Assembly (NCBI GenBank): GCA_001769535.1
Contig: MEOH01000010.1
Location: forward strand, 128,414 to 192,413
Source of the DNA: Bacteroidetes bacterium GWF2_38_335
GTDB lineage: Bacteria > Bacteroidota > Bacteroidia > Bacteroidales > GWF2-38-335
Direction: 5' to 3'
Length of the DNA stretch: 64,000 nucleotides
This document shows, piece by piece, positions 1 to 64,000 of the stretch. How positions within the stretch are numbered: the stretch's first letter is position 1; every line of letters begins with the position of its first letter. The translations under genes and the position numbers were made by a program. The notes beneath the pieces were generated by a model, which was given only the letters and a program-made list of their open reading frames with translations, had not been told where the DNA came from and made no database searches.

Positions 1-3000
1 TCAGAAAGGACATGAGTAATTCGAATTGATTTTCCGAGCACATCTTCCTTATTGTAACCGAATATTTTTTCGGCACCCGGACTAAATTCCAGGATTTTGG
101 GATCATCAGACATGTCGGTCATTATAAAGGAAACATTTTCGGCTGATCTGATAATTGTTTTAAGTTTTTCCTCATTATTTCGCAGTGCTGTTTCGGCTTC
201 GATACGATCAGTAATATCTTTGTTGATTCCACGGTAACCTTCGAGCTGTCCTTTGTCATTGAAAAATGGAATGGCGGTTATTTCAAAGAAAAGTTTTGTG
301 CCATCTTTGGCAATCAGACTGTTTACAGCATCTTTGATGGGAATATTTTTTTTGAAAGCCTTTTGATAAATCACGCGTGCTTCGCCGGCTTCCTCTTCGG
401 GCAATAAGTCAAATATTTCACGTCCAATAATTTCTTTTTCTTTATAGCCGAGTAATTGTCTAATTTTTGGTGAAACTTCAGTAAACTTAGCTTTATCGTC
501 AATTTCCCAAATAATATCGGAAGAAAGTTCAAGAAGGTTTCTAAGTCTTTCTTCTGATTTGATAAGTGCTTTTTCAGCTTTTCTTTTTTCGGTAATATCT
601 TTAAAAAAACCGACAAGCAATTCGTTGCCACCAATATTTATCTTGTTTGATTCAATGTCGCAGATAATTAGCTCCCCATTTTTTTTGATAACCGGAATAT
701 CCTTGGCTAGCGGTTCGCCATTGATTTGTTTCTGAATACACTCCATTACGTATGGAAGTGATTCCTTTGGGTGAAACTTTGAAACATTGAGTGAAAGAAT
801 CTCATCCATGGTGTACCCGGTGATTTCGAGAATTCTGGGATTGGCAAAAACAAATTTGCGACCGTTTAAATCGGTGGCTAAAATTCCGTCGGTTGCATTT
901 TCAAAAATGGCTTTAAAACGGGTTTCGCTTTCACGCAGAGCCTGCTCTGCTTCTACTCTTGCGGAAATATCCTTTACAGCAGTTACCCGAACTTGTTTGC
1001 CCTTGTATTCATACATTTTACCCTGGAATTCAACAGGCACAATAGTATTATTTTTTGTAAAAACAGCAGCCTCATAGGGGTGTTCGTAATTGGCCATCAT
1101 ATTCTTGATTACCAACTCGCTATATTGAGGTGGAATGTACTTTGTTACATCAACCCCGATTAGCTCTTCAGCATTTTTAAATCCCAGAAGTCTGACTGCA
1201 GCGTTGTTTATTTCGATAATTTTCCCCCGTTCGGTAAAAATAAGCGCCTCAAATGCGGCGTCAGATAAGGCTTTGTTTTTCTCTTCAATATTTTTTCTGT
1301 CAGTGAGGTCATGAAATACTCCATAAGATCCGGAGAAATTCCCATTTTCATCAAAGGTGCCAACCACTTTAAGTTCCCCATAAATTTTTTCTCCATTCTT
1401 TTTCAACCATACAGTTTCGTAGTCAACACGCCCTTCTTTGACCAGAGTGCTGTGCTTGAAGTTGGAAAATTTATCTGCAACCTCATCTGGATGAAAAAAA
1501 TCGGAAACATGTCTTCCGATTACTTCTGAGGAGTCATAACCCAAAATTTCACAGAAGGATTTATTGACATAAACAAGTTTCAGGTCTTTATCGGCAATAT
1601 TCATCATATCACTGGCGGTTTCCATAAAGGATCTGAACTTTACCTCACTTTCTTTAAGAGCTTCTTCATTTTCGATTCTGCTGGTTATATTATGGATATA
1701 TCCCTCAAGGTAAATGAGTTCGCCTTTTTCATCATATACCGGCCCGCCGAATTCTTCAACCCAAATATAGTGTCCTTTTTTGTGTTTAATTCTGTAAAAA
1801 AGGTAGAAGGATTTCTTTTCACTGACAGCTTTATTTACAGTATCATATATTTTTTGAAGATCATCAGGATGATAAATATCTGTGAAATTTAGTTTTCCTG
1901 TCATGAATATCTCTTTTGGATATCCTGTGAGGTTTTCCACTTCATCATTCAAAAACAACATTGAATAATTAAGGTCATTATTGCACAGATAAATAACTCC
2001 CGGCATATTTTCGGCGAGCATCCTGAACTTTCTTTCGTTTTCTTCGAGTCGGGCAAAAAACTGCTTTCTTTCAGTGATATCAATAATAAAACCCCTGAAA
2101 CCTATCAGTTTGTCATCTGAGTAAATAGGGGCAGGATATACAAGGACAGGAAATGTTTTTTTATCTTTTTTGCAGGCAATATACTCAACGTTATCAATAT
2201 TACTTCCCTTAATAAGTTTCTTAAAGTTATCATTTACCCTTTTAAGCTCAATTTCCGGAAACAACTGTGTAATAGTCAGTCCTTTTTCATAATCGGGGAT
2301 GGTGTATCCAAAGCATTTCAGACCATTGTCATTGATAAACCGGATATTTCCTTCGAGATCTATTTCGAAAACTGTCTGTGGTAATAAATTGGCGATATCC
2401 TTAAACCGCTTTTCACTTTCTGCAATTTTCTGTTCCTTGACTCTGATTTCAGTTATATCTCTTGACATGCTTGCCAAAAAAACCTCATTATTTACTTCAA
2501 TGATATTTACTACTGACTGTATCCATTTATAGCCCGATTTAGTTTTAATCATATTGGTTGTGAACTCACCAACTTGCGAGCTGTCTTTTTTCTTCAGAAT
2601 TCCATTAATCTTTCTTTTATAATAATCAGCAGTAATTGTAGCTTTATTGAAATCAGGGGTCATATTGTAATGAGTGTCCCACATATAATTACCAAGAACC
2701 TCTTCTCTTGATAATTCAAAAATAATTTCAGAAGCTCTGTTCCATTCGACAATTTTTCCCTGATTATCTATCAAAACCACCGAGTCGAGCGATTGCTGTA
2801 AAAAGCTGCGGTACTTTGTTTCATTATATACCAACTCATCCTTGATCTTTTTTCTTTCAGTGATGTCATTGAAAATAACCTGAATAGCTATCTTTCCTTT
2901 AAATTTTATTGCTGAAGCAGCTACTTCAACATCTCTGTACTCGCCTGAAGAGATAATAAATTTTTCTTCGTAAATATCAGCTTTTCCTTTTTCTGAAAGA

Positions 3001-3755
3001 ATTTTCCCAATTCTTTCTCTGGCAGCAGGGATTGAGTCGGGATGAACAAAGCTTATAACTGGTTTTCCAATCAGGTTATTATAATCCGGGTTACCAAAAA
3101 AGTTTACTGCAGCCTGATTTGCCATTTCAAGAATGCCTTCACAATGAACAACAATTGGAAGAGGTGAAATGTCAAACAGATTTTGATATTTTTCTTCTGA
3201 ATCCTGGACTTCCTGTGTTTTTAAAAGGGTTTCATCAAGAGTAGACCTTAATTCTTCGTTTTGGGAAGCATATTCTTCATTTAGAGAAGTATATTCCTCA
3301 TTTTGTTTTTTTAAAAGTTCTTCGGCTTTTTTAGAAACAGTTACATCTTCAATAATACCAATTCCTTCATTAATTTTTCCGGATTCATTTTTAATGCCTC
3401 TGAAAATGGCAATGACCGGAGTGGTTTTTTTTGCGGTAATTGATTTGTATTCACCATCATAATATCCGGTTCCTGATTTCAATGATCTTTTTATTTCCTC
3501 AATAATCTGTTTATTGTCAAGGCGGTTTAACATATCCAGTCCGACAAGTGCCTCTCGGGATGAACCAATGATTTCAACGAACTTATCATTGCAGTCGGTG
3601 ATTACACCTTCTGAATTATAGTGGAAAAGTCCAATTGGCGAGTGTTCATATATTGTCTGGTAAACAGGATAGACCTGTTTTTTCAACTCCATATTTTCTT
3701 TTTCCAGTCGCTTTATCTTTTCAAGCAGCTCTTTTTCGGACAGGTTTTTATCCAT
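1..3755 (-). CDS. Multi-PAS/PAC sensor protein; about 1251 N-terminal aa are visible and the C-terminal output domain lies beyond the window edge
   Basis: Own translation of the minus strand. ATG at 3755-3753 (MDKNLSEKELLEKIKRLEKENMELKK...) with no in-frame stop down to base 1. At least nine PAS/PAC units end in DIT(E/D)RK-like motifs (FNDITERKK, IIDITERKQ, FHDLTDRKN, FKDITEKRK, NKDITDRIE). It is missing from the ORF track only because it has no stop codon inside the window. Confidence 0.85.
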   Translation of the reverse strand, partial: MDKNLSEKELLEKIKRLEKENMELKKQVYPVYQTIYEHSPIGLFHYNSEGVITDCNDKFVEIIGSSREALVGLDMLNRLDNKQIIEEIKRSLKSGTGYYDGEYKSITAKKTTPVIAIFRGIKNESGKINEGIGIIEDVTVSKKAEELLKKQNEEYTSLNEEYASQNEELRSTLDETLLKTQEVQDSEEKYQNLFDISPLPIVVHCEGILEMANQAAVNFFGNPDYNNLIGKPVISFVHPDSIPAARERIGKILSEKGKADIYEEKFIISSGEYRDVEVAASAIKFKGKIAIQVIFNDITERKKIKDELVYNETKYRSFLQQSLDSVVLIDNQGKIVEWNRASEIIFELSREEVLGNYMWDTHYNMTPDFNKATITADYYKRKINGILKKKDSSQVGEFTTNMIKTKSGYKWIQSVVNIIEVNNEVFLASMSRDITEIRVKEQKIAESEKRFKDIANLLPQTVFEIDLEGNIRFINDNGLKCFGYTIPDYEKGLTITQLFPEIELKRVNDNFKKLIKGSNIDNVEYIACKKDKKTFPVLVYPAPIYSDDKLIGFRGFIIDITERKQFFARLEENERKFRMLAENMPGVIYLCNNDLNYSMLFLNDEVENLTGYPKEIFMTGKLNFTDIYHPDDLQKIYDTVNKAVSEKKSFYLFYRIKHKKGHYIWVEEFGGPVYDEKGELIYLEGYIHNITSRIENEEALKESEVKFRSFMETASDMMNIADKDLKLVYVNKSFCEILGYDSSEVIGRHVSDFFHPDEVADKFSNFKHSTLVKEGRVDYETVWLKKNGEKIYGELKVVGTFDENGNFSGSYGVFHDLTDRKNIEEKNKALSDAAFEALIFTERGKIIEINNAAVRLLGFKNAEELIGVDVTKYIPPQYSELVIKNMMANYEHPYEAAVFTKNNTIVPVEFQGKMYEYKGKQVRVTAVKDISARVEAEQALRESETRFKAIFENATDGILATDLNGRKFVFANPRILEITGYTMDEILSLNVSKFHPKESLPYVMECIQKQINGEPLAKDIPVIKKNGELIICDIESNKINIGGNELLVGFFKDITEKRKAEKALIKSEERLRNLLELSSDIIWEIDDKAKFTEVSPKIRQLLGYKEKEIIGREIFDLLPEEEAGEARVIYQKAFKKNIPIKDAVNSLIAKDGTKLFFEITAIPFFNDKGQLEGYRGINKDITDRIEAETALRNNEEKLKTIIRSAENVSFIMTDMSDDPKILEFSPGAEKIFGYNKEDVLGKSIRITHVLS

Positions 3756-3812
3756 AATTTTTTAGGTTGGTTCAATAAAAATATGAAAAAAAAACCAGTT
3801 GTCCAAAATCAA

Positions 3813-3847
3813 TGAAAAACCCGGATATGTTTTATACAATCCGGGTT
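3813..3847 (-). terminator. Rho-independent terminator candidate downstream of the 3870..5192 gene
   Basis: On the minus strand, AACCCGGA-N14-TCCGGGTT hairpin followed by a short T run, about 25-55 nt past the stop at 3870. Confidence 0.55.
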
Positions 3848-3869
3848 GAAAATTTAGTTCGATTTTAGT

Positions 3870-5192
3870 TTACTCTTTTATAATTTTCTGTGAATATGTT
3901 TTCCCTTGTTTACTGAAATTCAAAATGTAGCATCCTGCAGGAAAGGAGGTAAGGTCAATTTTGTAATTTCCAGATATATTGTATTCCAAAATAGCGATTT
4001 CCCTGCCTGTAAGATCTGAAATTGAAATTTTGGAAATATGCTCTTCAGAAGGAATAACAATCTCTAGAGTATTTTGCACCGGGTTTGGATACACGATTAA
4101 TCTGTTTTCTGTCAGATGGTATACATGACTGGCAATAACAATATTCAGGGTGTCTGACATTGTTTCTGAAAAGCAGGTGTTGGAGACCGTTTGATCAACA
4201 ATGTACTCGCCTTCGGTTGAATAGGTATACACGGGGTTTTGATCGACCGAAGTGCTTCCGTCTCCAAAATTCCATAAATAACTATCACCATTGATCGAAA
4301 TGTCGGTAAAGTTTACAGTTCCTTCATCTGCGGTAAAATTGAAGCCTGCAAAAACCATATTTCCGGAATTATACCAGCTGGGCCATTCCAGGTTATAATT
4401 AATTCCGGTATAAGTGTCATTAAATAAAAAATTGTAATCATCATTGCTGACCACGTAGTCAGCAACCAGTTGAAGGTAAGTTGCAACATCTGCATTTAAA
4501 GAACCAATATACGTTGCTCCGGCAGGCGATTTTTTGAACATCGTTCTGTAAAGTACGCATGCAGTGAGGTATGTTCCTGCTATAGAGGGATGACTGTTAT
4601 CACCGGAATATAAATTTATCAGTGAATCGGGATCGTTATCCATGCAGTATTTCCAGGCAAGGCCTACCGGTGATACAGTAGAGGAATTTTGCTCAGTCAT
4701 TGTCATGTATCCGGCCATTAGTCTTTCCTGCATTCCAAGGAACGTGCATACAGGAGGCCATCCGGCGCAATTCATTTCATCGCCGTATTTTCTTCCCCAT
4801 GTCATGAAAAAAACTGTTTCGGTACATGGATTGTTTGATTTTATTGAATCATTCAAAATTGTTGCATAAGGATAAACTTCAGATTCTACTTGTGATGGGG
4901 GCCAGCTGGGTTCCTGACTTTGAGCCTGTAAAATTACAAAATCCCAGTCGTCCTGACTTATTTTTGCAAGTGTGGTTGCGTTGGTTGCATGGTTTAGAAA
5001 CCGGTATCCACCCGGGGTATTTTGATCGGTTGTAATTGTATCGCCCAAAGATAAAGCAAGATTTTTAAGAACTGTTGGGAGGTCATTTGTGTAAACATAG
5101 CTGTTTCCAATAAACAGGATTTTTGTTTTCTGACCAAAGGTCAATACTGTTGAAATGAAGAGGAGTGCGGAAATAATGAATATTTTTTTCAT
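3870..5192 (-). CDS. Secreted SGNH/DUF4886-like hydrolase-fold protein with a PKD-like unit and a T9SS type A C-terminal sorting domain
   Basis: ORF track, 440 aa. Signal peptide MKKIFIISALLFISTVLTFGQ. N-terminal KILFIGNSYVYTNDLP block. PKD-like WNFGDGSTSVDQNPVYTY. C-terminus LIVYPNPVQNTLEI...GCYILNF...KIIKE is typical of T9SS type A CTDs. Confidence 0.7.
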   Translation of the reverse strand: MKKIFIISALLFISTVLTFGQKTKILFIGNSYVYTNDLPTVLKNLALSLGDTITTDQNTPGGYRFLNHATNATTLAKISQDDWDFVILQAQSQEPSWPPSQVESEVYPYATILNDSIKSNNPCTETVFFMTWGRKYGDEMNCAGWPPVCTFLGMQERLMAGYMTMTEQNSSTVSPVGLAWKYCMDNDPDSLINLYSGDNSHPSIAGTYLTACVLYRTMFKKSPAGATYIGSLNADVATYLQLVADYVVSNDDYNFLFNDTYTGINYNLEWPSWYNSGNMVFAGFNFTADEGTVNFTDISINGDSYLWNFGDGSTSVDQNPVYTYSTEGEYIVDQTVSNTCFSETMSDTLNIVIASHVYHLTENRLIVYPNPVQNTLEIVIPSEEHISKISISDLTGREIAILEYNISGNYKIDLTSFPAGCYILNFSKQGKTYSQKIIKE

Positions 5193-5331
5193 ATGAAATA
5201 AATTTGGTTAAAACTGCCATAATGACGAAGGGATTTATAAATGGTTGCTTTTTTAAAATGGATAAAATAGATAAAGCAGATGAATTTCGGATTAGGTCTT
5301 TAAGTTTATGAAAATCATTTACATATGGTGT

Positions 5332-5361
5332 AAAAAAAAGCTATCCGGGAGCCCGGATAGC
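5332..5361 (-). terminator. Rho-independent terminator candidate (minus strand)
   Basis: Minus strand reads GCTATCCGG-GCTC-CCGGATAGC followed by T8. It lies about 200 nt downstream of the response-regulator stop and upstream of the 5192 start. Confidence 0.55.
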
Positions 5362-5487
5362 AGAAGATTCACCAAATTAAGCTTATTTCACAGAAATAAA
5401 GAAATATAACTTTGACCTATAAAAAATGGTAAGTGCTCCAAAAGTACAGCTTGAGCTGTTGAAATGGAATACCCTTATTTTTGTATT

Positions 5488-5515
5488 TTTTTATCAGTAT
5501 TAATACTGATAAAAA
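5488..5515. repeat. Perfect 28-bp palindrome TTTTTATCAGTATTAATACTGATAAAAA
   Basis: Read directly; the symmetry centre is between 5501 and 5502. It sits about 50 nt downstream of the response-regulator stop codon. Function unknown (AT-rich hairpin or dimeric protein site). Confidence 0.8.
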
Positions 5516-5563
5516 TAAATCAGAAAATGTAAATGTTTGTTGTTCAGAAGAGATAAAGAACTA

Positions 5564-6223
5564 CTAAATATCCACGAGTTTATTTTTGATTGCAAATTTT
5601 ACCAAATCCACTGTGTTTTTCAGTTCAAGTTTGTACATGATATTGTTCTTATGCGTTTCAACGGTTCTGAAACTAATAAACAACTCTTCGGCAATTTCCT
5701 TGTAAGTATGTCCCTCTGCAATGAGTTTCAATATTTCTATTTCTCTTTTTGTGAGGCCGTCAACTTTTTTCTCAGAGAATTTCTCCTGTTTTTTATCTTT
5801 TTCTATGTAATTTATTAATAGTGTGTTAGAGATGGAATCACTGAGAACTTTTTCGCCTTCCATAACTCTTCTAATGGCATCAATTATTTGCTCTCTGCTG
5901 GCATCCTTTGACAAATATCCGTTTGCACCTGCTTTAATGGCGTCAAAAATTGATTCTTCGTTGATGTTTGCCGAAAAGATGATTATTTTGATTTTGGGAT
6001 ACTCTACCCTGATAAGCCGTGTCATTTCAACACCGGATTTTTTTGGAAGAGAAAGGTCCATCATTATAAGATCAGGGGTAAGATATTTTAACTTTTTCAG
6101 CAGCATATCCCCATCACAGGCATCTTCGATTACTTCAATATCCTCAACGCCCTTAAGCACAGTTCTTATTCCATTTATGACCACTTCATGATCATCTACA
6201 AGCATAATTTTAATCTTCTTCAT
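5564..6223 (-). CDS. NarL/FixJ-family response regulator (REC + LuxR-type HTH)
   Basis: ORF track, 219 aa. N-terminus KIMLVDDHEVV and phospho-acceptor context IMMDLSLP. C-terminus LTKREIEILKLIAEGHTYKEIAEELFISFRTVETHKNNIMYKL. Confidence 0.9.
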   Translation of the reverse strand: MKKIKIMLVDDHEVVINGIRTVLKGVEDIEVIEDACDGDMLLKKLKYLTPDLIMMDLSLPKKSGVEMTRLIRVEYPKIKIIIFSANINEESIFDAIKAGANGYLSKDASREQIIDAIRRVMEGEKVLSDSISNTLLINYIEKDKKQEKFSEKKVDGLTKREIEILKLIAEGHTYKEIAEELFISFRTVETHKNNIMYKLELKNTVDLVKFAIKNKLVDI

Positions 6224-6302
6224 GGTGTTCCTTTAAAAAAGTATAATTCGAAAATAACTAACATTGAGCAGAATACAAAATCTTTGTTGTAAAAAATAAA
6301 AA

Positions 6303-8663
6303 TTAAAAAAACTTCTGCAGGGTAAATTTAAATGACGTGCCCTTATTTAATTCACTGATTACAAATATCTTGCCTTCATTTTTTTCAACAAATTCCTTGC
6401 ATAAAATCAATCCGATTCCGGTTCCCTTTTCATTTGATGTTCCATAAGTCGAATGGGTTTCATCAATTCTGAAGAGTTTGTGCATGTCTTCATCGCTGAT
6501 TCCCACTCCGGTATCCTTAACTTCCACTTCGATGAAATCGCCCTTTATTTTGGTGTTAATAAAAACCTTACCTTCTTTTGGTGTAAACTTTATTGAGTTT
6601 GAAAGCAGGTTTCTGACAACCGTATCAATCATATTCCGGTCACAATATACATAGGTTGCTTCTACAGAATTATCAACGATTTCGATGGATTTATTTTTCG
6701 CATTAATATTAATCAGCTCAATATTTTCGGTAATTATCCTTTTCAGATCAAATTTTCCGGGGTTGAAGAAAATATTTCCCGATTGAATTCGCGACCATTG
6801 TAACACATTTTCAAGCAGATTGAACAAGAGCTTAGCCGAATTGTTCATCAGATGAATGGAATTGAGTTTTTCTTCCTCGGTATAACTATTGAATTTCAGG
6901 GAAAGAATTTCTGTTATTTGCTGGAAGCCGGCCAATGGACTTTTTAGGTCGTGGGCAACAATTGAGAAAAACTTATCTTTCATTTTATTTACTTCCTGAA
7001 GTTTTTCATAAGCTATATTGAGCTCCTGATTTTTCTCTTTAATTTTTTCTTCAGCCAGTTTAATTTTGTCAATATTGGAAACTATTGCTACTATCCGGTG
7101 CAGTTTTCCTTCGGAGTCGAAAATTGGCGTAATGGTGGTTTGCAACCATAATTTGCCATACCTGACATTATAGTGTGAGATATAAGTAATGGATTTTTTA
7201 TCACGAATACACTCATCAAGAATGTCATTAATATTAGGTGATGAACTGACAGTCCTTAGATTTGTTCCTCCCTTTGCTTTGATAAATTCGTCAAATGTAT
7301 ATCCATAAAGTCTGACAAACCCTTCATTCACCCATTCGAAGTTTGCTTTGGAATCCATGATCATAACCGCATTATCAGTTTCACGGGCAACAATAGAGAA
7401 TTTTTCTAATTCATCTGATTGCTTTATTAAGCTTTTTTCTGATTCCTTCAGTTTCTCATAAGCGGCATTAAGTTCGGCATTAGCCTGCATCAGTTCCTCT
7501 TCAGCCTTTTTAATTTTATCAATATTTGAAACGATAGTGACAATTTTATGCAGTTTTCCCTCTTGATTGAATATTGGTGTAATGGTTGTTTGCATCCATA
7601 ACTTTTTGAAGCGTGCGGAGTAATGAGATATGTATGTCATGGATTTTTTGTCTCGGGCACATTCCTCAAGAATCTCATTAATATTGGGAGCCGAACTCAC
7701 TACCCTGAGGTTGCGCCCGCCTTTTGCTTTAATAAATTCTTCAAGTGTATATCCATAAAGTCTGACAAACCCTTCATTTACCCATTCGAAATTTGCCTCG
7801 GAATCAAGTATCATTACAGCATTATCTGTTTCACGGGCAACAATGGATAATTTTTCAAGCTCATCACTCTGCTTTTTCAAGTTGGACTCTGATGCAATAA
7901 GCAGTCTGTTCGCCTTTTCTAACTCTTCATTTTTTGAAATAATTTCTTCTTCAACATTTTTTAGCTTGTTGATATTTGACTCGATGCCAACAAGCTTGGT
8001 GATTTTACCTGTTTTATCTAAAATTGGAGTCAGGGTAGTTTGTAACCATATTTTTCCTTCAGTTGTTTCAAATTCAGCCGTATAAGTTACGCTTTTCTTG
8101 TTTTCAAAGCATTCCTTGTGCAGGTTTTTAATATCAGGATTTGAGCTTATTTCAAGCAGATTTCGTCCTTTTCTATTCTTGAATTCTTCAAAGTTCAGTC
8201 CATACACCTTTTCAAATCCTTCATTTACCCATTCCAAATCTGCTTTTTCATCCATTATAAAAACTGCATTGTCGGTTTGTCTTGCAATAATTGACATCTT
8301 TTCGAGTTCAGTGGACTGTTCCTGAAGTTTTTCCTGAAGCTTTTTTCTGATCCTTGAACGGCTGAACAAAAGGTAAATAATTAATAATATCGATATGCAG
8401 ATGGCTATTGTAAAATGAGTGGCGAATAAAGTCCGGCTGTTTTCTTTTACCAATTCAAGTTCCTTGATTTTTCTTTCTTTTCGTTTGATCTCTCTGCTGA
8501 ATTCATCCTGGGCGGCATATTTAAATACCGATGATGAATCTGATAATACTGTTGTATCCTGCAAATTTATGGTCGAAGCATTATTGGTCAGGGTTTTGTC
8601 AGCCGAACTGTATGTGTTTGGTGAAATAAGTATTAAAAGGAGTATATAAATTATTAACTTCAT
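6303..8663 (-). CDS. Sensor histidine kinase with three tandem PAS units (HisKA + HATPase_c)
   Basis: ORF track gives 799 aa from TTG at 8702. I prefer ATG at 8663 (MKLIIYILLLILIS...) because 8701-8737 is the terminator of the upstream gene. H-box FSIVAHDLKSPL, N-box NLLSNSIKFT, G-boxes DTGVGI and GTGIGL. Three PAS units of about 150 aa. Confidence 0.88.
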   Translation of the reverse strand: MKLIIYILLLILISPNTYSSADKTLTNNASTINLQDTTVLSDSSSVFKYAAQDEFSREIKRKERKIKELELVKENSRTLFATHFTIAICISILLIIYLLFSRSRIRKKLQEKLQEQSTELEKMSIIARQTDNAVFIMDEKADLEWVNEGFEKVYGLNFEEFKNRKGRNLLEISSNPDIKNLHKECFENKKSVTYTAEFETTEGKIWLQTTLTPILDKTGKITKLVGIESNINKLKNVEEEIISKNEELEKANRLLIASESNLKKQSDELEKLSIVARETDNAVMILDSEANFEWVNEGFVRLYGYTLEEFIKAKGGRNLRVVSSAPNINEILEECARDKKSMTYISHYSARFKKLWMQTTITPIFNQEGKLHKIVTIVSNIDKIKKAEEELMQANAELNAAYEKLKESEKSLIKQSDELEKFSIVARETDNAVMIMDSKANFEWVNEGFVRLYGYTFDEFIKAKGGTNLRTVSSSPNINDILDECIRDKKSITYISHYNVRYGKLWLQTTITPIFDSEGKLHRIVAIVSNIDKIKLAEEKIKEKNQELNIAYEKLQEVNKMKDKFFSIVAHDLKSPLAGFQQITEILSLKFNSYTEEEKLNSIHLMNNSAKLLFNLLENVLQWSRIQSGNIFFNPGKFDLKRIITENIELININAKNKSIEIVDNSVEATYVYCDRNMIDTVVRNLLSNSIKFTPKEGKVFINTKIKGDFIEVEVKDTGVGISDEDMHKLFRIDETHSTYGTSNEKGTGIGLILCKEFVEKNEGKIFVISELNKGTSFKFTLQKFF

Positions 8664-8700
8664 TAATGGCAATATTAACCAAAAGTAATGAGAGTTTATC

Positions 8701-8737
8701 AAAAAAAAAAGAAGTCGTACGTTTTTCGTACAACTTC
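8701..8737 (-). terminator. Rho-independent terminator of the 8760..13118 gene
   Basis: Minus strand reads GAAGTTGTACG-AAAAA-CGTACGACTTC (11-bp stem, one wobble or mismatch) followed by T10. It starts about 22 nt after the stop at 8760. Confidence 0.7.
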
Positions 8738-8759
8738 TTATATCAATGAATAAATAAAA

Positions 8760-11700
8760 CTATCTCAATAATGTAACAAATCCTGCTTTTTCATGGTAGT
8801 TGCCGTTGCCATCAAGATAATTGACCATCCATGTATACACACCTGTTGGTGCCAAATCATTATCTTTAATGCGACCGTTCCATCCATAGGTGGCCGGAGT
8901 TTCCGGATCATAATCGGTTGTGCTGAAAACTGTTTCTCCCCATCTGTCGTAGATTATCATTGAAAAATCTGAACTTTCAATTCCGTTTCCTATAACGAAG
9001 AAAAATCCATTGTCACCGGCACTGTTTGGTTTGAACGCTGTTGGGGCATAGAAAGTAAATTCATCCTGAATGACAACTTTTGCTTCAGCAGTATCCACAC
9101 ATCCATAGATGCTTTGAACTACCAGTATTACATCATAAGTCTGAGGTTCATCATCATAAGGATGGGTAGGGTTGAAGAATTCTGATGAGTCTGAGTCTCC
9201 AAAATCCCAAAGATAAATGTCACCGCCAATGGAAGTGTTTTCAAAATGTACAATTGGGTTGACAATAGTTGTAATATATGGATTTGGTGTAAACTGAGCA
9301 ATGGGATTTGGATAAACGGTTATGTAATCATTTAACACAGCGGTGGCGGTACAACCGTATGCCGAAGTGGCGGTAAGTGTTACATCGTATACGCCGGCAT
9401 TTTCGTATAGATGAGACGGATTTTGTTGGTCTGAGGTATTATAGCTTTCGTAATCACCAAAATCCCATTCGAAAGTCCTGCCATCCAAATCATTTACTTC
9501 AACAAAGTGAACATCAAACGGAGCACAGGCAGCAGTGCTTTCAGCCATAAATGTTACAGGAGGAGGGGGCATCACAATCACGCCCACACTTCCTGATGCA
9601 TTGGGTGAGCCGCAGAGGTCATTGGCTGTGATTGTTATTGTCATGTTATCCAATGGGTATGTTTGATATGGAGGAGCTACAATGTTTCCATCCTGGTCGG
9701 TAACCATATATGGACCACCATTTCCTCCGGTAATTGTAGCAAATACAGTAACAGGTTCGCCCGGACAAATGGTGTCCTTTTCAGGAAGAACTGTCATGCT
9801 AATTGGCGGATGAACATTTACCACAACTTCTTCAGTTATGCTGCGGCAGTTATTCTGATCGACACAGAAAACTTCATATGTATTGGTAACAGTTGGACTG
9901 ACGGTGATTGAAGGAGTATTGTAGAAAGCTCCTGAGGTCATGTCTCTCCATGTGTATGTATAATCGGGTGCTCCGCCTGTTGCTGCGCCTGATAATATTG
10001 CAGATTGCCCAATGCAGATCCAACGGTCGGCAGGAGCGTTTACGTAAACTTTACCTGGATTATTCAGCGTAAGCGTGCCCGATGTGACACAATTATTTGC
10101 ATCGGTGACAAAAACTGTATATGTTCCGGCTGAAAGGGTTGAAACAGTTGAAGTTGTTGCGTTCGTCGGATCAGTCCACTGATAAGTATAAGGAGGTGTT
10201 CCGCCTGATGCAGAAACTGTTCCGGTACCATCGCTGCCATTGGAACATAAGGGGTCAGTTCCGGTAATGACAATGGCAATAGGAGTGGGCTGGTCGACTT
10301 CAAAGTTGGTGTTAATAGCGCAGTTATTGGCGTCAGAAACAGTTACTCCATAATTGATGTCAGCGCAAAGTGTATTTATCTGGCCGGTAGAAGTTACTCC
10401 CAAACCATTTGACCAACTATAGACATAAGGTTCAACTCCGCCGGTTATGGTAACATTAACCCTTCCGTTGCATAATCCGTTGCATGTTACATCGGTAGTG
10501 GTATAATCAACAGATAATGCCTGAGGGACATAAACATCTATTGAGTTTGAAGACATTGAAGTACAACCATTATGGGTAACGGAATTCAATGTAATGGTAT
10601 AGTCACCGAAAGTCATCCAGGTTACTTCGTAAGGACCCTGACCAGAGCCAGACAGGATAGTTGCTCCGTCGAAATTCCAGTCATATACGGCATCGACAGC
10701 ACCTATACCGGTAAAAGTAACATCCATGGTTCCTCCGGCACAGAGAATTTCACCTACTGTGAAGTCTGTTGAGGGCACCTGACTGACAACAATATCCAGT
10801 TCAAAATCGTCAGTGCATACATCATCATCAATGGTAAGGGAAACAGTTTGTGTTCCGGGAGTTGTCCACATCAGTTGATATGGTCCTGCACCGGTTCCGG
10901 AAACAACAGTGGCACCGTCAAAATCCCAGGTATAAACTGCATCCGGACCGGCAGTTCCGGTAAATGAAAGGGTTGTGCTGGCGCCGGCGCATACGCTGTC
11001 TGCCAGGGTAAATGAGGCAATTATTTCAGGGATAACAGTAATATCTACCGAAAGTACCGTGTCGGGGGTACAGGGAACCGTCATGGTTACCCAATAAGTT
11101 TGGGAAGCCGAAGGACTCACCGTTATATTTTGGGTGGTTTCGCCAGTACTCCAGAGCCAGGTAACGAGTGTTGGATCAAGAGCCGGGTTATAGGTTGTTG
11201 ATAAGGTAGCCGATTCATTCCAGCAAAGAGTTTCGTCATTTGAAATTACGGGATTGAGTTCGAAATTATCATGAATCCAGATGGTGTCATTTATGGTAGT
11301 AACAGAACATGGACATCCGTTTTCAAGTCCGAATACAATATACTCGGTTCCTTCGGGAAGGTTATCCACGATGGCTGAATAATATAGGGTGTCGTAAATT
11401 TCGCCCGGTAAAATATAGAAAGAAGTGGGGAAAGGAGTGATGTCAACACCGTTGACAGCAGTTCCGGTAAAATCAAGGACCACTTCAAGGCTATCCATGT
11501 TTGTTGTGTCAATGCGTTGGAAAACCCAATAGTTTTCGCATCCTTCGTACACTTCGTTTTCAGTACCGACTGAGGAAAAGTGGCTCATCATAACATCACC
11601 TCCAGAAGTAAATGAACCAGCTTCGAACATCACATATGATGTAAGAGAACCATCACCTGCATCGGCAATTACAAATTTAATATGGTAAGTTTCGCAAGGT

Positions 11701-13118
11701 ATCAAACCAGCCATTGTGGCGGTGATTGGAATTGTATAGCCACCAGTATTAAACTCTGGTCCGGCGGTCACATAGCCTCCAAAATAAGCTGAGTTATCAG
11801 TACCGTTAACTGTGGAAATAGTAATAGGGATGGTAGTACTTGGAATCACAGCGACATTCACTGCTCCATCGGCATATGGGCCGGCAATTCCCGGACCACT
11901 TACAAAAAATCCGAAAACGTCATTATAACTTGTATGTTCAAAGGTAGGATACTCATCAGAAGCGAAAACAAAATTGAATTCAGTTATTGCTGAAGAAGGC
12001 ACAAAGTCAAATTCGATCATTACCTGATCGTAAATTGAAGTAGAACCACCATTAGCAGATGAAATAGAGGAGATGTTTGCCATAACATCAGCACTTGATG
12101 TATTCCACATAATATTGTCACCAAAAGTATCATCTCCGCAAATATCACCCACAGCGCCACATCCCATTATAATACCAGTTTCAAAGCCGAAAACCGAACC
12201 ATTTGAAAACGCGCCGATAGCAACGTCCGGTCCGTCATAAACAACATTGGAAGCATCAAGACAACCGGTAATAAGAACTTCTTCAATAAGCTCAGAGGGG
12301 GTGTAGGCAGTTGTGCTGACTTCAAGCATGGGAGGGTTTTCCCAAACACAAATGTCAAAAGTACCCTGAAAATCATTATTGGGATCCCAGACACGAATCC
12401 ATACTGTTTGTCCGGCAAGTCCTTCAAGTTCAGAAACATAAACGCTTCCGGGCATTCCCCACGTTTGTTCAGCGCAGGCAATTTCAGTAAGGGTATTGCA
12501 ATCGGGTCCGGAGTAAATAGCTACTCCGCCTTCGGTCATTTCCTGAGCACCAAGGGTAACAGCAAGTCTGCCTGAAGCAGGAACAGTAGCAGTAAACCAT
12601 ACATCACCGCCCATAAAACTCCAGCTACATGATGGTGTAGGAACAGCAGTAGAATTTAAGGCAGATTCTGTGGTAAAAGTATGAAACACACAGGTTGAAG
12701 TTACGGGATCAAGAATTTCGGCAGTGCACGGCTGGTCATTGGAAGGGGGAGGAGGAGGTAATGCAGCACAATCGGCAGAAAATGTGCCGCCGGAGGGGAT
12801 TACACCGCCCTGGCCATCGCTCCAAACTGCATAGAAATTCGGGTTAGTGATTGTGTATTCATTCTCAGACTGCCAACTGCCGCCGGCATTGTATGTAACA
12901 ACAACGACATCGCCGGTATTTGCATTAAATGTGTAAGTAGCATCAGAACCTGTTGCAACGGTAATGTTGGTAAGTACGGCGACCCCGTTAACGGTAATGG
13001 TAATAGAGTTTCCATTCCATCCGTCACCAAAAGTGTCATGCAAATTCACCGTGAAGACACAGGAATAGGAGTTGAGCACTATAAATATTGAGAGTAATGT
13101 AAAAAACCTTTTCATCAC
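8760..13118 (-). CDS. Giant secreted adhesin-like protein: choice-of-anchor-L-like domain, SprB-type and PKD repeats, T9SS type B (gliding-motility) C-terminal domain
   Basis: ORF track, 1452 aa. Signal peptide. N-terminal DGWNG module. Choice-of-anchor-L-like block EFDFVPSS...FVFASDEYPTFEHTSYNDVFGFFVSGPG. SprB-type repeats CNGLCNGRVNVTITGGVEPYVYSW and GGTPPYTYQW. PKD-like FEWDFGD and YLWDFGD. CTD IIYDRWGETVF...WNGR...GVYTWMV...GFVTLLR. Confidence 0.85.
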   Translation of the reverse strand: MMKRFFTLLSIFIVLNSYSCVFTVNLHDTFGDGWNGNSITITVNGVAVLTNITVATGSDATYTFNANTGDVVVVTYNAGGSWQSENEYTITNPNFYAVWSDGQGGVIPSGGTFSADCAALPPPPPSNDQPCTAEILDPVTSTCVFHTFTTESALNSTAVPTPSCSWSFMGGDVWFTATVPASGRLAVTLGAQEMTEGGVAIYSGPDCNTLTEIACAEQTWGMPGSVYVSELEGLAGQTVWIRVWDPNNDFQGTFDICVWENPPMLEVSTTAYTPSELIEEVLITGCLDASNVVYDGPDVAIGAFSNGSVFGFETGIIMGCGAVGDICGDDTFGDNIMWNTSSADVMANISSISSANGGSTSIYDQVMIEFDFVPSSAITEFNFVFASDEYPTFEHTSYNDVFGFFVSGPGIAGPYADGAVNVAVIPSTTIPITISTVNGTDNSAYFGGYVTAGPEFNTGGYTIPITATMAGLIPCETYHIKFVIADAGDGSLTSYVMFEAGSFTSGGDVMMSHFSSVGTENEVYEGCENYWVFQRIDTTNMDSLEVVLDFTGTAVNGVDITPFPTSFYILPGEIYDTLYYSAIVDNLPEGTEYIVFGLENGCPCSVTTINDTIWIHDNFELNPVISNDETLCWNESATLSTTYNPALDPTLVTWLWSTGETTQNITVSPSASQTYWVTMTVPCTPDTVLSVDITVIPEIIASFTLADSVCAGASTTLSFTGTAGPDAVYTWDFDGATVVSGTGAGPYQLMWTTPGTQTVSLTIDDDVCTDDFELDIVVSQVPSTDFTVGEILCAGGTMDVTFTGIGAVDAVYDWNFDGATILSGSGQGPYEVTWMTFGDYTITLNSVTHNGCTSMSSNSIDVYVPQALSVDYTTTDVTCNGLCNGRVNVTITGGVEPYVYSWSNGLGVTSTGQINTLCADINYGVTVSDANNCAINTNFEVDQPTPIAIVITGTDPLCSNGSDGTGTVSASGGTPPYTYQWTDPTNATTSTVSTLSAGTYTVFVTDANNCVTSGTLTLNNPGKVYVNAPADRWICIGQSAILSGAATGGAPDYTYTWRDMTSGAFYNTPSITVSPTVTNTYEVFCVDQNNCRSITEEVVVNVHPPISMTVLPEKDTICPGEPVTVFATITGGNGGPYMVTDQDGNIVAPPYQTYPLDNMTITITANDLCGSPNASGSVGVIVMPPPPVTFMAESTAACAPFDVHFVEVNDLDGRTFEWDFGDYESYNTSDQQNPSHLYENAGVYDVTLTATSAYGCTATAVLNDYITVYPNPIAQFTPNPYITTIVNPIVHFENTSIGGDIYLWDFGDSDSSEFFNPTHPYDDEPQTYDVILVVQSIYGCVDTAEAKVVIQDEFTFYAPTAFKPNSAGDNGFFFVIGNGIESSDFSMIIYDRWGETVFSTTDYDPETPATYGWNGRIKDNDLAPTGVYTWMVNYLDGNGNYHEKAGFVTLLR

Positions 13119-13126
13119 TTATAATT

Positions 13127-13576
13127 TTAATTTAATATCTCGTTTGCTTTCAGAAAATTGATTTGATCCTTTTCAGGGTTGCGTGTATCTGCTTTTCCCA
13201 GATCAGAATTATCAACTGCTGATTTGTACCTGAAATTTTTATATAGTTCCAAAAAATATTCATCGTTATAATCCTTGAGGATTAACCCGGTAGTTGAAAA
13301 ACCCAGACTGGTAAGCTGGTTTATGATGTCTTCGGGACTTTTATCTTTACTCATCACCACGGTAATGATTTTTTTTCCAAAGTCAACCGAGCAGAACAGG
13401 GCATCGGTGTTTTTTAGAATGTGGTGGTTTACTTCGTATTCTTCCATCATATTTTTATTCTCAGTCAGGGTTAGTCTGATGAACTGAGTATTTTGAAAAT
13501 CAGTGCTTTGAGCCACCAAAAATGAGATGTTGATGATTATAAAAAGCATGAAAAAGAATAATTTTCTCATATTCAA
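13127..13576 (-). CDS. Small secreted hypothetical protein, probably co-transcribed with the giant adhesin gene (8-nt gap)
   Basis: ORF track, 149 aa. Signal peptide MNMRKLFFFMLFIIINISFLVAQ. No motif recognised. Confidence 0.5.
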   Translation of the reverse strand: MNMRKLFFFMLFIIINISFLVAQSTDFQNTQFIRLTLTENKNMMEEYEVNHHILKNTDALFCSVDFGKKIITVVMSKDKSPEDIINQLTSLGFSTTGLILKDYNDEYFLELYKNFRYKSAVDNSDLGKADTRNPEKDQINFLKANEILN

Positions 13577-13822
13577 ATATTTTTAATACAATGTATAGAC
13601 TCAATAATGGTAATAATGGTTGCCTTATTTTAAAAAATTTACATCAAAGGTTTTTGTTGCTTAAATATGTAAATAATCAATAATTTAGGTCATTACAAAA
13701 ATAAACTATTTGTGCTTGAAAAAAAATAGGTATTGGCAAGGATTTAAAATAGGTTAAATCACTTATATGAAACTATGTAGTTTTTTAAGGAATAGTGCGG
13801 GATAAAGCGGAGGTGAATGGGG

Positions 13823-13846
13823 GTGCCAAGTCGGGAGACTTGGCAC
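13823..13846 (-). terminator. Strong hairpin just downstream of the transporter stop (possible U-tract-less terminator)
   Basis: GTGCCAAGTC-GGGA-GACTTGGCAC, a perfect 10-bp stem about 20 nt from the stop at 13866. No T run follows on the minus strand, so its function is uncertain. Confidence 0.4.
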
Positions 13847-13865
13847 AGCTGCAAAACATTAATTT

Positions 13866-15464
13866 TTAAAAACTTGTTATTTCAAAATTGACGGTGGCAA
13901 TAAGGAGCAGAAGTCCAATAACGGTGAGCATAAGTATCAAAGGCCAAACCCATTTGAACCATTTATCGTAAGGGATTTTTGCAATTCCGAGTGCTCCGAT
14001 CAAAACACCTGAGGCAGGGGTAATCATGTTGGTAATTCCGTCGCCAAACTGGAAAGCCAGCACAACGGCTTGTTTTGAAATGCCTGCCAGATCGGCAAAC
14101 GGGGCCATAATTGGCATCATCAGAGCAGCTTTTGCTGAACCTGATGGTATTAAAATATTCATTCCTGTAGTGATTCCATACATGGCGCTTACCGAGCCGG
14201 TTTCACCAATGCCTTTCATGGAGTCGGAAACAGAATACATAAAAGTGTCCATTATTTTTCCATCCTGCAGCAATACTATAATTCCACCAGCCAGCCCAAC
14301 AATCAGAGCCGCTGATAATATATCCCTGACTCCGTCGAGAAATGATTTGGTTACTTCGTTTGCATTCATGCCTACGGCAAATCCTGAAATCAATCCCATT
14401 ACAAAGAATAAAGTCCCTATTTCAACCACATACCAGCCATATCCCATGGCACCCACAATCAGGAAAACTACGGTAAACATCAATAAATTAATGATATAAA
14501 AATGTACGGATTTTAAAAGGGTTAAGAAGCCGGTCAGGGCAAAAAGACCAGCGCAAATTGGTACGGCAGGAAAAACTATTGATTTATTACCCACCGTGAG
14601 TGTGGTTTCAGGGTATTCATAAGCAAATAACGCCAATGCAATAACTGTGAGGATATGGGTAACCCATGCGCTTACAGGAGTGTAATATTTAATTTTTTCT
14701 TCATTTACCGAATGTTGGCTTCTCCAATATTCATCGGCTTCGTACATGACTGATTTTTTCGGATTTTTTTTGATTTTTGCGGCATAAAAAAGAATAAAAG
14801 CAAAGCCTGCAGTATTCAAAATCAGCCAGCAGATAAACCTGTATTCAAATCCTGAGAACATCGGAACTTCAGCAATGCCCTGTGCAATACCAATTGTAAA
14901 CGGATTAAAGATTGCACCGGCAAACCCGATATGTGCGGCAACATAGACCAGGCAGACACCGACAATGCTGTCATAACCCATTGAAATAGCCAACGGAACC
15001 ATGATTACAATAAATGCGATGGTTTCTTCACTCATTCCAAAAATAGCTCCGAAAGCACTGAACATAAGCATGATGAGAACCATTACAATGTTGTTGACTC
15101 CGACTTTTTGCATGAATCTGTATTTTTCAAGTCTTCGTATCATTCTAAGAAAGACCATAATTCCAACATCCAAAGATTTGGTAGAGTTCATGATCCAGAA
15201 GGCACCGCCAATAAGCAAAATAAATATGATTATATGCGATTGGTTGGTGAAACCCGTAAAAAAAGCCGAAAAAACCTGCCATGTTTGGGGTATGCTGTCA
15301 ACTTCGTGATAGCTGCCATCAGCCACAACACTTTTTACCGAACCGTCTTCGAGTGTTTTATCAATTCGGTCGTATTCACCAGCAGGCACAATCCAGGTAA
15401 GGACTGCAATGATAATCATGATCATGAAAACGATGACGTATGTGTGGGGTACTTTCTTCAGCAT
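13866..15464 (-). CDS. YfcC/DcuC-superfamily polytopic membrane transporter
   Basis: ORF track, 532 aa. N-terminus MLKKVPHTYVIVFMIMIIIAVLTWIVPAGEYDR is characteristic of YfcC-family proteins. Many hydrophobic segments throughout. Confidence 0.75.
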   Translation of the reverse strand: MLKKVPHTYVIVFMIMIIIAVLTWIVPAGEYDRIDKTLEDGSVKSVVADGSYHEVDSIPQTWQVFSAFFTGFTNQSHIIIFILLIGGAFWIMNSTKSLDVGIMVFLRMIRRLEKYRFMQKVGVNNIVMVLIMLMFSAFGAIFGMSEETIAFIVIMVPLAISMGYDSIVGVCLVYVAAHIGFAGAIFNPFTIGIAQGIAEVPMFSGFEYRFICWLILNTAGFAFILFYAAKIKKNPKKSVMYEADEYWRSQHSVNEEKIKYYTPVSAWVTHILTVIALALFAYEYPETTLTVGNKSIVFPAVPICAGLFALTGFLTLLKSVHFYIINLLMFTVVFLIVGAMGYGWYVVEIGTLFFVMGLISGFAVGMNANEVTKSFLDGVRDILSAALIVGLAGGIIVLLQDGKIMDTFMYSVSDSMKGIGETGSVSAMYGITTGMNILIPSGSAKAALMMPIMAPFADLAGISKQAVVLAFQFGDGITNMITPASGVLIGALGIAKIPYDKWFKWVWPLILMLTVIGLLLLIATVNFEITSF

Positions 15465-15587
15465 GGCATTTTTTTTATGGGTGCTAAAATAGGAAAAAGT
15501 TTGTAAAGTTCACATTATGCGGTTTTCTGTTTATGCGAAAATATCGCCGGTTTCCAATTGTTTGTTTTTTAACCGTTTGTTTATTTT

Positions 15588-16176
15588 TGACTTGATGGAC
15601 TTCCAACTTTATGGACTTTCGACTTTATGGACTTTCGACTTTATGGACTTTGTAAACTTATCTTCTGATTAATTTTATCATTCATTTCCGCCGGAATGGG
15701 GCTTTTTGTTCTAATATGTATGTGGCCGGCGGTTTGGATTCTTTCATTATTAAACCCCGGCTTGAAAGCCGGGGCTGAATTTAGCCGGCCTTACAGGCCT
15801 GGATTACAAAAGAAAAAACTTCATCGACTTGATGAACTTTCGACTTTAAAGACTTTTAGCTTTACGGACTTTCGACTTTATGCACTTTTGACTTTATGGA
15901 CTTTCGACTTTATGGACTTTGTAACTTACCTTCTGATTGAACTTTTTCATTAATTCCGCCGGAAAAGGATTTTTCGTTCCAAGGTGTTCATGACCGGCGG
16001 TTTGGCTAATCTAACCTTTAAACCCCGGCTTGAAAGCCGGGGCTGAATTTAGCCGGCCCTGCAGGCCTGGGTAGCGGAAGAAAAAGCTTTAGCGACTTTA
16101 TGGACTTTCAACTTTACAGACTTTTAGCTTTACGGACTTTCAACTTTACGGACTTTCGACTTTATGGACTTTCATC
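15588..16176. repeat. Two diverged copies of a GC-rich hairpin element embedded in 8-nt phased GACTTT microrepeats
   Basis: Cores at about 15645-15810 and 15914-16080 share CCGCCGG...CCGGCGG and AAACCCCGGCTTGAAAGCCGGGGCTGAATTTAGCCGGCC. They are flanked by tracts such as CGACTTTATGGACTTTCGACTTTATGGACTTT. Same family as 58728-59390. Confidence 0.9.
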
Positions 16177-16276
16177 TTTAATCCATTTAATATCTTTTAA
16201 CTTTTTTTTCACAAACAAAAAGAATTTATAGCTTTATCTTTATCAGGCAATTAAAAAAGTATTAAAAAAAACTAAT

Positions 16277-16624
16277 ATGGAAAATTTCAACAAAAACTGG
16301 CTGGCAATCATGCTGATTTCATTTGTATTCCTGGTACTTGGCTTTTTACTGGGATGGGTTTTGAAACCCTGTCATGGTGACAAATTTCAAAAAATGATGC
16401 ATAAGGAAATGATGATGAATCCTCACAGTGGAGGTGGCTGCATGGGCGGTATGGAAAGCTGCTGTCCTGGTGGCGGACAAGGAATGTTTGACATGTCCAT
16501 GTGTGGTGGTGACATGGATTCTCTGAAAAACATTGATGTTAAAGTCACTGTTGATGATGAGGGCAATGTTACAAAATCTGCATGTTGCTCAAAGTCAAAA
16601 GTTATCGTTAAAAAAGTAGAATAA
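16277..16624 (+). CDS. Small membrane-anchored Met/Cys/Gly-rich protein (possible metal-binding protein)
   Basis: ORF track, 115 aa. N-terminal TM segment NWLAIMLISFVFLVLGFLLGWVL. Then MMHKEMMMNPHSGGGCMGGMESCCPGGGQGMFDMSMCGGDMD. A terminator follows. Confidence 0.6.
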   Translation: MENFNKNWLAIMLISFVFLVLGFLLGWVLKPCHGDKFQKMMHKEMMMNPHSGGGCMGGMESCCPGGGQGMFDMSMCGGDMDSLKNIDVKVTVDDEGNVTKSACCSKSKVIVKKVE

Positions 16625-16644
16625 TTTATCTGCTTTTTAAAAAA

Positions 16645-16678
16645 TAAAAAAACCCGGGATTCATTCCGGGTTTTTTTA
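16645..16678. terminator. Bidirectional rho-independent terminator between convergent genes
   Basis: AAAAAACCCGGGATTCATTCCGGGTTTTTTT: a GC stem flanked by an A run on the 5' side and a T run on the 3' side. It lies between the stops at 16624 (+) and 16699 (-). Confidence 0.8.
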
Positions 16679-16698
16679 TTTGCTGTTTATTGTATTGT

Positions 16699-18510
16699 TT
16701 AGAATAATCCGCCATTCTGGTAAATTTCCATCTGAACATCAGAGAATGGATTTCCCTTAACTGTTTTATTATTTTTCAGATTGGTAATCTCACCTGTTTC
16801 ATAATTTACCCTGATGGTATCACCTTCAACCAAATCAAGTCCTTCAAGTGTTTTGTAAGTCATGATTGGGAATGGAGCATTGATGGCATTTCTTTCGTAA
16901 ATGGCGCCAAATGATTCGGCAATTACACAATGGATACCTAATGAATTGAAGCAGTCAACGGCCTGCTGGCGTGAACTTCCTGCACCAAAATTCTTTTGTG
17001 TTACAACGATGTCGCCGGCTTTTGCCTTTTTGGCAAAATCCTTGTAACCTTCAAGGTTGTCGAAAGCATACTGACCCATTTCCTTAATATTTGTAATGGC
17101 AAGGTAGCGGTTATGGAAAATCATATCTGTGTCAATATTGTCTTCTTTTACATACCATACGCAGCCTTCAACAGTAACCGGTTTTTTCTCCGATTTTACT
17201 TCTTTTTCAACAGCTTTCGCTCCGGTTGTTGCCTGTTTTAATGAATCAAAAGTGGCAGGTTGGGCTGGAATATTATCTGGCGTGGTAATATAGCCGGCTA
17301 CAGCCGATGCTGCAACAATTGATGGTGATGAAAGATACACATCTCCGGCTCCCTGTTTCCCCGGGAAATTACGGTTGCCGGTACTGATTGTCACTTCACC
17401 CGGACCATTCTGACCTACCTGTCCGGCTGCACAACCAGCACATCCTGCATTTGAAAGCATTGCACCAGCTTCTTTAAAAACAGTAATAAGTCCTTCTTTC
17501 ATTGCCTGCTGCCATATTTCATCGGTGGCAGGAACAATTTTCAGAACCACTCCCGGTGCAACTTTCCTTCCCCTTAGAATATTTGCAGCTTCACGAAGGT
17601 CTTCAATTCGACCATTGGTGCAACTGCCGATAAAAGCAGAGTCAATTTTGGTGTTTTTGAATTCGGTCACATTAACTGCTCCATGAGGTTTGCCGGGTTT
17701 TGAAGCCATTGGAACATATTTTGAGATGTCAATCACATCATCCACAACATAAACGGCATCTTTGTCGGCAATAATTTTTTCAATTTTTTTACCGGTAACT
17801 TTTTCACTTTGTTTGATTATGGCATCACTTGGGGGTATCATTATGGTAATAACTCCCATTTCAGTACCCATAGACGCGATGGTAATTCTTTCATCAAGGG
17901 TCAGTCCATCAATGGCTTCTCCATACAATTCAACAGAATATCCCAGCAAAGAATTGGCTCCGTATTTAGCCAAAATGTTAAGAACAATGTCTTTTGCGGT
18001 TACATTTGCCGGACGTTTTCCTGTGAAAGTTATTCTTGCCGATTCAGGAACCTTAAACCAGATGGAACCTTTTGCAAAAGTGGCGGCAATATCCACATCG
18101 CCCATTCCTTGCCCGAATGCACCAATGGCACCCATGATATTTGCATGCGAGTCGGTTGAAACAAATGTGCTCCCCGGCCAGGCCAGTCCTTTATCAATAG
18201 CCAGATGGGTTCCGATGCCGGCATCAATATCATACACCTTAAAACCTTGCTGACGGGCATACTGACGACAAATATGCTGATTCACCGCGTATTTCTGATC
18301 AGAACCGGTTGGGTTGCAGTCAAATGTGAAAAAAGTTTTGGATGGATCATCAATTCCCATTCCGTTATCCTTAAGATTTTTCACAACATTGGCACCGCCA
18401 AAGTCTCTGGCCACGCGTGCATCAATAAAAATGTCAATATTTTCATTGGGCTTTACCACATCATATTTTGAGTGGCTGGCTAAAATTTTTTCAATAATGG
18501 TCATTCCCAT
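16699..18510 (-). CDS. Aconitase-family dehydratase with fused large (LeuC/HacA-like) and small (LeuD/HacB-like) subunits
   Basis: ORF track gives 644 aa; I trim it to Met42 (MGMTIIEKILASHS...). The large-subunit part has GSCTNGR and NAGCAGCAAG cluster-ligand contexts. The C-terminal 170 aa look like the small subunit (VWYVKEDNIDTDMIFHNRYL...NFGAGSSRQQAV...VIAESFGAIYERNAINAPFP). Confidence 0.8.
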   Translation of the reverse strand: MGMTIIEKILASHSKYDVVKPNENIDIFIDARVARDFGGANVVKNLKDNGMGIDDPSKTFFTFDCNPTGSDQKYAVNQHICRQYARQQGFKVYDIDAGIGTHLAIDKGLAWPGSTFVSTDSHANIMGAIGAFGQGMGDVDIAATFAKGSIWFKVPESARITFTGKRPANVTAKDIVLNILAKYGANSLLGYSVELYGEAIDGLTLDERITIASMGTEMGVITIMIPPSDAIIKQSEKVTGKKIEKIIADKDAVYVVDDVIDISKYVPMASKPGKPHGAVNVTEFKNTKIDSAFIGSCTNGRIEDLREAANILRGRKVAPGVVLKIVPATDEIWQQAMKEGLITVFKEAGAMLSNAGCAGCAAGQVGQNGPGEVTISTGNRNFPGKQGAGDVYLSSPSIVAASAVAGYITTPDNIPAQPATFDSLKQATTGAKAVEKEVKSEKKPVTVEGCVWYVKEDNIDTDMIFHNRYLAITNIKEMGQYAFDNLEGYKDFAKKAKAGDIVVTQKNFGAGSSRQQAVDCFNSLGIHCVIAESFGAIYERNAINAPFPIMTYKTLEGLDLVEGDTIRVNYETGEITNLKNNKTVKGNPFSDVQMEIYQNGGLF

Positions 18511-18661
18511 AATAATTTCTTTTTTAGTTGTTAGTGAACAAAGATGAAAAATAAATTTTGAAAAAACAACATCAGAATTTTTATGAATCAATGGAATCAA
18601 CAAGGATTTTTGTTTAATTTTGTATATATGCAAATTATTGTCATATAGATAATCGAAATTG

Positions 18662-21139
18662 ATGAAGTTTTATTTATTAATAGTGTCTTTATATTTCCTT
18701 TTTATTATCGGATTATCCGGACAAGACAATACATGTGCGAAGGAACCGATTCCTGGTTACAGTATAAATGAGGTAGGCAGGGAAATTCCGGAAATCAAAA
18801 TAAGAAAAAGCAAAGGCTCATTGCCACCTTTCCATGATAACAGTCTGAGTCCCTTTTTCCCTCCCTTCAGATGCATGGGCTATTACAGTTGTCATGGTTT
18901 TTCATCCATATACTTTGCTCTTTCTTATGAGTTAAACCGTATGCGCGGCACTCCTGCAGAGCTTCCTGAAAACACACTGTCCGAGTTGTTTGCGTATAAT
19001 TTTTTAAATTCAGGCAGTGCAGTAATTGGTGCCAATTACTATGATATTCTGGATATTGTGAGGGCGGCAGGCAACCCTTTTTGGAAAGATTTCTCACTGG
19101 ATTCCACAACCATAATCATGAACGAAAAACTTTGGATGACCGGATACGACAAGTACCTCGAATCATTCAAAAACCGCATTTCAGGTTATTACGCTATCAA
19201 AGTCAATAGTGAAGAAGGAATCGAAAACCTCAAACAATGGCTGTATCACCATAATGAAGATTCTCCGTATGGTGGTGTTGCCAATTGCATCATTGGTGGA
19301 CCAAATGTTATGGACACCATTCAACTTCCAACATCCTACAATGGTTTGATTTATTTAAAAAGTTCCGGGCCTTATTTCAGTCACTCCGTTACCATTACCG
19401 GATATGATGATTCAGTAACTTTTGACTTTAACGGAGATGGAATTTCAACCACAGAAATTGACATCAATGGTGATGATTTGGTAAATCTTTACGACTGCGA
19501 ATTGGGGGCATTTATTATATCAGAAACTTTCGGTTCATCCGATGGAAATAATGGAAGGCATTATTACCCATACAGATTTTTTTCAACAGTAAATCCCAAC
19601 AGGTTATGGCATGATGAAGCAAATATCATTGTTGCCGACACAAATGCATTTCCTTTGGTTACAGCCAGAATTAAACTGAACCATACATGTCGAAACAAGA
19701 TAAAAGTTTTTACCGGAGTTTCAAAAGACACTGCTTCTATTAGTCCGGAAAACATTTATGAATATCCGCATTTTTATTTTCAGGGAGGAAATTTTCCTAT
19801 GCAGGGCTTATCTGCCGACAGCTCCAAAACCATTGAATTTGCCCTCGATCTTACTCCATTATTGTCGTATATTAATTCCGGAGAATTGGCACGATTTTTT
19901 GTTTGTGTAAAAGAGAATGATTTTGCAGACACAAGCGAAGGTTATCTGGTAGAATTTGAAGTAAATAATCATATCACCGGGGAAGTTCATCTTTCACCGC
20001 AAAACCATCTTGAACTTAAAAATGACTCAATAACCAGTTTATCAGTAGTTTGCCAAATTAACTTCAATAAACCGGAAATAACCGACAGTGTAATTACGCT
20101 TGAACCGGATATCAGTGGTTACCCGGTTTCATCTGACGGAGGAACCCCGGGCTTTCATTGGCAGTTAATTAATGAATACACTTATTCTCAATCTTCCCTT
20201 ATCTTTCCCGAAACGCTTGAAAATAATTTTATTCCGTGGGATTCAAGCAATTACTTCACCCAACTTGACCTGGATTTTGATTTCCCATTCTATGGCACAG
20301 ATTACAACAGTATTTATATTTCCGTTGAGGGTATGGTTTTCTTTGACTCTCCTCCCTTTTTATGGCCATATTTTACGCCTGGCGAAAACACAATAAAAAC
20401 TTTAAAATTGATTGCACCTTTTTTTACCAACATGAAAATAAGGCCGGGCGGAGGAATATCATATACAAAAAACGATACACTGGCAATAATCTCATGGAAA
20501 CTGACAAATCAAAATACAGATACACCTGGAACTGAAGTCGATTTTTGTGTAAAACTGCACAGTTCAGGAAAAATAGATTTCTGTTATGGAAATTTGTATT
20601 TTGCTGATAATAACTGGATTGCAGGAGTTTCTGATGGGTCAGGTTCTCAGTATACAATTTTAGAACAATCAGGGGAAACAAATTTCTGCAGTGAAAAATC
20701 ATTCAGTTTTAATTACATAAAACATCCCGATCATTTTCAGATTGACGATACAGGCTGGCTTTCCTTTGTAAGGAACCTGATAAGCTCAGGCGATTCAATA
20801 TATCTGAAAATAACCGATTCTATTGGTCTTTTTGATAAAAAACACCTTTCCTTTAAATTTCCCGAAGGTATTTTCACAGATGATTATGATCCGCAGGTTT
20901 TTCCAAATCCATTCTCAGATTTCCTATATATTCCTGTTTACCAAAAAAACAATGATCAGATAAGTATTTGTCTTTATGATGCATTTGGAAGAAAATTAGC
21001 TGAAATCAATAATATTCATGTGGAAAACGGATACCACGTTTTACGTTTCGATGAACAGTATAATCTCTCTTCCGGGGTATATTTCCTAAATCTCACTGTT
21101 AATGGAAAGATGACTGTTAAAAAAATCGTAAAACTGTGA
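18662..21139 (+). CDS. Secreted papain-like (C1-like) cysteine peptidase candidate with a long unknown middle region and a T9SS type A CTD
   Basis: ORF track, 826 aa (ATG at 18662). Signal peptide. Candidate catalytic Cys context YYSCHGFSSIYFALSYEL and His context SHSVTITGYDD. C-terminus VFPNPFSDFLYIPV...GVYFLNLTVNGKMTVKKIVKL. Confidence 0.55.
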   Translation: MKFYLLIVSLYFLFIIGLSGQDNTCAKEPIPGYSINEVGREIPEIKIRKSKGSLPPFHDNSLSPFFPPFRCMGYYSCHGFSSIYFALSYELNRMRGTPAELPENTLSELFAYNFLNSGSAVIGANYYDILDIVRAAGNPFWKDFSLDSTTIIMNEKLWMTGYDKYLESFKNRISGYYAIKVNSEEGIENLKQWLYHHNEDSPYGGVANCIIGGPNVMDTIQLPTSYNGLIYLKSSGPYFSHSVTITGYDDSVTFDFNGDGISTTEIDINGDDLVNLYDCELGAFIISETFGSSDGNNGRHYYPYRFFSTVNPNRLWHDEANIIVADTNAFPLVTARIKLNHTCRNKIKVFTGVSKDTASISPENIYEYPHFYFQGGNFPMQGLSADSSKTIEFALDLTPLLSYINSGELARFFVCVKENDFADTSEGYLVEFEVNNHITGEVHLSPQNHLELKNDSITSLSVVCQINFNKPEITDSVITLEPDISGYPVSSDGGTPGFHWQLINEYTYSQSSLIFPETLENNFIPWDSSNYFTQLDLDFDFPFYGTDYNSIYISVEGMVFFDSPPFLWPYFTPGENTIKTLKLIAPFFTNMKIRPGGGISYTKNDTLAIISWKLTNQNTDTPGTEVDFCVKLHSSGKIDFCYGNLYFADNNWIAGVSDGSGSQYTILEQSGETNFCSEKSFSFNYIKHPDHFQIDDTGWLSFVRNLISSGDSIYLKITDSIGLFDKKHLSFKFPEGIFTDDYDPQVFPNPFSDFLYIPVYQKNNDQISICLYDAFGRKLAEINNIHVENGYHVLRFDEQYNLSSGVYFLNLTVNGKMTVKKIVKL

Positions 21140-21175
21140 TTTTTCAAACCCCGAAAACATTCTATCTTTGCACCC

Positions 21176-23113
21176 ATGATTTCGGTAAACCATGTATCAG
21201 TACATTTTGGCGGTTTCGAACTGTTCAATGACATTTCTTTTCTGATTAACCAGAAAGACAGGATTGGTCTTGTCGGGAAAAATGGTGCCGGCAAATCCAC
21301 GCTTCTCAAGATTATCATTGGGCAGGAAAATCCCACTATGGGCTCGGTTGAAATGCCAAACAGACTGATAAAAGGATACCTTCCACAACAGATGAGCTGC
21401 TCAAATGACAAAACCGTTTACGATGAAACCTATTCTGCTTTTACTGAGATAATCAGTCTGACCGATAAAATAACCCATCTGACACATTTAATCGAAAACC
21501 GCACCGACTATCATTCTGACGAGTATCTGTCAATTATTGAAAAACTCACTGATGCCAACGAACGATTCGAACTTCTTGGTGGTAACAGTTTGCAGGCGGA
21601 TATTGAACAAACGCTTACCGGACTGGGTTTTGCTGTTCCAGACTTTTCAAAAGCCACAGCCGAGCTGAGTGGAGGATGGCGAATGCGTATAGAACTGGCA
21701 AAAATACTGCTTCAAAAGCCCGACATACTTTTGCTTGATGAGCCTACAAATCATCTTGATATTGAATCCATTCAATGGCTCGAAGATTATCTTAAAACTT
21801 TTCCGGGAGCAGTTATCCTCATTTCACACGACCGGGCTTTCCTCGATAATGTAACTACCCGAACGGTAGAAATTTCACTGGGAAAAATTTACGATTATAA
21901 AGTATCTTACACAAAATATGTTGAACTTCGGAAGGAACGCAGACAAACTCAATTAAATGCTTTCCAAAACCAGCAGAAAAAAATAGAAGATACCGAACGG
22001 TTTATTGAAAGGTTCAGATATAAAAATACCAAAGCGGTTCAGGTACAGTCAAGGATCAAACAGCTTGAGAAAATTGACCGCATAGAAGTTGATGAGGAAG
22101 ATAATTCGTCCATGCATTTTAAATTTCCTCCTGCTCCCCACTCAGGCAACATCGTAATGGAATCCATTGAACTCTCAAAAAGTTATGGTTCGCATAAGGT
22201 TCTTGATAAAGTTGATTTTATTCTCGAAAAAAACGAAAAGGTTGCTTTTGTGGGAAAGAATGGTGAAGGAAAAACTACTTTTTCCAGAATTATTGTCGGA
22301 GAACTGGACCACACCGGTATATTAAAACCCGGACATAAAGTGGAAATCGGCTATTATGCCCAAAACCAGGACCTGCTGCTTGACGAGGAAAAAACAGTGC
22401 TTCAAACCATAGATGAAATTGCTGTGGGTGACATCCGGACAAGGATTCGTGATATTTTAGGTTCATTCCTTTTTAGTGGTGAGGATGTTGATAAAAAAGT
22501 CAAAGTGCTTTCAGGCGGAGAACGCTCGCGACTTGCTTTGGCAAAATTACTTTTAAGACCGGTAAACCTGTTGGTACTTGATGAGCCAACCAATCATCTG
22601 GATATGCGATCGAAGGATATCCTGAAAGAATCACTGCTCAAATACGACGGCACTTTGTTAATCGTGTCACACGACAGATATTTTCTTGATGGATTGGTAA
22701 CAAAGGTTTATGAGTTTAGAAGCAAAAAAATAAGGCAACATATCGGGGGGATTTATGATTTTCTGCAACGAAAAAAAATCGAGACGCTGAAAGAACTTGA
22801 GCAAAAAAGAGCAGTTGCCGTTAAAACACAGGATAATGCTCCCTCTGCAAACAAAATGGACTACCTTGATAAAAAAGAACTTGAAAAAGAAATCAGGAAG
22901 GTTACAAACCGATTGGGAGCTTCAGAGAAACGCATCGAAGAACTTGAAAAAGAAATCGAAGATTTGAATCTGGCAATTTCATCACCCGAAAATACGGGTA
23001 ATCATGATTTATACATCCGTTTTGAACAGGTGAAAAAAGATATGGAAACTGAACTCGAAAACTGGGAAAAAACAGGTATTGAGCTCGAAAACCTCAGACA
23101 AAAAAGAAAATAG
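21176..23113 (+). CDS. ABC-F family ATPase (two ABC domains, no transmembrane domain, C-terminal coiled coil)
   Basis: ORF track, 645 aa. Walker A GKNGAGKST and GKNGEGKTT. Signatures LSGGWRMR and LSGGERSR. Walker B LLLDEPTNHLD and LVLDEPTNHLD. K/E-rich tail. Confidence 0.9.
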   Translation: MISVNHVSVHFGGFELFNDISFLINQKDRIGLVGKNGAGKSTLLKIIIGQENPTMGSVEMPNRLIKGYLPQQMSCSNDKTVYDETYSAFTEIISLTDKITHLTHLIENRTDYHSDEYLSIIEKLTDANERFELLGGNSLQADIEQTLTGLGFAVPDFSKATAELSGGWRMRIELAKILLQKPDILLLDEPTNHLDIESIQWLEDYLKTFPGAVILISHDRAFLDNVTTRTVEISLGKIYDYKVSYTKYVELRKERRQTQLNAFQNQQKKIEDTERFIERFRYKNTKAVQVQSRIKQLEKIDRIEVDEEDNSSMHFKFPPAPHSGNIVMESIELSKSYGSHKVLDKVDFILEKNEKVAFVGKNGEGKTTFSRIIVGELDHTGILKPGHKVEIGYYAQNQDLLLDEEKTVLQTIDEIAVGDIRTRIRDILGSFLFSGEDVDKKVKVLSGGERSRLALAKLLLRPVNLLVLDEPTNHLDMRSKDILKESLLKYDGTLLIVSHDRYFLDGLVTKVYEFRSKKIRQHIGGIYDFLQRKKIETLKELEQKRAVAVKTQDNAPSANKMDYLDKKELEKEIRKVTNRLGASEKRIEELEKEIEDLNLAISSPENTGNHDLYIRFEQVKKDMETELENWEKTGIELENLRQKRK

Positions 23114-23114
23114 A

Positions 23115-23687
23115 ATGCAATTTACATATGATGAAATAAATACGTCACGCTTACTTCTGCGAAAACCTGTTATAAATGACGATTCAGCCATCTTTTCTTT
23201 GTTTTCGGATGAGGAAATCCTAAAGTATTCCGGAATTAAAAAGCATGGAACAATTAATGAAAGCCAAAGTGCCATCATGGAATTTGATGAAGGCATAAAC
23301 AGCAGCAAATTATTAATTTGGGCAGTATGTTTAAAACCCTTTGACAAATTGGTCGGACTAATCGGAATATTATATATAAATCACGATCATCATTTTGGTT
23401 CTTTTGCTTCAGTATTAGAAAAAAAATACTGGAAAAAAGGCATTATTTCCGAAGCACACCGTGCAGTTATTTCCTGGGCATTTGAAAATACAGAGTTAAA
23501 CAGAATCGAATCACAGTTTTATGAAAATCACCCTGCTGTAGAAAAAATGCTGATTAAATCAGGTATGATCAGGGAGGGTATTTTACGGGAAAATTTTCTG
23601 ATTGAAAATAAACATGTTAACAGCATAATTTACTCAGTTACAAAAAATGACTACCTTAAAAATCCTTCATTTTATAAATCAGTATAG
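23115..23687 (+). CDS. GNAT-family N-acetyltransferase (RimJ/RimL-like)
   Basis: ORF track frame trimmed to ATG at 23115 (MQFTYDEINTSRLLLRKP), one nt after the ABC-F stop. GNAT-like core KKYWKKGIISEAHRAVISWAFENTELNRIESQ. Confidence 0.75.
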   Translation: MQFTYDEINTSRLLLRKPVINDDSAIFSLFSDEEILKYSGIKKHGTINESQSAIMEFDEGINSSKLLIWAVCLKPFDKLVGLIGILYINHDHHFGSFASVLEKKYWKKGIISEAHRAVISWAFENTELNRIESQFYENHPAVEKMLIKSGMIREGILRENFLIENKHVNSIIYSVTKNDYLKNPSFYKSV

Positions 23688-23744
23688 TACGATATAAATA
23701 TTATTGCTATTTTTATATCGGTTTTACACATTAAATCTGGCAAA

Positions 23745-25061
23745 GTGTTAAAAATAACAACCGGCATTCCAAAACAATTGCATTGGCAGGACAAGAAGAA
23801 CTCTTTTTTCTCCCTGTTTTTATTGCTTTTTCTGATAACCATTGTTTTTTCTGATTGCAAACCATACTACAATACAGTCAGCAACAACAATGTGTCATTT
23901 CTGTACAATCCTTCACTGGGGTCACTGAAACCCGAATACCGGGTTTATCATACCGGAAATGAAACTTCTGCTTTATTTTTTGCTATCAGCACCGACCAGC
24001 TTATTTTTAGTAAAACTCTTACAGATCCTGAAATAAAAGCAAAAATCAAGATTAATTACCAGCTTATCAGATCACTTGAATCAAACGAAATTACCGACAG
24101 CGCCACTACAATTATCAGATTGGAAAAATCTGAAAACAAGCTGTACACTGACTTTATTGAAATAAAAATTCCTGAAAACGAAAAATTTACGCTTAAAATA
24201 GTTTTTACTGACGTAACAAGCAGTAAATCAGCAACATCTTACATAGATATTAACAAAGCCAATTTGCATGCAGCTCAGAACTACCTTCCTGTAATGCTGA
24301 ATGGTACAAATTTTTATCGAAACTTTGTTTATAGTTCAGACAGTTTGATATTTAAAAATAAGAGAAATAATGCTGATTACTATTTTGTCAGTTACTACGA
24401 TACCGAATTTGAAATGGCACAGCCTCCGTTTTCGCTGACAGTATATAAATCCACAGCATTGATTCCGGCCGAGATTAAAAAAGTCAAATCGACCGACACC
24501 CTGGTTTTTGCAAAAAGGGGCATGTATATTATACAAACCGACACCTCACAGAATGATGGTTTTACAATTCACAATTTCGGGGACTTTTATCCCGAATTCA
24601 AAACTGCCGGCGAAATGCTCAAACCGGTAAGATTTCTTGTGACAAGTAAAGAATTCAAAAAATACGAGGAGTACACAAATAAAAAGCTCGCTGTAGATGA
24701 ATTCTGGCTCAAATCAACCGGCAATACTGACAGAGCGAGGGAGGTGATCAGAGCATTTTATAACCGGGCGAGTTTTGCCAATGTTTATTTTACATCCTAT
24801 TTGGAGGGATGGAAATCTGATCGCGGAATGATCTATATGATTTACGGCGCTCCCAAACACATTTATAAAACAAACGATTCTGAAAGATGGCTGTACGGAG
24901 ACAGTCCGGATGTTATTTCCCTAAGTTTCACCTTCAGCAAGGTGGACAACAATTTTTCGGAAAACGACTACATATTAATACGCAAGGAAATTTATAAATC
25001 AAGCTGGTACCAGGCAGTAGATACCTGGAGGAACGGCAGGGTTTATTCAATAGTTCACTAA
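23745..25061 (+). CDS. GWxTD domain-containing protein
   Basis: ORF track, 438 aa (GTG start; the true start is uncertain). C-terminal GWKSDRGMIYMIYGAPKHIY matches the GWxTD signature. Hydrophobic N-terminus. Confidence 0.7.
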   Translation: MLKITTGIPKQLHWQDKKNSFFSLFLLLFLITIVFSDCKPYYNTVSNNNVSFLYNPSLGSLKPEYRVYHTGNETSALFFAISTDQLIFSKTLTDPEIKAKIKINYQLIRSLESNEITDSATTIIRLEKSENKLYTDFIEIKIPENEKFTLKIVFTDVTSSKSATSYIDINKANLHAAQNYLPVMLNGTNFYRNFVYSSDSLIFKNKRNNADYYFVSYYDTEFEMAQPPFSLTVYKSTALIPAEIKKVKSTDTLVFAKRGMYIIQTDTSQNDGFTIHNFGDFYPEFKTAGEMLKPVRFLVTSKEFKKYEEYTNKKLAVDEFWLKSTGNTDRAREVIRAFYNRASFANVYFTSYLEGWKSDRGMIYMIYGAPKHIYKTNDSERWLYGDSPDVISLSFTFSKVDNNFSENDYILIRKEIYKSSWYQAVDTWRNGRVYSIVH

Positions 25062-25070
25062 AATATTGCC

Positions 25071-25808
25071 ATGAACGAAAGCAACGATATAATATACGGA
25101 ATCAGAACTTTGCAGGAAGCAATCATTGCCGGAAAAACCATCAGCAAGGTCATGTTTAAAAAGGGCCTTTCGGGTGATCAGTTTCACGCACTTCTCAGGA
25201 TTGTTCAAGAAAACAACATACCTTTTCAGTATGTTCCCATTGAAAAACTTAATCGTACCACGCGCAAAAACCATCAGGGAGTAATTGCCTTTACTACCCC
25301 GGTTGAATTTCAAAAGATCGAGGATATTATCCCATTTTGCTTCGAGAATGGTAAAACGCCTATGGTGCTTTTGCTTGATGAAATCAGCGATGTGAGAAAC
25401 TTTGGTGCCATTTGCCGCACTGCAGAATGTGCCGGTGTTGATGCCGTGGTAATTCCAGATAAAGGTGCCGCTGCAATAAACTCGGATGCTGTAAAAACTT
25501 CGGCCGGAGCACTTTCTGTTATTCCTGTTTGCCGCACTGCTTCACTAAAAAGCACCATCAGATTTCTAAAGGATTCCGGTCTGCAAATTGTTGCTGCCGA
25601 TGAAAAATCAGATAAAAATTTTTACGAAACAGACCTGACCGGTCCCATTGCATTCCTGATGGGTTCTGAGGACCGGGGCATTCATCCCGAAAATCTCAGG
25701 TATGCCGACCATATTGTGAAAATTCCCATGCAGGGAAAAATACAATCATTAAATGTATCTGTTGCAGCGGGAATAATGATTTTTGATGCTGTTCGTCAAA
25801 GAGGATAA
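25071..25808 (+). CDS. rlmB: 23S rRNA (guanosine-2'-O)-methyltransferase RlmB (SpoU/TrmH family)
   Basis: ORF track, 245 aa. LLLDEISDVRNFGAICRTAECAGVDAVVIP and GSEDRGI...[26 protein letters not shown] motifs. Confidence 0.85.
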   Translation: MNESNDIIYGIRTLQEAIIAGKTISKVMFKKGLSGDQFHALLRIVQENNIPFQYVPIEKLNRTTRKNHQGVIAFTTPVEFQKIEDIIPFCFENGKTPMVLLLDEISDVRNFGAICRTAECAGVDAVVIPDKGAAAINSDAVKTSAGALSVIPVCRTASLKSTIRFLKDSGLQIVAADEKSDKNFYETDLTGPIAFLMGSEDRGIHPENLRYADHIVKIPMQGKIQSLNVSVAAGIMIFDAVRQRG

Positions 25809-26484
25809 AAATCTGTACCGATTGAAAAGATCGTGTTTATATATAATTTTATTTTTTGCAACCGGACTTTCATTCTTCGCAAAGGGTCAGGATAGTATTC
25901 CCTTTGTACCCGGAGATTACAGCGTAAACAATCACTTTCTGAAATCAAATCCCTTTCCTGTTTTCTGGAGTTCAATACCAATGACGGGCGAGTATCGCAT
26001 GTGTTATGAAAGTAGAATTTCAAGACACAGCTCTTTCCAGATTGGGGCTTCATATCTGGGAAAGGCCTGGCTTGTTTTGCTTATGGAGGACTCCCTTTAC
26101 TCACCTGGTGAGCCACATCTGATTATGAAAGGATACAGGTTTCAGTTTTCGTATCGATACTATTTTGAAAGTCAATCTCTTGAAGGATTTTATGGCTCGG
26201 CACTTTTTTCCTATTCAGCTTGTAAATTTTCTTACAGGCATCTTTATATCAGAGACGAATACATCAGAGCGGTTCATAAAAATATCAACCTGCTTTTGGG
26301 CTATCAAAGATTGATGGACGATCGCTTTGGAATTGATGTTTTTGTTGGTCTGGGCGTTAGGGAAAACATCTGGATGGAACGTTATAACCAGCAAAATACA
26401 ATCATTGATGACCTGGATGACTTTTACCCCTATGAAGGAAGTCTCAAAATCACGCTGGGATTTAATTTTATTTATCTTTTATAG
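25783..26484 (+). CDS. Hypothetical exported protein, possibly a small outer-membrane beta-barrel
   Basis: ORF track, 233 aa. Hydrophobic N-terminus [19 protein letters not shown]. Alternating aromatic-rich pattern. Start uncertain; overlaps the rlmB end. Confidence 0.45.
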
Positions 26485-26527
26485 TCAGGTTTTTTATTCA
26501 CATAAAAAGATTTCATATTTTTGCAGT

Positions 26528-27148
26528 ATGAATGAATTTCCGTCAAAATTACTTGAAGAGGCAGTAAACGAGTTTTCCAGATTACCGGGGATAGGAAAAC
26601 GTACAGCACTTCGATTGGTTCTTCACCTGCTCAAGCAAGACAAAGAGGAAGTAAATTCTTTTGGGAACGCTATCATGCGCCTGCGTAATGAAATTAACTT
26701 CTGCAAGACTTGCAATAACGTTTGTGATGAGCATGAATGCAGCATCTGTTCTTCGGGATCGAGAGACCGGGCAACCATTTGTGTGGTTGAAAGCATTAGA
26801 GATGTGATGGCAATAGAGAAAACACATCAGTTTAATGGATTGTACCATGTGCTTGGAGGAATTATTTCTCCGGTTGACGGAATTGGTCCGGGCGACCTGA
26901 CTATTGATTCCCTCGAAAAAAGGATTGCTGCCGGAAATGTACGCGAGGTAATTATGGCTCTGAGCACTACCATGGAAGGCGACACTACAAACTTTTATAT
27001 TTTTAAAAGACTGAGTGAATATAATGTGCGCGTTTCTGTTCTTGCGCGTGGTGTAGCTATTGGCGATGAACTTGAATATGCCGATGAAATAACCCTCGGA
27101 AGGTCCATTGTTAACCGTACACTATTTGAATCTGTTGTCAGCAGATAA
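26528..27148 (+). CDS. recR: Recombination protein RecR
   Basis: ORF track frame trimmed to Met68 ([35 protein letters not shown]). Zinc finger [16 protein letters not shown]. Toprim [14 protein letters not shown]. Confidence 0.92.
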
Positions 27149-27236
27149 TATTGAGTAAAAAAATTACGTTTAATATCTGAATGCAGAAATGCATTTGCAT
27201 TACTATGTTTTCGCACATTTATAATACACTCTGGAG

Positions 27237-28481
27237 ATGAAAAAAGTAGCTTTTGTTAACATTCTTTTTCTTTTGTTTCTAAACGCATTTTCGCAGGAAA
27301 CCACCAATGACAGTCTGAGAAAAGATGCATTAAGGTTGTTTATTGACTGTGATTACTGTGATTTGGACTATGTTCGAAAGGAAATCACATGGGTAAATTA
27401 CGTTCGCGATTTCAAAGAAGCCCAGGTGCATTTGCTTGTAAGTACGCAAAACACAGGCAGCGGGGGAAACGAATACACCTTAACTTTTTATGGAAAAAAT
27501 GAATTTGAGGGGTTAAACGACACACTGACTGTATCATCAAAAAGTGACGCAACCTCGGATGAGTTAAGAGAAATGCTCACTACGTATTTAAAACTTGGAT
27601 TAACAAGATATGCAGCTAAAACACCTTTGGCCGAATATATCAGTATTGAATTTACAAAAGAAAGTGAAGCGCAGGAAGTTAATGACCCTTGGAACAGTTG
27701 GGTGTTCAACATTTATGCAAGTGGATACCTAAACGGTCAGGAAAGCTACAAATCTTTAAATTATAACGGCTCAGTTTCTGCAAACCGGGTGACCGAAAAA
27801 TACAAATTTGAAACTGATATTTCTACTTACTATTCAGAAAGCACCTACCAAATATCCGATACGGTTTCTTACTTCAGTTCATCGAAAAGCAATTCAGCGA
27901 GCTTTTTGGGTGTAAAATCATTAACCGATCATTGGTCTGCCGGTGGTGATGCAAATATTTACTCAAGCACGTATTCCAATACCCGACTGATTTACGGATT
28001 AAGTCCGACAGTTGAATACAACCTGTTTAAATACTCCGAATCGACACGAAAACAACTAAGGTTTCAATATTCAGTTGGATACAGTTATCATTATTACAAC
28101 GATACAACTATTTTTAATAAAATTGAGGAAGGACTGGTCTCTCACAATATGGGTGTGGCAGCCGAGTTTAAGCAAAAATGGGGATCGCTGTCCTCATCTG
28201 CAAGTTATTCACAATACCTTCATGATCTCGAACTGAATAGTTTGAATTTATATGGTTCGGTAAACGTAAGAATAATTAAAGGATTGTCATTTTATGCCTA
28301 TTTTTCAGTTTCTCTGATACACAATCAGCTGTCGTTGCCCAAACAAGATGCCACCACCGAAGAAATTCTTCTTCAGAAACGGCAACTGTCAACCCAGTAT
28401 TCCTATTACGGAAATATAGGACTTACCTATACTTTCGGATCTATTTACAATAATGTTGTGAATCCGAGATTTGGAGGTTGA
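27237..28481 (+). CDS. Hypothetical exported protein, beta-rich (possible outer-membrane barrel)
   Basis: ORF track, 414 aa. Signal peptide MKKVAFVNILFLLFLNAFSQE. S/Y/T-rich alternating C-terminal half ending GLTYTFGSIYNNVVNPRFGG. Confidence 0.5.
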   Translation: MKKVAFVNILFLLFLNAFSQETTNDSLRKDALRLFIDCDYCDLDYVRKEITWVNYVRDFKEAQVHLLVSTQNTGSGGNEYTLTFYGKNEFEGLNDTLTVSSKSDATSDELREMLTTYLKLGLTRYAAKTPLAEYISIEFTKESEAQEVNDPWNSWVFNIYASGYLNGQESYKSLNYNGSVSANRVTEKYKFETDISTYYSESTYQISDTVSYFSSSKSNSASFLGVKSLTDHWSAGGDANIYSSTYSNTRLIYGLSPTVEYNLFKYSESTRKQLRFQYSVGYSYHYYNDTTIFNKIEEGLVSHNMGVAAEFKQKWGSLSSSASYSQYLHDLELNSLNLYGSVNVRIIKGLSFYAYFSVSLIHNQLSLPKQDATTEEILLQKRQLSTQYSYYGNIGLTYTFGSIYNNVVNPRFGG

Positions 28482-28699
28482 TTAATAGTCAAACCAGAGT
28501 AAAAAAAGCACAGCACATCGCATCAAGCCATGTTATCAAATAATAACCGGACTTATCATCAGGTCTGATATTATTTTCCAATAGTAGATTTTTTTAATAT
28601 ATTTGAGACTGAAAATTGGTATTGACCTCAGGACATGACCTGAGTATTTACCTTAACACTTTTCCGCTGCATAAAAGCGGTATTAACAAGCTTAGCAAT

Positions 28700-30826
28700 A
28701 TGGCCAGGAAGAACTTCAAACAGGAAAATAAAACTGCGGCTCCTAAAAAGCCCGAAATCCCTGAATACCCTTTCTCAAAACTTCAGCAGCGCATGATGAT
28801 GGGGATTGTTTTTGTTTTTGCGGTTATTTTATATGCAAATACATTTAACCACCAGTATGCCCTTGACGATAAAATGGCTGTTTTCAAAAATCAGTTTGTA
28901 ATGAAAGGTACTGATGGAATTTCTGAAATAATGAAAACAGACTTTTTTGCAGGCTTTTTCGGCAAAGAAACCAATATGGTCGAGGGTGGCAGGTACCGAC
29001 CACTTTCTCTGGTTACTTTTGCCATTGAATATGAAATGTACGGATTGAGTCCGCGCCGAAGTCACGTGATCAACACCCTGTTGTATGGGTTTCTTTGCAT
29101 GATGATGTTTATGGCTCTTTCTAAATTATTGGTCCGCTTCCCTTATAAAAAATGGTACTTGTCACTTCCTTTTATCACAACTTTACTTTTTGTGGCAAAT
29201 CCGCTGCACACCGAAGCTGTTGCCAATATCAAAGGACGGGATGAGATTTTTTCCCTGGGATTTTCACTTCTAACCACCCTTATGGTTTTCAGATATTTAG
29301 AGGTAAAAAAGCCGTTCTATCTTATCTTAACCTTTGCTGCATTCTTTTTGGCCATGCTCTCAAAAGAAAACGCAGCGGCTTTTGTGGTTATCATTCCGGT
29401 TGCATTATACCTTTTTAAAGAGTATGACCTGAAAAAAATAATCATTTCCTTGTTGCCCATAATTGCTGCATTTGCTGCATATTTTCTTATCAGGGAAGGC
29501 ATATTTGAAAAATCTAAGGACATTCTGACCAAACCCGAACTGATGAATGACAATTTCCTTGAAATGAGCGGTCCTCAGAAGTCTGCAACCATTTTCTTCA
29601 CGCTCGGCATGTACCTGAAATTGCTTGTTTTTCCACATCCCCTCACTTACGATTATTATCCTTATCATATTCCCATAATGGAATGGAGTAATCCTTGGGT
29701 GTTGATTTCATTCATTGCTTTTGCAGCAATTTTTGTTTTGTCGGCTTATTACCTCTTCTCAATTTTATTTGCTTACATCAAGGCACTTTTTTCAAATGAT
29801 AAAACAAAAAAGCCTTCCGGTCGGGGACTAGCAAGCCATCAGACAATCCTGATTTTCAGTCTGCTTATTTTTGTGATTACCCTTTTGCCTACCTCAAACC
29901 TTTTCTTTCCAATTGGCGCATTCATGAACGAAAGGTTTGTGTTTACCGGACTTCTTGGATTCTGCCTGATTATTGCCTACGCAGTAATTTACAAATTACC
30001 CGGCATAATTAAAAAACCTGAAACCCACTTTTCTGTGTCCATTGTGATTTTTGCTTTATTAATTGGTGTTTGGTCATACAAAACCATTGATCGCAATAAA
30101 GCATGGAAAGACAACCTGACTTTGTTCAGCACCGATATTGAAACTTGTCCCAACAGCGCTAAGGGAAACAGTTCTCTTGGCGGCGAATATCTTGATATGG
30201 CAGGAAAAGAAGGTGTTGATTCATTGCAAAGGAGGGAATACATTCAAAAAGCTTTACCTTATTTTTATAAAGCTGTCGAAATTCATCCCACCTATATTGA
30301 ACCGCTGATAAGGATTGGAAAATCATATTATGATCTTGATCAAAACCTTGATTCTCTGTTCCATTATTTCATATTGGTGCTTGCCATCGATCCCGCCAAC
30401 CAGGATGTTCATGGCAATCTGCAAGGATATTTTGCAGGTTTCCAGGATCCTGATATGAAAAAAATAACTGTCCCGGTAACCGACATCAAAAAAGCTGCTG
30501 CTGATATTTATTATAATCTGGGCGTTACATTTGGAAAATTTAAGCAGGATCCCAAAACGGCAATCAAATATTTCAAAAAATCCCTTGAGTACAACAACAA
30601 GGATTTTCAAACCCACAAATTTTTAGGTGTTGTATACGGAATGGCCGGCGAGGTGCAAAATTCCATTGACATACTTAAAAAAGCCATCGAAATCAATCCC
30701 AACGATGCCCAGGTTTACCTGAATATGTCCATTTCTTACCAGAATCTGGGAGATATCCAGAATGCCCAGGCATATTATGCAAAAGCAGTTTCACTTAACC
30801 CTTCACTAAACCAACAACCAAAATGA
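28700..30826 (+). CDS. Polytopic membrane protein with C-terminal TPR repeats (TMTC/PMT_2-like putative glycosyltransferase)
   Basis: ORF track frame trimmed to Met29 (MARKNFKQENK). N-terminal half has many TM segments with YALDDK...GGRYRPLSLVTFAIEY. C-terminal TPR-like repeats (AIKYFKKSLEYNNKD, AIEINPNDAQVYLNMSISYQNLGD). Confidence 0.65.
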   Translation: MARKNFKQENKTAAPKKPEIPEYPFSKLQQRMMMGIVFVFAVILYANTFNHQYALDDKMAVFKNQFVMKGTDGISEIMKTDFFAGFFGKETNMVEGGRYRPLSLVTFAIEYEMYGLSPRRSHVINTLLYGFLCMMMFMALSKLLVRFPYKKWYLSLPFITTLLFVANPLHTEAVANIKGRDEIFSLGFSLLTTLMVFRYLEVKKPFYLILTFAAFFLAMLSKENAAAFVVIIPVALYLFKEYDLKKIIISLLPIIAAFAAYFLIREGIFEKSKDILTKPELMNDNFLEMSGPQKSATIFFTLGMYLKLLVFPHPLTYDYYPYHIPIMEWSNPWVLISFIAFAAIFVLSAYYLFSILFAYIKALFSNDKTKKPSGRGLASHQTILIFSLLIFVITLLPTSNLFFPIGAFMNERFVFTGLLGFCLIIAYAVIYKLPGIIKKPETHFSVSIVIFALLIGVWSYKTIDRNKAWKDNLTLFSTDIETCPNSAKGNSSLGGEYLDMAGKEGVDSLQRREYIQKALPYFYKAVEIHPTYIEPLIRIGKSYYDLDQNLDSLFHYFILVLAIDPANQDVHGNLQGYFAGFQDPDMKKITVPVTDIKKAAADIYYNLGVTFGKFKQDPKTAIKYFKKSLEYNNKDFQTHKFLGVVYGMAGEVQNSIDILKKAIEINPNDAQVYLNMSISYQNLGDIQNAQAYYAKAVSLNPSLNQQPK

Positions 30827-31326
30827 GAGATTTTAAGGAAATAAAACCCGTTGATATTAATGAGAGCGCAGTTAAACTGATAGGTTCAGACTGGATGCTG
30901 ATAACTTCAGGAGACATTGAAAACTTTAATATGATGACTGCCGCATGGGGAGGTATGGGCTTTTTATGGAAAAAACCTGTAGTCTTTATTTATGTTCGTC
31001 CAACCCGCCACACCTATGGATTTCTTGAAAAAAACGACTATTTTACCATTTCCTTTTTTGATGAAATATACCGGAGTGCGCTAAATCTTTGCGGAACAAA
31101 ATCCGGCAGGGATATAAATAAAAAACTGGAATCGGGCCTGATACCAATGACATCTGAACATTCGGTATTTTTTGAAGAAGCCAGACTGCAAATGGAATGC
31201 CGGAAAATTTATGCAGATATGGTAAAGCCCGAATTGTTCCTCGATAAATCAATTGACAGGAATTACCCACTGAAAGATTACCATAAAATGTATATCGGTG
31301 AGATTGTTCACTGCATTAAGTCATAA
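30823..31326 (+). CDS. Flavin reductase-like (FMN-binding split-barrel) protein
   Basis: ORF track, 167 aa. WMLITSGDIENFNMMTAAWGGMGFLWKKPVVFIYVRPTRHTY. Its start overlaps the upstream stop (ATGA). Confidence 0.65.
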   Translation: MRDFKEIKPVDINESAVKLIGSDWMLITSGDIENFNMMTAAWGGMGFLWKKPVVFIYVRPTRHTYGFLEKNDYFTISFFDEIYRSALNLCGTKSGRDINKKLESGLIPMTSEHSVFFEEARLQMECRKIYADMVKPELFLDKSIDRNYPLKDYHKMYIGEIVHCIKS

Positions 31327-32057
31327 TGGAAATCCCTTTCAATAAGAACTATTCCAAATGGTTTGTCACCGATGTGATCAAAGCCATTGAAAAATATGAA
31401 ATGATTCCTGAGGGATCGAATATCTCAGTGGCGTTATCAGGTGGAAAAGACAGTATTACTTTGCTGTATATTTTAAAGTATTTGCAGAAGTATTCCCATT
31501 TGTCTTTTCATTTATCTGCCATTCATATTAAAACATTTTCTGACTATGACAGTTCGGTTTTGAGCAATTATTGCGAAAGTCTGGAAGTTCCGTATTTTGA
31601 AGACAGACTGGATACGGGTGGAAGGCAGATGAAAAAATCCGTATGCTATATGTGTGCCCGGCTGAAAAGAGGGGCAATGAGCAGAATGCTGGCCGAAAAG
31701 GGCATTGACAGGGCCGCGTTTGGCCACCATGCAACCGATGTGGCTGAAACTTTTCTGATGAATATTTTTGAAAACAAAAAATCCGGAAGTTTTTCGCCGG
31801 TTGTCGGTGTGCCCGGAAGTAAACTGAAAATTATCCGGCCAATGATTTATCTTGAAGAATCATTGATAACTAAACTGCATAAATCACTTAACCTGCCCTT
31901 GCTTGATCAATCCTGTGATTATGGCGAATGCAATGTGCGCAAGGATTATAAATCATTGATCGGATTAATGGAAGATAAACTGGGTAAAAAGAATCTTGCC
32001 CTGCGCATCACTGCTTCGCTTGAAAATGTTGATCAGACTAATTTATGGAAACAATAA
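31326..32057 (+). CDS. ttcA: PP-loop ATPase, TtcA-like tRNA thiolation enzyme
   Basis: ORF track, 243 aa. PP-loop SGGKDS, CYMCARLKRG, and C-terminal Cys pair SCDYGEC. Confidence 0.6.
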   Translation: MEIPFNKNYSKWFVTDVIKAIEKYEMIPEGSNISVALSGGKDSITLLYILKYLQKYSHLSFHLSAIHIKTFSDYDSSVLSNYCESLEVPYFEDRLDTGGRQMKKSVCYMCARLKRGAMSRMLAEKGIDRAAFGHHATDVAETFLMNIFENKKSGSFSPVVGVPGSKLKIIRPMIYLEESLITKLHKSLNLPLLDQSCDYGECNVRKDYKSLIGLMEDKLGKKNLALRITASLENVDQTNLWKQ

Positions 32058-32116
32058 TATTTTTATCTGAAAGTTATTAATTCAAAAGTCCATACCTTCG
32101 CAATAATTTTTAGATC

Positions 32117-32941
32117 ATGACACAAAAAGAAACATTGGGGTTTTTATCGTTTGCCATAGAATCTTCCCTGAGAGCAGGGAAGGAAATCCTTCAGGTATAC
32201 AGCACAACCGATTTTGGCGTTCAGTTAAAAGAAGACCGCACACCGCTTACCCTTGCCGATCAAATGGCAAACAAAGTGATTACAGACATTTTAAATTCAA
32301 CTGGTTTGCCCGTGCTGAGCGAAGAAGGAAAACACCTGAGCTTTGAGGAAAGATCAAAATGGGATTATTACTGGCTTGTTGATCCGCTCGACGGAACCAA
32401 GGAGTTTATCAACCGCAATGGTGAGTTTACCGTGAATATCGCACTTATTAAGAAAGACAGTCCGGTTGCCGGAGTAATTTACATTCCGGTTCAGAAAAAA
32501 CTATATATATCAGAAATTGAAACCGGTGCTTTTTGCATTGAAAATATTTGTGCCGATTTTGCAGGAGACTTTTCATTTGAAAAAACCGCATTAAAGGGCC
32601 GCAAAATGCCTTATGCAGAAAAAAATGAAAAAATGGTTGTGGTTGGCAGCAGGTCGCACATGAATGCCGAAACCGAAGTGTTCATTCAGAATCTCAGGGA
32701 TCAGTACGGTGAACTGGAATTTCAGTCGAAAGGAAGTTCTTTGAAAATTTGCATGGTTGCCGAGGGAAATGCTGATATTTACCCCCGGTTTGGTCCGACA
32801 ATGGAATGGGACACTGCAGCTGGTCATGCCATTGCCTTAGGTGCCGGGTGCTCTTTTACCCTGAAAGATGGTCAAACACCAATAAAATACAATAAAAAGG
32901 AATTGCTGAATGACTGGTTCATTGTAAGGCGCAAACCCTGA
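32117..32941 (+). CDS. cysQ: 3'(2'),5'-bisphosphate nucleotidase CysQ (inositol monophosphatase superfamily)
   Basis: ORF track, 274 aa. LSEE, WLVDPLDGTKEF and EWDTAAG motifs. Confidence 0.85.
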   Translation: MTQKETLGFLSFAIESSLRAGKEILQVYSTTDFGVQLKEDRTPLTLADQMANKVITDILNSTGLPVLSEEGKHLSFEERSKWDYYWLVDPLDGTKEFINRNGEFTVNIALIKKDSPVAGVIYIPVQKKLYISEIETGAFCIENICADFAGDFSFEKTALKGRKMPYAEKNEKMVVVGSRSHMNAETEVFIQNLRDQYGELEFQSKGSSLKICMVAEGNADIYPRFGPTMEWDTAAGHAIALGAGCSFTLKDGQTPIKYNKKELLNDWFIVRRKP

Positions 32942-32976
32942 TTGGTTGATACAAACTTTTTTAAAATAAATTTTGC

Positions 32977-33894
32977 ATGTCAAATATAATACAAACCCGT
33001 AACCTTTCCTTTTCATACTCGGGCAAGGATAAAATTCTGAAGGATATATCCTTTGAAGTTCCCCGTGGCTCGGTATATGGTTTTCTGGGACCAAACGGAG
33101 CCGGAAAAACAACTACCATCAGGGTTTTGCTTGGCTTGCTGTTCGCAGGCAGGGAAAAAGTTATGATTTTTGACAAGTTTATAGAAAAACACAAGATTGA
33201 TATTTATAAAAAAATTGGTGCACTCATTGAGCAGCCGTCTCTTTACAACCATCTGTCAGCAAAAGAAAACCTTGAAATCGTCTGTATCTACAGAAACATG
33301 AATCCCGACAGGATTCCCGAAGTGCTCGATCTGGTTAAATTACCTGTAAACAGCCGCAAAAAGGTGAAGGCTTTTTCAACCGGAATGAAACAGCGACTCG
33401 GACTGGCCATGGCCCTTTTGCCCGATCCCGAACTGATAATTCTTGATGAACCCACAAACGGATTGGATCCTGAGGGAATCAGGGAAGTGAGGGATATTAT
33501 CATTGATCTGAACAAGAAGAAAAACATTACAATATTTTTGTCATCCCATTTACTTTCTGAGATTGAAAAAGTATGCAGCCATGTGGCGATTATCAACCAC
33601 GGACACCTGCTTTTTCAAGGTACTATCGAGCATTTAAGGGCATCAAAAGAGGCGAATTATCGTGTGCTGATTGAAACCAATGACATTGAAAAAGCATACT
33701 CATTGCTGGCAGATAAATACAGAATGCAGAAATCACCTGAAAATTTATATGCCAATCTGCGCAGTAAAGAAGATGTTTCACCATTGATTGATCTCCTTCG
33801 TAGCGAAAACATCATTGTTTACCAGATAAAAAACGAAATTGAAAGTCTGGAAGATATTTTTATCACCCTCACAAAATCCGACAGCCATGATTAA
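32977..33894 (+). CDS. ABC transporter ATP-binding protein (ABC-2 exporter type)
   Basis: ORF track, 305 aa. Walker A GPNGAGKTT, signature FSTGMKQRLGLA, Walker B LIILDEPTNGLD. Confidence 0.9.
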   Translation: MSNIIQTRNLSFSYSGKDKILKDISFEVPRGSVYGFLGPNGAGKTTTIRVLLGLLFAGREKVMIFDKFIEKHKIDIYKKIGALIEQPSLYNHLSAKENLEIVCIYRNMNPDRIPEVLDLVKLPVNSRKKVKAFSTGMKQRLGLAMALLPDPELIILDEPTNGLDPEGIREVRDIIIDLNKKKNITIFLSSHLLSEIEKVCSHVAIINHGHLLFQGTIEHLRASKEANYRVLIETNDIEKAYSLLADKYRMQKSPENLYANLRSKEDVSPLIDLLRSENIIVYQIKNEIESLEDIFITLTKSDSHD

Positions 33895-34687
33895 AAATCT
33901 GAAATACTTCATTTCCTGTTTTGACGCTGAGCTGTTAAAAACAAGGCGCACCTTTGCCATCTGGATGGCAGTAATCAGTCCGCTTTTTATTGCCCTGATG
34001 TTTTTTCTTGTTTATCTTTTCGAGGATAGCATCTTAACAATGTTGAACACCGGAAATCCCTGGGCTACATATATTGATCAGCACTATAAGGCCATTGCAA
34101 CATTTATGCTTCCCTTTTTTGTTGTACTGCTCACAACCCTTGTTGTTTATACAGATCATAAAAATAACACCTGGAAACTATTGTATACAATGCCGGTGCC
34201 AAAATGGTGCATATACTACAGCAAACTTTTCACTATTGCATTTTTGGTTTTCCTGACACACGTGCTTTTTCTGCTATTGATTTTGTTCAGCGGATTTTTA
34301 CTGGGAATTTTCAGGCCTGAGCTGGGTTTTGGAGATTTTGCCCCCGCATATCTTCAACTGGTCGTTACCACCATCAATTCTTTTCTTGCAACTCTGGGTA
34401 TAATTACCATTCAATTCTGGATCAGCATGAGGGTGAAAAATCTGTTTGTACCACTGGGAATAGGACTGATTTGCATTGTTGCAGGAAACATACTGATTCT
34501 GGCATTTTTCGAAGAAATTATCTATATTCCATATGCACATCCTTCAATAAACTCGTGGGAAATTATTGGATCAAGGTCAATACACCAGTTTTTTATCGTT
34601 AATGAGGTTGGATTTTACGGATTGATATACTTTTTCATTGTATCATTCCTGTTCTATCTGGATGTGAGAAGGATGAATGTAAAGTGA
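33887..34687 (+). CDS. ABC-2 type transporter permease
   Basis: ORF track frame trimmed to ATG at 33887 (MIKNLKYFISCF), overlapping the ATPase stop by 8 nt. Six or more hydrophobic segments. Confidence 0.7.
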   Translation: MIKNLKYFISCFDAELLKTRRTFAIWMAVISPLFIALMFFLVYLFEDSILTMLNTGNPWATYIDQHYKAIATFMLPFFVVLLTTLVVYTDHKNNTWKLLYTMPVPKWCIYYSKLFTIAFLVFLTHVLFLLLILFSGFLLGIFRPELGFGDFAPAYLQLVVTTINSFLATLGIITIQFWISMRVKNLFVPLGIGLICIVAGNILILAFFEEIIYIPYAHPSINSWEIIGSRSIHQFFIVNEVGFYGLIYFFIVSFLFYLDVRRMNVK

Positions 34688-34690
34688 TTT

Positions 34691-37600
34691 TTACCTTAAT
34701 AAAGTGAAGAATCCCGCCTTTTCAAACTCATCTCCACGCATGGTGCGGTATTTCACAATAAATCCGTAAACGCCGGTCATGGCATAATCATTATCTTTTA
34801 CCCTGCCGTCCCATCCGTAAAGTTCAGGGCTTTCGTTGTCGTATTCTGTTGTTTCATAAACCACTTCGCCCCAACGGTCGTAAATAGCCATATAAAAAGA
34901 TGTGGCATCTATTCCGTTCCCTTTGATGTAGAACTTGTTATTATAGGCAACACTAGTAATTTTAATGGCTGTTGGTGCCCAGAATGTATACTCATCAGTT
35001 ACCTGGATAAAGGTGGATGCAGTATCCATGCACATGTGTTCGGTGCTTACTATCACTTCAACCTCGTAAATACCAATATCTTCATAAACATGAACTGGAC
35101 TAATCAATTCAGAAGCTCCCTCATCACCAAAATCCCAGTTGGCAGAATTTATACCAACGGTATTGTTTTCAAAATAAACATCCCCGTCAAAAACTGAAAC
35201 AATATCCCTATCGGGAGAGAAATTGGCAACAGGTTTGGGATACACCTCAATGAAATCGTAAAGAATTTGTGACGAATCACATCCGTAAATATTGGTAATT
35301 TTCAGCGATATATCAAATATTCCTGCTTCAAGAAAAGTATGATGCGGTGATGCCTGATCGGAATAATTATTGATTATATCACCAAAATTCCACCAGAAGA
35401 TGTCGCCTGAATTTTCTTCCATATTATTAAAGGTAACCTCCAGCGGCTGACATCCCGAAAGTTTATCAGCAGAAATGTTAATCTCGGGTTTATCCCAGGT
35501 ATAAATATGGATTGTATCTGAATTAACTGAGTTACAGGCATCGGTTGCAAATAAAATATATTCAAGGGTATCCAGTGGATAAAAATAGAGTGGGGGAGTG
35601 ACCATCAATCCGTCAATTGAATAAATTGTGTAAGGCGGACCACCTCCACCGCTGAGATTTACAAGGACTTGCACTTCTTCGCCCGGACAAATATTTGTTT
35701 TGTTTGCGTATGCCGAAATCTGAACCGGAGGCAAAACATAAACGGTCATAGAATCAGAATAATGGCAACCCGAAGCATCGGTAATTGTAAGCACATAAGT
35801 TGTTGTATCGAGTGGGGTTGCAACCGGATTGGCAATATTCGGGTTACTTAAACCGGTAACCGGAGTCCATGAGTAGGAAACGCCGCCCGAACCATTCAGG
35901 GTTGTAAAGTTTCCCTGGCAGATGGTTGCATCATTGCCTGCACTGGCATGAGAAACAGTAACGACAATTGCATCAGTGAAAGTTGCTCCGGCTTCGGTAA
36001 CGGTAACGGAATAAGTTCCCGGACCGGTAACATAGTAAAGTTGGGCAGTTGAACCGTCATTCCAATGATATGAATCGGCCGGTCCGGCATCAAGCACGAT
36101 ATAATCACCCTCACAAATCAGGGTGTCATTGCCGAGGTCAATAGCAAATTCAGGAATAAAATGTGCAATTATGTAATCGGTTGTTGTAATTTGCAGGGCA
36201 ACGTTTGCCGAGTCCTGATCAGGAGAAACGGTATGGTTTGAAAGTTCCCAGTAATCGAACATAAAGCCCGGTTGGGGAGTTGCTTTTAGCAGAATGTCAA
36301 TATTTCCGTAATAATCACCGGTAAAAGGGTATGAGGTAAGATCAATGGAGTTTACCTTGATATTTCCTGAGCCGGCGGGCTGAACGGTAAAGGTAAGCTC
36401 ATACGGACCGGTAACTTCATAACAATCAATCATTCCGGCAGAAAGATCAACACATCTTGAATTTATAAAGTCGCGCAGTTCCTGAACATTGGCTTCCCAG
36501 GTGGCATAAGTTCCACCCCAGCGTGTAATTTGAGCCGACATTTCGGGGGTAATTAGGTTAATCAGCGAGTCGAGATGGTGAATCATGAATTCGCATGAAA
36601 ATACTGTATTTGAAAGATCAATGTATCTTGAAACGTAGTATTGTCTGAAAGTTTCGTTATTCATAAGTGCATTGAGGATGGGAATATGGCCTTGTCCGCC
36701 GGGATCGGGAAGGTTATCAGCATTGCATGGATCAGCAGCAGGTGATTGATCGGGAATTCCGGTATAATTAATATAATGGCCGAAAGTGGCGTCCATATCC
36801 CACAAAGCATACCGCCATTTTTTCTTATCCCCGGCAGGATTTAGTCCGCGCCACCACGCAGTATTCCAGTTAAGCCAGTCACTGCATACAACGTAAGAAT
36901 TCATAACAACGTAGTCAACCAGACTTTCCCAATTGTAGTATTCGGTAACATAGTCAAAGTTTGCTGCAACCGACATATCATTGGTGAGGATGTAGTTTTT
37001 CAGGTTGTCCCAGTCAGTTTGAGCCTGAGGTCCTCCATATTCCGACCATGTTCCGCCCCAGGTTTTCAGGAATTGAAGGTTGTTTTCGTCCTGGTTGTAA
37101 TAATACTCTGTAAAATCGGCATCATCAACTTTTTCGCGGATTTCATATACGCCCCAGTATTGACCATTGACATAAACGATACAAGGTTCAAAACTGCGCT
37201 CATCCATTTTAAGGTCGCCAACCTGGGACAATGAGTGCACGTATGCGTCCCTGATGTGTGCTCCGTCTTCAAAGGGATAGTTATCGTTTGCAGCAGGTTT
37301 GAAAATTAAACGTTGGAATTTAGTCCGGTCTTTTATTCTGAAAACCTGATCATGAACAGCAGAATTATAGCCGTACTGGTCACGCGAAACATAGTCAAAT
37401 CCCCTCTGATCGTATGCCCATGAGTCATTGCCGTGTTTGTTATAATCACCATCTCCCTCATCGATGAGGGTTTGGGTTGAGCTGAAATATTCGAAAGCAC
37501 CTTCGGGTTCCATCCATCCCCCGTTTAATAAATCGTCGATTTCATCACCACTTACAGAAACCACGGCCATTGTATGTCCTGTGCCAATGAAATAAGTATT

Positions 37601-45145: not shown

Positions 45146-46699
45146 TTGAAGAGAGAGGGTATTGAGGGAATGAAACCTTTTAAATCTTTGTTGTTTTTGC
45201 TGGCTGTATTTGCAGTTCTTGCAGTTGTTATGCTTGTTATGCCCGAAGATGGCATTCGCATCAATGATGATTCCAGCATTAAGTTTACCACGTTTGAAAG
45301 ACTTTTTTCCAAAAAGCCGGAAAAGAAAAATGTGGACAAAATCATCGAAAGTGATGTGGATATGGATAAGCTTGACGAGGAGGAACGTTACATTGTCAAT
45401 TCCGACAACACCATTGATACCGTAAAAATCATCGTGGATGAGCAGATCAAAGTTGTTCAGAAATTTCAATATGCCAACGACGACCCCTCTGTATTATATT
45501 CGTTCTTTGAGGAATTGCTTGGCATGAAAGACGGTGGTGATGTGAGGGTTATCCATTACGGAGATTCACAAATCGAAGGCGACAGAATTACCGATTTCCT
45601 GCGTACCAAAATGCAGGGAAGATTTGGCGGAACTGGTCCGGGCATGGTTCCTGCAAAACCCGCAAACAACATATCTGCGTCCATAAAACAATCATCTTCA
45701 GATAACTGGAAAAGATACACTGTTTTTGGAAAAGCCGATACTACCCTGGGACACAAAAAATATGGCTCTCTTGGAGCCTTTGGCCGCTTTGCCCCGGTTA
45801 TCAGAAAAAACGATACCCTGCGTATTTATTCCGATACCAATGCTGTTTATGAAGGATGGCTCAGGTTTGACAAATCTTCGGCAGCTTACGCTTCAAACAG
45901 GATTTTCTCGAAAGTGAAAATGTTTTACGGGAATAATACAAAACCGGTGACTGCCGGACTGTATAATGGTGAAGAACTTATTGAAGAAATTACTCTTTTG
46001 GCAAACAATACACTTAATCTGGCCGAGTGGGATATTCCTGCCGATGCCAATCCCATTTCCATAAAATTTTCAGGAAAAGACAGTCCCGATATCTATGGCA
46101 TCTCCTTCGAAGGCCAAAATGGATTTGCCATGGACAATGTGCCCATGCGCGGAAGCTCCGGACTGGATTTTACAAGAATGGACATGACCTTTCTGGCAAA
46201 TATGTACCGGCTTTTAAATGTTAAGCTGTTGATTCTCGAGTTTGGTGTTAATATTGTACCGAATGTTACCGACAGCTATGGATTTTATGAAAAATGGTTT
46301 CTTGAACAACTTAAGGCGCTTAAAAGGATCAATCCGGGAATGGCTATTATCGTGATTGGTGTTTCAGATATGTCAAGGAAAAACGGTGAATACTATGAAT
46401 CATACCCAAATGTGCCACTCATCAGGGATGCTCAAAGAAATGCTGCGTTCAAAGCCGGATGCGCTTTCTGGGATATGTATGAAGCAATGGGCGGAGAAAA
46501 TTCGATGTATTCATGGGCCACTGCCGATCCTCCTCTTGCCGGAAAAGATTTTACCCATTTCAATCCCCGCGGTGCCCGAATCATAGCTCAAATGTTTTAC
46601 AATGCATTTTTACTGGAATATAATAATTATCTGAAGGGATTGACGGAAAAAAGCAAGGGCAAGGAAAAGGAGAAGGAGAAAAAAAAGAATGCTAAGTAA
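45146..46699 (+). CDS. SGNH/GDSL-fold hydrolase or acyltransferase, membrane-anchored (PatB/Ape/AlgX-like candidate)
   Basis: ORF track, 517 aa (alternative start at 45170, MKPFKSLLFLLAVF). Block I VIHYGDSQIEGD, block III LEFGVN, block V DFTHFNPRG. Confidence 0.7.
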   Translation: MKREGIEGMKPFKSLLFLLAVFAVLAVVMLVMPEDGIRINDDSSIKFTTFERLFSKKPEKKNVDKIIESDVDMDKLDEEERYIVNSDNTIDTVKIIVDEQIKVVQKFQYANDDPSVLYSFFEELLGMKDGGDVRVIHYGDSQIEGDRITDFLRTKMQGRFGGTGPGMVPAKPANNISASIKQSSSDNWKRYTVFGKADTTLGHKKYGSLGAFGRFAPVIRKNDTLRIYSDTNAVYEGWLRFDKSSAAYASNRIFSKVKMFYGNNTKPVTAGLYNGEELIEEITLLANNTLNLAEWDIPADANPISIKFSGKDSPDIYGISFEGQNGFAMDNVPMRGSSGLDFTRMDMTFLANMYRLLNVKLLILEFGVNIVPNVTDSYGFYEKWFLEQLKALKRINPGMAIIVIGVSDMSRKNGEYYESYPNVPLIRDAQRNAAFKAGCAFWDMYEAMGGENSMYSWATADPPLAGKDFTHFNPRGARIIAQMFYNAFLLEYNNYLKGLTEKSKGKEKEKEKKKNAK

Positions 46700-47948
46700 A
46701 ACCAGGTTATATATTTTTTTATTTATGATATTCCAGAGCCTAAATATTACTTCAGTTTTTTCTCAGGATTATCCATATGACCTGCCTTTTTATAACTTTA
46801 TCAGATACGACGAAAATAAACTCATTTTCCCCGGTGACAGCAGTTCTTACGATAACCTTTTTTCTTCATTCAGCACACTGACTTTAAAGGGCGAGGGCAG
46901 AATTACTGTTTTGCACCTTGGCGACTCTCATATTCAGGCTGATTATTTTTCGGGCAGAGTGCGCGAACGGCTTCAGACTTTCTCGCCGGGCAATGTGGGC
47001 GGACGGGGTTTTGTTTTTCCTTACCGGGTGGCACAAACAAACAACCCATTTAATCTGGCTAACCAATATTCAGGAGAATGGGAATATTGCCGCAACGTAG
47101 AACGTAACAAGGACTGCGATCTGGGACTATCCGGAATTTCGGTAACAACCTACGACAGCACTGCAACCATTAGCTTGTATCTGAAAGATAAGGATTACCA
47201 GAAATACGATTTTAATACCGTAAAGATCTTTCATAATTTTGATTCAACTTCCTATACAGTTGAACTTAACGGTTACCTTAAAAAGGTTGAGGTTTCTGAC
47301 AATGATAGTTTGGGTTTTACTCAGTTCTATCTTGAAGATTATACCGACACCCTGCACCTCAGATTTGTGAAAAATGCACCATCGCAACAAAAGTTTACCC
47401 TGCACGGAATCAGTCTGGAAACAGAAGACCCCGGCGTAGTGTACCATTCCATTGGTGTGAATGGTGCCGACGTGGCATCTTTTTTACGATGCACTTATTT
47501 TTCACAGCATTTAAAAGCTCTAAACCCCGATTGGGTAATCATTTCCCTGGGAACCAATGACTCGTATGGAAAAAGCATCGATTCGGCGGCTACTTACCAC
47601 GATTTTGAAAGAATGGTTTTAAAAGTCAGAGGTGTAAGTCCGGAAATTCCAATTCTTCTTACCACTCCGGGCGACCATTACCGCCAGAGAAGATATGTAA
47701 ACAGAAACACAGAGGTAGTGCGGAATATTATTATTGACGTGGCTAAAAAGCATGATTGCGCGGTTTGGGATTATTTTTCAGTGATGGGCGGATTGAATTC
47801 GGTTAATTTTTGGTATAAAGCCGGATTAACAGCCAACGACAAGCTTCATTATTCAAAGGATGGATATTACCTGCAGGGAGATTTGCTTTTTACTGCATTT
47901 CTGCGGGCTTATGATAATTATATTGATAAGAATATTATAAACAAATGA
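46689..47948 (+). CDS. SGNH/GDSL-fold hydrolase or acyltransferase, second copy
   Basis: ORF track, 419 aa. Block I VLHLGDSHIQADY, block III ISLGTNDS, block V DKLHYSKDGY. Overlaps both neighbours, which suggests translational coupling. Confidence 0.7.
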   Translation: MLSKTRLYIFLFMIFQSLNITSVFSQDYPYDLPFYNFIRYDENKLIFPGDSSSYDNLFSSFSTLTLKGEGRITVLHLGDSHIQADYFSGRVRERLQTFSPGNVGGRGFVFPYRVAQTNNPFNLANQYSGEWEYCRNVERNKDCDLGLSGISVTTYDSTATISLYLKDKDYQKYDFNTVKIFHNFDSTSYTVELNGYLKKVEVSDNDSLGFTQFYLEDYTDTLHLRFVKNAPSQQKFTLHGISLETEDPGVVYHSIGVNGADVASFLRCTYFSQHLKALNPDWVIISLGTNDSYGKSIDSAATYHDFERMVLKVRGVSPEIPILLTTPGDHYRQRRYVNRNTEVVRNIIIDVAKKHDCAVWDYFSVMGGLNSVNFWYKAGLTANDKLHYSKDGYYLQGDLLFTAFLRAYDNYIDKNIINK

Positions 47949-50038
47949 TTGATTATAAAGATATTCTGCTTTATGACAAAGATGCACCAATGCTTTTCAG
48001 TGGAGCATTTTTCTGGTTTTTCTTTGCCGTAGTACTTTTTGGATATACCCTGCTTTATAAAAAGAATTTTGCCCGCACGGGATTTCTTTTTCTGATGAGT
48101 TTGTTTTTTTACTACAAATCGGGGGGGTACTTTTTTACTTTGTTGTTGTTTTCAACACTGGTTGACTATTATATCGGTAAATACATACATCGGACAGAAA
48201 AACCGTTAAACAGAAAACTGCTTCTTGCTGCAAGTATCTTTATAAACCTTGCCCTGCTTGCCTATTTTAAATATTATTACTTTTTTGTTGATACGGTAAA
48301 TGGGCTGTCGGGAACAAATTATGAAGTGCTTGATCACCTTTCCTTATTATCCAATACCTTTGCAGGGACTGAGTTTGACATCTCCTCGGTAATCCTTCCG
48401 GTTGGCATTTCATTTTATACTTTCCAAACAATATCCTATTCATTTGATATTTACAGGAAAAAGCTGGCCCCGGTAAAAAACATGATTGATTTTGGATTCT
48501 ATGTTACCTTCTTTCCTCAATTGATTGCCGGTCCAATCGTTAGGGCTGCCGATTTTATTCCCCAGCTTTATCAGAAATTTTCATTGACAAAAGAGGAATT
48601 CGGGCATGCAGTGTACCTTATTCTCATTGGCTTGACAAAAAAGATGGTTATTTCAGATTATATTTCCATAAATTTTGTTGACAGAGTGTTTGATGCACCA
48701 TTGGCTTATTCAGGATTTGAAAACCTGATGGGGTTATATGGCTATGCCATTCAGATTTACTGCGATTTTTCGGGATATACTGACATTGCCATTGGGGTTT
48801 CGCTTCTTTTGGGTTTCAGACTCCTGCTGAATTTCAACTCACCCTACAAAGCCGAAAATATTACCGATTTTTGGCGTCGATGGCATATTTCCCTGTCTTC
48901 ATGGTTGAAAGATTACCTATACATATCTCTGGGAGGAAATCAAAAAAGTTCGGTGTTTGTATATCTGGTTTTTCCGTTTACCCTTGCTGCCATGGTATTT
49001 GTGAATAGTTTCTCGGTAATCAATCTTTCAGCTTTGGGAATACTTATTGGTGTATGGGTGCTGTCGTTGATATTTAAGCAAAAGAAAATATTTAGATACC
49101 TAACATGGGCTGCTATTGCTGCAATGGCTTACCTGATGTTGGATATTTACACCCTTCTGGGAAAAACTGCTTTGGTTGATCCCAACTGGTATGCATTCTG
49201 GTTCTTAATTGTAACACTTGTTTCCTGGGTATTAACGGTGATCTTCCCGAAAATAAAAGTGAAAGTTACAACCATGATCAACCTGCTCCTTACCATGCTT
49301 CTTGGCGGGTTGTGGCATGGTGCAAATATAAAATTCATTATTTGGGGAGCCATTCACGGTGTGGCCCTTGCCCTTGATAAAATAAGGATTGCCATTTACG
49401 GAAATGCCAAAAAACTTGGCAGAATTGAGCATTTTATTGCAGTGTTCTTTACTTTCCATGTGGTTTGTTTTGCTTGGCTGTATTTCAGGGCAGGATCACG
49501 AGAAACTGTTGATCTGATGTTAGACCAGATGTTTTATCATTTTGGTTTTGAACTTAATGACCACTTGAAGACTTTTTACCTGACTTCAGTACTGTTTGCT
49601 TCGGTTGGATTTATTGTTTACCGCATTATTGCGGCAAGCAGAGGCGAATACAGCAGGCCAAACAGAGTAGCTGCTGTGCCATTTCTCATTTTCAGGGATT
49701 TGATTAACCTGCCATTATTTAATCTCGCTGTTCTTTTTGCCTGGCATGTGGTTTTCTTTGGAGTACAGTTCATTGGAAGTTATTTCGGATATGTGACAGG
49801 TGAATCCCTCGGGTTGGCAGTTATGCCCGAAATGCTTCAATCTTATCGTATAATATTCCTTCTGATAGCCGTTGGTTTTATCATTCATTTGCTACCGGTA
49901 AGTTTTAAAGAGCTTTATCGCGGATGGTTTATCAAAATACCAATGTGGTCAAAGGTTTTGGTATGTGTGTTGGTGGTTTTAATACTGTATCAGGCAAAAT
50001 CTTCGGATGTTCAGCCGTTTATTTATTTCCAGTTTTAA
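47945..50038 (+). CDS. MBOAT-family membrane O-acyltransferase (AlgI/PatA/DltB-like), unusually long
   Basis: ORF track, 697 aa. FWRRWHISLSSWLKDYLYISLGGN and TMLLGGLWHGA motifs. These are separated by about 100 extra hydrophobic residues, and there is a C-terminal extension of about 230 aa. Confidence 0.85.
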   Translation: MIDYKDILLYDKDAPMLFSGAFFWFFFAVVLFGYTLLYKKNFARTGFLFLMSLFFYYKSGGYFFTLLLFSTLVDYYIGKYIHRTEKPLNRKLLLAASIFINLALLAYFKYYYFFVDTVNGLSGTNYEVLDHLSLLSNTFAGTEFDISSVILPVGISFYTFQTISYSFDIYRKKLAPVKNMIDFGFYVTFFPQLIAGPIVRAADFIPQLYQKFSLTKEEFGHAVYLILIGLTKKMVISDYISINFVDRVFDAPLAYSGFENLMGLYGYAIQIYCDFSGYTDIAIGVSLLLGFRLLLNFNSPYKAENITDFWRRWHISLSSWLKDYLYISLGGNQKSSVFVYLVFPFTLAAMVFVNSFSVINLSALGILIGVWVLSLIFKQKKIFRYLTWAAIAAMAYLMLDIYTLLGKTALVDPNWYAFWFLIVTLVSWVLTVIFPKIKVKVTTMINLLLTMLLGGLWHGANIKFIIWGAIHGVALALDKIRIAIYGNAKKLGRIEHFIAVFFTFHVVCFAWLYFRAGSRETVDLMLDQMFYHFGFELNDHLKTFYLTSVLFASVGFIVYRIIAASRGEYSRPNRVAAVPFLIFRDLINLPLFNLAVLFAWHVVFFGVQFIGSYFGYVTGESLGLAVMPEMLQSYRIIFLLIAVGFIIHLLPVSFKELYRGWFIKIPMWSKVLVCVLVVLILYQAKSSDVQPFIYFQF

Positions 50039-50130
50039 TATCTGATACAATAACCATAAGTTCATCATACCTGTTGCCAGTTTTCAGGATTTTTTCCTAT
50101 ATTCGCTTATTATTCAGAAAGGAAAAAAAT

Positions 50131-50553
50131 ATGAGACGTAAAATACTCAGGCAACTGCCATTGATAACCATGATCTTCCTGATTTTATCAGGTCTTGTAT
50201 TGTCATCATCCTGCACAGGAAAAAAAGACAAAAAGAAAAAAGAAACCACTGTGGTTGAGGAAAAACCTCATTTTCCGGGCGGACAAAATGCCCTTGTTTC
50301 CTACATCAGTCAAAACATCAGGTATCCTGAGGAGGCACGCAGTGACAGTGCAAGCGGACAAGTGCTGGTGTCGTTCATCATCACATCAGAAGGCAAAGTG
50401 ACCGATGCTAAAGTTGACCAGGGCATTCATGATCTTTTGGATAAGGAAGCCCTCAGAGTGGTTGAAAACATGCCCGATTGGGAGCCGGCAGTTTCAAATG
50501 GCGAACCTATTGAGGTATCCATGCAAATTCCAATCACCTTCAAGCTAGACTAA
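50131..50553 (+). CDS. Small TonB C-terminal-domain lipoprotein
   Basis: ORF track frame trimmed to Met70 (MRRKILRQLPLITMIFLILSGLVLSSSC). K-rich linker. TonB-C PHFPGGQNALVSYISQNIRYPEEA...GQVLVSFIITSEGKV. Confidence 0.75.
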   Translation: MRRKILRQLPLITMIFLILSGLVLSSSCTGKKDKKKKETTVVEEKPHFPGGQNALVSYISQNIRYPEEARSDSASGQVLVSFIITSEGKVTDAKVDQGIHDLLDKEALRVVENMPDWEPAVSNGEPIEVSMQIPITFKLD

Positions 50554-50555
50554 CC

Positions 50556-51194
50556 ATGAAAAAAACAGGATTATTCATTTTTATTGCATTCTTATCGTTT
50601 TTTCTGTTTTCATGCCATACAGGTAAAATGCTTGAGAAACCGACCACAATAATGGTGGTTGAAAACGAACTGTACCTTGATAAAAAATCAACCGGCAGCA
50701 ATAAATACATTGACAATTATACCAAAGAAGAGTACCGCGATAAAATGCTGGTCTCGCTGAAAGATGCTTTTCTAAACTGCAATCTGGTAATTACCGATTC
50801 GCCTGAAAAAGCTGAATATACCGTGGTTATTGACAAGTATCTTATTGAAGAATCTTCGGTTACCGAAACAGTGAATGATCAGGCTTCGCCATATAACGGA
50901 ATGAGTTATGTGCTGAGCACCTGCGATGTTCAGGCCGACTACCGCATATTCATTGGAGCGGTTAGTCAGCAGAAAATGCTCGAAAAGACTTCTGTTTCGG
51001 CCGATAAAGATGAAAAAGTCACAAACAACCGCAATCTCGGGGATTACATTGTGGGCTCAAACAAGGATAATTCCAGTTACCGTCAAAAAGAGCTTTTCGA
51101 TGATGTTTTTCTCACCTTGTCAGATAAATGTGGCCGAAGGATTTCCGCAGACATATCAAAGCGTTTGTATAAATATCTTAAAAAGGGAAAATAA
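50556..51194 (+). CDS. Hypothetical lipoprotein
   Basis: ORF track, 212 aa. MKKTGLFIFIAFLSFFLFSC lipobox. No motif recognised. Confidence 0.55.
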   Translation: MKKTGLFIFIAFLSFFLFSCHTGKMLEKPTTIMVVENELYLDKKSTGSNKYIDNYTKEEYRDKMLVSLKDAFLNCNLVITDSPEKAEYTVVIDKYLIEESSVTETVNDQASPYNGMSYVLSTCDVQADYRIFIGAVSQQKMLEKTSVSADKDEKVTNNRNLGDYIVGSNKDNSSYRQKELFDDVFLTLSDKCGRRISADISKRLYKYLKKGK

Positions 51195-51285
51195 ACCAGG
51201 TCCCAGGGCGGGGGTTATTTATCCCCTATTTCATTTTTACAATTTTGTTTCTATATTTATGGAGTTAAATAAAAAAATACAACCT

Positions 51286-52008
51286 ATGAAAAAACTGATT
51301 CTTTTAATTTCGGTATTCACGTTAATCAACGGATTAAATGCACAGGACGAAAAAACCTGGTACAATCTTGCCATCAAGGGAGGATACGGCAACTGTATTT
51401 TTTTCAATGCCAATTATTCATCCGATGTTGCTGTTGATTACAATTACATGTCGCCAAGCTTTTTTTACGGACTTGATGCAGGAGTGGTATTCCCGGGAGG
51501 ATTCAGTTTGGGATTGGAATATTCAATCCAGAAAATGGGACAGGAATATGATATTGTTCCGGTATTGGGATCAGCCTATACCAAAAGAATAAATGTTTAC
51601 TCCAATGATTTTCTTTTTTTAATAAGGGCATTTGATGAAGGTTTCGGATATTTTGAAATAGGACCGAAATTGTCAATGGTCAAAAAAGTCACAGATAAAA
51701 ATTCAGATAATTCACTCAGTTATGTGAACTCAGGCAATTATGGAGAATATTATAATGATATGTTTATAAGTATTATGTTTGGATTTGGTATTCCGGTTTA
51801 TCACGGAGACCTTTTTGATTTCACCATTGGATTGCGCGGCGGCTATTCAATTTCAAACCTGATGCTTGAAGAAAAAGCCCCCATAAACGATTTAGGTTAT
51901 CCGGTTCTGGCTCCGGACAGCTATGCCACCACCAATCCGTTTTTTGCCCAGCTAACCATGCGCTTTGACTGGCATATCGGGATAAAGAATACCAAGAGTA
52001 GTTGGTAG
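51286..52008 (+). CDS. Outer-membrane beta-barrel protein (porin-family-like)
   Basis: ORF track frame trimmed to Met121 (MKKLILLISVFTLINGLNAQ; alternative start at 51259). Alternating beta pattern. C-terminal aromatic residue (SSW). Confidence 0.65.
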   Translation: MKKLILLISVFTLINGLNAQDEKTWYNLAIKGGYGNCIFFNANYSSDVAVDYNYMSPSFFYGLDAGVVFPGGFSLGLEYSIQKMGQEYDIVPVLGSAYTKRINVYSNDFLFLIRAFDEGFGYFEIGPKLSMVKKVTDKNSDNSLSYVNSGNYGEYYNDMFISIMFGFGIPVYHGDLFDFTIGLRGGYSISNLMLEEKAPINDLGYPVLAPDSYATTNPFFAQLTMRFDWHIGIKNTKSSW

Positions 52009-52013
52009 TGATT

Positions 52014-52784
52014 ATGGGGTACAGATTTGGTTTTCAAGGTCAAGAAGCTGAAAACGAAATTGCAGGCCAAACTGGAAGCCATTCGTTTTTCAAATACAGA
52101 ATCTCTGATAATAGGATTGGGCGGTTTTTTGCGGTTGACCCGTTGATGGCTAAATATCCATGGAATTCTCCTTATGCGTTTTGTGAGAATAAAGTTATTC
52201 AATTTATTGAATTGGAAGGGCTTGAAGCAACTGAAAATAGGGGTAATAGTGAAATTAATATGGAAGTAATAACATATTATCCATTACCCAAAGAATCAAC
52301 AAAAGAGGAAATAGAGGCATTTAAGAATAACCCAATGAATATATGTAATAAGCCGATTGAAGAACCAGAAGGACTCCAAAGGAAAGCTGATGGCTTACCT
52401 GTCATGAATGTTCAACACCGCAAATCTGTTGGTGGATCATCATGGTTTAAACCGCCAAATTATTATTTAGTATGGGATGGAGGAGGCACATCCAATAGTG
52501 ATGAATCAATGGATACTGGACTGGTTCCCTTTGAAGAAGACTGGACTGTATATGCCTATGTAAAACGTTCACATAGAAGAAAATTTGAAAAGCAGTGGGA
52601 AGCTGAAGGACGAAAAGAAAGAATTGTTTATTTAAAGGAGAAAATTACGACTTCTGACGGTACCTTCACTAAGAAAGATGGACAGCAAGTAATTTACGTT
52701 AAGAAAAGAGAAGTTCAAGATTTGAAACCTGATGATAAGATTATTGAAGAGACTCAATTGAGAAATTTAGATAATATTCAATAG
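52014..52784 (+). CDS. Orphan Rhs/YD core-tip fragment fused to an unrecognised C-terminal toxin-like domain
   Basis: ORF track, 260 aa from TTG 52002; ATG at 52014. The first about 70 aa (GYRFGFQGQEAENEIAG...FKYRISDNRIGRFFAVDPLMAKYPWNSPYAFCENKVIQFIELEGLE) match the end of the RHS repeat-associated core. No YD-repeat shell lies upstream. The following about 185 aa contain no motif I recognise. Confidence 0.7.
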   Translation: MGYRFGFQGQEAENEIAGQTGSHSFFKYRISDNRIGRFFAVDPLMAKYPWNSPYAFCENKVIQFIELEGLEATENRGNSEINMEVITYYPLPKESTKEEIEAFKNNPMNICNKPIEEPEGLQRKADGLPVMNVQHRKSVGGSSWFKPPNYYLVWDGGGTSNSDESMDTGLVPFEEDWTVYAYVKRSHRRKFEKQWEAEGRKERIVYLKEKITTSDGTFTKKDGQQVIYVKKREVQDLKPDDKIIEETQLRNLDNIQ

Positions 52785-52785
52785 A

Positions 52786-53457
52786 ATGGGAATGAAAATC
52801 AATATATTGTTAGTGCTTATTACTATTACAATAGTAAGCAATAGTCAGGACACTATAAGGTCTATAACACCCGATATGGATTCTATTGAATATTTTAGAA
52901 ATCCTTTTAAAATAATAAATGCTTGGTTGCCAAATAAAAATCAAGTAATTTTCAATGGAAACGGTTTTCTTGAAAATATTAATAATGAAGAAATACAAAG
53001 AGTATATTATAGAAATGGAGTTATTGAAAATTTATCTTTATCATTTGATTCTACAAAAACAAAATTATTAGAAATAGGAACTTATGTTGATAGCTCAAAA
53101 AGAAATAATACTTGGTTCGGTTTTTATGAAAACGGACAAATTCAATGGAAAGTTCAATATGATAATGGGAAGATTGTTAGTGATTTTACTGAGTTTTATG
53201 AAAATGCACAAATAAAAGCAATTTATTCAGTAGTTGATAATTTAGGTCATTTAAATAAAAAAGGGGCGTATAAAGAATATTATGAATCTGGTAAATTGAG
53301 ATTTGAAGGTCAATATTTTTATGGAAAGTGCAAATGTGAATTAGATTCAACTACTCTTGAATTTCAGATGGCTGTGCCGTTACGACAAGACACAAAATCA
53401 GGTAAATGGATTGAGTATTATGAAAATGGAAATATAAAAAAACATTTCAATATATAA
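52786..53457 (+). CDS. YwqK-family (MORN-variant repeat) immunity/antitoxin-like protein, apparently truncated by a frameshift
   Basis: ORF track, 223 aa. Starts 1 nt after the toxin stop. Signal-like N-terminus. Repeats WFGFYENGQIQWKVQYDNGK, YKEYYESGKLRFEGQY and GKWIEYYENGNIKK. Confidence 0.7.
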   Translation: MGMKINILLVLITITIVSNSQDTIRSITPDMDSIEYFRNPFKIINAWLPNKNQVIFNGNGFLENINNEEIQRVYYRNGVIENLSLSFDSTKTKLLEIGTYVDSSKRNNTWFGFYENGQIQWKVQYDNGKIVSDFTEFYENAQIKAIYSVVDNLGHLNKKGAYKEYYESGKLRFEGQYFYGKCKCELDSTTLEFQMAVPLRQDTKSGKWIEYYENGNIKKHFNI

Positions 53458-53459
53458 AT

Positions 53460-53636
53460 GGTTGTTACTATACATTGGATTTAGACAAGGATGCTAATGG
53501 AAGAGCCTATTTTTCCTGGAGAAACAGAAACGAATGTCCTGAGGGTAAATGGATTGAATATGATGGATCAGGTAATGTAATAATGGTAACTATTTATAAA
53601 AACTGCAAAATTTTTGAGGAAAGAGAAAAGAAGTGA
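53460..53636 (+). pseudogene. Out-of-frame continuation of the YwqK-like gene (or a remnant of a second immunity gene)
   Basis: Own translation of the frame starting at 53460 (shifted relative to the gene that ends at 53457): GCYYTLDLDKDANGRAYFSWRNRNECPEGKWIEYDGSGNVIMVTIYKNCKIFEEREKK*. It continues the repeat pattern. One extra A in the A7 tract at 53436-53442 would fuse the two frames. Confidence 0.5.
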
Positions 53637-53952
53637 TTCTTCCCAGCACCCCCAAGAGTTACAATAGAACCATAAAGCAGCTTCAAGTTTATAACTTGGA
53701 GCGGGAAACAGGGAACGCTAATAATAAAACCAACCAAAAAAGCCTGCTCAAAACCGAGCGGGCTTTAATATAATGTGTTTGGCTGGGATGCGGGGCTGGG
53801 GTGGTTCGGTATGGAGCTGAGGCGGTGGAAATGCTGGCGGGGTGAAACGTGACAACAAATACTTATACATTTTATATAGTCAGCATTATAAAACTAACAA
53901 TCCTATTTAGTAAAATCAAAGATTGAAAATACATTTGAAAGAGGAATCCGTA

Positions 53953-54249
53953 TTAAAACTCATGGTCACTCCTATTGTCAAAAAAGGCCACAATTTCAAT
54001 AGTATCTTTTGAGAATTGATAAATTAATGAAGTCTGGGTAGTAATTACACACCGTCTTAAATGCTTTTCATGTTTTGATGGCGGACAGAGATTTTTTTGA
54101 GTTTTTAGCAGATTCAACAGACTTTCAACCTTTTCTTCAAAATCAGATGCCTCTTTTACTGTCCAATTTTCTAATATAAACGAAATTGTTTCAAGGTAGG
54201 TAAGTTCTGCAATTGGAGACCAGATAATCTGATAAACTATTTTTCTCAT
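53953..54249 (-). CDS. RelE/ParE-family type II toxin
   Basis: ORF track, 98 aa. Size, operon position and the C-terminus IEIVAFFDNRSDHEF fit plasmid-stabilisation RelE/ParE-type toxins of Bacteroidota. Its ATG shares one nt with the upstream stop (TAATG). Confidence 0.65.
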   Translation of the reverse strand: MRKIVYQIIWSPIAELTYLETISFILENWTVKEASDFEEKVESLLNLLKTQKNLCPPSKHEKHLRRCVITTQTSLIYQFSKDTIEIVAFFDNRSDHEF

Positions 54250-54491
54250 TACCTGCCTAATAATTTTGCAACCTTCTTTTTAACTTCAGTATGAGGAATT
54301 CCTTTACCCTCACGAAGTTCTTTTAATCCTTGCTTCACTGTTCTTTTCTCAGACTCTGAAATCATTTCCCACCAGTCAGTTTTCTGAGTTTTTAAAACAG
54401 CAAAATATGCCTGCACTTTCTGAAGAATATCCATATCTTCAGTCTCGACAATAAGTTTATGTAAGTGACTTTTTAATTCTGCTGTACTCAT
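54249..54491 (-). CDS. Cognate antitoxin candidate (small helical addiction-module component)
   Basis: ORF track, 80 aa. Immediately upstream of, and overlapping, the toxin gene. MSTAELKSHLHKLIVETEDMDILQKVQAYF. Confidence 0.6.
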   Translation of the reverse strand: MSTAELKSHLHKLIVETEDMDILQKVQAYFAVLKTQKTDWWEMISESEKRTVKQGLKELREGKGIPHTEVKKKVAKLLGR

Positions 54492-54862
54492 AATATTTTG
54501 TACTCAGTTGGTTTAAAGAAATTCATTTACACAAAAATACAAAAAAAATGAATCTGACAGAAAAAACTCAATAAACAAAATTAATGTTAGTAAATTTCGT
54601 ATCTGGTGGCCACTAAATTCCCCGCCACCACTGGAAAAACCACTGTAGCGACAACCAACTTTAAAACATATAGAAACTGCCTGAAAAATGCTTTTGCATA
54701 CCACAAAATTCCTTATCTTTGATATCAAACAAAAAAAGCATGTCATTTTTCGAACCCACATACTCTGAAACCATTGAAAATACTCGAAAATTTGCGAGAG
54801 GGTACGGATTCGGCTTCCAAGTCTTCAACACTCAAAAATTATCATTTTAACAAACAAGTTTT

Positions 54863-56959
54863 TTATTTGTTTCTGTACACCTCAGGCACTTCAACCCTGC
54901 TTACTTTCACTCTGTTGTCGGAATAGGGCAGGATCATGATTTCAACACGACGATTGTATTTGCGGCTTTCGGCTGTTGTGTTTGACGCAACAGGCTCGGT
55001 TCCGCCTTTCCCGGTTGAGAGGATGCGATTGGGGTCAATACCTCGTTTTACCAACTCTGTTTTAACAAATCCGGCCCTTTTGCGGCTCAGTTGCAGGTTG
55101 TAAGTCTTGCTGCCGAAATCATCAGTGAAGCCGGTGAGTGACACGGTAATATCGCTATAGGTTTGCATGGCTTTTGCCAGGGAATCAATCATGGGTGCGT
55201 AATTCAATGCTGTGGCTTCGTCAAACTCAAATAACATATCGCGAATGGCAAAATCGAATGTTTTTCCTGAAATACCATCCGGATTTATATCCGATGAATC
55301 AATATGTTCACTAACAAGTGCTCCGGTTGATACCAGTGCAAGGGAAAGCTCTTTTTCGTTTTTGCCAAATATAAGTGGTAAAAACAACCTGTCCTGATGG
55401 GTTTCAAACTGATCACTTTTTAAAGTCAGCCAATGCTCGCCTCCCGGAATCCTTAAGTCAATGGCCGAGTTTATTACCGGCAGGTCAATAATTTTCGAAG
55501 GCTTCCCCGGCAGTGAATCACTCACAGTTACCAAACCTGTTACATCATTTTCTCCGGCTTTCAGATTCATTTTAACGGCATATTGTGAGGGAAAGTCGTA
55601 TTCAGGTGACTCGCCAATATACAACAGGCTCATGTCATTATTATTGTCGTGCAAATCATTGCGGTTCATGGGTGCAACCACCAACCCGTCTTCTGTTTCA
55701 ACCATATAAACCAAATCGTTTCCCGAAGTATTGTAAGGAAAACCAACATTCATGGGCTTATCCCAGCTGCCGTTTTTTAAAGTTGAACAAAAAACATCAT
55801 GTCCGCCCATTGTATAATGTCCTTGTGAACAAAATACCAAAAGGGAATCGTTTTTCAGCAGGAACGGAGTTTCCTCGTCGTAAGGGGTGTTGATGACCGG
55901 ACCAAGATTAACTGCTTTACTCCATCGGCCTTTTTCATCAAGTGTTGAGGTGTAGATATCCAATCCGCCATATCCTCCTTTTCGTTCAGAGGTAAAATAT
56001 AAAGTACTTCCGTCCATCGACATAGATGCGTGTGTTTCCCATGATTTGGAATTGATCTTTACAGGCATTTTTTTAATCTTCGACCAGATTTCACCCTGTC
56101 GATAGCTGACAAAAAGATTTCCATTATCATTATTATCCATTACCAGAAAAAGCATTGTTCCGTCGTGATTCATCCCAACCGGCATGGCAGGTTTCTTAAT
56201 ACCAAGTTCCGACATGATGCTGACCGGTTCAGACCATACATCATTAACCCTTTGTGAAAAGAAAATCTCATCAGTACCTGATTCTTCGGTGCTTTCCATG
56301 ACACAAATATCAGGCGGAAAAATATTCAGCATCCCCTGGGCAAATACGAAATATTTTCGGTCGCCCGACAGAACAGGACAAGACTGAACCCAATCGGTTC
56401 GTGCATTTTTCACGCCCAGTTGATAGGAAATCATTTTTTTGGGATACTGCACCAGTTCAAGTGCGCGGGCACAAGCTTCCTTTTCGCGTTGAGCCACTTC
56501 AATCCATGCTTTATCATATTTCGGTGCAAGCTTTTGATACCGGTCATAACAAATTATAGCAGAATCAAAGCGGTTTTCGAGACGGTAAACCTCTCCGAGC
56601 ATTAGCCAGGCAGTAACCGGAGCAAGTTTTTCGGAACTGTTGTTGTATTTGTATTTCCTGCTCGAATTGTTTGCCGCGTAGGTCAGGTATGAAACAGCTC
56701 TCAGCCTGTCTTCACTGGTGTTGTGAAGAATATAGGCTACACCGATTTTGAAATTCAGATTGGCATTTTCCGTATCGTTTTTGTATGCCGAAAGAAATGA
56801 AGAAACAGCAGCAGGATACTCGGCATTATCAAAATAGAAGTTACCACTCTTCAATTCTTCAGCCAGTCCTGTTGAATTCTGTGCGTAACTGTTGCCCGAA
56901 AAAAAACCGGCAAACAATAACACAACAGAAGCTCTGAAAATGAAATTTGCCTTGTCCAT
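54863..56959 (-). CDS. OmpA-family envelope protein with N-terminal TPR and PD40/TolB-like beta-propeller repeats
   Basis: ORF track, 698 aa. Signal peptide. C-terminal OmpA_C TGFTDDFGSKTYNLQLSRKRAGFVKTELVKRGI...NRRVEI. Confidence 0.85.
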   Translation of the reverse strand: MDKANFIFRASVVLLFAGFFSGNSYAQNSTGLAEELKSGNFYFDNAEYPAAVSSFLSAYKNDTENANLNFKIGVAYILHNTSEDRLRAVSYLTYAANNSSRKYKYNNSSEKLAPVTAWLMLGEVYRLENRFDSAIICYDRYQKLAPKYDKAWIEVAQREKEACARALELVQYPKKMISYQLGVKNARTDWVQSCPVLSGDRKYFVFAQGMLNIFPPDICVMESTEESGTDEIFFSQRVNDVWSEPVSIMSELGIKKPAMPVGMNHDGTMLFLVMDNNDNGNLFVSYRQGEIWSKIKKMPVKINSKSWETHASMSMDGSTLYFTSERKGGYGGLDIYTSTLDEKGRWSKAVNLGPVINTPYDEETPFLLKNDSLLVFCSQGHYTMGGHDVFCSTLKNGSWDKPMNVGFPYNTSGNDLVYMVETEDGLVVAPMNRNDLHDNNNDMSLLYIGESPEYDFPSQYAVKMNLKAGENDVTGLVTVSDSLPGKPSKIIDLPVINSAIDLRIPGGEHWLTLKSDQFETHQDRLFLPLIFGKNEKELSLALVSTGALVSEHIDSSDINPDGISGKTFDFAIRDMLFEFDEATALNYAPMIDSLAKAMQTYSDITVSLTGFTDDFGSKTYNLQLSRKRAGFVKTELVKRGIDPNRILSTGKGGTEPVASNTTAESRKYNRRVEIMILPYSDNRVKVSRVEVPEVYRNK

Positions 56960-57128
56960 AACCTTATTTTTTTCATTTATACGTAAATATACCTGTTTTG
57001 TTTTGATTAATAAGTAATTATACTAAATTTTTTAGGTAATTTCCGCAATTAACCGGCTTCATTTGATAAAATGACATATTAATATGTAAAGAGGATTAGC
57101 CAACCATGTAAATTTGCAAAAAAAAGAT

Positions 57129-57767
57129 ATGGGTGATTATAAAAAAATAGTAGCTATTTTTCTCATCTTGATTTCCTTTCAGGCATCAGCCCAGTTTAAT
57201 TTTGGAATGAGAGGGGGATTGAATGCAAATAAATATATTCTGGAAAATGACCTAACGGTTAGTGAAAATGCCAGATTCGGCTTTGCCGGCGGTATGTTTT
57301 TCAGGGTACAATCGAAGTTTTTCACCTTTCAACCCGAAGTGATGTTTTCACAGAAAAACGGGCAGTATAGCTATGCCGACTTTGCCGACGGAGTAGATAC
57401 TTTATTTAAAAACAACTTTAATTTTGTGGATATACCCTTTCAGTTTGGTGTAACCATAGGAAAAACCGTCCGTTTGAATACCGGTCCGGTTTTCAACCTG
57501 CTGCTAAAAGAAAAGGTGAATTACACGATTTATAACTCGTCTGATCCCGGCGAAGTAATCGATGATGTGTCGAATACAATTAATGTGGCATGGCAGTTTG
57601 GGGTAGGAATAGAGATCAAGGCTTTTGTATTTGATGTGCATTATGAATACAGTCTGAACAAAGTAATGCACACTTTTCAGGTACCGGGCACACCAATCAG
57701 ACTAAACCCCGAAGGCAGGAACAGTTTGTGGCAATTTACGGTAGGGTTTAAGTTTTTGAAGGATTAA
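57129..57767 (+). CDS. Outer-membrane beta-barrel protein (porin-family-like)
   Basis: ORF track frame (TTG 57114) trimmed to the internal Met (MGDYKKIVAIFLILISFQASAQ). C-terminus WQFTVGFKFLKD. The coordinate is derived from the track frame. Confidence 0.65.
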   Translation: MGDYKKIVAIFLILISFQASAQFNFGMRGGLNANKYILENDLTVSENARFGFAGGMFFRVQSKFFTFQPEVMFSQKNGQYSYADFADGVDTLFKNNFNFVDIPFQFGVTIGKTVRLNTGPVFNLLLKEKVNYTIYNSSDPGEVIDDVSNTINVAWQFGVGIEIKAFVFDVHYEYSLNKVMHTFQVPGTPIRLNPEGRNSLWQFTVGFKFLKD

Positions 57768-57880
57768 ACAGATAAATTTCTGAAAAAGCAGATACCTCAA
57801 TTTTTCAAAGACAATAGTGATAATTAATTTAAATTTACTACTTTTGAAACCAACTTTTTATTAACCTAAACAAACAAAAC

Positions 57881-58048
57881 ATGGGAAAAGGTGATATAAA
57901 ATCAAAAAGAGGTAAGATCGTTAATGGATCTTACGGTGTAAGAAGGAGAAAAAAAGCAATCGCAAAAGCCGTTGTTGCAAAACCGGTTGAAGCTGAAACA
58001 GCTGAGGTTGCTGAAAAGCCCGCCAAAACAAGAAAAAAAGCTAAATAA
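57881..58048 (+). CDS. 30S ribosomal protein bTHX
   Basis: Own translation: MGKGDIKSKRGKIVNGSYGVRRRKKAIAKAVVAKPVEAETAEVAEKPAKTRKKAK* (55 aa, below the track cut-off). The MGKGD..(K/R)RGK...GSYG.RR N-terminus is the bTHX signature. A terminator follows. Confidence 0.8.
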   Translation: MGKGDIKSKRGKIVNGSYGVRRRKKAIAKAVVAKPVEAETAEVAEKPAKTRKKAK

Positions 58049-58050
58049 AA

Positions 58051-58075
58051 AAAGGGATTTGATCCCTTTTTTTTA
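58051..58075 (+). terminator. Rho-independent terminator of the bTHX gene
   Basis: AAAGGGAT-TTG-ATCCCTTT followed by a T run, directly after the stop codon. Confidence 0.8.
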
Positions 58076-58251
58076 TTTTCAAAAAAACCTTTACCTGATT
58101 AATTTGATGCTTAATTTATTTTGAGCCTGTTTCCTCATTGCAACTTGCAAAATTCAGAATTTCCCCAAAACATTTACTATTTTTAAAGTGATTATGAAAT
58201 AATTTCATATTTTTTTCATTAATTTGAAGAAAAATTAAAACATTTTTAACC

Positions 58252-58716
58252 ATGGATTCAAAGCTGAACATTGATAAAACAGACATTCAGATTTTGCAAA
58301 TCATTCAGGAAGATTCAAAAATTGCCTATAAGGATATTGCACAAAAACTGGACATTTCCCTTGGTACTGTCCATGTCAGGATTAAAAAACTCGAGTCCAT
58401 GAATGTGATCAAAGATTTCACCGTTAACCTTGACTATTTCCAGTTGGGATACGAACTGATGGCTTTTATCGGGTTGATCATCAACGGTAAACAGGCTGAT
58501 AATGTAATCAAGGCACTCGAAAAAGTTCCCGAAATTGCTGAACTTCATCATACCACTGGTGGTTATCATATGCTGGCTAAGATTATCTGCAAAAACACCC
58601 ATGTTTTAAGGAATATCATTATCCATAAGATCAATTCCATTGAAGGCATCGAAAAAACCGAGACGATTGTTTCGTTGGCTGAGTTATTCCACAGAAAGAT
58701 TCAGATTGAGGAGTAA
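58252..58716 (+). CDS. Lrp/AsnC-family transcriptional regulator
   Basis: ORF track, 154 aa. N-terminal HTH DKTDIQILQIIQEDSKIAYKDIAQKLDISLGTVHVRIKKLE and a C-terminal RAM-like domain. Confidence 0.85.
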   Translation: MDSKLNIDKTDIQILQIIQEDSKIAYKDIAQKLDISLGTVHVRIKKLESMNVIKDFTVNLDYFQLGYELMAFIGLIINGKQADNVIKALEKVPEIAELHHTTGGYHMLAKIICKNTHVLRNIIIHKINSIEGIEKTETIVSLAELFHRKIQIEE

Positions 58717-58727
58717 ACGCGGGTTGA

Positions 58728-59390
58728 TAGACTTTCGACTTGATGGACTTTAATAATCTTACCTTCTGATTAATTTCATCATTCATTTCCGCCGGAAAAG
58801 TATTTTTGGTTTTTATAACATTTTGGCCGGCGGTTTGTCTATTCTAACCTTTAAACCCCGGCTTGAAAGCCGGGGCTGAATTGAGCCGGCCTTACAGGCC
58901 TGGATTGCGGAAGAATAAGCTTTAACGACTTTATAGACTTTTGACTTGATGGACTTTAATAATCTTACCTTCTGATTAATTTCATCATTCATTTCCGCCG
59001 GAAAAGTATTTTTGGTTTTTATAACATTTTGGCCGGCGGTTTGTCTATTCTAACCTTTAAACCCCGGCTTGAAAGCCGGGGCTGAATTGAGCCGGCCTTA
59101 CAGGCCTGGATTGCGGAAGAATAAGCTTTAACGACTTTATAGACTTTTGACTTGATGGACTTTAATAATCTTACCTTCTGATTAATTTCATCATTCATTT
59201 CCGCCGGAAAAGTATTTTTGGTTTTTATAACATTTTGGCCGGCGGTTTATCTATTCTAACCTTTAAACCCCGGCTTGAAAGCTGGGGCTGAATTGAGCCG
59301 GCCTTACAGGCCTGGATTGCGGAAGAATAAGCTTTAACGACTTTATAGACTTTTGACTTGATGGACTTTCGACTATACAGACTTTCCAAC
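58728..59390. repeat. Three near-identical tandem 206-bp units of the GC-rich hairpin/GACTTT element
   Basis: GGACTTTAAT recurs at 58745, 58951 and 59157 (period 206). I found only two substitutions among the units. No ORF of 60 aa or more on either strand in the track. Confidence 0.92.
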
Positions 59391-59446
59391 TAATTTTGAT
59401 ATTCGGCAATCAATCTTTAACTTCGTGGTTTAATAAATAATTGGAT

Positions 59447-60688
59447 ATGACATTACTGATAAAAAATATAAAGCAGTTGATACAAACTGAGGATAAACCT
59501 GTTAAGTGGAAAGCTGGCAAATCAATGTCAGAACTGAATATAGTTGAAAATGCTTATTTGGAAATTGCAGGTGATAAGATTGCAGATTTTGGATCAATGA
59601 AAAACTGTCCGAAAAAAGCCAATGAGGTCATTGATGCTTCAGGAAAACTTGTGTTGCCTTCTTTTTGTGACTCTCACACGCACTTAGTGTATGCCGGGAG
59701 CAGGGAAATTGAATATGTTGATAAAATAAAAGGTTTGTCTTATGAAGAGATTGCAAAAAGGGGCGGCGGAATTCTGAATTCGGCAAAACTGCTGAGGGAT
59801 ACTTCTGAGGATTGTCTTTTTGAACAAGCAATGGCCAGAATAAATGAAATTATTTCTATGGGTACCGGAGCAGTGGAAATTAAAAGTGGATATGGTCTTG
59901 ATACTGAAAGTGAACTGAAAATGTTGAGGGTAATTAAGCGAATAAAAGAAGCCGCACCGGTTACCGTGAAAGCCACTTTCCTTGGAGCACATTCTGTTCC
60001 CGCCGAATACCGTGGAAATCAAACTGAGTATGTTGATAAGGTAATATATGAGATGTTGCCTCAAGTGGCAGCTGAAAACCTGGCCGATTATATTGATGTT
60101 TTTTGCGACAAGGGTTTTTTTACCGTTGAGGAAACCGACAGAATTTTGATTGCCGGTATGAAATATGGATTGCGTCCAAAAATTCACGCAAACGAGTTGG
60201 CCAATTCAGGAGGAATACAAGTTGGGGTTAAATACAATGCTTTGTCGGTTGATCATCTTGAATATACCGGTGATGATGAAATCATAGCACTTCTTAAATC
60301 AGAAACCATGCCTACTTTATTGCCGGGGGCTGCTTTTTTTCTGGGCATGATCGACCCTCCCGTCAGGAAAATGATCAATGCCGGATTGCCTGTTTGTCTG
60401 GCATCAGATTTTAATCCGGGCTCATCGCCTTCCGGAAACATGAAACTGATAATGTCTTTTGGATGCGTGAAGCTAAGAATGTTGCCCGAAGAAGTAATCA
60501 ATGCCACCACAATAAACGGAGCATACGCCATGGGAATAGAAGATACACATGGGAGCATTGCAAAGGGGAAAGTGGCCAATGTTTATATTACCAAACCGGT
60601 TTCGGGGTATGAATTTCTGCCTTATGCATACGGCAGCAGCCTTGTAGATACAGTAATATTAAACGGGAAGATAGTAAGTAAATACTAA
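59447..60688 (+). CDS. hutI: Imidazolonepropionase HutI (amidohydrolase superfamily)
   Basis: ORF track, 415 aa from TTG 59441; ATG at 59447 (MTLLIKNIKQL). Metal-ligand context FCDSHTHLVYAGSRE. KIHANELANSGG. LASDFNPGSSP. Confidence 0.85.
   Translation: MTLLIKNIKQLIQTEDKPVKWKAGKSMSELNIVENAYLEIAGDKIADFGSMKNCPKKANEVIDASGKLVLPSFCDSHTHLVYAGSREIEYVDKIKGLSYEEIAKRGGGILNSAKLLRDTSEDCLFEQAMARINEIISMGTGAVEIKSGYGLDTESELKMLRVIKRIKEAAPVTVKATFLGAHSVPAEYRGNQTEYVDKVIYEMLPQVAAENLADYIDVFCDKGFFTVEETDRILIAGMKYGLRPKIHANELANSGGIQVGVKYNALSVDHLEYTGDDEIIALLKSETMPTLLPGAAFFLGMIDPPVRKMINAGLPVCLASDFNPGSSPSGNMKLIMSFGCVKLRMLPEEVINATTINGAYAMGIEDTHGSIAKGKVANVYITKPVSGYEFLPYAYGSSLVDTVILNGKIVSKY

Positions 60689-64000: not shown

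Follow-up and report, generated by a model that had tools for sequence, protein, structure and literature searches.

The tandem repeat at positions 15585-16180 is best explained as a Bacteroidota branch of the Acido-Lenti-1 class (Rfam RF01687). It is a known Rfam motif, found here in a new phylum and within a new composite architecture. The window, by which is meant the whole 64-kb stretch of DNA from Bacteroidetes bacterium GWF2_38_335 that was analysed, contains two units at this site (array A) and three more in a sister array (array B). Our leading reading, to which we give a probability of roughly 40%, is that the element is a dispersed structured repeat comparable to REP/BIME or BOX elements, which would have grown by slippage or unequal crossing-over and would act via its hairpins. 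We favour it because the element is multi-copy, clustered, modular, indifferent to context and promoter-less, yet has strongly constrained stems. A family of small RNA (sRNA) genes ranks second, with DNA-level sites, terminators and coding sequence well behind.

Organisation of array A

Array A consists of 2.2 tandem units of about 270 bp over 15585-16180. Tandem Repeats Finder (TRF) reports 15597-16180 with period 268, 2.2 copies and 83% matches. The order within a unit is fixed: a heptamer microsatellite (GACTTTC/GACTTTATG), a leader TCATTCATTT, a first hairpin (H1), an AU-rich spacer, a second hairpin (H2), a linker, and a third hairpin (H3). H1 is composed of CCGCCGG, 31 nt and CCGGCGG, and is followed by 22 nt of AU-rich spacer and then H2. 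The two cores described in an earlier note on this DNA are confirmed, with GGACTTTGTAA matching exactly at 15645 and 15914 and a spacing of 269 bp; this 11-mer by itself is within chance expectation. The features of the locus are as follows.

13866-15464, - strand: DcuC/YfcC-type carrier (Pfam E=3e-95)
15585-15651, + strand: microsatellite upstream of unit A1, GGACTTTCGACTTTAT x4.2, with GACTTT every 7 or 9 nt (TRF and sequence)
15652-15687, + strand: A1 junction with the conserved CTTATCTTCTGATT block and leader (alignments, upstream comparison)
15678-15687, + strand: A1 leader TCATTCATTT, where family-wide conservation begins sharply
15688-15732, + strand: A1 H1, 31-nt loop, subtype alpha (alignments)
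15733-15754, + strand: A1 spacer, 22 nt, AU-rich, differing among units (alignments)
15755-15800, + strand: A1 Acido-Lenti-1 (RF01687) match (cmscan, 40.9 bits against a gathering score of 37)
15755-15774, + strand: A1 H2, CCCCGGCU-UGAA-AGCCGGGG
between 15774 and 15787, + strand: A1 H2-H3 linker, 12 nt, CTGAATTTAGCC
15787-15799, + strand: A1 H3, GGCC-TTACA-GGCC
15801-15920, + strand: inter-unit segment, type I extension TGGATTACAAAAGAAAAAACTTCA and then an array (sequence, TRF)
15824-15920, + strand: 6-copy 16-mer/heptamer array between A1 and A2 (TRF)
15921-16000, + strand: A2 junction, leader TTCATTAATT and H1 (H1 at 15956-16000, loop subtype beta)
16023-16068, + strand: A2 Acido-Lenti-1 match (cmscan, 40.2 bits)
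16023-16042 and 16055-16067, + strand: A2 H2 and A2 H3, the latter with loop CTGCA
16069-16180, + strand: A2 type I extension and terminal 5.4-copy 16-mer/heptamer array (array at 16095-16180)
16277-16624, + strand: 115-aa Met/Cys-rich ORF (no Pfam match)

The flanking genes are divergently transcribed, as had been described: the DcuC/YfcC-type carrier on the - strand and the 115-aa Met/Cys-rich ORF on the + strand. The 3' end of the array lies 97 nt before the ATG of the latter at 16277.

Sister array

Five copies of the 29-mer AAACCCCGGCTTGAAAGCCGGGGCTGAAT are present in the window (15752, 16020, 58853, 59059 and 59265, the last with one mismatch), always on the + strand, where chance would produce none. 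The last three copies belong to array B.

58727-59386, + strand: array B, three 206-bp units, 99% identical, loop subtype gamma
58761-58908, 58967-59114 and 59173-59320, + strand: array B covariance-model cores
58856-58901, 59062-59107 and 59268-59313, + strand: array B Rfam matches
59338-59386, + strand: array B terminal microsatellite

TRF reports this array at 58727-59369, with period 206, 3.1 copies and 99% matches. In the alignment of all five units the arms CCGCCGG/CCGGCGG are identical in every copy, as is the H2 block, in agreement with what had been claimed. Both variants of the third palindrome that had been quoted are also exact, and the GGCC/GGCC arms of H3 are kept throughout.

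Locus B has been assembled with one, two or three units in different assemblies of the same species. The differences fit array instability, but could equally result from short-read collapse of repeats that are 99% identical. In many assemblies contigs end at the arrays, and the species' own MAG contig ends inside one.

Identification as Acido-Lenti-1

The segment comprising H2, linker and H3 reaches or exceeds the RF01687 gathering score (37 bits) in all five window copies, on the + strand. The scores are 42.3, 42.3, 40.9, 40.2 and 37.1 bits, covering model positions 1-46 of 46, and two further loci of the species score 44.7 (L031) and 44.5 bits (L061). The cmscan alignments have a posterior probability of 1.00, and the sole non-canonical pair is a G.U in unit B3. 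The RF01687 architecture is reproduced in full: a hairpin of 8 bp with a 4-nt loop, a 12-nt linker starting GGCU, a hairpin of 4-5 bp with a 3-5-nt loop, and then CU. RF01687 was the one family matched in an Rfam search of the window.

The seed consensus of RF01687 is CCYAGYnCUnACGn-RCYRGGCURnnnUAURnCGUnCYUYCRGnACU. The seed has ten covarying pairs, with several types of Watson-Crick pair per position. It includes Acidobacteria, Lentisphaerae, Planctomycetes and metagenomes, and no Bacteroidota. It is also multi-copy, with about 55 members in Lentisphaera araneosa alone, where copies are often in tandem with periods of 69-74, 110-115, 192-200 or 240 nt; this suits a dispersed repeat better than single-copy genes. 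Orientation alternates at one seed locus, and some copies are near group II introns. Rfam places the family in the class of sRNA genes. The motif was described by Weinberg et al. in 2010 without an assigned function (PMC2864571), and the only later comment found in the literature searched is a 2026 preprint, which mentions Tannerella matches near protease genes and notes that little is known.

The earlier description of the element was incomplete, in that H2, linker and H3 together are a known Rfam motif and that the microsatellites in the unit went unmentioned.

Distribution of the element

The census for Bacteroidetes bacterium GWF2_38_335 comprises at least 10 loci and at least 17 units. 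A metagenome scan anchored on H2 matched 37 loci, and the full architecture is present in L031/L052, L034, L036, L037/L060, L038/L061, L044/L054, L050 and L064. A covariance model (R1) built from 12 units finds exactly five units in the 64-kb window and a further 11 on the species' other contigs, adding three variant units beside the anchored ones. Its other matches in the window are weak ones on the reverse strand over the same units and one stray (E 0.38, 3349-3453).

It was considered whether the metagenome loci come from a second organism sharing the loop subtypes. This was ruled out by TypA and contig identities: the TypA of L061 falls in a protein cluster named "Bacteroidetes bacterium GWF2_38_335", and the JGI sample it comes from also contains a protein of the window. 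The census therefore covers one species.

Outside this species the searches were negative. The model R1 found no copies in three loci of the nearest relatives. Orthologous loci in those relatives, whose hutI is 78-82% identical, have neither synteny nor copies; with HutI identity of only ~82% and no synteny, no empty orthologous site was found. Scanning GTDB representatives with GGGGCTGAATTNAGCCGGCC returned just 10 chance matches in coding DNA of unrelated phyla. Four scans of viral contigs (with the H2 block, with two H1 loops as possible guides, and with the H1+H2 architecture) returned nothing, and plasmid and phage collections gave no match.

The neighbouring genes are unrelated from locus to locus. 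They include the carrier, Lrp/HutI and a tRNA, and also an ECF sigma factor, MazG and TypA, the last three being named by eye from sequence. Five of the ten intergenic contexts are divergent, four co-directional and one convergent. The tie to the divergent promoter region at array A, which the earlier note had proposed, is consequently not general, as copies also lie in co-directional and convergent intergenic regions beside unrelated genes. No partner gene or fixed orientation is common to the loci, and the arrays of the Bacteroidota copies are strictly head-to-tail.

In the roughly 250 kb of the genome covered, no transposase, RAYT, reverse transcriptase, recombinase or other mobile-element gene was seen near the loci, and none of the Pfam families listed for about 20 kb around each window array is a transposase. 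Features of a MITE are absent: there are no terminal inverted repeats and no target-site duplication, and the borders vary by locus. A search for inverted repeats returned the internal hairpins and matches of one microsatellite with another, and nothing else. At 15495-15519, and also in L050, there is a short inverted array resembling GACTTT, but this is not general.

Some units are rearranged. In L044 (10251-10465) an H2/H3 module is duplicated and a hairpin is inserted in the H3 loop; L064 has an insertion in H1; and in unit 1 of L061 H2 is replaced.

The microsatellites are tied to the cores. In the species loci scanned, no heptamer or 16-nt (7+9) array is more than 130 nt from a core, and every locus except L034 has flanking heptamer arrays. 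The few other short-period repeats that TRF reports in these loci are low-copy or A-rich tracts with no relation to them. The heptamers fall into two recurrent classes, GACTTYN and CAYAACY, whose order after the core is consistent by eye.

Conservation of stems and loops

The H1 loops of A1, A2 and B are 58-61% identical, that is, about 40% different, and by eye their spacers diverge about as much. Among the same three, none of the 38 stem positions differs. For one pair of units at ~40% divergence, the chance of 38 unchanged stem positions is ~0.6^38, or roughly 4e-9. Over 15 distinct units of the species 97.5% of stem cells pair, which none of 500 shuffles reached. Since the stems are invariant against ~40% loop divergence, we conclude from this comparison of sequences that selection on the paired arms is real.

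The earlier note had described conserved stems with free loops. The stems are indeed conserved (38/38 identical) and the H1 interiors do differ as quoted, but they are not free: they have a fixed length, a consensus and three subtypes. The interior is 30-32 nt long (31 nt in 10 of 14 units), with a consensus of ~GGAAnnGGGTTTTTYGTTCTAAKGTGTTCATGG. Subtype alpha comprises A1, L044 unit 2 and L050; subtype beta comprises A2, L060 and L064; and subtype gamma comprises B, L044 unit 3, L031a and L034. Loop identity is 77-84% within a subtype as against 58-61% between subtypes.

The note had further proposed selection on a fold or on a palindromic site. Selection on the arms holds, and so do the H2 and H3 helices by reference to Rfam, whereas covariation in H1 does not: among Bacteroidota copies none of its 7 pairs has a compensatory change, and H3 has none either. 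Changes on both sides of H2 are found in three pairs, all in unit 1 of L061 (CUCGGGGC-GUU-GCCCCGGG). Covariation therefore says nothing on the fold of H1, which is predicted from the conservation of its inverted repeat only, while the predicted H2 and H3 helices draw their support mainly from the wider Rfam family. A duplex palindrome bound by protein is unlikely, with arms 31 bp apart.

Further helices, of leader with linker or of spacer with extension, were sought, and only AU-rich or G.U-rich pairings with no consistent register were found. The leader CAUUCAUUU is complementary to AAAUGAAUG, which resembles a start-codon region.

Which strand folds

The strand on which RF01687 is annotated is doubtful. 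The 70 distinct seed sequences have 856 Watson-Crick, 38 A.C and 8 G.U pairs on the annotated strand, counts that are not independent events, many seed sequences being related copies. This is the opposite of the ratio expected for RNA; on the complementary strand the 38 A.C become G.U. The seed flanks, to which the same caution applies, have 66 features, of which 38 are opposite-strand stop codons, 10 same-strand starts, 10 same-strand stops and 8 opposite-strand starts. Pairs and flanks suggest that the family may function on the strand opposite to the annotation, downstream of genes. The Bacteroidota variants are split, three favouring G.U on the - strand and two on the + strand. Compared with shuffled sequences, folding gives z of -3.6 and -3.4 on the - strand and -1.6 to -2.3 on the + strand.

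Possible functions

On the preferred reading as a structured repeat, slipped-strand mispairing or unequal crossing-over would lengthen and shorten the arrays, with the microsatellites and the identical GC blocks providing the seeds. The functional entity would be a folded single strand: RNA if the intergenic region is transcribed, or possibly single-stranded DNA. The three all-GC stems would be read by a trans factor in a sequence-specific manner, and such recognition, which we infer, would account for stems that never covary in this genome. The tracts of G-poor heptamers may serve as unstructured spacers that hold the hairpins apart, and any influence on neighbouring genes, for example on the stability of transcripts, read-through or spacing, would be local and secondary. 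Several observations count against this reading. No mobile-element gene near the loci, no terminal inverted repeats or target duplications and no empty orthologous site were found, the differences in copy number may reflect assembly collapse, and the evidence on the folded strand is split. About 17 known units is low for a REP-type family, and the presence of old paralogues with perfect stems and subtype-specific loops argues for a host-level function of each copy. The latter would fit a family of sRNA genes as well.

Such a family is the second candidate, and we consider it possible though distinctly less probable than the repeat. Each unit would be a related sRNA gene, transcribed on the + strand from just upstream of CATTCATTT. 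The U-rich and subtype-specific H1 loop (UUUUUYGUUCUAA...) would provide a seed or a protein site, H2 and H3 would form a stabilising 3' module, and dosage would increase with the tandem copies, as it does in Qrr or LhrC arrays. Conservation has a sharp onset at TCATTCATTT in 16/16 units, and each of the three loop subtypes is kept in several paralogues at the identities given above. The Rfam classification as an sRNA gene and the purifying selection on the stems point the same way.

The Bacteroidetes housekeeping promoter consensus is -33 TTTG / -7 TAnnTTTG, and A1, L044 unit 2 and L050 have a TAnnTTTG-like box matching at 5/6 positions, 10-11 nt upstream of H1. This is the best match upstream of H1 on the + strand and, being found in 3/16 units as against 20% of random windows, it is no better than random; upstream of H3 on the - strand the box is likewise no more frequent than in random windows. 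No sigma-70 promoter was found inside the array, the single match (15463-15490) being at the start of the YfcC gene. At the 3' end, a U-rich tract (6-9 T in 15 nt) directly follows H3 in those units that carry a type II extension, but the window copies lack it, with only 2-3 T in the same 15 nt. The Lentisphaera periods of 69-74 nt leave no room for a promoter per unit, and the excess of A.C over G.U in the seed on the Rfam strand is also unfavourable to transcription in this direction.

A broader hypothesis, which we regard as doubtful, is that the 17 or more units are related regulatory RNAs that form a class new to Bacteroidota. A trans-acting protein would read the invariant all-GC stems and use the double hairpin as a handle, the three H1-loop subtypes and the leader CAUUCAUUU would set the targets, and the heptamer tails would bind a single-strand factor, acting as landing pads for, e.g., a cold-shock-domain protein or Rho.

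It is rather improbable that the palindromes are regulator sites in the divergent promoter region of YfcC and the small ORF, with copy number tuning the flanking genes. Half of the ten loci are divergent, the stem sequence is invariant rather than covarying, and an Lrp/AsnC regulator gene abuts array B, all of which speak for this proposal. That regulator gene, however, is near one locus only, and the element is also found between co-directional and convergent genes and after a stop codon in L034. The H1 half-sites are 38 bp apart, centre to centre, and the covariation of H2 and H3 in the wider Rfam family indicates pairing rather than duplex read-out.

Slightly less probable again is that the hairpins terminate transcription of neighbouring genes or insulate them, perhaps on the strand that Rfam does not annotate. 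The 38 opposite-strand stop codons flanking the seed and the A.C excess on the Rfam strand are in its favour, as is the position of several loci: the stop codon of a convergent gene abuts L060, L064 and L036, and L034 comes directly after a stop codon. By Rfam orientation, however, only four of the ten loci face a gene end, and six point toward the start of a downstream gene; array A itself lies between two gene starts. In the window copies neither H2 nor H3 has a U-run after it on either strand, and the interval 15300-16400 contains no combination of hairpin and U-run in either direction, whereas the same organism has classical terminators, for example the hairpin and eight T after a small lipoprotein gene in L061.

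A small protein, encoded by the 85-aa ORF (15696-15953) or by - strand ORFs starting at the conserved GGAAATGAATGA, can practically be dismissed: the 85-aa ORF exists, and by eye there is a - strand ATG after H1 in every unit with a 59-codon frame in the B units, but the 85-aa ORF has no Pfam match and is not conserved, as had been expected, the same frame being closed by a stop after 9 codons in A2 and after 16 in B, and by eye the - strand frames vary from 4 to 59 codons and are indel-shifted between units. The arrays yield several spurious ORF calls, of 51, 77 and 85 aa.

Comparison with known systems

A number of other array-forming systems were rejected on architecture: CRISPR, TIGR arrays, ToxI-type antitoxin arrays and integron attC, as well as invertons, retrons, and bridge or omega RNAs. 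The unit is of the wrong length for these systems, no protein gene is adjacent, and there is no Rfam match but RF01687.

The element shares with Acido-Lenti-1 its hairpin-linker-hairpin plan, and both are multi-copy, intergenic, and often in head-to-tail arrays of ~200 nt. It differs in that the motif is here the 3' third of a larger unit, which adds the leader, H1 and the heptamers, and in that the stems are sequence-invariant within the genome whereas those of the seed covary.

REP/BIME elements of enterobacteria and Pseudomonas are likewise short GC-rich extragenic palindromes, dispersed, clustered in arrays and intergenic, and the RF01687 seed sometimes alternates in orientation, as REPs do in BIMEs. 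Unlike them, the element has no RAYT gene seen near it, and its Bacteroidota arrays are strictly head-to-tail. REPs carry a conserved GTAG/CTAC tetranucleotide at the base of an imperfect palindrome of 20-40 nt, and the Y1 transposase gene (RAYT) of such systems typically has REPs on either side; in the unit alignments the tetranucleotide is absent next to H1, H2 and H3. The unit is also larger, ~150-270 bp with three hairpins, and the known copies are in the tens and not the hundreds.

BOX of Streptococcus pneumoniae is a composite repeat built from modules, one of which is present in a variable number of tandem copies. It is intergenic, has a predicted stable fold and no transposase of its own, and its modules are 45-59 bp long, with no microsatellite. 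The element resembles it in being modular, intergenic, tandem-variable and folded, and differs in that there is no sequence relationship and that BOX lacks microsatellites.

Qrr1-5 and LhrC1-5 are tandem paralogous sRNAs of ~100-150 nt, with conserved stems and partly divergent loops. In contrast to these, no promoter or terminator per unit could be found here, and at least 17 units at 10 loci is unusually many. In other phyla, moreover, the periods of Acido-Lenti-1 are too short for separate genes.

Heptanucleotide simple-sequence repeats are known, and unexplained, in some bacteria including a few Bacteroidetes (PMC4679880). MacGregor 2015 (PMC4679880), which cites Mrazek 2007, covers the STRR of cyanobacteria and TAACTGA repeats, the latter in Beggiatoaceae, Cyanobacteria and some Bacteroidetes. 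The microsatellites described here are similar in being tandem 7-nt intergenic units, often near start codons, with several types per genome. They differ in that GACTTYN and CAYAACY are coupled to a hairpin core, with none away from a core in the loci examined. No literature report of heptamer repeats coupled to a structured core was found.

Significance

Acido-Lenti-1 has been in Rfam since 2010 without an assigned function or recognised members from Bacteroidota, and this genome offers a workable case for asking what its role is. The motif is here part of a larger and sharply bounded unit, with an extra hairpin and heptamer microsatellites, that is under clear purifying selection at no fewer than 10 loci. 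On a practical level, the arrays break short-read assemblies. If RF01687 is annotated on the wrong strand, the interpretation of its matches everywhere would change. And if the units are indeed regulatory RNAs, this would be the first function for the Acido-Lenti-1 motif.

Copy number and recombination of the arrays

The space separating the Lrp gene from hutI, which in the window (58716-59441) holds the three units of array B, measures 319, 525 or 725 bp among assemblies of the same species (the window and loci L021, L023, L025, L026 and L070), and these sizes correspond to one, two and three units respectively. The differences reflect either true variation in copy number or repeats that were collapsed in assembly. 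Upstream of the Met/Cys-rich ORF, which in the window adjoins array A, one contig (L017, positions 1-200) is a chimera, with a 5′ half of the array B unit type and a 3′ half of the type of unit A2 of array A, and with the junction lying within the invariant H2 block. It arose either through ectopic recombination of array A with array B or as an assembly chimera.

Array borders and microsatellites

The following repeats were found in the window and in metagenome loci of the same species that carry units of full architecture:

Window 15495-15519: inverted short GACTTT-like array bordering array A on its 5′ side; complementarity to 16110-16125 is 94%
L050 1170-1201: inverted short GACTTT-like array at the 5′ border of the element
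L060 929-1022 and 1199-1271: class 2 heptamers, (CCCATAA)n
L064 671-724: class 2 heptamers
L031 8042-8115: class 2 heptamers
L061 4301-4343: distinct 16-nt tandem repeat, CGTAGAGACGCATGAT, 2.7 copies, immediately upstream of the first unit

The inverted GACTTT-like arrays could be the remnant of a unit in the opposite orientation. On the strand complementary to (CCCATAA)n, runs of GGG are spaced by 4 nt, which fits a canonical G-quadruplex pattern; the genome has a GC content of 38%. The 16-nt repeat includes a perfect hairpin.

In L060, the element (929-1283) occupies the entire 354-bp space separating two co-directional genes, its microsatellites running from one gene's stop codon to a point 12 nt short of the start codon of the next. 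Because the element spans the whole gap, the 5′ UTR or promoter of the downstream gene must lie inside it.

Open reading frames and neighbouring proteins

Immediately after hairpin H1, on the − strand, every unit carries GGAAATGAATGA (window 58730-58800 and equivalent positions) when minor variants are included, these being GGAAATGGAT in the L031 units and GGAATTAATGA in A2. The frames opened by its ATG run for 4-59 codons and show no conservation. In L060 this 10-mer additionally overlaps the true start codon of the divergent gene. Automatic gene callers place ORFs of 51 and 77 aa inside the microsatellite/hairpin array (window 15517-15672; L012 9444-9677), and these calls are almost certainly spurious.

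The ORF at window 16277-16624 encodes a membrane-anchored protein of 115 aa with Met-, Cys- and Gly-rich tracts (MMHKEMMMNPHSGGGCMGGMESCCPGGG); it has no Pfam match, and may bind metal. Elsewhere, an ORF at about 52002-52781 of the window (+) is 90% identical across a 70-aa segment to one at L031 5461-6399 (−), a different locus of the same genome, and the common segment is possibly either a repeated domain or a mobile gene fragment.

Strand of the RF01687 family

The H2-linker-H3 part of the unit corresponds to Rfam RF01687 (Acido-Lenti-1). In the seed of this family (Weinberg 2010, supplement), which lies outside the window, A.C pairs number 38 on the annotated strand, against 8 G.U pairs, and stop codons of opposite-strand genes make up 38 of the 66 annotated features in the seed flanks. 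The strand on which Rfam annotates the family may thus be the wrong one.

Follow-up and report, generated by a model that had tools for sequence, protein, structure and literature searches.

A probable orphan Rhs C-terminal toxin/immunity cassette between two outer-membrane-protein genes of an aquifer Bacteroidota bacterium

The window, by which we mean the whole stretch of DNA that was analysed (64,000 nucleotides), carries between two outer-membrane-protein (OMP) genes a unit of ~1.78 kb (52017-53796) that we consider likely to be a standalone orphan Rhs C-terminal toxin/immunity cassette, brought there by horizontal transfer or recombination (Table 1). In the arrangement that we propose, the last 70 residues of an Rhs core would be joined to a unique 185-aa payload and followed by a periplasm-targeted MORN-repeat immunity protein. 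The tip-coding DNA would form the left homology arm and a ~125-nt element the right one for the swapping of payloads with other slots, and slippage between A7 and A8 would flip the immunity gene between an intact and a truncated form.

Table 1. Features of the cassette and its left-hand neighbour, in window coordinates.
Feature	Position	Strand	Remarks
Upstream small beta-barrel OMP gene, 249 aa	51259..52008	+	Native, outside the cassette; stop codon supplied by the junction
Left junction	52006..52016	+	~10 nt (TAGTGATTATG) from the last conserved OMP codon to the first base common to Rhs tips
Start codon and Rhs-associated core tip (MGYRFGFQGQE...IELEGLE)	52014..52226	+	TIGR03696 match, homologues, alignment A2
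38-nt identical stretch, window tip versus locus X tip	52083..52120	+	Inferred crossover zone of L087
Variable C-terminal domain, putative toxin, 185 aa plus stop	52227..52784	+	Singleton; no family, PDB or homologue match
Immunity gene, MORN_2/YwqK type, N-terminal Sec signal peptide	52786..53636	+	PF07661; 283 aa when intact
Immunity gene pieces in the window	52786..53457 (223 aa), 53475..53636 (53 aa)	+	Frameshift
Poly-A tract, A7 in the window versus A8 in other assemblies	53436..53442	+	Decides whether the immunity ORF is truncated or full-length
Conserved non-coding 3' element, ~125 nt	53672..53796	+	Right-hand homology arm; ~91% identity to locus X
Bidirectional terminator-like hairpin inside the 3' element	about 53742-53770	both directions	Terminator scan match 53746-53759

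An earlier note on this DNA had proposed an orphan Rhs core tip with a variable C-terminal domain behind it, and had let the Rhs assignment hang on homology to an RHS core profile. Such homology is present: residues 8-74 of the ORF align to positions 16-76 of the 76 in TIGR03696 (Rhs_assc_core; E 3.2e-6, 27.6 bits), a score below the curated cut-off of 32.5 bits because the first 15 profile positions have been lost by truncation. Full-length relatives that possess positions 1-15 score 43.8 and 38.7 bits, above the cut-off. The homologous segment begins at G-Y (52017) and stops at LEGLE (52226), spanning 70 aa, and lacks both the preceding DYYPFG segment and the entire YD-repeat shell. It is common to more than 3000 database proteins at 50-78% identity; a closer tip, at 90%, belongs to a 312-aa orphan of the same MAG and was masked in the database listing by a truncated cluster representative.

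The end of a full-length Rhs core bears conserved aspartates and a cleavage motif. When the window tip was aligned with the tips of ORFs that have 2200-3400 upstream codons (alignment A2), all 35 invariant residues proved to be kept, the conserved Asp residues and LEGLE among them. LEGLE is a putative cleavage motif, and autoproteolytic release of the C-terminal domain is only predicted. The tips of these relatives end RHS-repeat proteins of 2200-3400 aa with PF05593 and DUF6443. Across species-representative genomes, a set to which the window's MAG does not belong, 23 of 77 tip loci lie at the end of ORFs with 1000 or more codons upstream and so count as full-length, while most of the others have fewer than 250 upstream codons, some being interrupted by contig ends; orphan tips are common in this set.

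The ORF as called (52002..52784, + strand) comprises 260 aa counted from a TTG. A TAG at 51999-52001 shuts the tip frame five codons before an ATG at 52014, which lies 5 nt past the OMP stop (52006-52008) and yields a 256-aa product. Because a G at 52003 abolishes the TTG in the sister contig L009, ATG 52014 is the sole start common to the contigs, and this ATG at the homology boundary is kept in 15/15 of them. A fusion of OMP and toxin through frameshifting or read-through was ruled out: the tip frame is closed by the TAG and the OMP frame by tandem stops (TAG TGA), and a slippery heptamer is absent.

The 185-aa tail behind the tip is real coding sequence. Its in-frame codon score of 0.31 compares with 0.28-0.48 in native genes, the other five frames over the region are full of stops, and a frame open for 256 codons in DNA of 35% GC was preserved in 0 of 20,000 shuffles. 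The earlier note had recognised no motif in the tail, and our searches agree: nothing matched in Pfam, NCBIfam, PHROG, PADLOC or PDB sequences, no catalytic motif is recognisable, and no relative was detected among about 15 billion proteins. Exhaustive searches of 5.8 billion and 1.84 billion proteins returned the protein itself and, as the only non-self match, the NACHT-WD40 protein P0121 (E 1.6e-7). This match was rejected as repeat-driven score inflation, one 36-aa stretch of the tail matching each of ten WD40 repeats. Another candidate relative, P0002, with an apparent coverage of 59%, was discarded as a BLAST run-on beyond LEGLE.

As the tail has no homologues, no alignment could be built, and a single-sequence AF2 model (pLDDT 32.8) was too poor for a fold search. 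The tail is very hydrophilic (GRAVY -1.03), and neither a hydrophobic segment, a signal peptide nor a secretion domain was found in the toxin ORF. The name toxin is given to the payload for its position behind the core tip, so that the earlier suggestion of a new toxin family overstated what a singleton of unpredicted fold can support.

The earlier note had also seen no YD-repeat shell, and indeed tblastn with 13 Rhs shells against the 64-kb window gave one weak match only, in an unrelated PKD/SprB gene (10068-10517). A full-length rhs gene was found neither in the window nor in the 10 kb around each of the two slots described below. Since shell, N-terminal delivery domain and signal peptide are all missing, the product of ATG 52014 would be neither exported nor encapsulated, and it is improbable that the toxin is delivered or deployed from this locus. 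The cassette lies on the OMP strand and the first terminator-like signal comes at 53746, which makes it probable that the immunity gene is expressed by read-through transcription. Scans for sigma-70 promoters and for the Bacteroidetes -7 motif TAnnTTTG showed no enrichment over shuffles and are thus uninformative on a promoter of the cassette's own.

Searches of the window with six cassette-linked tyrosine recombinases (tblastn) found nothing at E<1e-5, and no integrase Pfam match occurred among the called neighbour genes. In related Flavobacteriia, a tyrosine recombinase flanked by inverted tips was observed; Mesonia oceanica ISS653 and Flavobacterium isolates carry a recombinase-containing segment with 259-nt inverted tips. 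A literature search found no description of a recombinase-driven Rhs toxin switch, which does not prove such a switch to be undescribed.

Composition and synteny set the cassette apart from its surroundings. The note's impression, gained by eye, of an AT-rich cassette is matched by the counts: the toxin part has 35% GC (GC3 24%) and the immunity gene 26% (GC3 16%), compared with 38% for the whole window, a foreign composition. In L007 and L008, only 7-10 nt separate the orthologue of the small OMP gene (61-65% identity) from that of 57129-57767, which comes next. The normal arrangement is therefore one of adjacent OMP genes, and the cassette sits between them at the exact 3' end of the small OMP gene, as the note had placed it.

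The left junction was mapped by comparison with L007 and L008 at the 3' end of the OMP gene and with the second slot, L095, in which the similarity sets in at 52017. Conservation of the OMP gene reaches as far as the codon TGG (52003-05), and the first base common to other Rhs tips is 52017; the OMP orthologues end in ...W(D/E) and the window copy in ...KSSW. The small OMP itself has no match in Pfam. It is modelled by AF2 as an all-beta barrel at medium confidence (pLDDT 63.5), with Ail, the OmpA transmembrane domain, OprG and OmpX as the best Foldseek matches, and a terminator-like hairpin (51210-51226) was detected upstream of its gene. A metagenome scan gave zero matches to the OMP 3' end, yet JGI contigs carry it, and the scanned collection is therefore incomplete. 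No direct or inverted repeats that would mark a transposon or att sites were found around the cassette, and class-2 junctions in other genomes have no upstream nucleotide motif in common.

The same MAG contains a second solitary slot (locus X, on L095), whose payload and immunity gene are unrelated to those of the window. Only the tip (176/210 nt, 84%; 63 of 70 aa, the 312-aa orphan mentioned above) and the 3' element (91%), of which locus X has a second, partial copy, are held in common. Each slot has a ParE toxin beside it, and these two are not related. The flank of locus X and the payload of the window are joined on one metagenome scaffold of 1.4 kb, L087, whose sequence is that of locus X as far as the counterpart of 52120 and that of the window from 52083 on. 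Relative to the window it has 10 mismatches, all in 52023-52082 and nine of them synonymous, followed by none over 1207 nt.

We regard L087 as a putative recombinant; an assembly chimera across the 38-nt identical stretch is also conceivable. A payload that is 100% identical in two flanking contexts would imply very recent movement, in whichever direction it may have gone. The earlier idea that the cassette is retained for recombination with a full-length rhs gene gains from the second slot, with its shared tip and 3' element, and from the putative recombinant, and loses in that neither the window nor the 10 kb around the slots holds such a partner. The sole exchange seen is between orphan slots, and exchange with full-length rhs is presumed.

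The gene that follows the toxin ORF after a 1-nt spacer was rightly credited with immunity-type repeats, although its frameshift had been overlooked: the 53-aa ORF at 53475 is the tail of a 283-aa product. Both forms exceed the PF07661 (MORN_2) gathering cut-off of 29.6 bits, the 223-aa form with 43.7 bits (1.4e-11) and the 283-aa form with 51.9 bits (2.9e-14), and in L002 and L003, too, the gene behind the tip is of the MORN_2 kind. The protein would putatively neutralise the adjacent toxin. Its N-terminus is hydrophobic (Kyte-Doolittle maximum 2.36), and from the signal peptide we infer a periplasmic target for the payload.

The tract is A7 in the window, L001, L090, L091 and L092 and A8 in L009/L089, L088 and L093, so that the alleles are present in several independent assemblies, and the intact gene is found in L009, L088 and L093. 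Compared with the window, L088, L090, L091 and L092 have no mismatch in ~2.5 kb and L093 has none in 1,991 aligned bases, and L009/L089 differ at a single position (52003) within the compared stretch. The truncated allele is the commoner (223-aa form on 8 contigs, 283-aa form on 3), which argues against strong current selection on immunity function.

This imbalance bears directly on the main competing explanation, which we hold to be possible though clearly less probable: that the locus is an acquired defence, analogous to the orphan-immunity AID/rAID islands of gut Bacteroidales, in which the immunity gene would be selected against the Rhs toxins of neighbours and the tip-toxin ORF would be inert baggage that came along with the captured pair. 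Protective orphan immunity islands whose GC is skewed are on record (Ross et al., bioRxiv 10.1101/471110), the payload here is AT-rich as rAID genes are, the genome has at least two such slots, and the immunity gene, which encodes a signal peptide, is positioned for read-through transcription. Yet that gene is frameshifted in most assemblies, and the toxin ORF has stayed intact, unlike neutral baggage, the copies being too recent for a selection test. Moreover, neither a XerD-like recombinase nor an array was found in the window, and with no matching toxin in the databases, no attacker with this payload has been sampled.

The same frameshift could be read as decay, the locus being the dead remnant of an old rhs rearrangement and its C-terminal 'domain' no functional toxin. 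A singleton tail that is extremely hydrophilic and without predicted fold, and the absence nearby of shell, recombinase and partner gene, would suit such a relic. We nevertheless judge it unlikely, as the frame is open in AT-rich DNA with a native-like codon score, every invariant tip residue is retained, an intact immunity allele persists in three assemblies, and the payload has apparently moved very recently.

The locus could also encode an autonomous small toxin, a 256-aa protein made from ATG 52014 in coupling with the OMP gene and acting in an addiction-type module or after release by lysis or vesicles; to this we give very little credence. In Rhs/Tc structures the core tip is part of a fold that normally lies inside the Rhs shell, and here a fragment of it would head a protein that has neither signal peptide nor secretion domain. 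A periplasmic immunity protein and a cytoplasmic toxin are moreover mismatched as an addiction pair, and most assemblies tolerate loss of the immunity C-terminus. The intact ORF and the invariant ATG at the homology boundary speak in its favour, as do the MGCLKL leader conserved on some orphans elsewhere and the thousands of database proteins of 200-450 aa that begin near the tip motif, but many of these short proteins are gene calls begun at the conserved Met of YYPFGM.

A bolder form of the cassette reading is improbable in our estimation. In it, the 1.78-kb unit would be more than an rhs leftover: it would be a mobile element in its own right, with defined ends, that moves among dedicated slots between housekeeping genes. 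The YRFGFQGQE-coding motif at its left end would be the crossover site of a cassette exchange of the kind that a tyrosine recombinase would run in related Flavobacteriia, and the payload would have a new toxin fold, act in the periplasm and be checked by a phase-variable MORN-repeat immunity protein.

We thus prefer the plainer reading of a standalone orphan cassette acquired by transfer or recombination. Such cassettes are thought to be a reservoir that renews contact-dependent weapons, and examples of natural exchange are few. This aquifer Bacteroidota species offers two solitary slots with arms in common and different payloads, a candidate recombinant whose crossover maps to 38 nt within tip-coding DNA, and an immunity gene that would toggle through poly-A slippage across several metagenomes. 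With the payload, the list of putative toxins that belong to no class grows by one, and the signal peptide of its immunity partner suggests that the target is periplasmic. The understanding of Rhs systems is unchanged by this finding.

Orphan rhs-CT/rhsI modules of Enterobacteria, a model of C-terminal displacement and the activation of an orphan Rhs toxin in Salmonella have reportedly been described. The enterobacterial modules are arrayed immediately behind a full-length rhs gene, and core DNA is their homology arm for recombination. The window cassette resembles them in its 5'-truncated core fragment, variable toxin domain, co-oriented immunity gene directly downstream and foreign composition, and in conserved core DNA that may serve as a homology arm. 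It differs in standing alone between two OMP genes, as 52 kb of upstream and 10 kb of downstream sequence contain no rhs, in keeping 70 core residues only, in its cleavage motif (LEGLE versus DPxGL), and in that the only exchange seen for it involves a second slot that is likewise solitary.

For polymorphic toxin systems, toxin-immunity cassettes that stand alone have been described (Zhang, de Souza, Anantharaman, Iyer, Aravind 2012, PMC3482391). The window cassette belongs to their RHS-linked class, although its payload matches no catalogued toxin domain in Pfam or NCBIfam and it has a defined non-coding right arm common to slots. With YwqK-type MORN_2 immunity proteins the window gene shares a score above the PF07661 threshold and repeats that also follow related tips elsewhere; unlike them, it has a Sec signal peptide, a phase-variable poly-A tract and a toxin partner unrelated to the YwqJ deaminase.

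The rAID-1 clusters of Bacteroidales are recombinase-associated acquired interbacterial defence clusters (Ross et al. 2019, bioRxiv 10.1101/471110), one mark of which is at least two co-directional downstream genes of at most 41% GC, immunity genes included. The window cassette, at 35% and 26% with a MORN_2 gene, shows this mark. Like them, it is a low-GC island with an orphan immunity gene in a Bacteroidota chromosome and is plausibly protective; unlike them, it has no XerD-like recombinase, multi-gene array or repeated intergenic motif, keeps a complete toxin domain and resides in an environmental (aquifer) bacterium. The kind of element is thus already known, and the window copy mainly shows how such cassettes move and decay.

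The earlier note had read the first 70 or so residues of the toxin ORF as the end of the Rhs-associated core (the tip), and this is borne out by similarity to NCBIfam TIGR03696 (residues 8-74 against profile positions 16-76 of 76; E 3.2e-6, 27.6 bits) and by the retention of 35 of 35 invariant residues in an alignment with tips that close long ORFs. The score falls under the model cut-off of 32.5 bits because the window tip is truncated: full-length relatives with the first 15 profile positions (the DYYPFG segment) reach 43.8 and 38.7 bits. More than 3000 proteins have this segment in common at 50-78% identity, and in every case the similarity stops at LEGLE. In a survey of 77 loci from species-representative genomes, 23 have the tip at the end of an ORF that runs for 1000 codons or more ahead of it (commonly 2200-3400), and RHS repeats and DUF6443 were present in both long ORFs examined (n = 2). 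Most of the remaining tips have fewer than 250 upstream codons and are orphans; some are clipped by contig ends. No upstream YD-repeat shell was found across the 64-kb window, in agreement with the earlier note.

The ORF itself was found where the earlier note had placed it. Its frame is shut immediately upstream by a TAG at 51999-52001, the TTG overlaps the stop codon of the OMP gene before it (TAG, 52006-08), and the ATG lies 5 nt past that stop. As position 52003 is a G in one sister contig, which removes the TTG, the ATG is the sole start shared by all copies.

Coordinates of the cassette, the second slot and neighboring features
Feature	Position	Strand	Remarks
Toxin ORF	52002..52784	+	260 aa from TTG; 256 aa from ATG 52014
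Poly-A tract	53436-53442	+	A7 in window vs A8 elsewhere; one-base split of 283-aa immunity gene
Locus X orphan slot	L095:6632-8436		GCA_001769705.1 MEPF01000017.1; same MAG, tip/toxin/immunity
Inverted repeat, 23 nt	52765-52787 / 52880-52902		20/23 complementary
ParE-family pair	53953-54491	minus	PF05016, 24.1 bits; upstream 80-aa partner
Tandem 206-nt units (x3)	58856-59313		Rfam Acido-Lenti-1 RNA motif in each
CHU_C proteins	8760-13118, 34691-38326 (minus strand)		SprB + PKD repeats in one, CotH kinase domain in the other

The C-terminal 185 residues (the payload), described earlier as unrecognised, indeed had zero matches in Pfam, NCBIfam, PHROGs, PADLOC and PDB sequences, and among 5.8 billion proteins a word-indexed search returned only the protein that carries it. 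One further match, a WD40-repeat protein, came from an exhaustive HMMER search of 1.84 billion representatives and was rejected as an artefact, with ten repeats each weakly matching the same 36-aa stretch. The payload resembles no toxin found in the 77 tip loci and is, by these sequence comparisons, a singleton. It is a genuine coding sequence, since its codon score falls within the native-gene range, the other five frames are crowded with stops and zero shuffles of its DNA leave 185 codons open. The product is strongly hydrophilic, with no hydrophobic segments, and AF2 run without an alignment gave a pLDDT of 32.8, too low for fold comparison; as there is neither a family match nor a usable fold model, we infer the toxin label from position.

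The gene that starts one base past the toxin stop encodes MORN_2 repeats over the Pfam threshold, in line with the immunity-type repeats proposed for it, and its product has a clear N-terminus of Sec type; the same repeat family is also found downstream of related tips in other genomes (L002, L003). Sister-contig comparison showed that a 223-aa ORF and a 53-aa ORF (53475) are a single gene. The A7 and A8 alleles were each found in several independent assemblies, and the truncated form is commoner (8 contigs vs 3 with the intact form). Relative to the window, four contigs of this locus (L088, L090-L092) have 0 mismatches over ~2.5 kb and another (L093) has 0 over 1,991 aligned bases, while L009/L089 differ in this stretch by a single SNP, at 52003. 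The A7/A8 difference is a real slippage polymorphism that toggles between 223 aa and 283 aa, and not a one-off error. That truncation is tolerated suggests that the toxin fails to reach the periplasm of the cell that makes it, which agrees with the lack of an export signal of any sort in the toxin ORF. The inverted repeat encloses the toxin stop codon, the start codon of the immunity gene and the stretch that codes for the signal peptide; it may form an RNA hairpin or, in DNA this AT-rich, have arisen by chance.

The source organism is an aquifer MAG ('Bacteroidetes bacterium GWF2_38_335'). The OMP gene upstream of the cassette had no Pfam match, and its product was modelled as a small beta-barrel like Ail, OmpA, OprG and OmpX. 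In two other genomes the orthologue of the window OMP_b-brl_2 gene (57129) comes next, within 7-10 nt downstream of its orthologues; in this species the two OMP genes are 5.1 kb apart, and the interval contains the cassette, a ParE toxin-antitoxin pair on the opposite strand and an OmpA/PD40/TPR gene. The ParE pair, part of the 5.1 kb missing in relatives, is convergent with the cassette and shares a bidirectional terminator with it. The OMP protein ends in W(D/E)-stop in the orthologues vs W-stop in the window, and 52017 is the first base common to other tips, so that the left junction is ~10 nt wide. The cassette is more AT-rich than its surroundings, as the earlier note had judged by eye: GC content is 35% in the toxin part (GC3 24%) and 26% in the immunity gene (GC3 16%), vs 38% in the window, and the payload DNA is compositionally foreign. 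Terminator-like hairpins occur before the OMP gene and next only at about 53746-53770; with none between the OMP gene start and ~53746, read-through transcription of the cassette would be possible. Further downstream, the three Acido-Lenti-1 units score 42.3, 42.3 and 37.1 bits (gathering score 37), and the sister strain (L009) is one unit short (indel 58737-58942).

One member of the toxin ORF's protein cluster is a variant of 275 aa, encoded on a Rifle scaffold of 1.4 kb (L087). Compared with window 52017-53289, this scaffold has ten mismatches, every one inside 52023-52082 and 9/10 synonymous, and 0 across the 1207 nt beyond 52082. Its upstream sequence is unrelated to the window and leads to locus X, a second slot of the same MAG (tags A2W91_00895-00925) in a different housekeeping neighbourhood. 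In locus X, also a solitary orphan, the tip comes with a 312-aa ORF and a 252-aa partner, both unrelated; the slot is AT-rich and adjoins a ParE toxin-antitoxin pair unrelated to that of the window. The only DNA common to the two slots is the tip (176/210 nt, from 52017) and a ~125-nt non-coding element 3' of the immunity gene (91% identity), which contains the terminator hairpin. L087 follows the locus X sequence exactly as far as the counterpart of 52120, and from 52083 on it equals the window, so that the crossover lies inside a 38-nt stretch identical in both tips. If real, this candidate recombinant is as expected from payload exchange via homologous recombination through the tip; L087 is one short metagenome scaffold and could be an assembly chimera. 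Sixteen contigs carry locus X with its own payload, and 15 carry the window locus.

Elsewhere in the Bacteroidota, these tips are often linked to tyrosine recombinases. Among loci of at least 8 kb, to which this survey was restricted (n = 65), 22 have a recombinase match within 5 kb of the tip, and nine have a convergent tip pair around a tyrosine recombinase gene (L013, L027, L046, L053, L065, L073, L075, L078, L079), the enclosed recombinases being 57-61% identical to that of L002. In Mesonia oceanica (L013:9947-16016), the arms are 259 nt long and 96% complementary; one is the tip of the full-length Rhs, the other an orphan tip in inverted orientation, and they enclose toxin-immunity-recombinase-immunity-toxin. 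Inversion would give the Rhs gene a different toxin end, so that the layout looks like an inversion switch. A literature search found no account of such a layout of inverted tips flanking a recombinase. In one Flavobacteriales MAG, two orphan cassettes (L005:10001 and L005:18270; also L018) near pairs of XerC/D-like recombinase genes open with a common leader (MGCLKLEYQ.../MGCLKLVHN...) that replaces the YYPFG segment, which hints that some orphans possess their own conserved N-terminus.

The element is an orphan Rhs C-terminal toxin/immunity cassette, its toxin assigned by position. No full-length rhs partner was found in the 64-kb window or within 10 kb of either slot, and the window showed no genes for type VI secretion or Rhs delivery. 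The two large CHU_C-domain proteins in the window indicate that the organism has type IX secretion cargo. The toxin is probably not deliverable from this locus. An autonomous toxin and a dead relic are the less likely readings. Acquired defence (cf. bioRxiv 10.1101/471110) is a live alternative that overlaps partly with the main reading; it is weakened in that the immunity gene is often truncated and the window lacks a tyrosine recombinase of the tip-linked kind. Most likely, the cassette would serve as exchangeable stock, as an immunity source, or as both, and orphan toxin/immunity cassettes are an element type described for polymorphic toxin systems (PMC3482391).

Follow-up and report, generated by a model that had tools for sequence, protein, structure and literature searches.

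Tandem intergenic hairpin repeats of the Acido-Lenti-1 family between lrp and hutI in a Bacteroidota genome

Introduction

Between an AsnC/Lrp-type regulator gene (58252-58716) and the imidazolonepropionase gene hutI (59447-60688; genes named from Pfam and the source annotation), the genome of Bacteroidetes bacterium GWF2_38_335, a MAG from groundwater, carries three nearly identical copies of a G+C-rich, multi-hairpin unit. HutI of this MAG shows 100% identity to the protein encoded in the stretch analyzed here. The question raised by this locus is what kind of element the unit is, and in particular whether it represents a new class of structured repeat or a member of a known one. A preliminary description assigned it to no described family and named a REP/BIME-like element among the candidate explanations. 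Here, the repeat was analyzed in the whole surrounding stretch of 64,000 nucleotides (MEOH01000010.1:128414-192413), referred to as the window, and all coordinates are those of the window unless a contig is named.

Anatomy of the tandem repeat

The tandem repeat, designated array A, extends over 58727-59369 on the plus strand. Tandem Repeats Finder described it as 3.1 copies of a 206-bp unit with 99% matches and a score of 1265, and a base-by-base comparison gave the same picture. When the sequence was compared with itself at a shift of 206 bases, identity over 58727-59163 was interrupted at two positions only. Units 1 and 2 are identical, and unit 3 departs from them at just two bases, 59249 (G>A) and 59283 (C>T, turning GCCGGGG into GCTGGGG). 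The preliminary description, which had reported 206-bp tandem units between lrp and hutI with two substitutions among the three copies, was accurate in both respects, and the sequence parts that it named (an AT-rich arm, P1, P2, a GGCC palindrome, and GACTTT repeats) were all recovered in place. Its statement that no ORF of 60 aa or more is present holds literally, but minus-strand ORFs of 59 aa were found at 58813-58992 and 59019-59198.

Every unit of array A is bracketed by a 24-bp direct repeat on the plus strand, TAGACTTT[C/T]GACTTGATGGACTTT, located at 58728-58751, 58934-58957, 59140-59163, and 59346-59369. The AT-rich arm of unit 1 occupies 58758-58788. The structured cores lie on the plus strand at 58775-58908, 58981-59114, and 59187-59320 and scored 153.6, 153.6, and 149.2 bits, respectively, with covariance model R1, which was built from an alignment of 14 cores. 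The core of unit 1 begins with a 5′ single-stranded segment, TCATTCATTTCC, and continues with hairpin P1, a 22-nt spacer, hairpin P2, a 12-nt linker, and hairpin P3. P1 (58789-58833, plus strand, and again at +206 and +412; inverted repeats I12, I14, and I16) is composed of CCGCCGG, a 31-nt loop, and CCGGCGG; P2 (58856-58875, plus strand) is the palindrome CCCCGGC-TTGAAA-GCCGGGG; and P3 (58888-58900, plus strand) is the palindrome GGCC-TTACA-GGCC. An inverted-repeat search in array A recovered the CCGCCGG/CCGGCGG pair 31 nt apart, the CCCCGGC...GCCGGGG palindrome, and CAGGCCTG. On the plus strand of the window, five occurrences of the 20-nt P2 hairpin were counted, compared with zero expected from 100 shuffles. 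To the right of the array, at 59338-59386 on the plus strand, Tandem Repeats Finder detected GACTTT-type short tandem repeats with a 16-bp period (7 + 9).

Between these repeats and hutI, TTTG-N19-TAACTTCG at 59395-59425, 22 nt upstream of the hutI start codon, resembles the Bacteroidetes -33/-7 promoter consensus. If this element is a -33/-7 promoter, array A lies upstream of hutI's own promoter.

Assignment to the Acido-Lenti-1 family

A scan of the whole window at the Rfam gathering threshold gave exactly five matches, all of them to RF01687 (Acido-Lenti-1) and all on the plus strand. Three of the five fall in array A, at 58856-58901 in unit 1 (cmscan, 42.3 bits, E = 3.3e-06), 59062-59107 in unit 2 (42.3 bits), and 59268-59313 in unit 3 (37.1 bits, barely at the gathering score of 37); the remaining two, at 40.9 and 40.2 bits, fall in a second array described below. 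In unit 1, the module comprises P2 as CCCCGGCU-UGAA-AGCCGGGG, the linker CUGAAUUGAGCC, and P3 as GGCCU-UAC-AGGCC, and it corresponds to the CCCCGGC and GGCC hairpins that the preliminary description had listed as the third and fourth parts of the unit. The module of unit 3 bears the C>T change, which yields a G-U pair on the plus strand.

The alignments of the window copies span 46 of 46 model positions, their stem differences from the consensus are compensated pairs, and the conserved unpaired bases GGCU..A.UU..GCCG..CU are matched. The architecture of the family is present in full, with two hairpins (8 bp with a 4-nt loop and 5 bp with a 3-nt loop), a 12-nt linker, and the unpaired GGCU...CG...CU. 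Acido-Lenti-1 and the window units have in common the 8-bp tetraloop hairpin followed by GGCU, the 12-nt linker ending in CG, and the 5-bp hairpin followed by CU. They are also alike in being intergenic, in occurring in multiple copies per genome and frequently in tandem arrays (five copies in two arrays in the window), and in having no assigned function. Array A is thus a well-supported new example of a catalogued Rfam motif and not a new class. Its reported lack of a described family was contradicted, as P2-P3 of every unit matches RF01687 at 37.1-42.3 bits; Rfam cmscan had been proposed in the preliminary description as a check of novelty, and the significant match to this known family refutes it.

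Numerous tandem arrays, with periods of 69-200 bp and spacers that hardly differ, are found in the published RF01687 seed alignment (PMC2864571). Copies from Lentisphaera araneosa in the seed are spaced 200, 192, 110-115, 74, and 69 bp apart, and the 74-bp array consists of the 46-nt motif and a near-identical 28-nt spacer (PMC2864571). These seed arrays indicate that near-identical tandem multi-hairpin units were already a known property of the family. Acido-Lenti-1 was graded by Weinberg in 2010 as a probable RNA that is not cis-regulatory (PMC2864571), and RF01687 is typed in Rfam as "Gene; sRNA". Its taxonomic range is patchy, covering Lentisphaerota, Acidobacteriota, Planctomycetota, Geobacter, and Bacteroidota. 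The host of the window copies belongs to the Bacteroidota, whereas the family was named for Acidobacteria and Lentisphaerae; matches in Tannerella were reported in a 2026 preprint.

The window copies and their relatives also differ from Acido-Lenti-1 in several features. The P2 loop is UGAA in this lineage compared with UNAC in most RF01687 seed sequences, and the lineage has an extra third hairpin (P1), a conserved 5′ single strand, and flanks of 7-9-nt tandem repeats. Only three of the metagenome copies described below pass the RF01687 cut-off, and about half of the related copies fall below it, which indicates that the lineage straddles the boundary of the family. The new elements here are the Bacteroidota branch with P1, the conserved 5′ strand, and the short-repeat flanks; the copy-by-copy evidence of constraint; and the doubt about the annotated strand. 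Acido-Lenti-1 has had no assigned function since 2010, and the present locus adds to it a Bacteroidota branch with a longer conserved unit.

Related copies in the window and in metagenomes

Array B, the second array in the window, which is absent from the preliminary description, consists of two diverged units on the plus strand at 15597-16180 (83% identity, period 268), with (GGACTTTCGACTTTAT)n repeats between and around the units. Model R1 placed its cores at 15674-15807 and 15943-16074, and Rfam placed its Acido-Lenti-1 modules at 15755-15800 and 16023-16068, all on the plus strand. The array sits in a divergent region, with dcuC (minus strand) on one side and a 115-aa ORF (plus strand) on the other. 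In other assemblies, the locus is identical in L036 and differs by one base in L037. An ENA assembly, L039, lacks exactly 32 bp (2 × 16) of the right-hand short repeat of array B, at 16119-16150; this deletion indicates that the flanking short repeats vary in number between samples.

Further copies were collected by scanning metagenomes with a 22-nt word in P2, which returned 14 stretches from three groundwater metagenomes, representing approximately 10 distinct copies (contigs L017-L030). The core of the lineage measures approximately 133-150 nt. Unpaired TCATTCATTTCC, which is conserved, is followed by P1, whose loop has about 31 nt, and then, after roughly 22 nt of U-rich spacer, by P2 and P3 on either side of the 12-nt linker. 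In the window, model R1 found only the five copies already named, and it found no copy in three loci of relatives with approximately 80% HutI identity. Several of the metagenome copies depart from the standard plan. The copy on L028 is truncated to P2-P3; in L030:4152-4283, a diverged copy, P2 is compensated throughout, reading CTCGGGGC-GTT-GCCCCGGG; and at L023:10265-10465, an additional Acido-Lenti-1-like module is nested in the copy and 24 nt are inserted into the P3 loop. In the copy designated L017a (L017:7753-7772), the P2 loop is inverted, reading TTTCAA instead of the TTGAAA found elsewhere, and the flanks keep their orientation, which looks like a hairpin flip at the DNA level.

Two of the contigs also carry unrelated hairpin repeats close to the element. 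On L018, CCGTAGGTT-GAAA-CCTACGG occurs twice at about 3690-3900, adjoining the element, and on the minus strand of L030, CGTAGAGACGCAT...ATGCGTCTCTACG lies about 150 nt upstream of it. Intergenic palindromes of several families seem to be present in these genomes.

Broader searches gave chance matches. A scan of a genome collection for GGGGCTGAATTNAGCCGGCC returned 10 matches in unrelated, mostly G+C-rich taxa, one of them in a coding sequence and none with an Rfam match. The viral, plasmid, and phage collections contained no real match to the element; 57 viral matches to a gapped P1 pattern were judged to be chance, with model R1 finding 0 of them. A 186-aa ORF adjoining three of the loci was likewise dismissed as coincidence, as the three proteins are unrelated.

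Conservation of stems and loops

The three stems of the core consist of G+C only and are nearly invariant. Among 12 distinct cores, mean pairwise identity was 0.99 for the P1 stem, 0.98 for the P3 stem, and 1.00 for the P2 stem, the last value being partly due to ascertainment since the P2 word was the search pattern; P1 and P3 lie outside that pattern, and the sample of copies is small. Outside the stems, the corresponding values were 0.84 for the linker, 0.61 for the P1 loop, 0.57 for the P1-P2 spacer, and 0.50 for the 3′ tail. Because divergence is so sharply uneven along the element, this is not the pattern expected from neutral decay of inserted copies. It appears that selection maintains the stems of each copy and leaves the loops free to drift. 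No covariation of the stems was seen within the lineage, and compensated changes occur only in the diverged L030 copy and across phyla. The combination of invariant stems and free loops suggests that a factor recognizing the element senses its shape as well as its sequence.

Folding of the whole unit was unremarkable on the plus strand (z-score, -0.8) and modest on the minus strand (z-score, -2.4), and only the three local hairpins were robust. A further stem proposed in the preliminary description, in which TTCCGC early in the unit pairs with GCGGAA near its end to close a multi-stem junction, is present in array A but is not conserved in other copies. The 3′ partner is ACAAAA in unit B1 and ACGGGG in L030 and is missing from L023-type tails, and TTCCGC itself overlaps the P1 stem.

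Flanking repeats and copy number

Every core lies amid short tandem repeats with a period of 7-9 nt that are oriented as the core. Their sequence is not constant from one copy to another, and the left and right sides of a single copy can also differ; the types found are GACTTTC/GACTTTATG, CTTCCGA, CATAACC, and CAAACCC. On the plus strand, the downstream flanks are C-rich and G-poor (C, 0.15-0.32; G, 0.04-0.25); of 11 loci, 9 have more C than G, and only array A and L018 do not.

The number of units in array A differs among assemblies, with L001 having a single unit, L002, L003, and L005 two each, and the window three. In L004, the contig breaks inside the repeat, and the NCBI contig of the MAG also ends inside the array A repeat. 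The two-unit assemblies, three independent JGI assemblies, have units distinguished by the same two bases that characterize unit 3, which indicates that at least two units of array A are real. The differences among one, two, and three units could reflect collapse by short-read assemblers instead of real variation.

A mechanism for the expansion of the array is suggested by its anatomy. The 24-bp direct repeats bracket a single unit at a distance of 206 bp and are a likely substrate for unequal crossing-over or replication slippage, either of which would duplicate or delete whole units; the exact 206-bp period would follow from such exchange. The occurrence of one, two, or three units in independent assemblies is in line with this. 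Bracketing direct repeats may provide a simple mechanism for the tandem arrays seen across the Acido-Lenti-1 family. Arrays of this kind break short-read assemblies, and gene callers place spurious small ORFs in them.

Possible function and alternative explanations

We show here that array A consists of tandem copies, variable in number, of an intergenic repeat that is dispersed, and that Acido-Lenti-1 forms the conserved 46-nt centre of this repeat. The repeat is probably a REP/BIME-like structural hairpin module, at the level of RNA or DNA and with a putative function, although we hold this interpretation with some reserve; it lies near one of the candidates named in the preliminary description. 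The functional parts of such a module would be the three G+C-only hairpins, kept exactly in each copy while loops, spacers, and flanks drift. A factor sensitive to both structure and sequence may recognize the hairpins, either in read-through RNA from neighbouring genes or in extruded DNA, and at the present locus the module would sit between the end of lrp and the hutI promoter. On this interpretation, the units of array A are neither a self-contained gene equipped with a promoter and terminator of its own nor a guide array, and they do not form a transposon of the autonomous or TIR type.

The strand and the molecule at which the module acts bear on a different reading, in which each unit is a separate small RNA gene on the plus strand. 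In this reading, UCAUUCAUUUCC would be the 5′ seed, a structured body would follow, and P3 would serve as terminator, the gene having been multiplied in tandem as other multi-copy small RNAs are. The Rfam sRNA typing and the 2010 grading of the family as a probable RNA that is not cis-regulatory (PMC2864571) are in accord with this reading, as is the orientation of the element, which is independent of the neighbouring genes (about half of the loci point toward a downstream gene and the others toward a convergent one). In L023, L019, and L029, a U-run directly follows P3 on the plus strand, and together with the conserved, unpaired 5′ segment this would suit a discrete small RNA; the window copies, in contrast, have no U-tract terminator, and no Rho-independent terminator (hairpin and U-run) was found on either strand of 58200-59600. 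Inspection of the sequence upstream of the cores revealed no conserved Bacteroidetes -33/-7 promoter, and a sigma-70 scan of 58200-59600 yielded promoter-like matches at the level of shuffled sequence. The complement of the putative 5′ seed is not enriched in the window outside the elements, and the sequence-invariant stems, without covariation within the lineage, and the inverted P2 loop of L017a also argue against a small RNA. The wobble pairs are divided: the lineage has four G-U pairs on the plus strand, compared with at least two C-A mismatches that would be G-U on the other strand. The single G-U wobble noted in the preliminary description, which forms only if the plus strand is the RNA, is weak evidence for that strand, and the Rfam seed has the opposite bias. 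In the annotated orientation, the paired columns of the RF01687 seed contain 8 G-U compared with 38 A-C/C-A combinations (70 distinct sequences, many of them related Lentisphaera copies, so that the counts are non-independent). This count does not support the annotated strand of RF01687; an A-C excess would fit the opposite strand or a DNA-level element and raises doubt about the strand given in Rfam. Overall, we consider the small RNA reading possible but rather doubtful. It is also conceivable, although we regard it as improbable, that Acido-Lenti-1 is not a small RNA but a phylum-spanning hairpin-repeat system acting at the DNA level or on either strand. A protein, such as a lineage-specific transposase-like or nucleoid/RNA-binding factor, would then recognize the sequence-invariant stems. 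If so, the Bacteroidota branch would be the most elaborate form, with three hairpins, the 5′ strand, and self-renewing flanks that drive array expansion, and the A-C excess of RF01687 would mean that the wrong strand or the wrong molecule was annotated.

Mobility is another candidate explanation for the dispersal of the REP/BIME-like module. The element might be a non-autonomous mobile element (a MITE or a hairpin type similar to REP/RAYT or IS200/IS605) whose enzyme is encoded elsewhere, with arrays arising from repeated insertion into its own flanking repeats. Its multi-copy and strictly intergenic occurrence, the patchy taxonomic range of the family (Lentisphaerota to Bacteroidota), the truncated L028 copy, and the nested module of L023 are consistent with this, and stems that are sequence-identical within the lineage would be expected for a cognate enzyme. 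The inverted-repeat search, however, found internal hairpins only and no terminal inverted repeats, and the 40 window ORFs scanned include no transposase, reverse transcriptase, Cas protein, or RAYT; the preliminary description had likewise noted neither terminal inverted repeats nor a transposase. There is no clean target-site duplication of fixed length, the flanks being long repeat arrays that are often unlike on the two sides, and the very uneven divergence along the element is unlike neutral decay after insertion. No empty site was found, as the nearest relatives (approximately 80% identity, hutI orthologues) have neither lrp-hutI synteny nor a copy. A mobile element of this type is therefore unlikely. 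That a single unit was wrongly triplicated by assembly is very unlikely indeed: L001 does show a single unit, the NCBI contig ends inside the repeat, and units 1 and 2 are identical, but the two units in each of the three independent JGI assemblies can be distinguished by the same two bases, array B with its diverged units is the same in four data sets save for one base (L037) and the 32-bp indel (L039), and tandem arrays are typical of the family. The P1 loop of about 31 nt, which varies between loci, could recall the spacers of a CRISPR-like or similar guide array, and the 59-aa minus-strand ORFs of array A could recall a small repeated protein. The P1 loops are identical within array A, though, and homologous between loci (consensus ..ATTTTT.GTTCTAA..), and a search of about 0.4 Mb of related DNA with the loops and spacers returned nothing beyond themselves and homologous copies. 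No cas gene was found among the 40 window ORFs scanned, the sole match to a CRISPR direct repeat has E = 1.9, and the earlier view that the array is not CRISPR, its "spacers" being identical, was upheld. From the conserved ATG, the ORF extends for only 4-18 aa in nearly all other copies (38 aa in one, and 51 aa at the left edge of array A), and it attains 59 aa only through read-through of the array, which makes it an artefact that is not conserved. The guide-array or coding reading, with a negligible probability, is refuted for practical purposes.

Comparison with other repeat systems

REP/BIME repeats of enterobacteria and pseudomonads resemble the units described here in being short, G+C-rich intergenic palindromes that are numerous, clustered, and conserved within a lineage, with constrained stems. 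A role as hairpins, at the mRNA or DNA level, has been proposed for them. The orientation of units alternates within BIME clusters, and REPs are tied to RAYT (Y1) transposases. In arrays A and B, by contrast, all units are direct repeats on the same strand, and no cognate RAYT was found among the 40 ORFs scanned in the 64-kb window. The present unit is also unlike REP/BIME in that it strings three different hairpins together in a fixed order.

BOX elements of Streptococcus pneumoniae and MIRU-VNTR loci of mycobacteria share with the units a modular intergenic organization, in which a structured module occurs in variable tandem number at dispersed loci, but their sequences are unrelated to the units. 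BOX elements have terminal modules resembling inverted repeats, and MIRUs often overlap short ORFs; neither feature is present here. Short tandemly repeated repetitive (STRR) sequences of heterocystous cyanobacteria are similar to the flanks of the element, as both are intergenic tandem repeats of approximately heptameric units (here CTTCCGA, CATAACC, and GACTTTC/GACTTTATG) with several types per genome. STRR sequences belong to another phylum, and the repeats described here are attached to a conserved hairpin core.

BrickBuilt, a MITE of Porphyromonas gingivalis, is always intergenic and has "leader" and "tail" segments, an internal 23-nt minisatellite, and small inverted-repeat ends (PMC4596501). 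Compared by description, BrickBuilt and the present element both occur intergenically in Bacteroidota and combine unique segments with a variable tandem repeat. The minisatellite of BrickBuilt is internal and its ends are inverted, whereas the short repeats of the present element flank a hairpin core without inverted ends.

Other features of the window

The 40 ORFs scanned across the window encode domains usual for chromosomal genes, namely PAS kinases, T9SS cargo, DcuC, aconitase, ABC transporters, RecR, ParA/ParB, and SLT. CCGG occurs 306 times in the window compared with approximately 85 expected from base composition, mostly outside the repeats, and GGCC occurs 92 times, which is at expectation. 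Clustering of CCGG as a restriction-modification signal was considered and rejected, since the over-representation of the tetranucleotide is not confined to the elements but extends throughout the window. A tandem repeat of 21 bp (2.6 copies) at 3251-3305 lies within a long ORF on the minus strand that continues beyond the left end of the window. Three paralogous ORFs of 218-219 aa lie in tandem at 38484-40688 on the minus strand; their N-termini are identical and lipoprotein-like, none has a Pfam match, and the first two are 56% identical overall. A ParA/ParB pair is encoded at 40970-42647, from which the window may lie near the chromosomal origin region.
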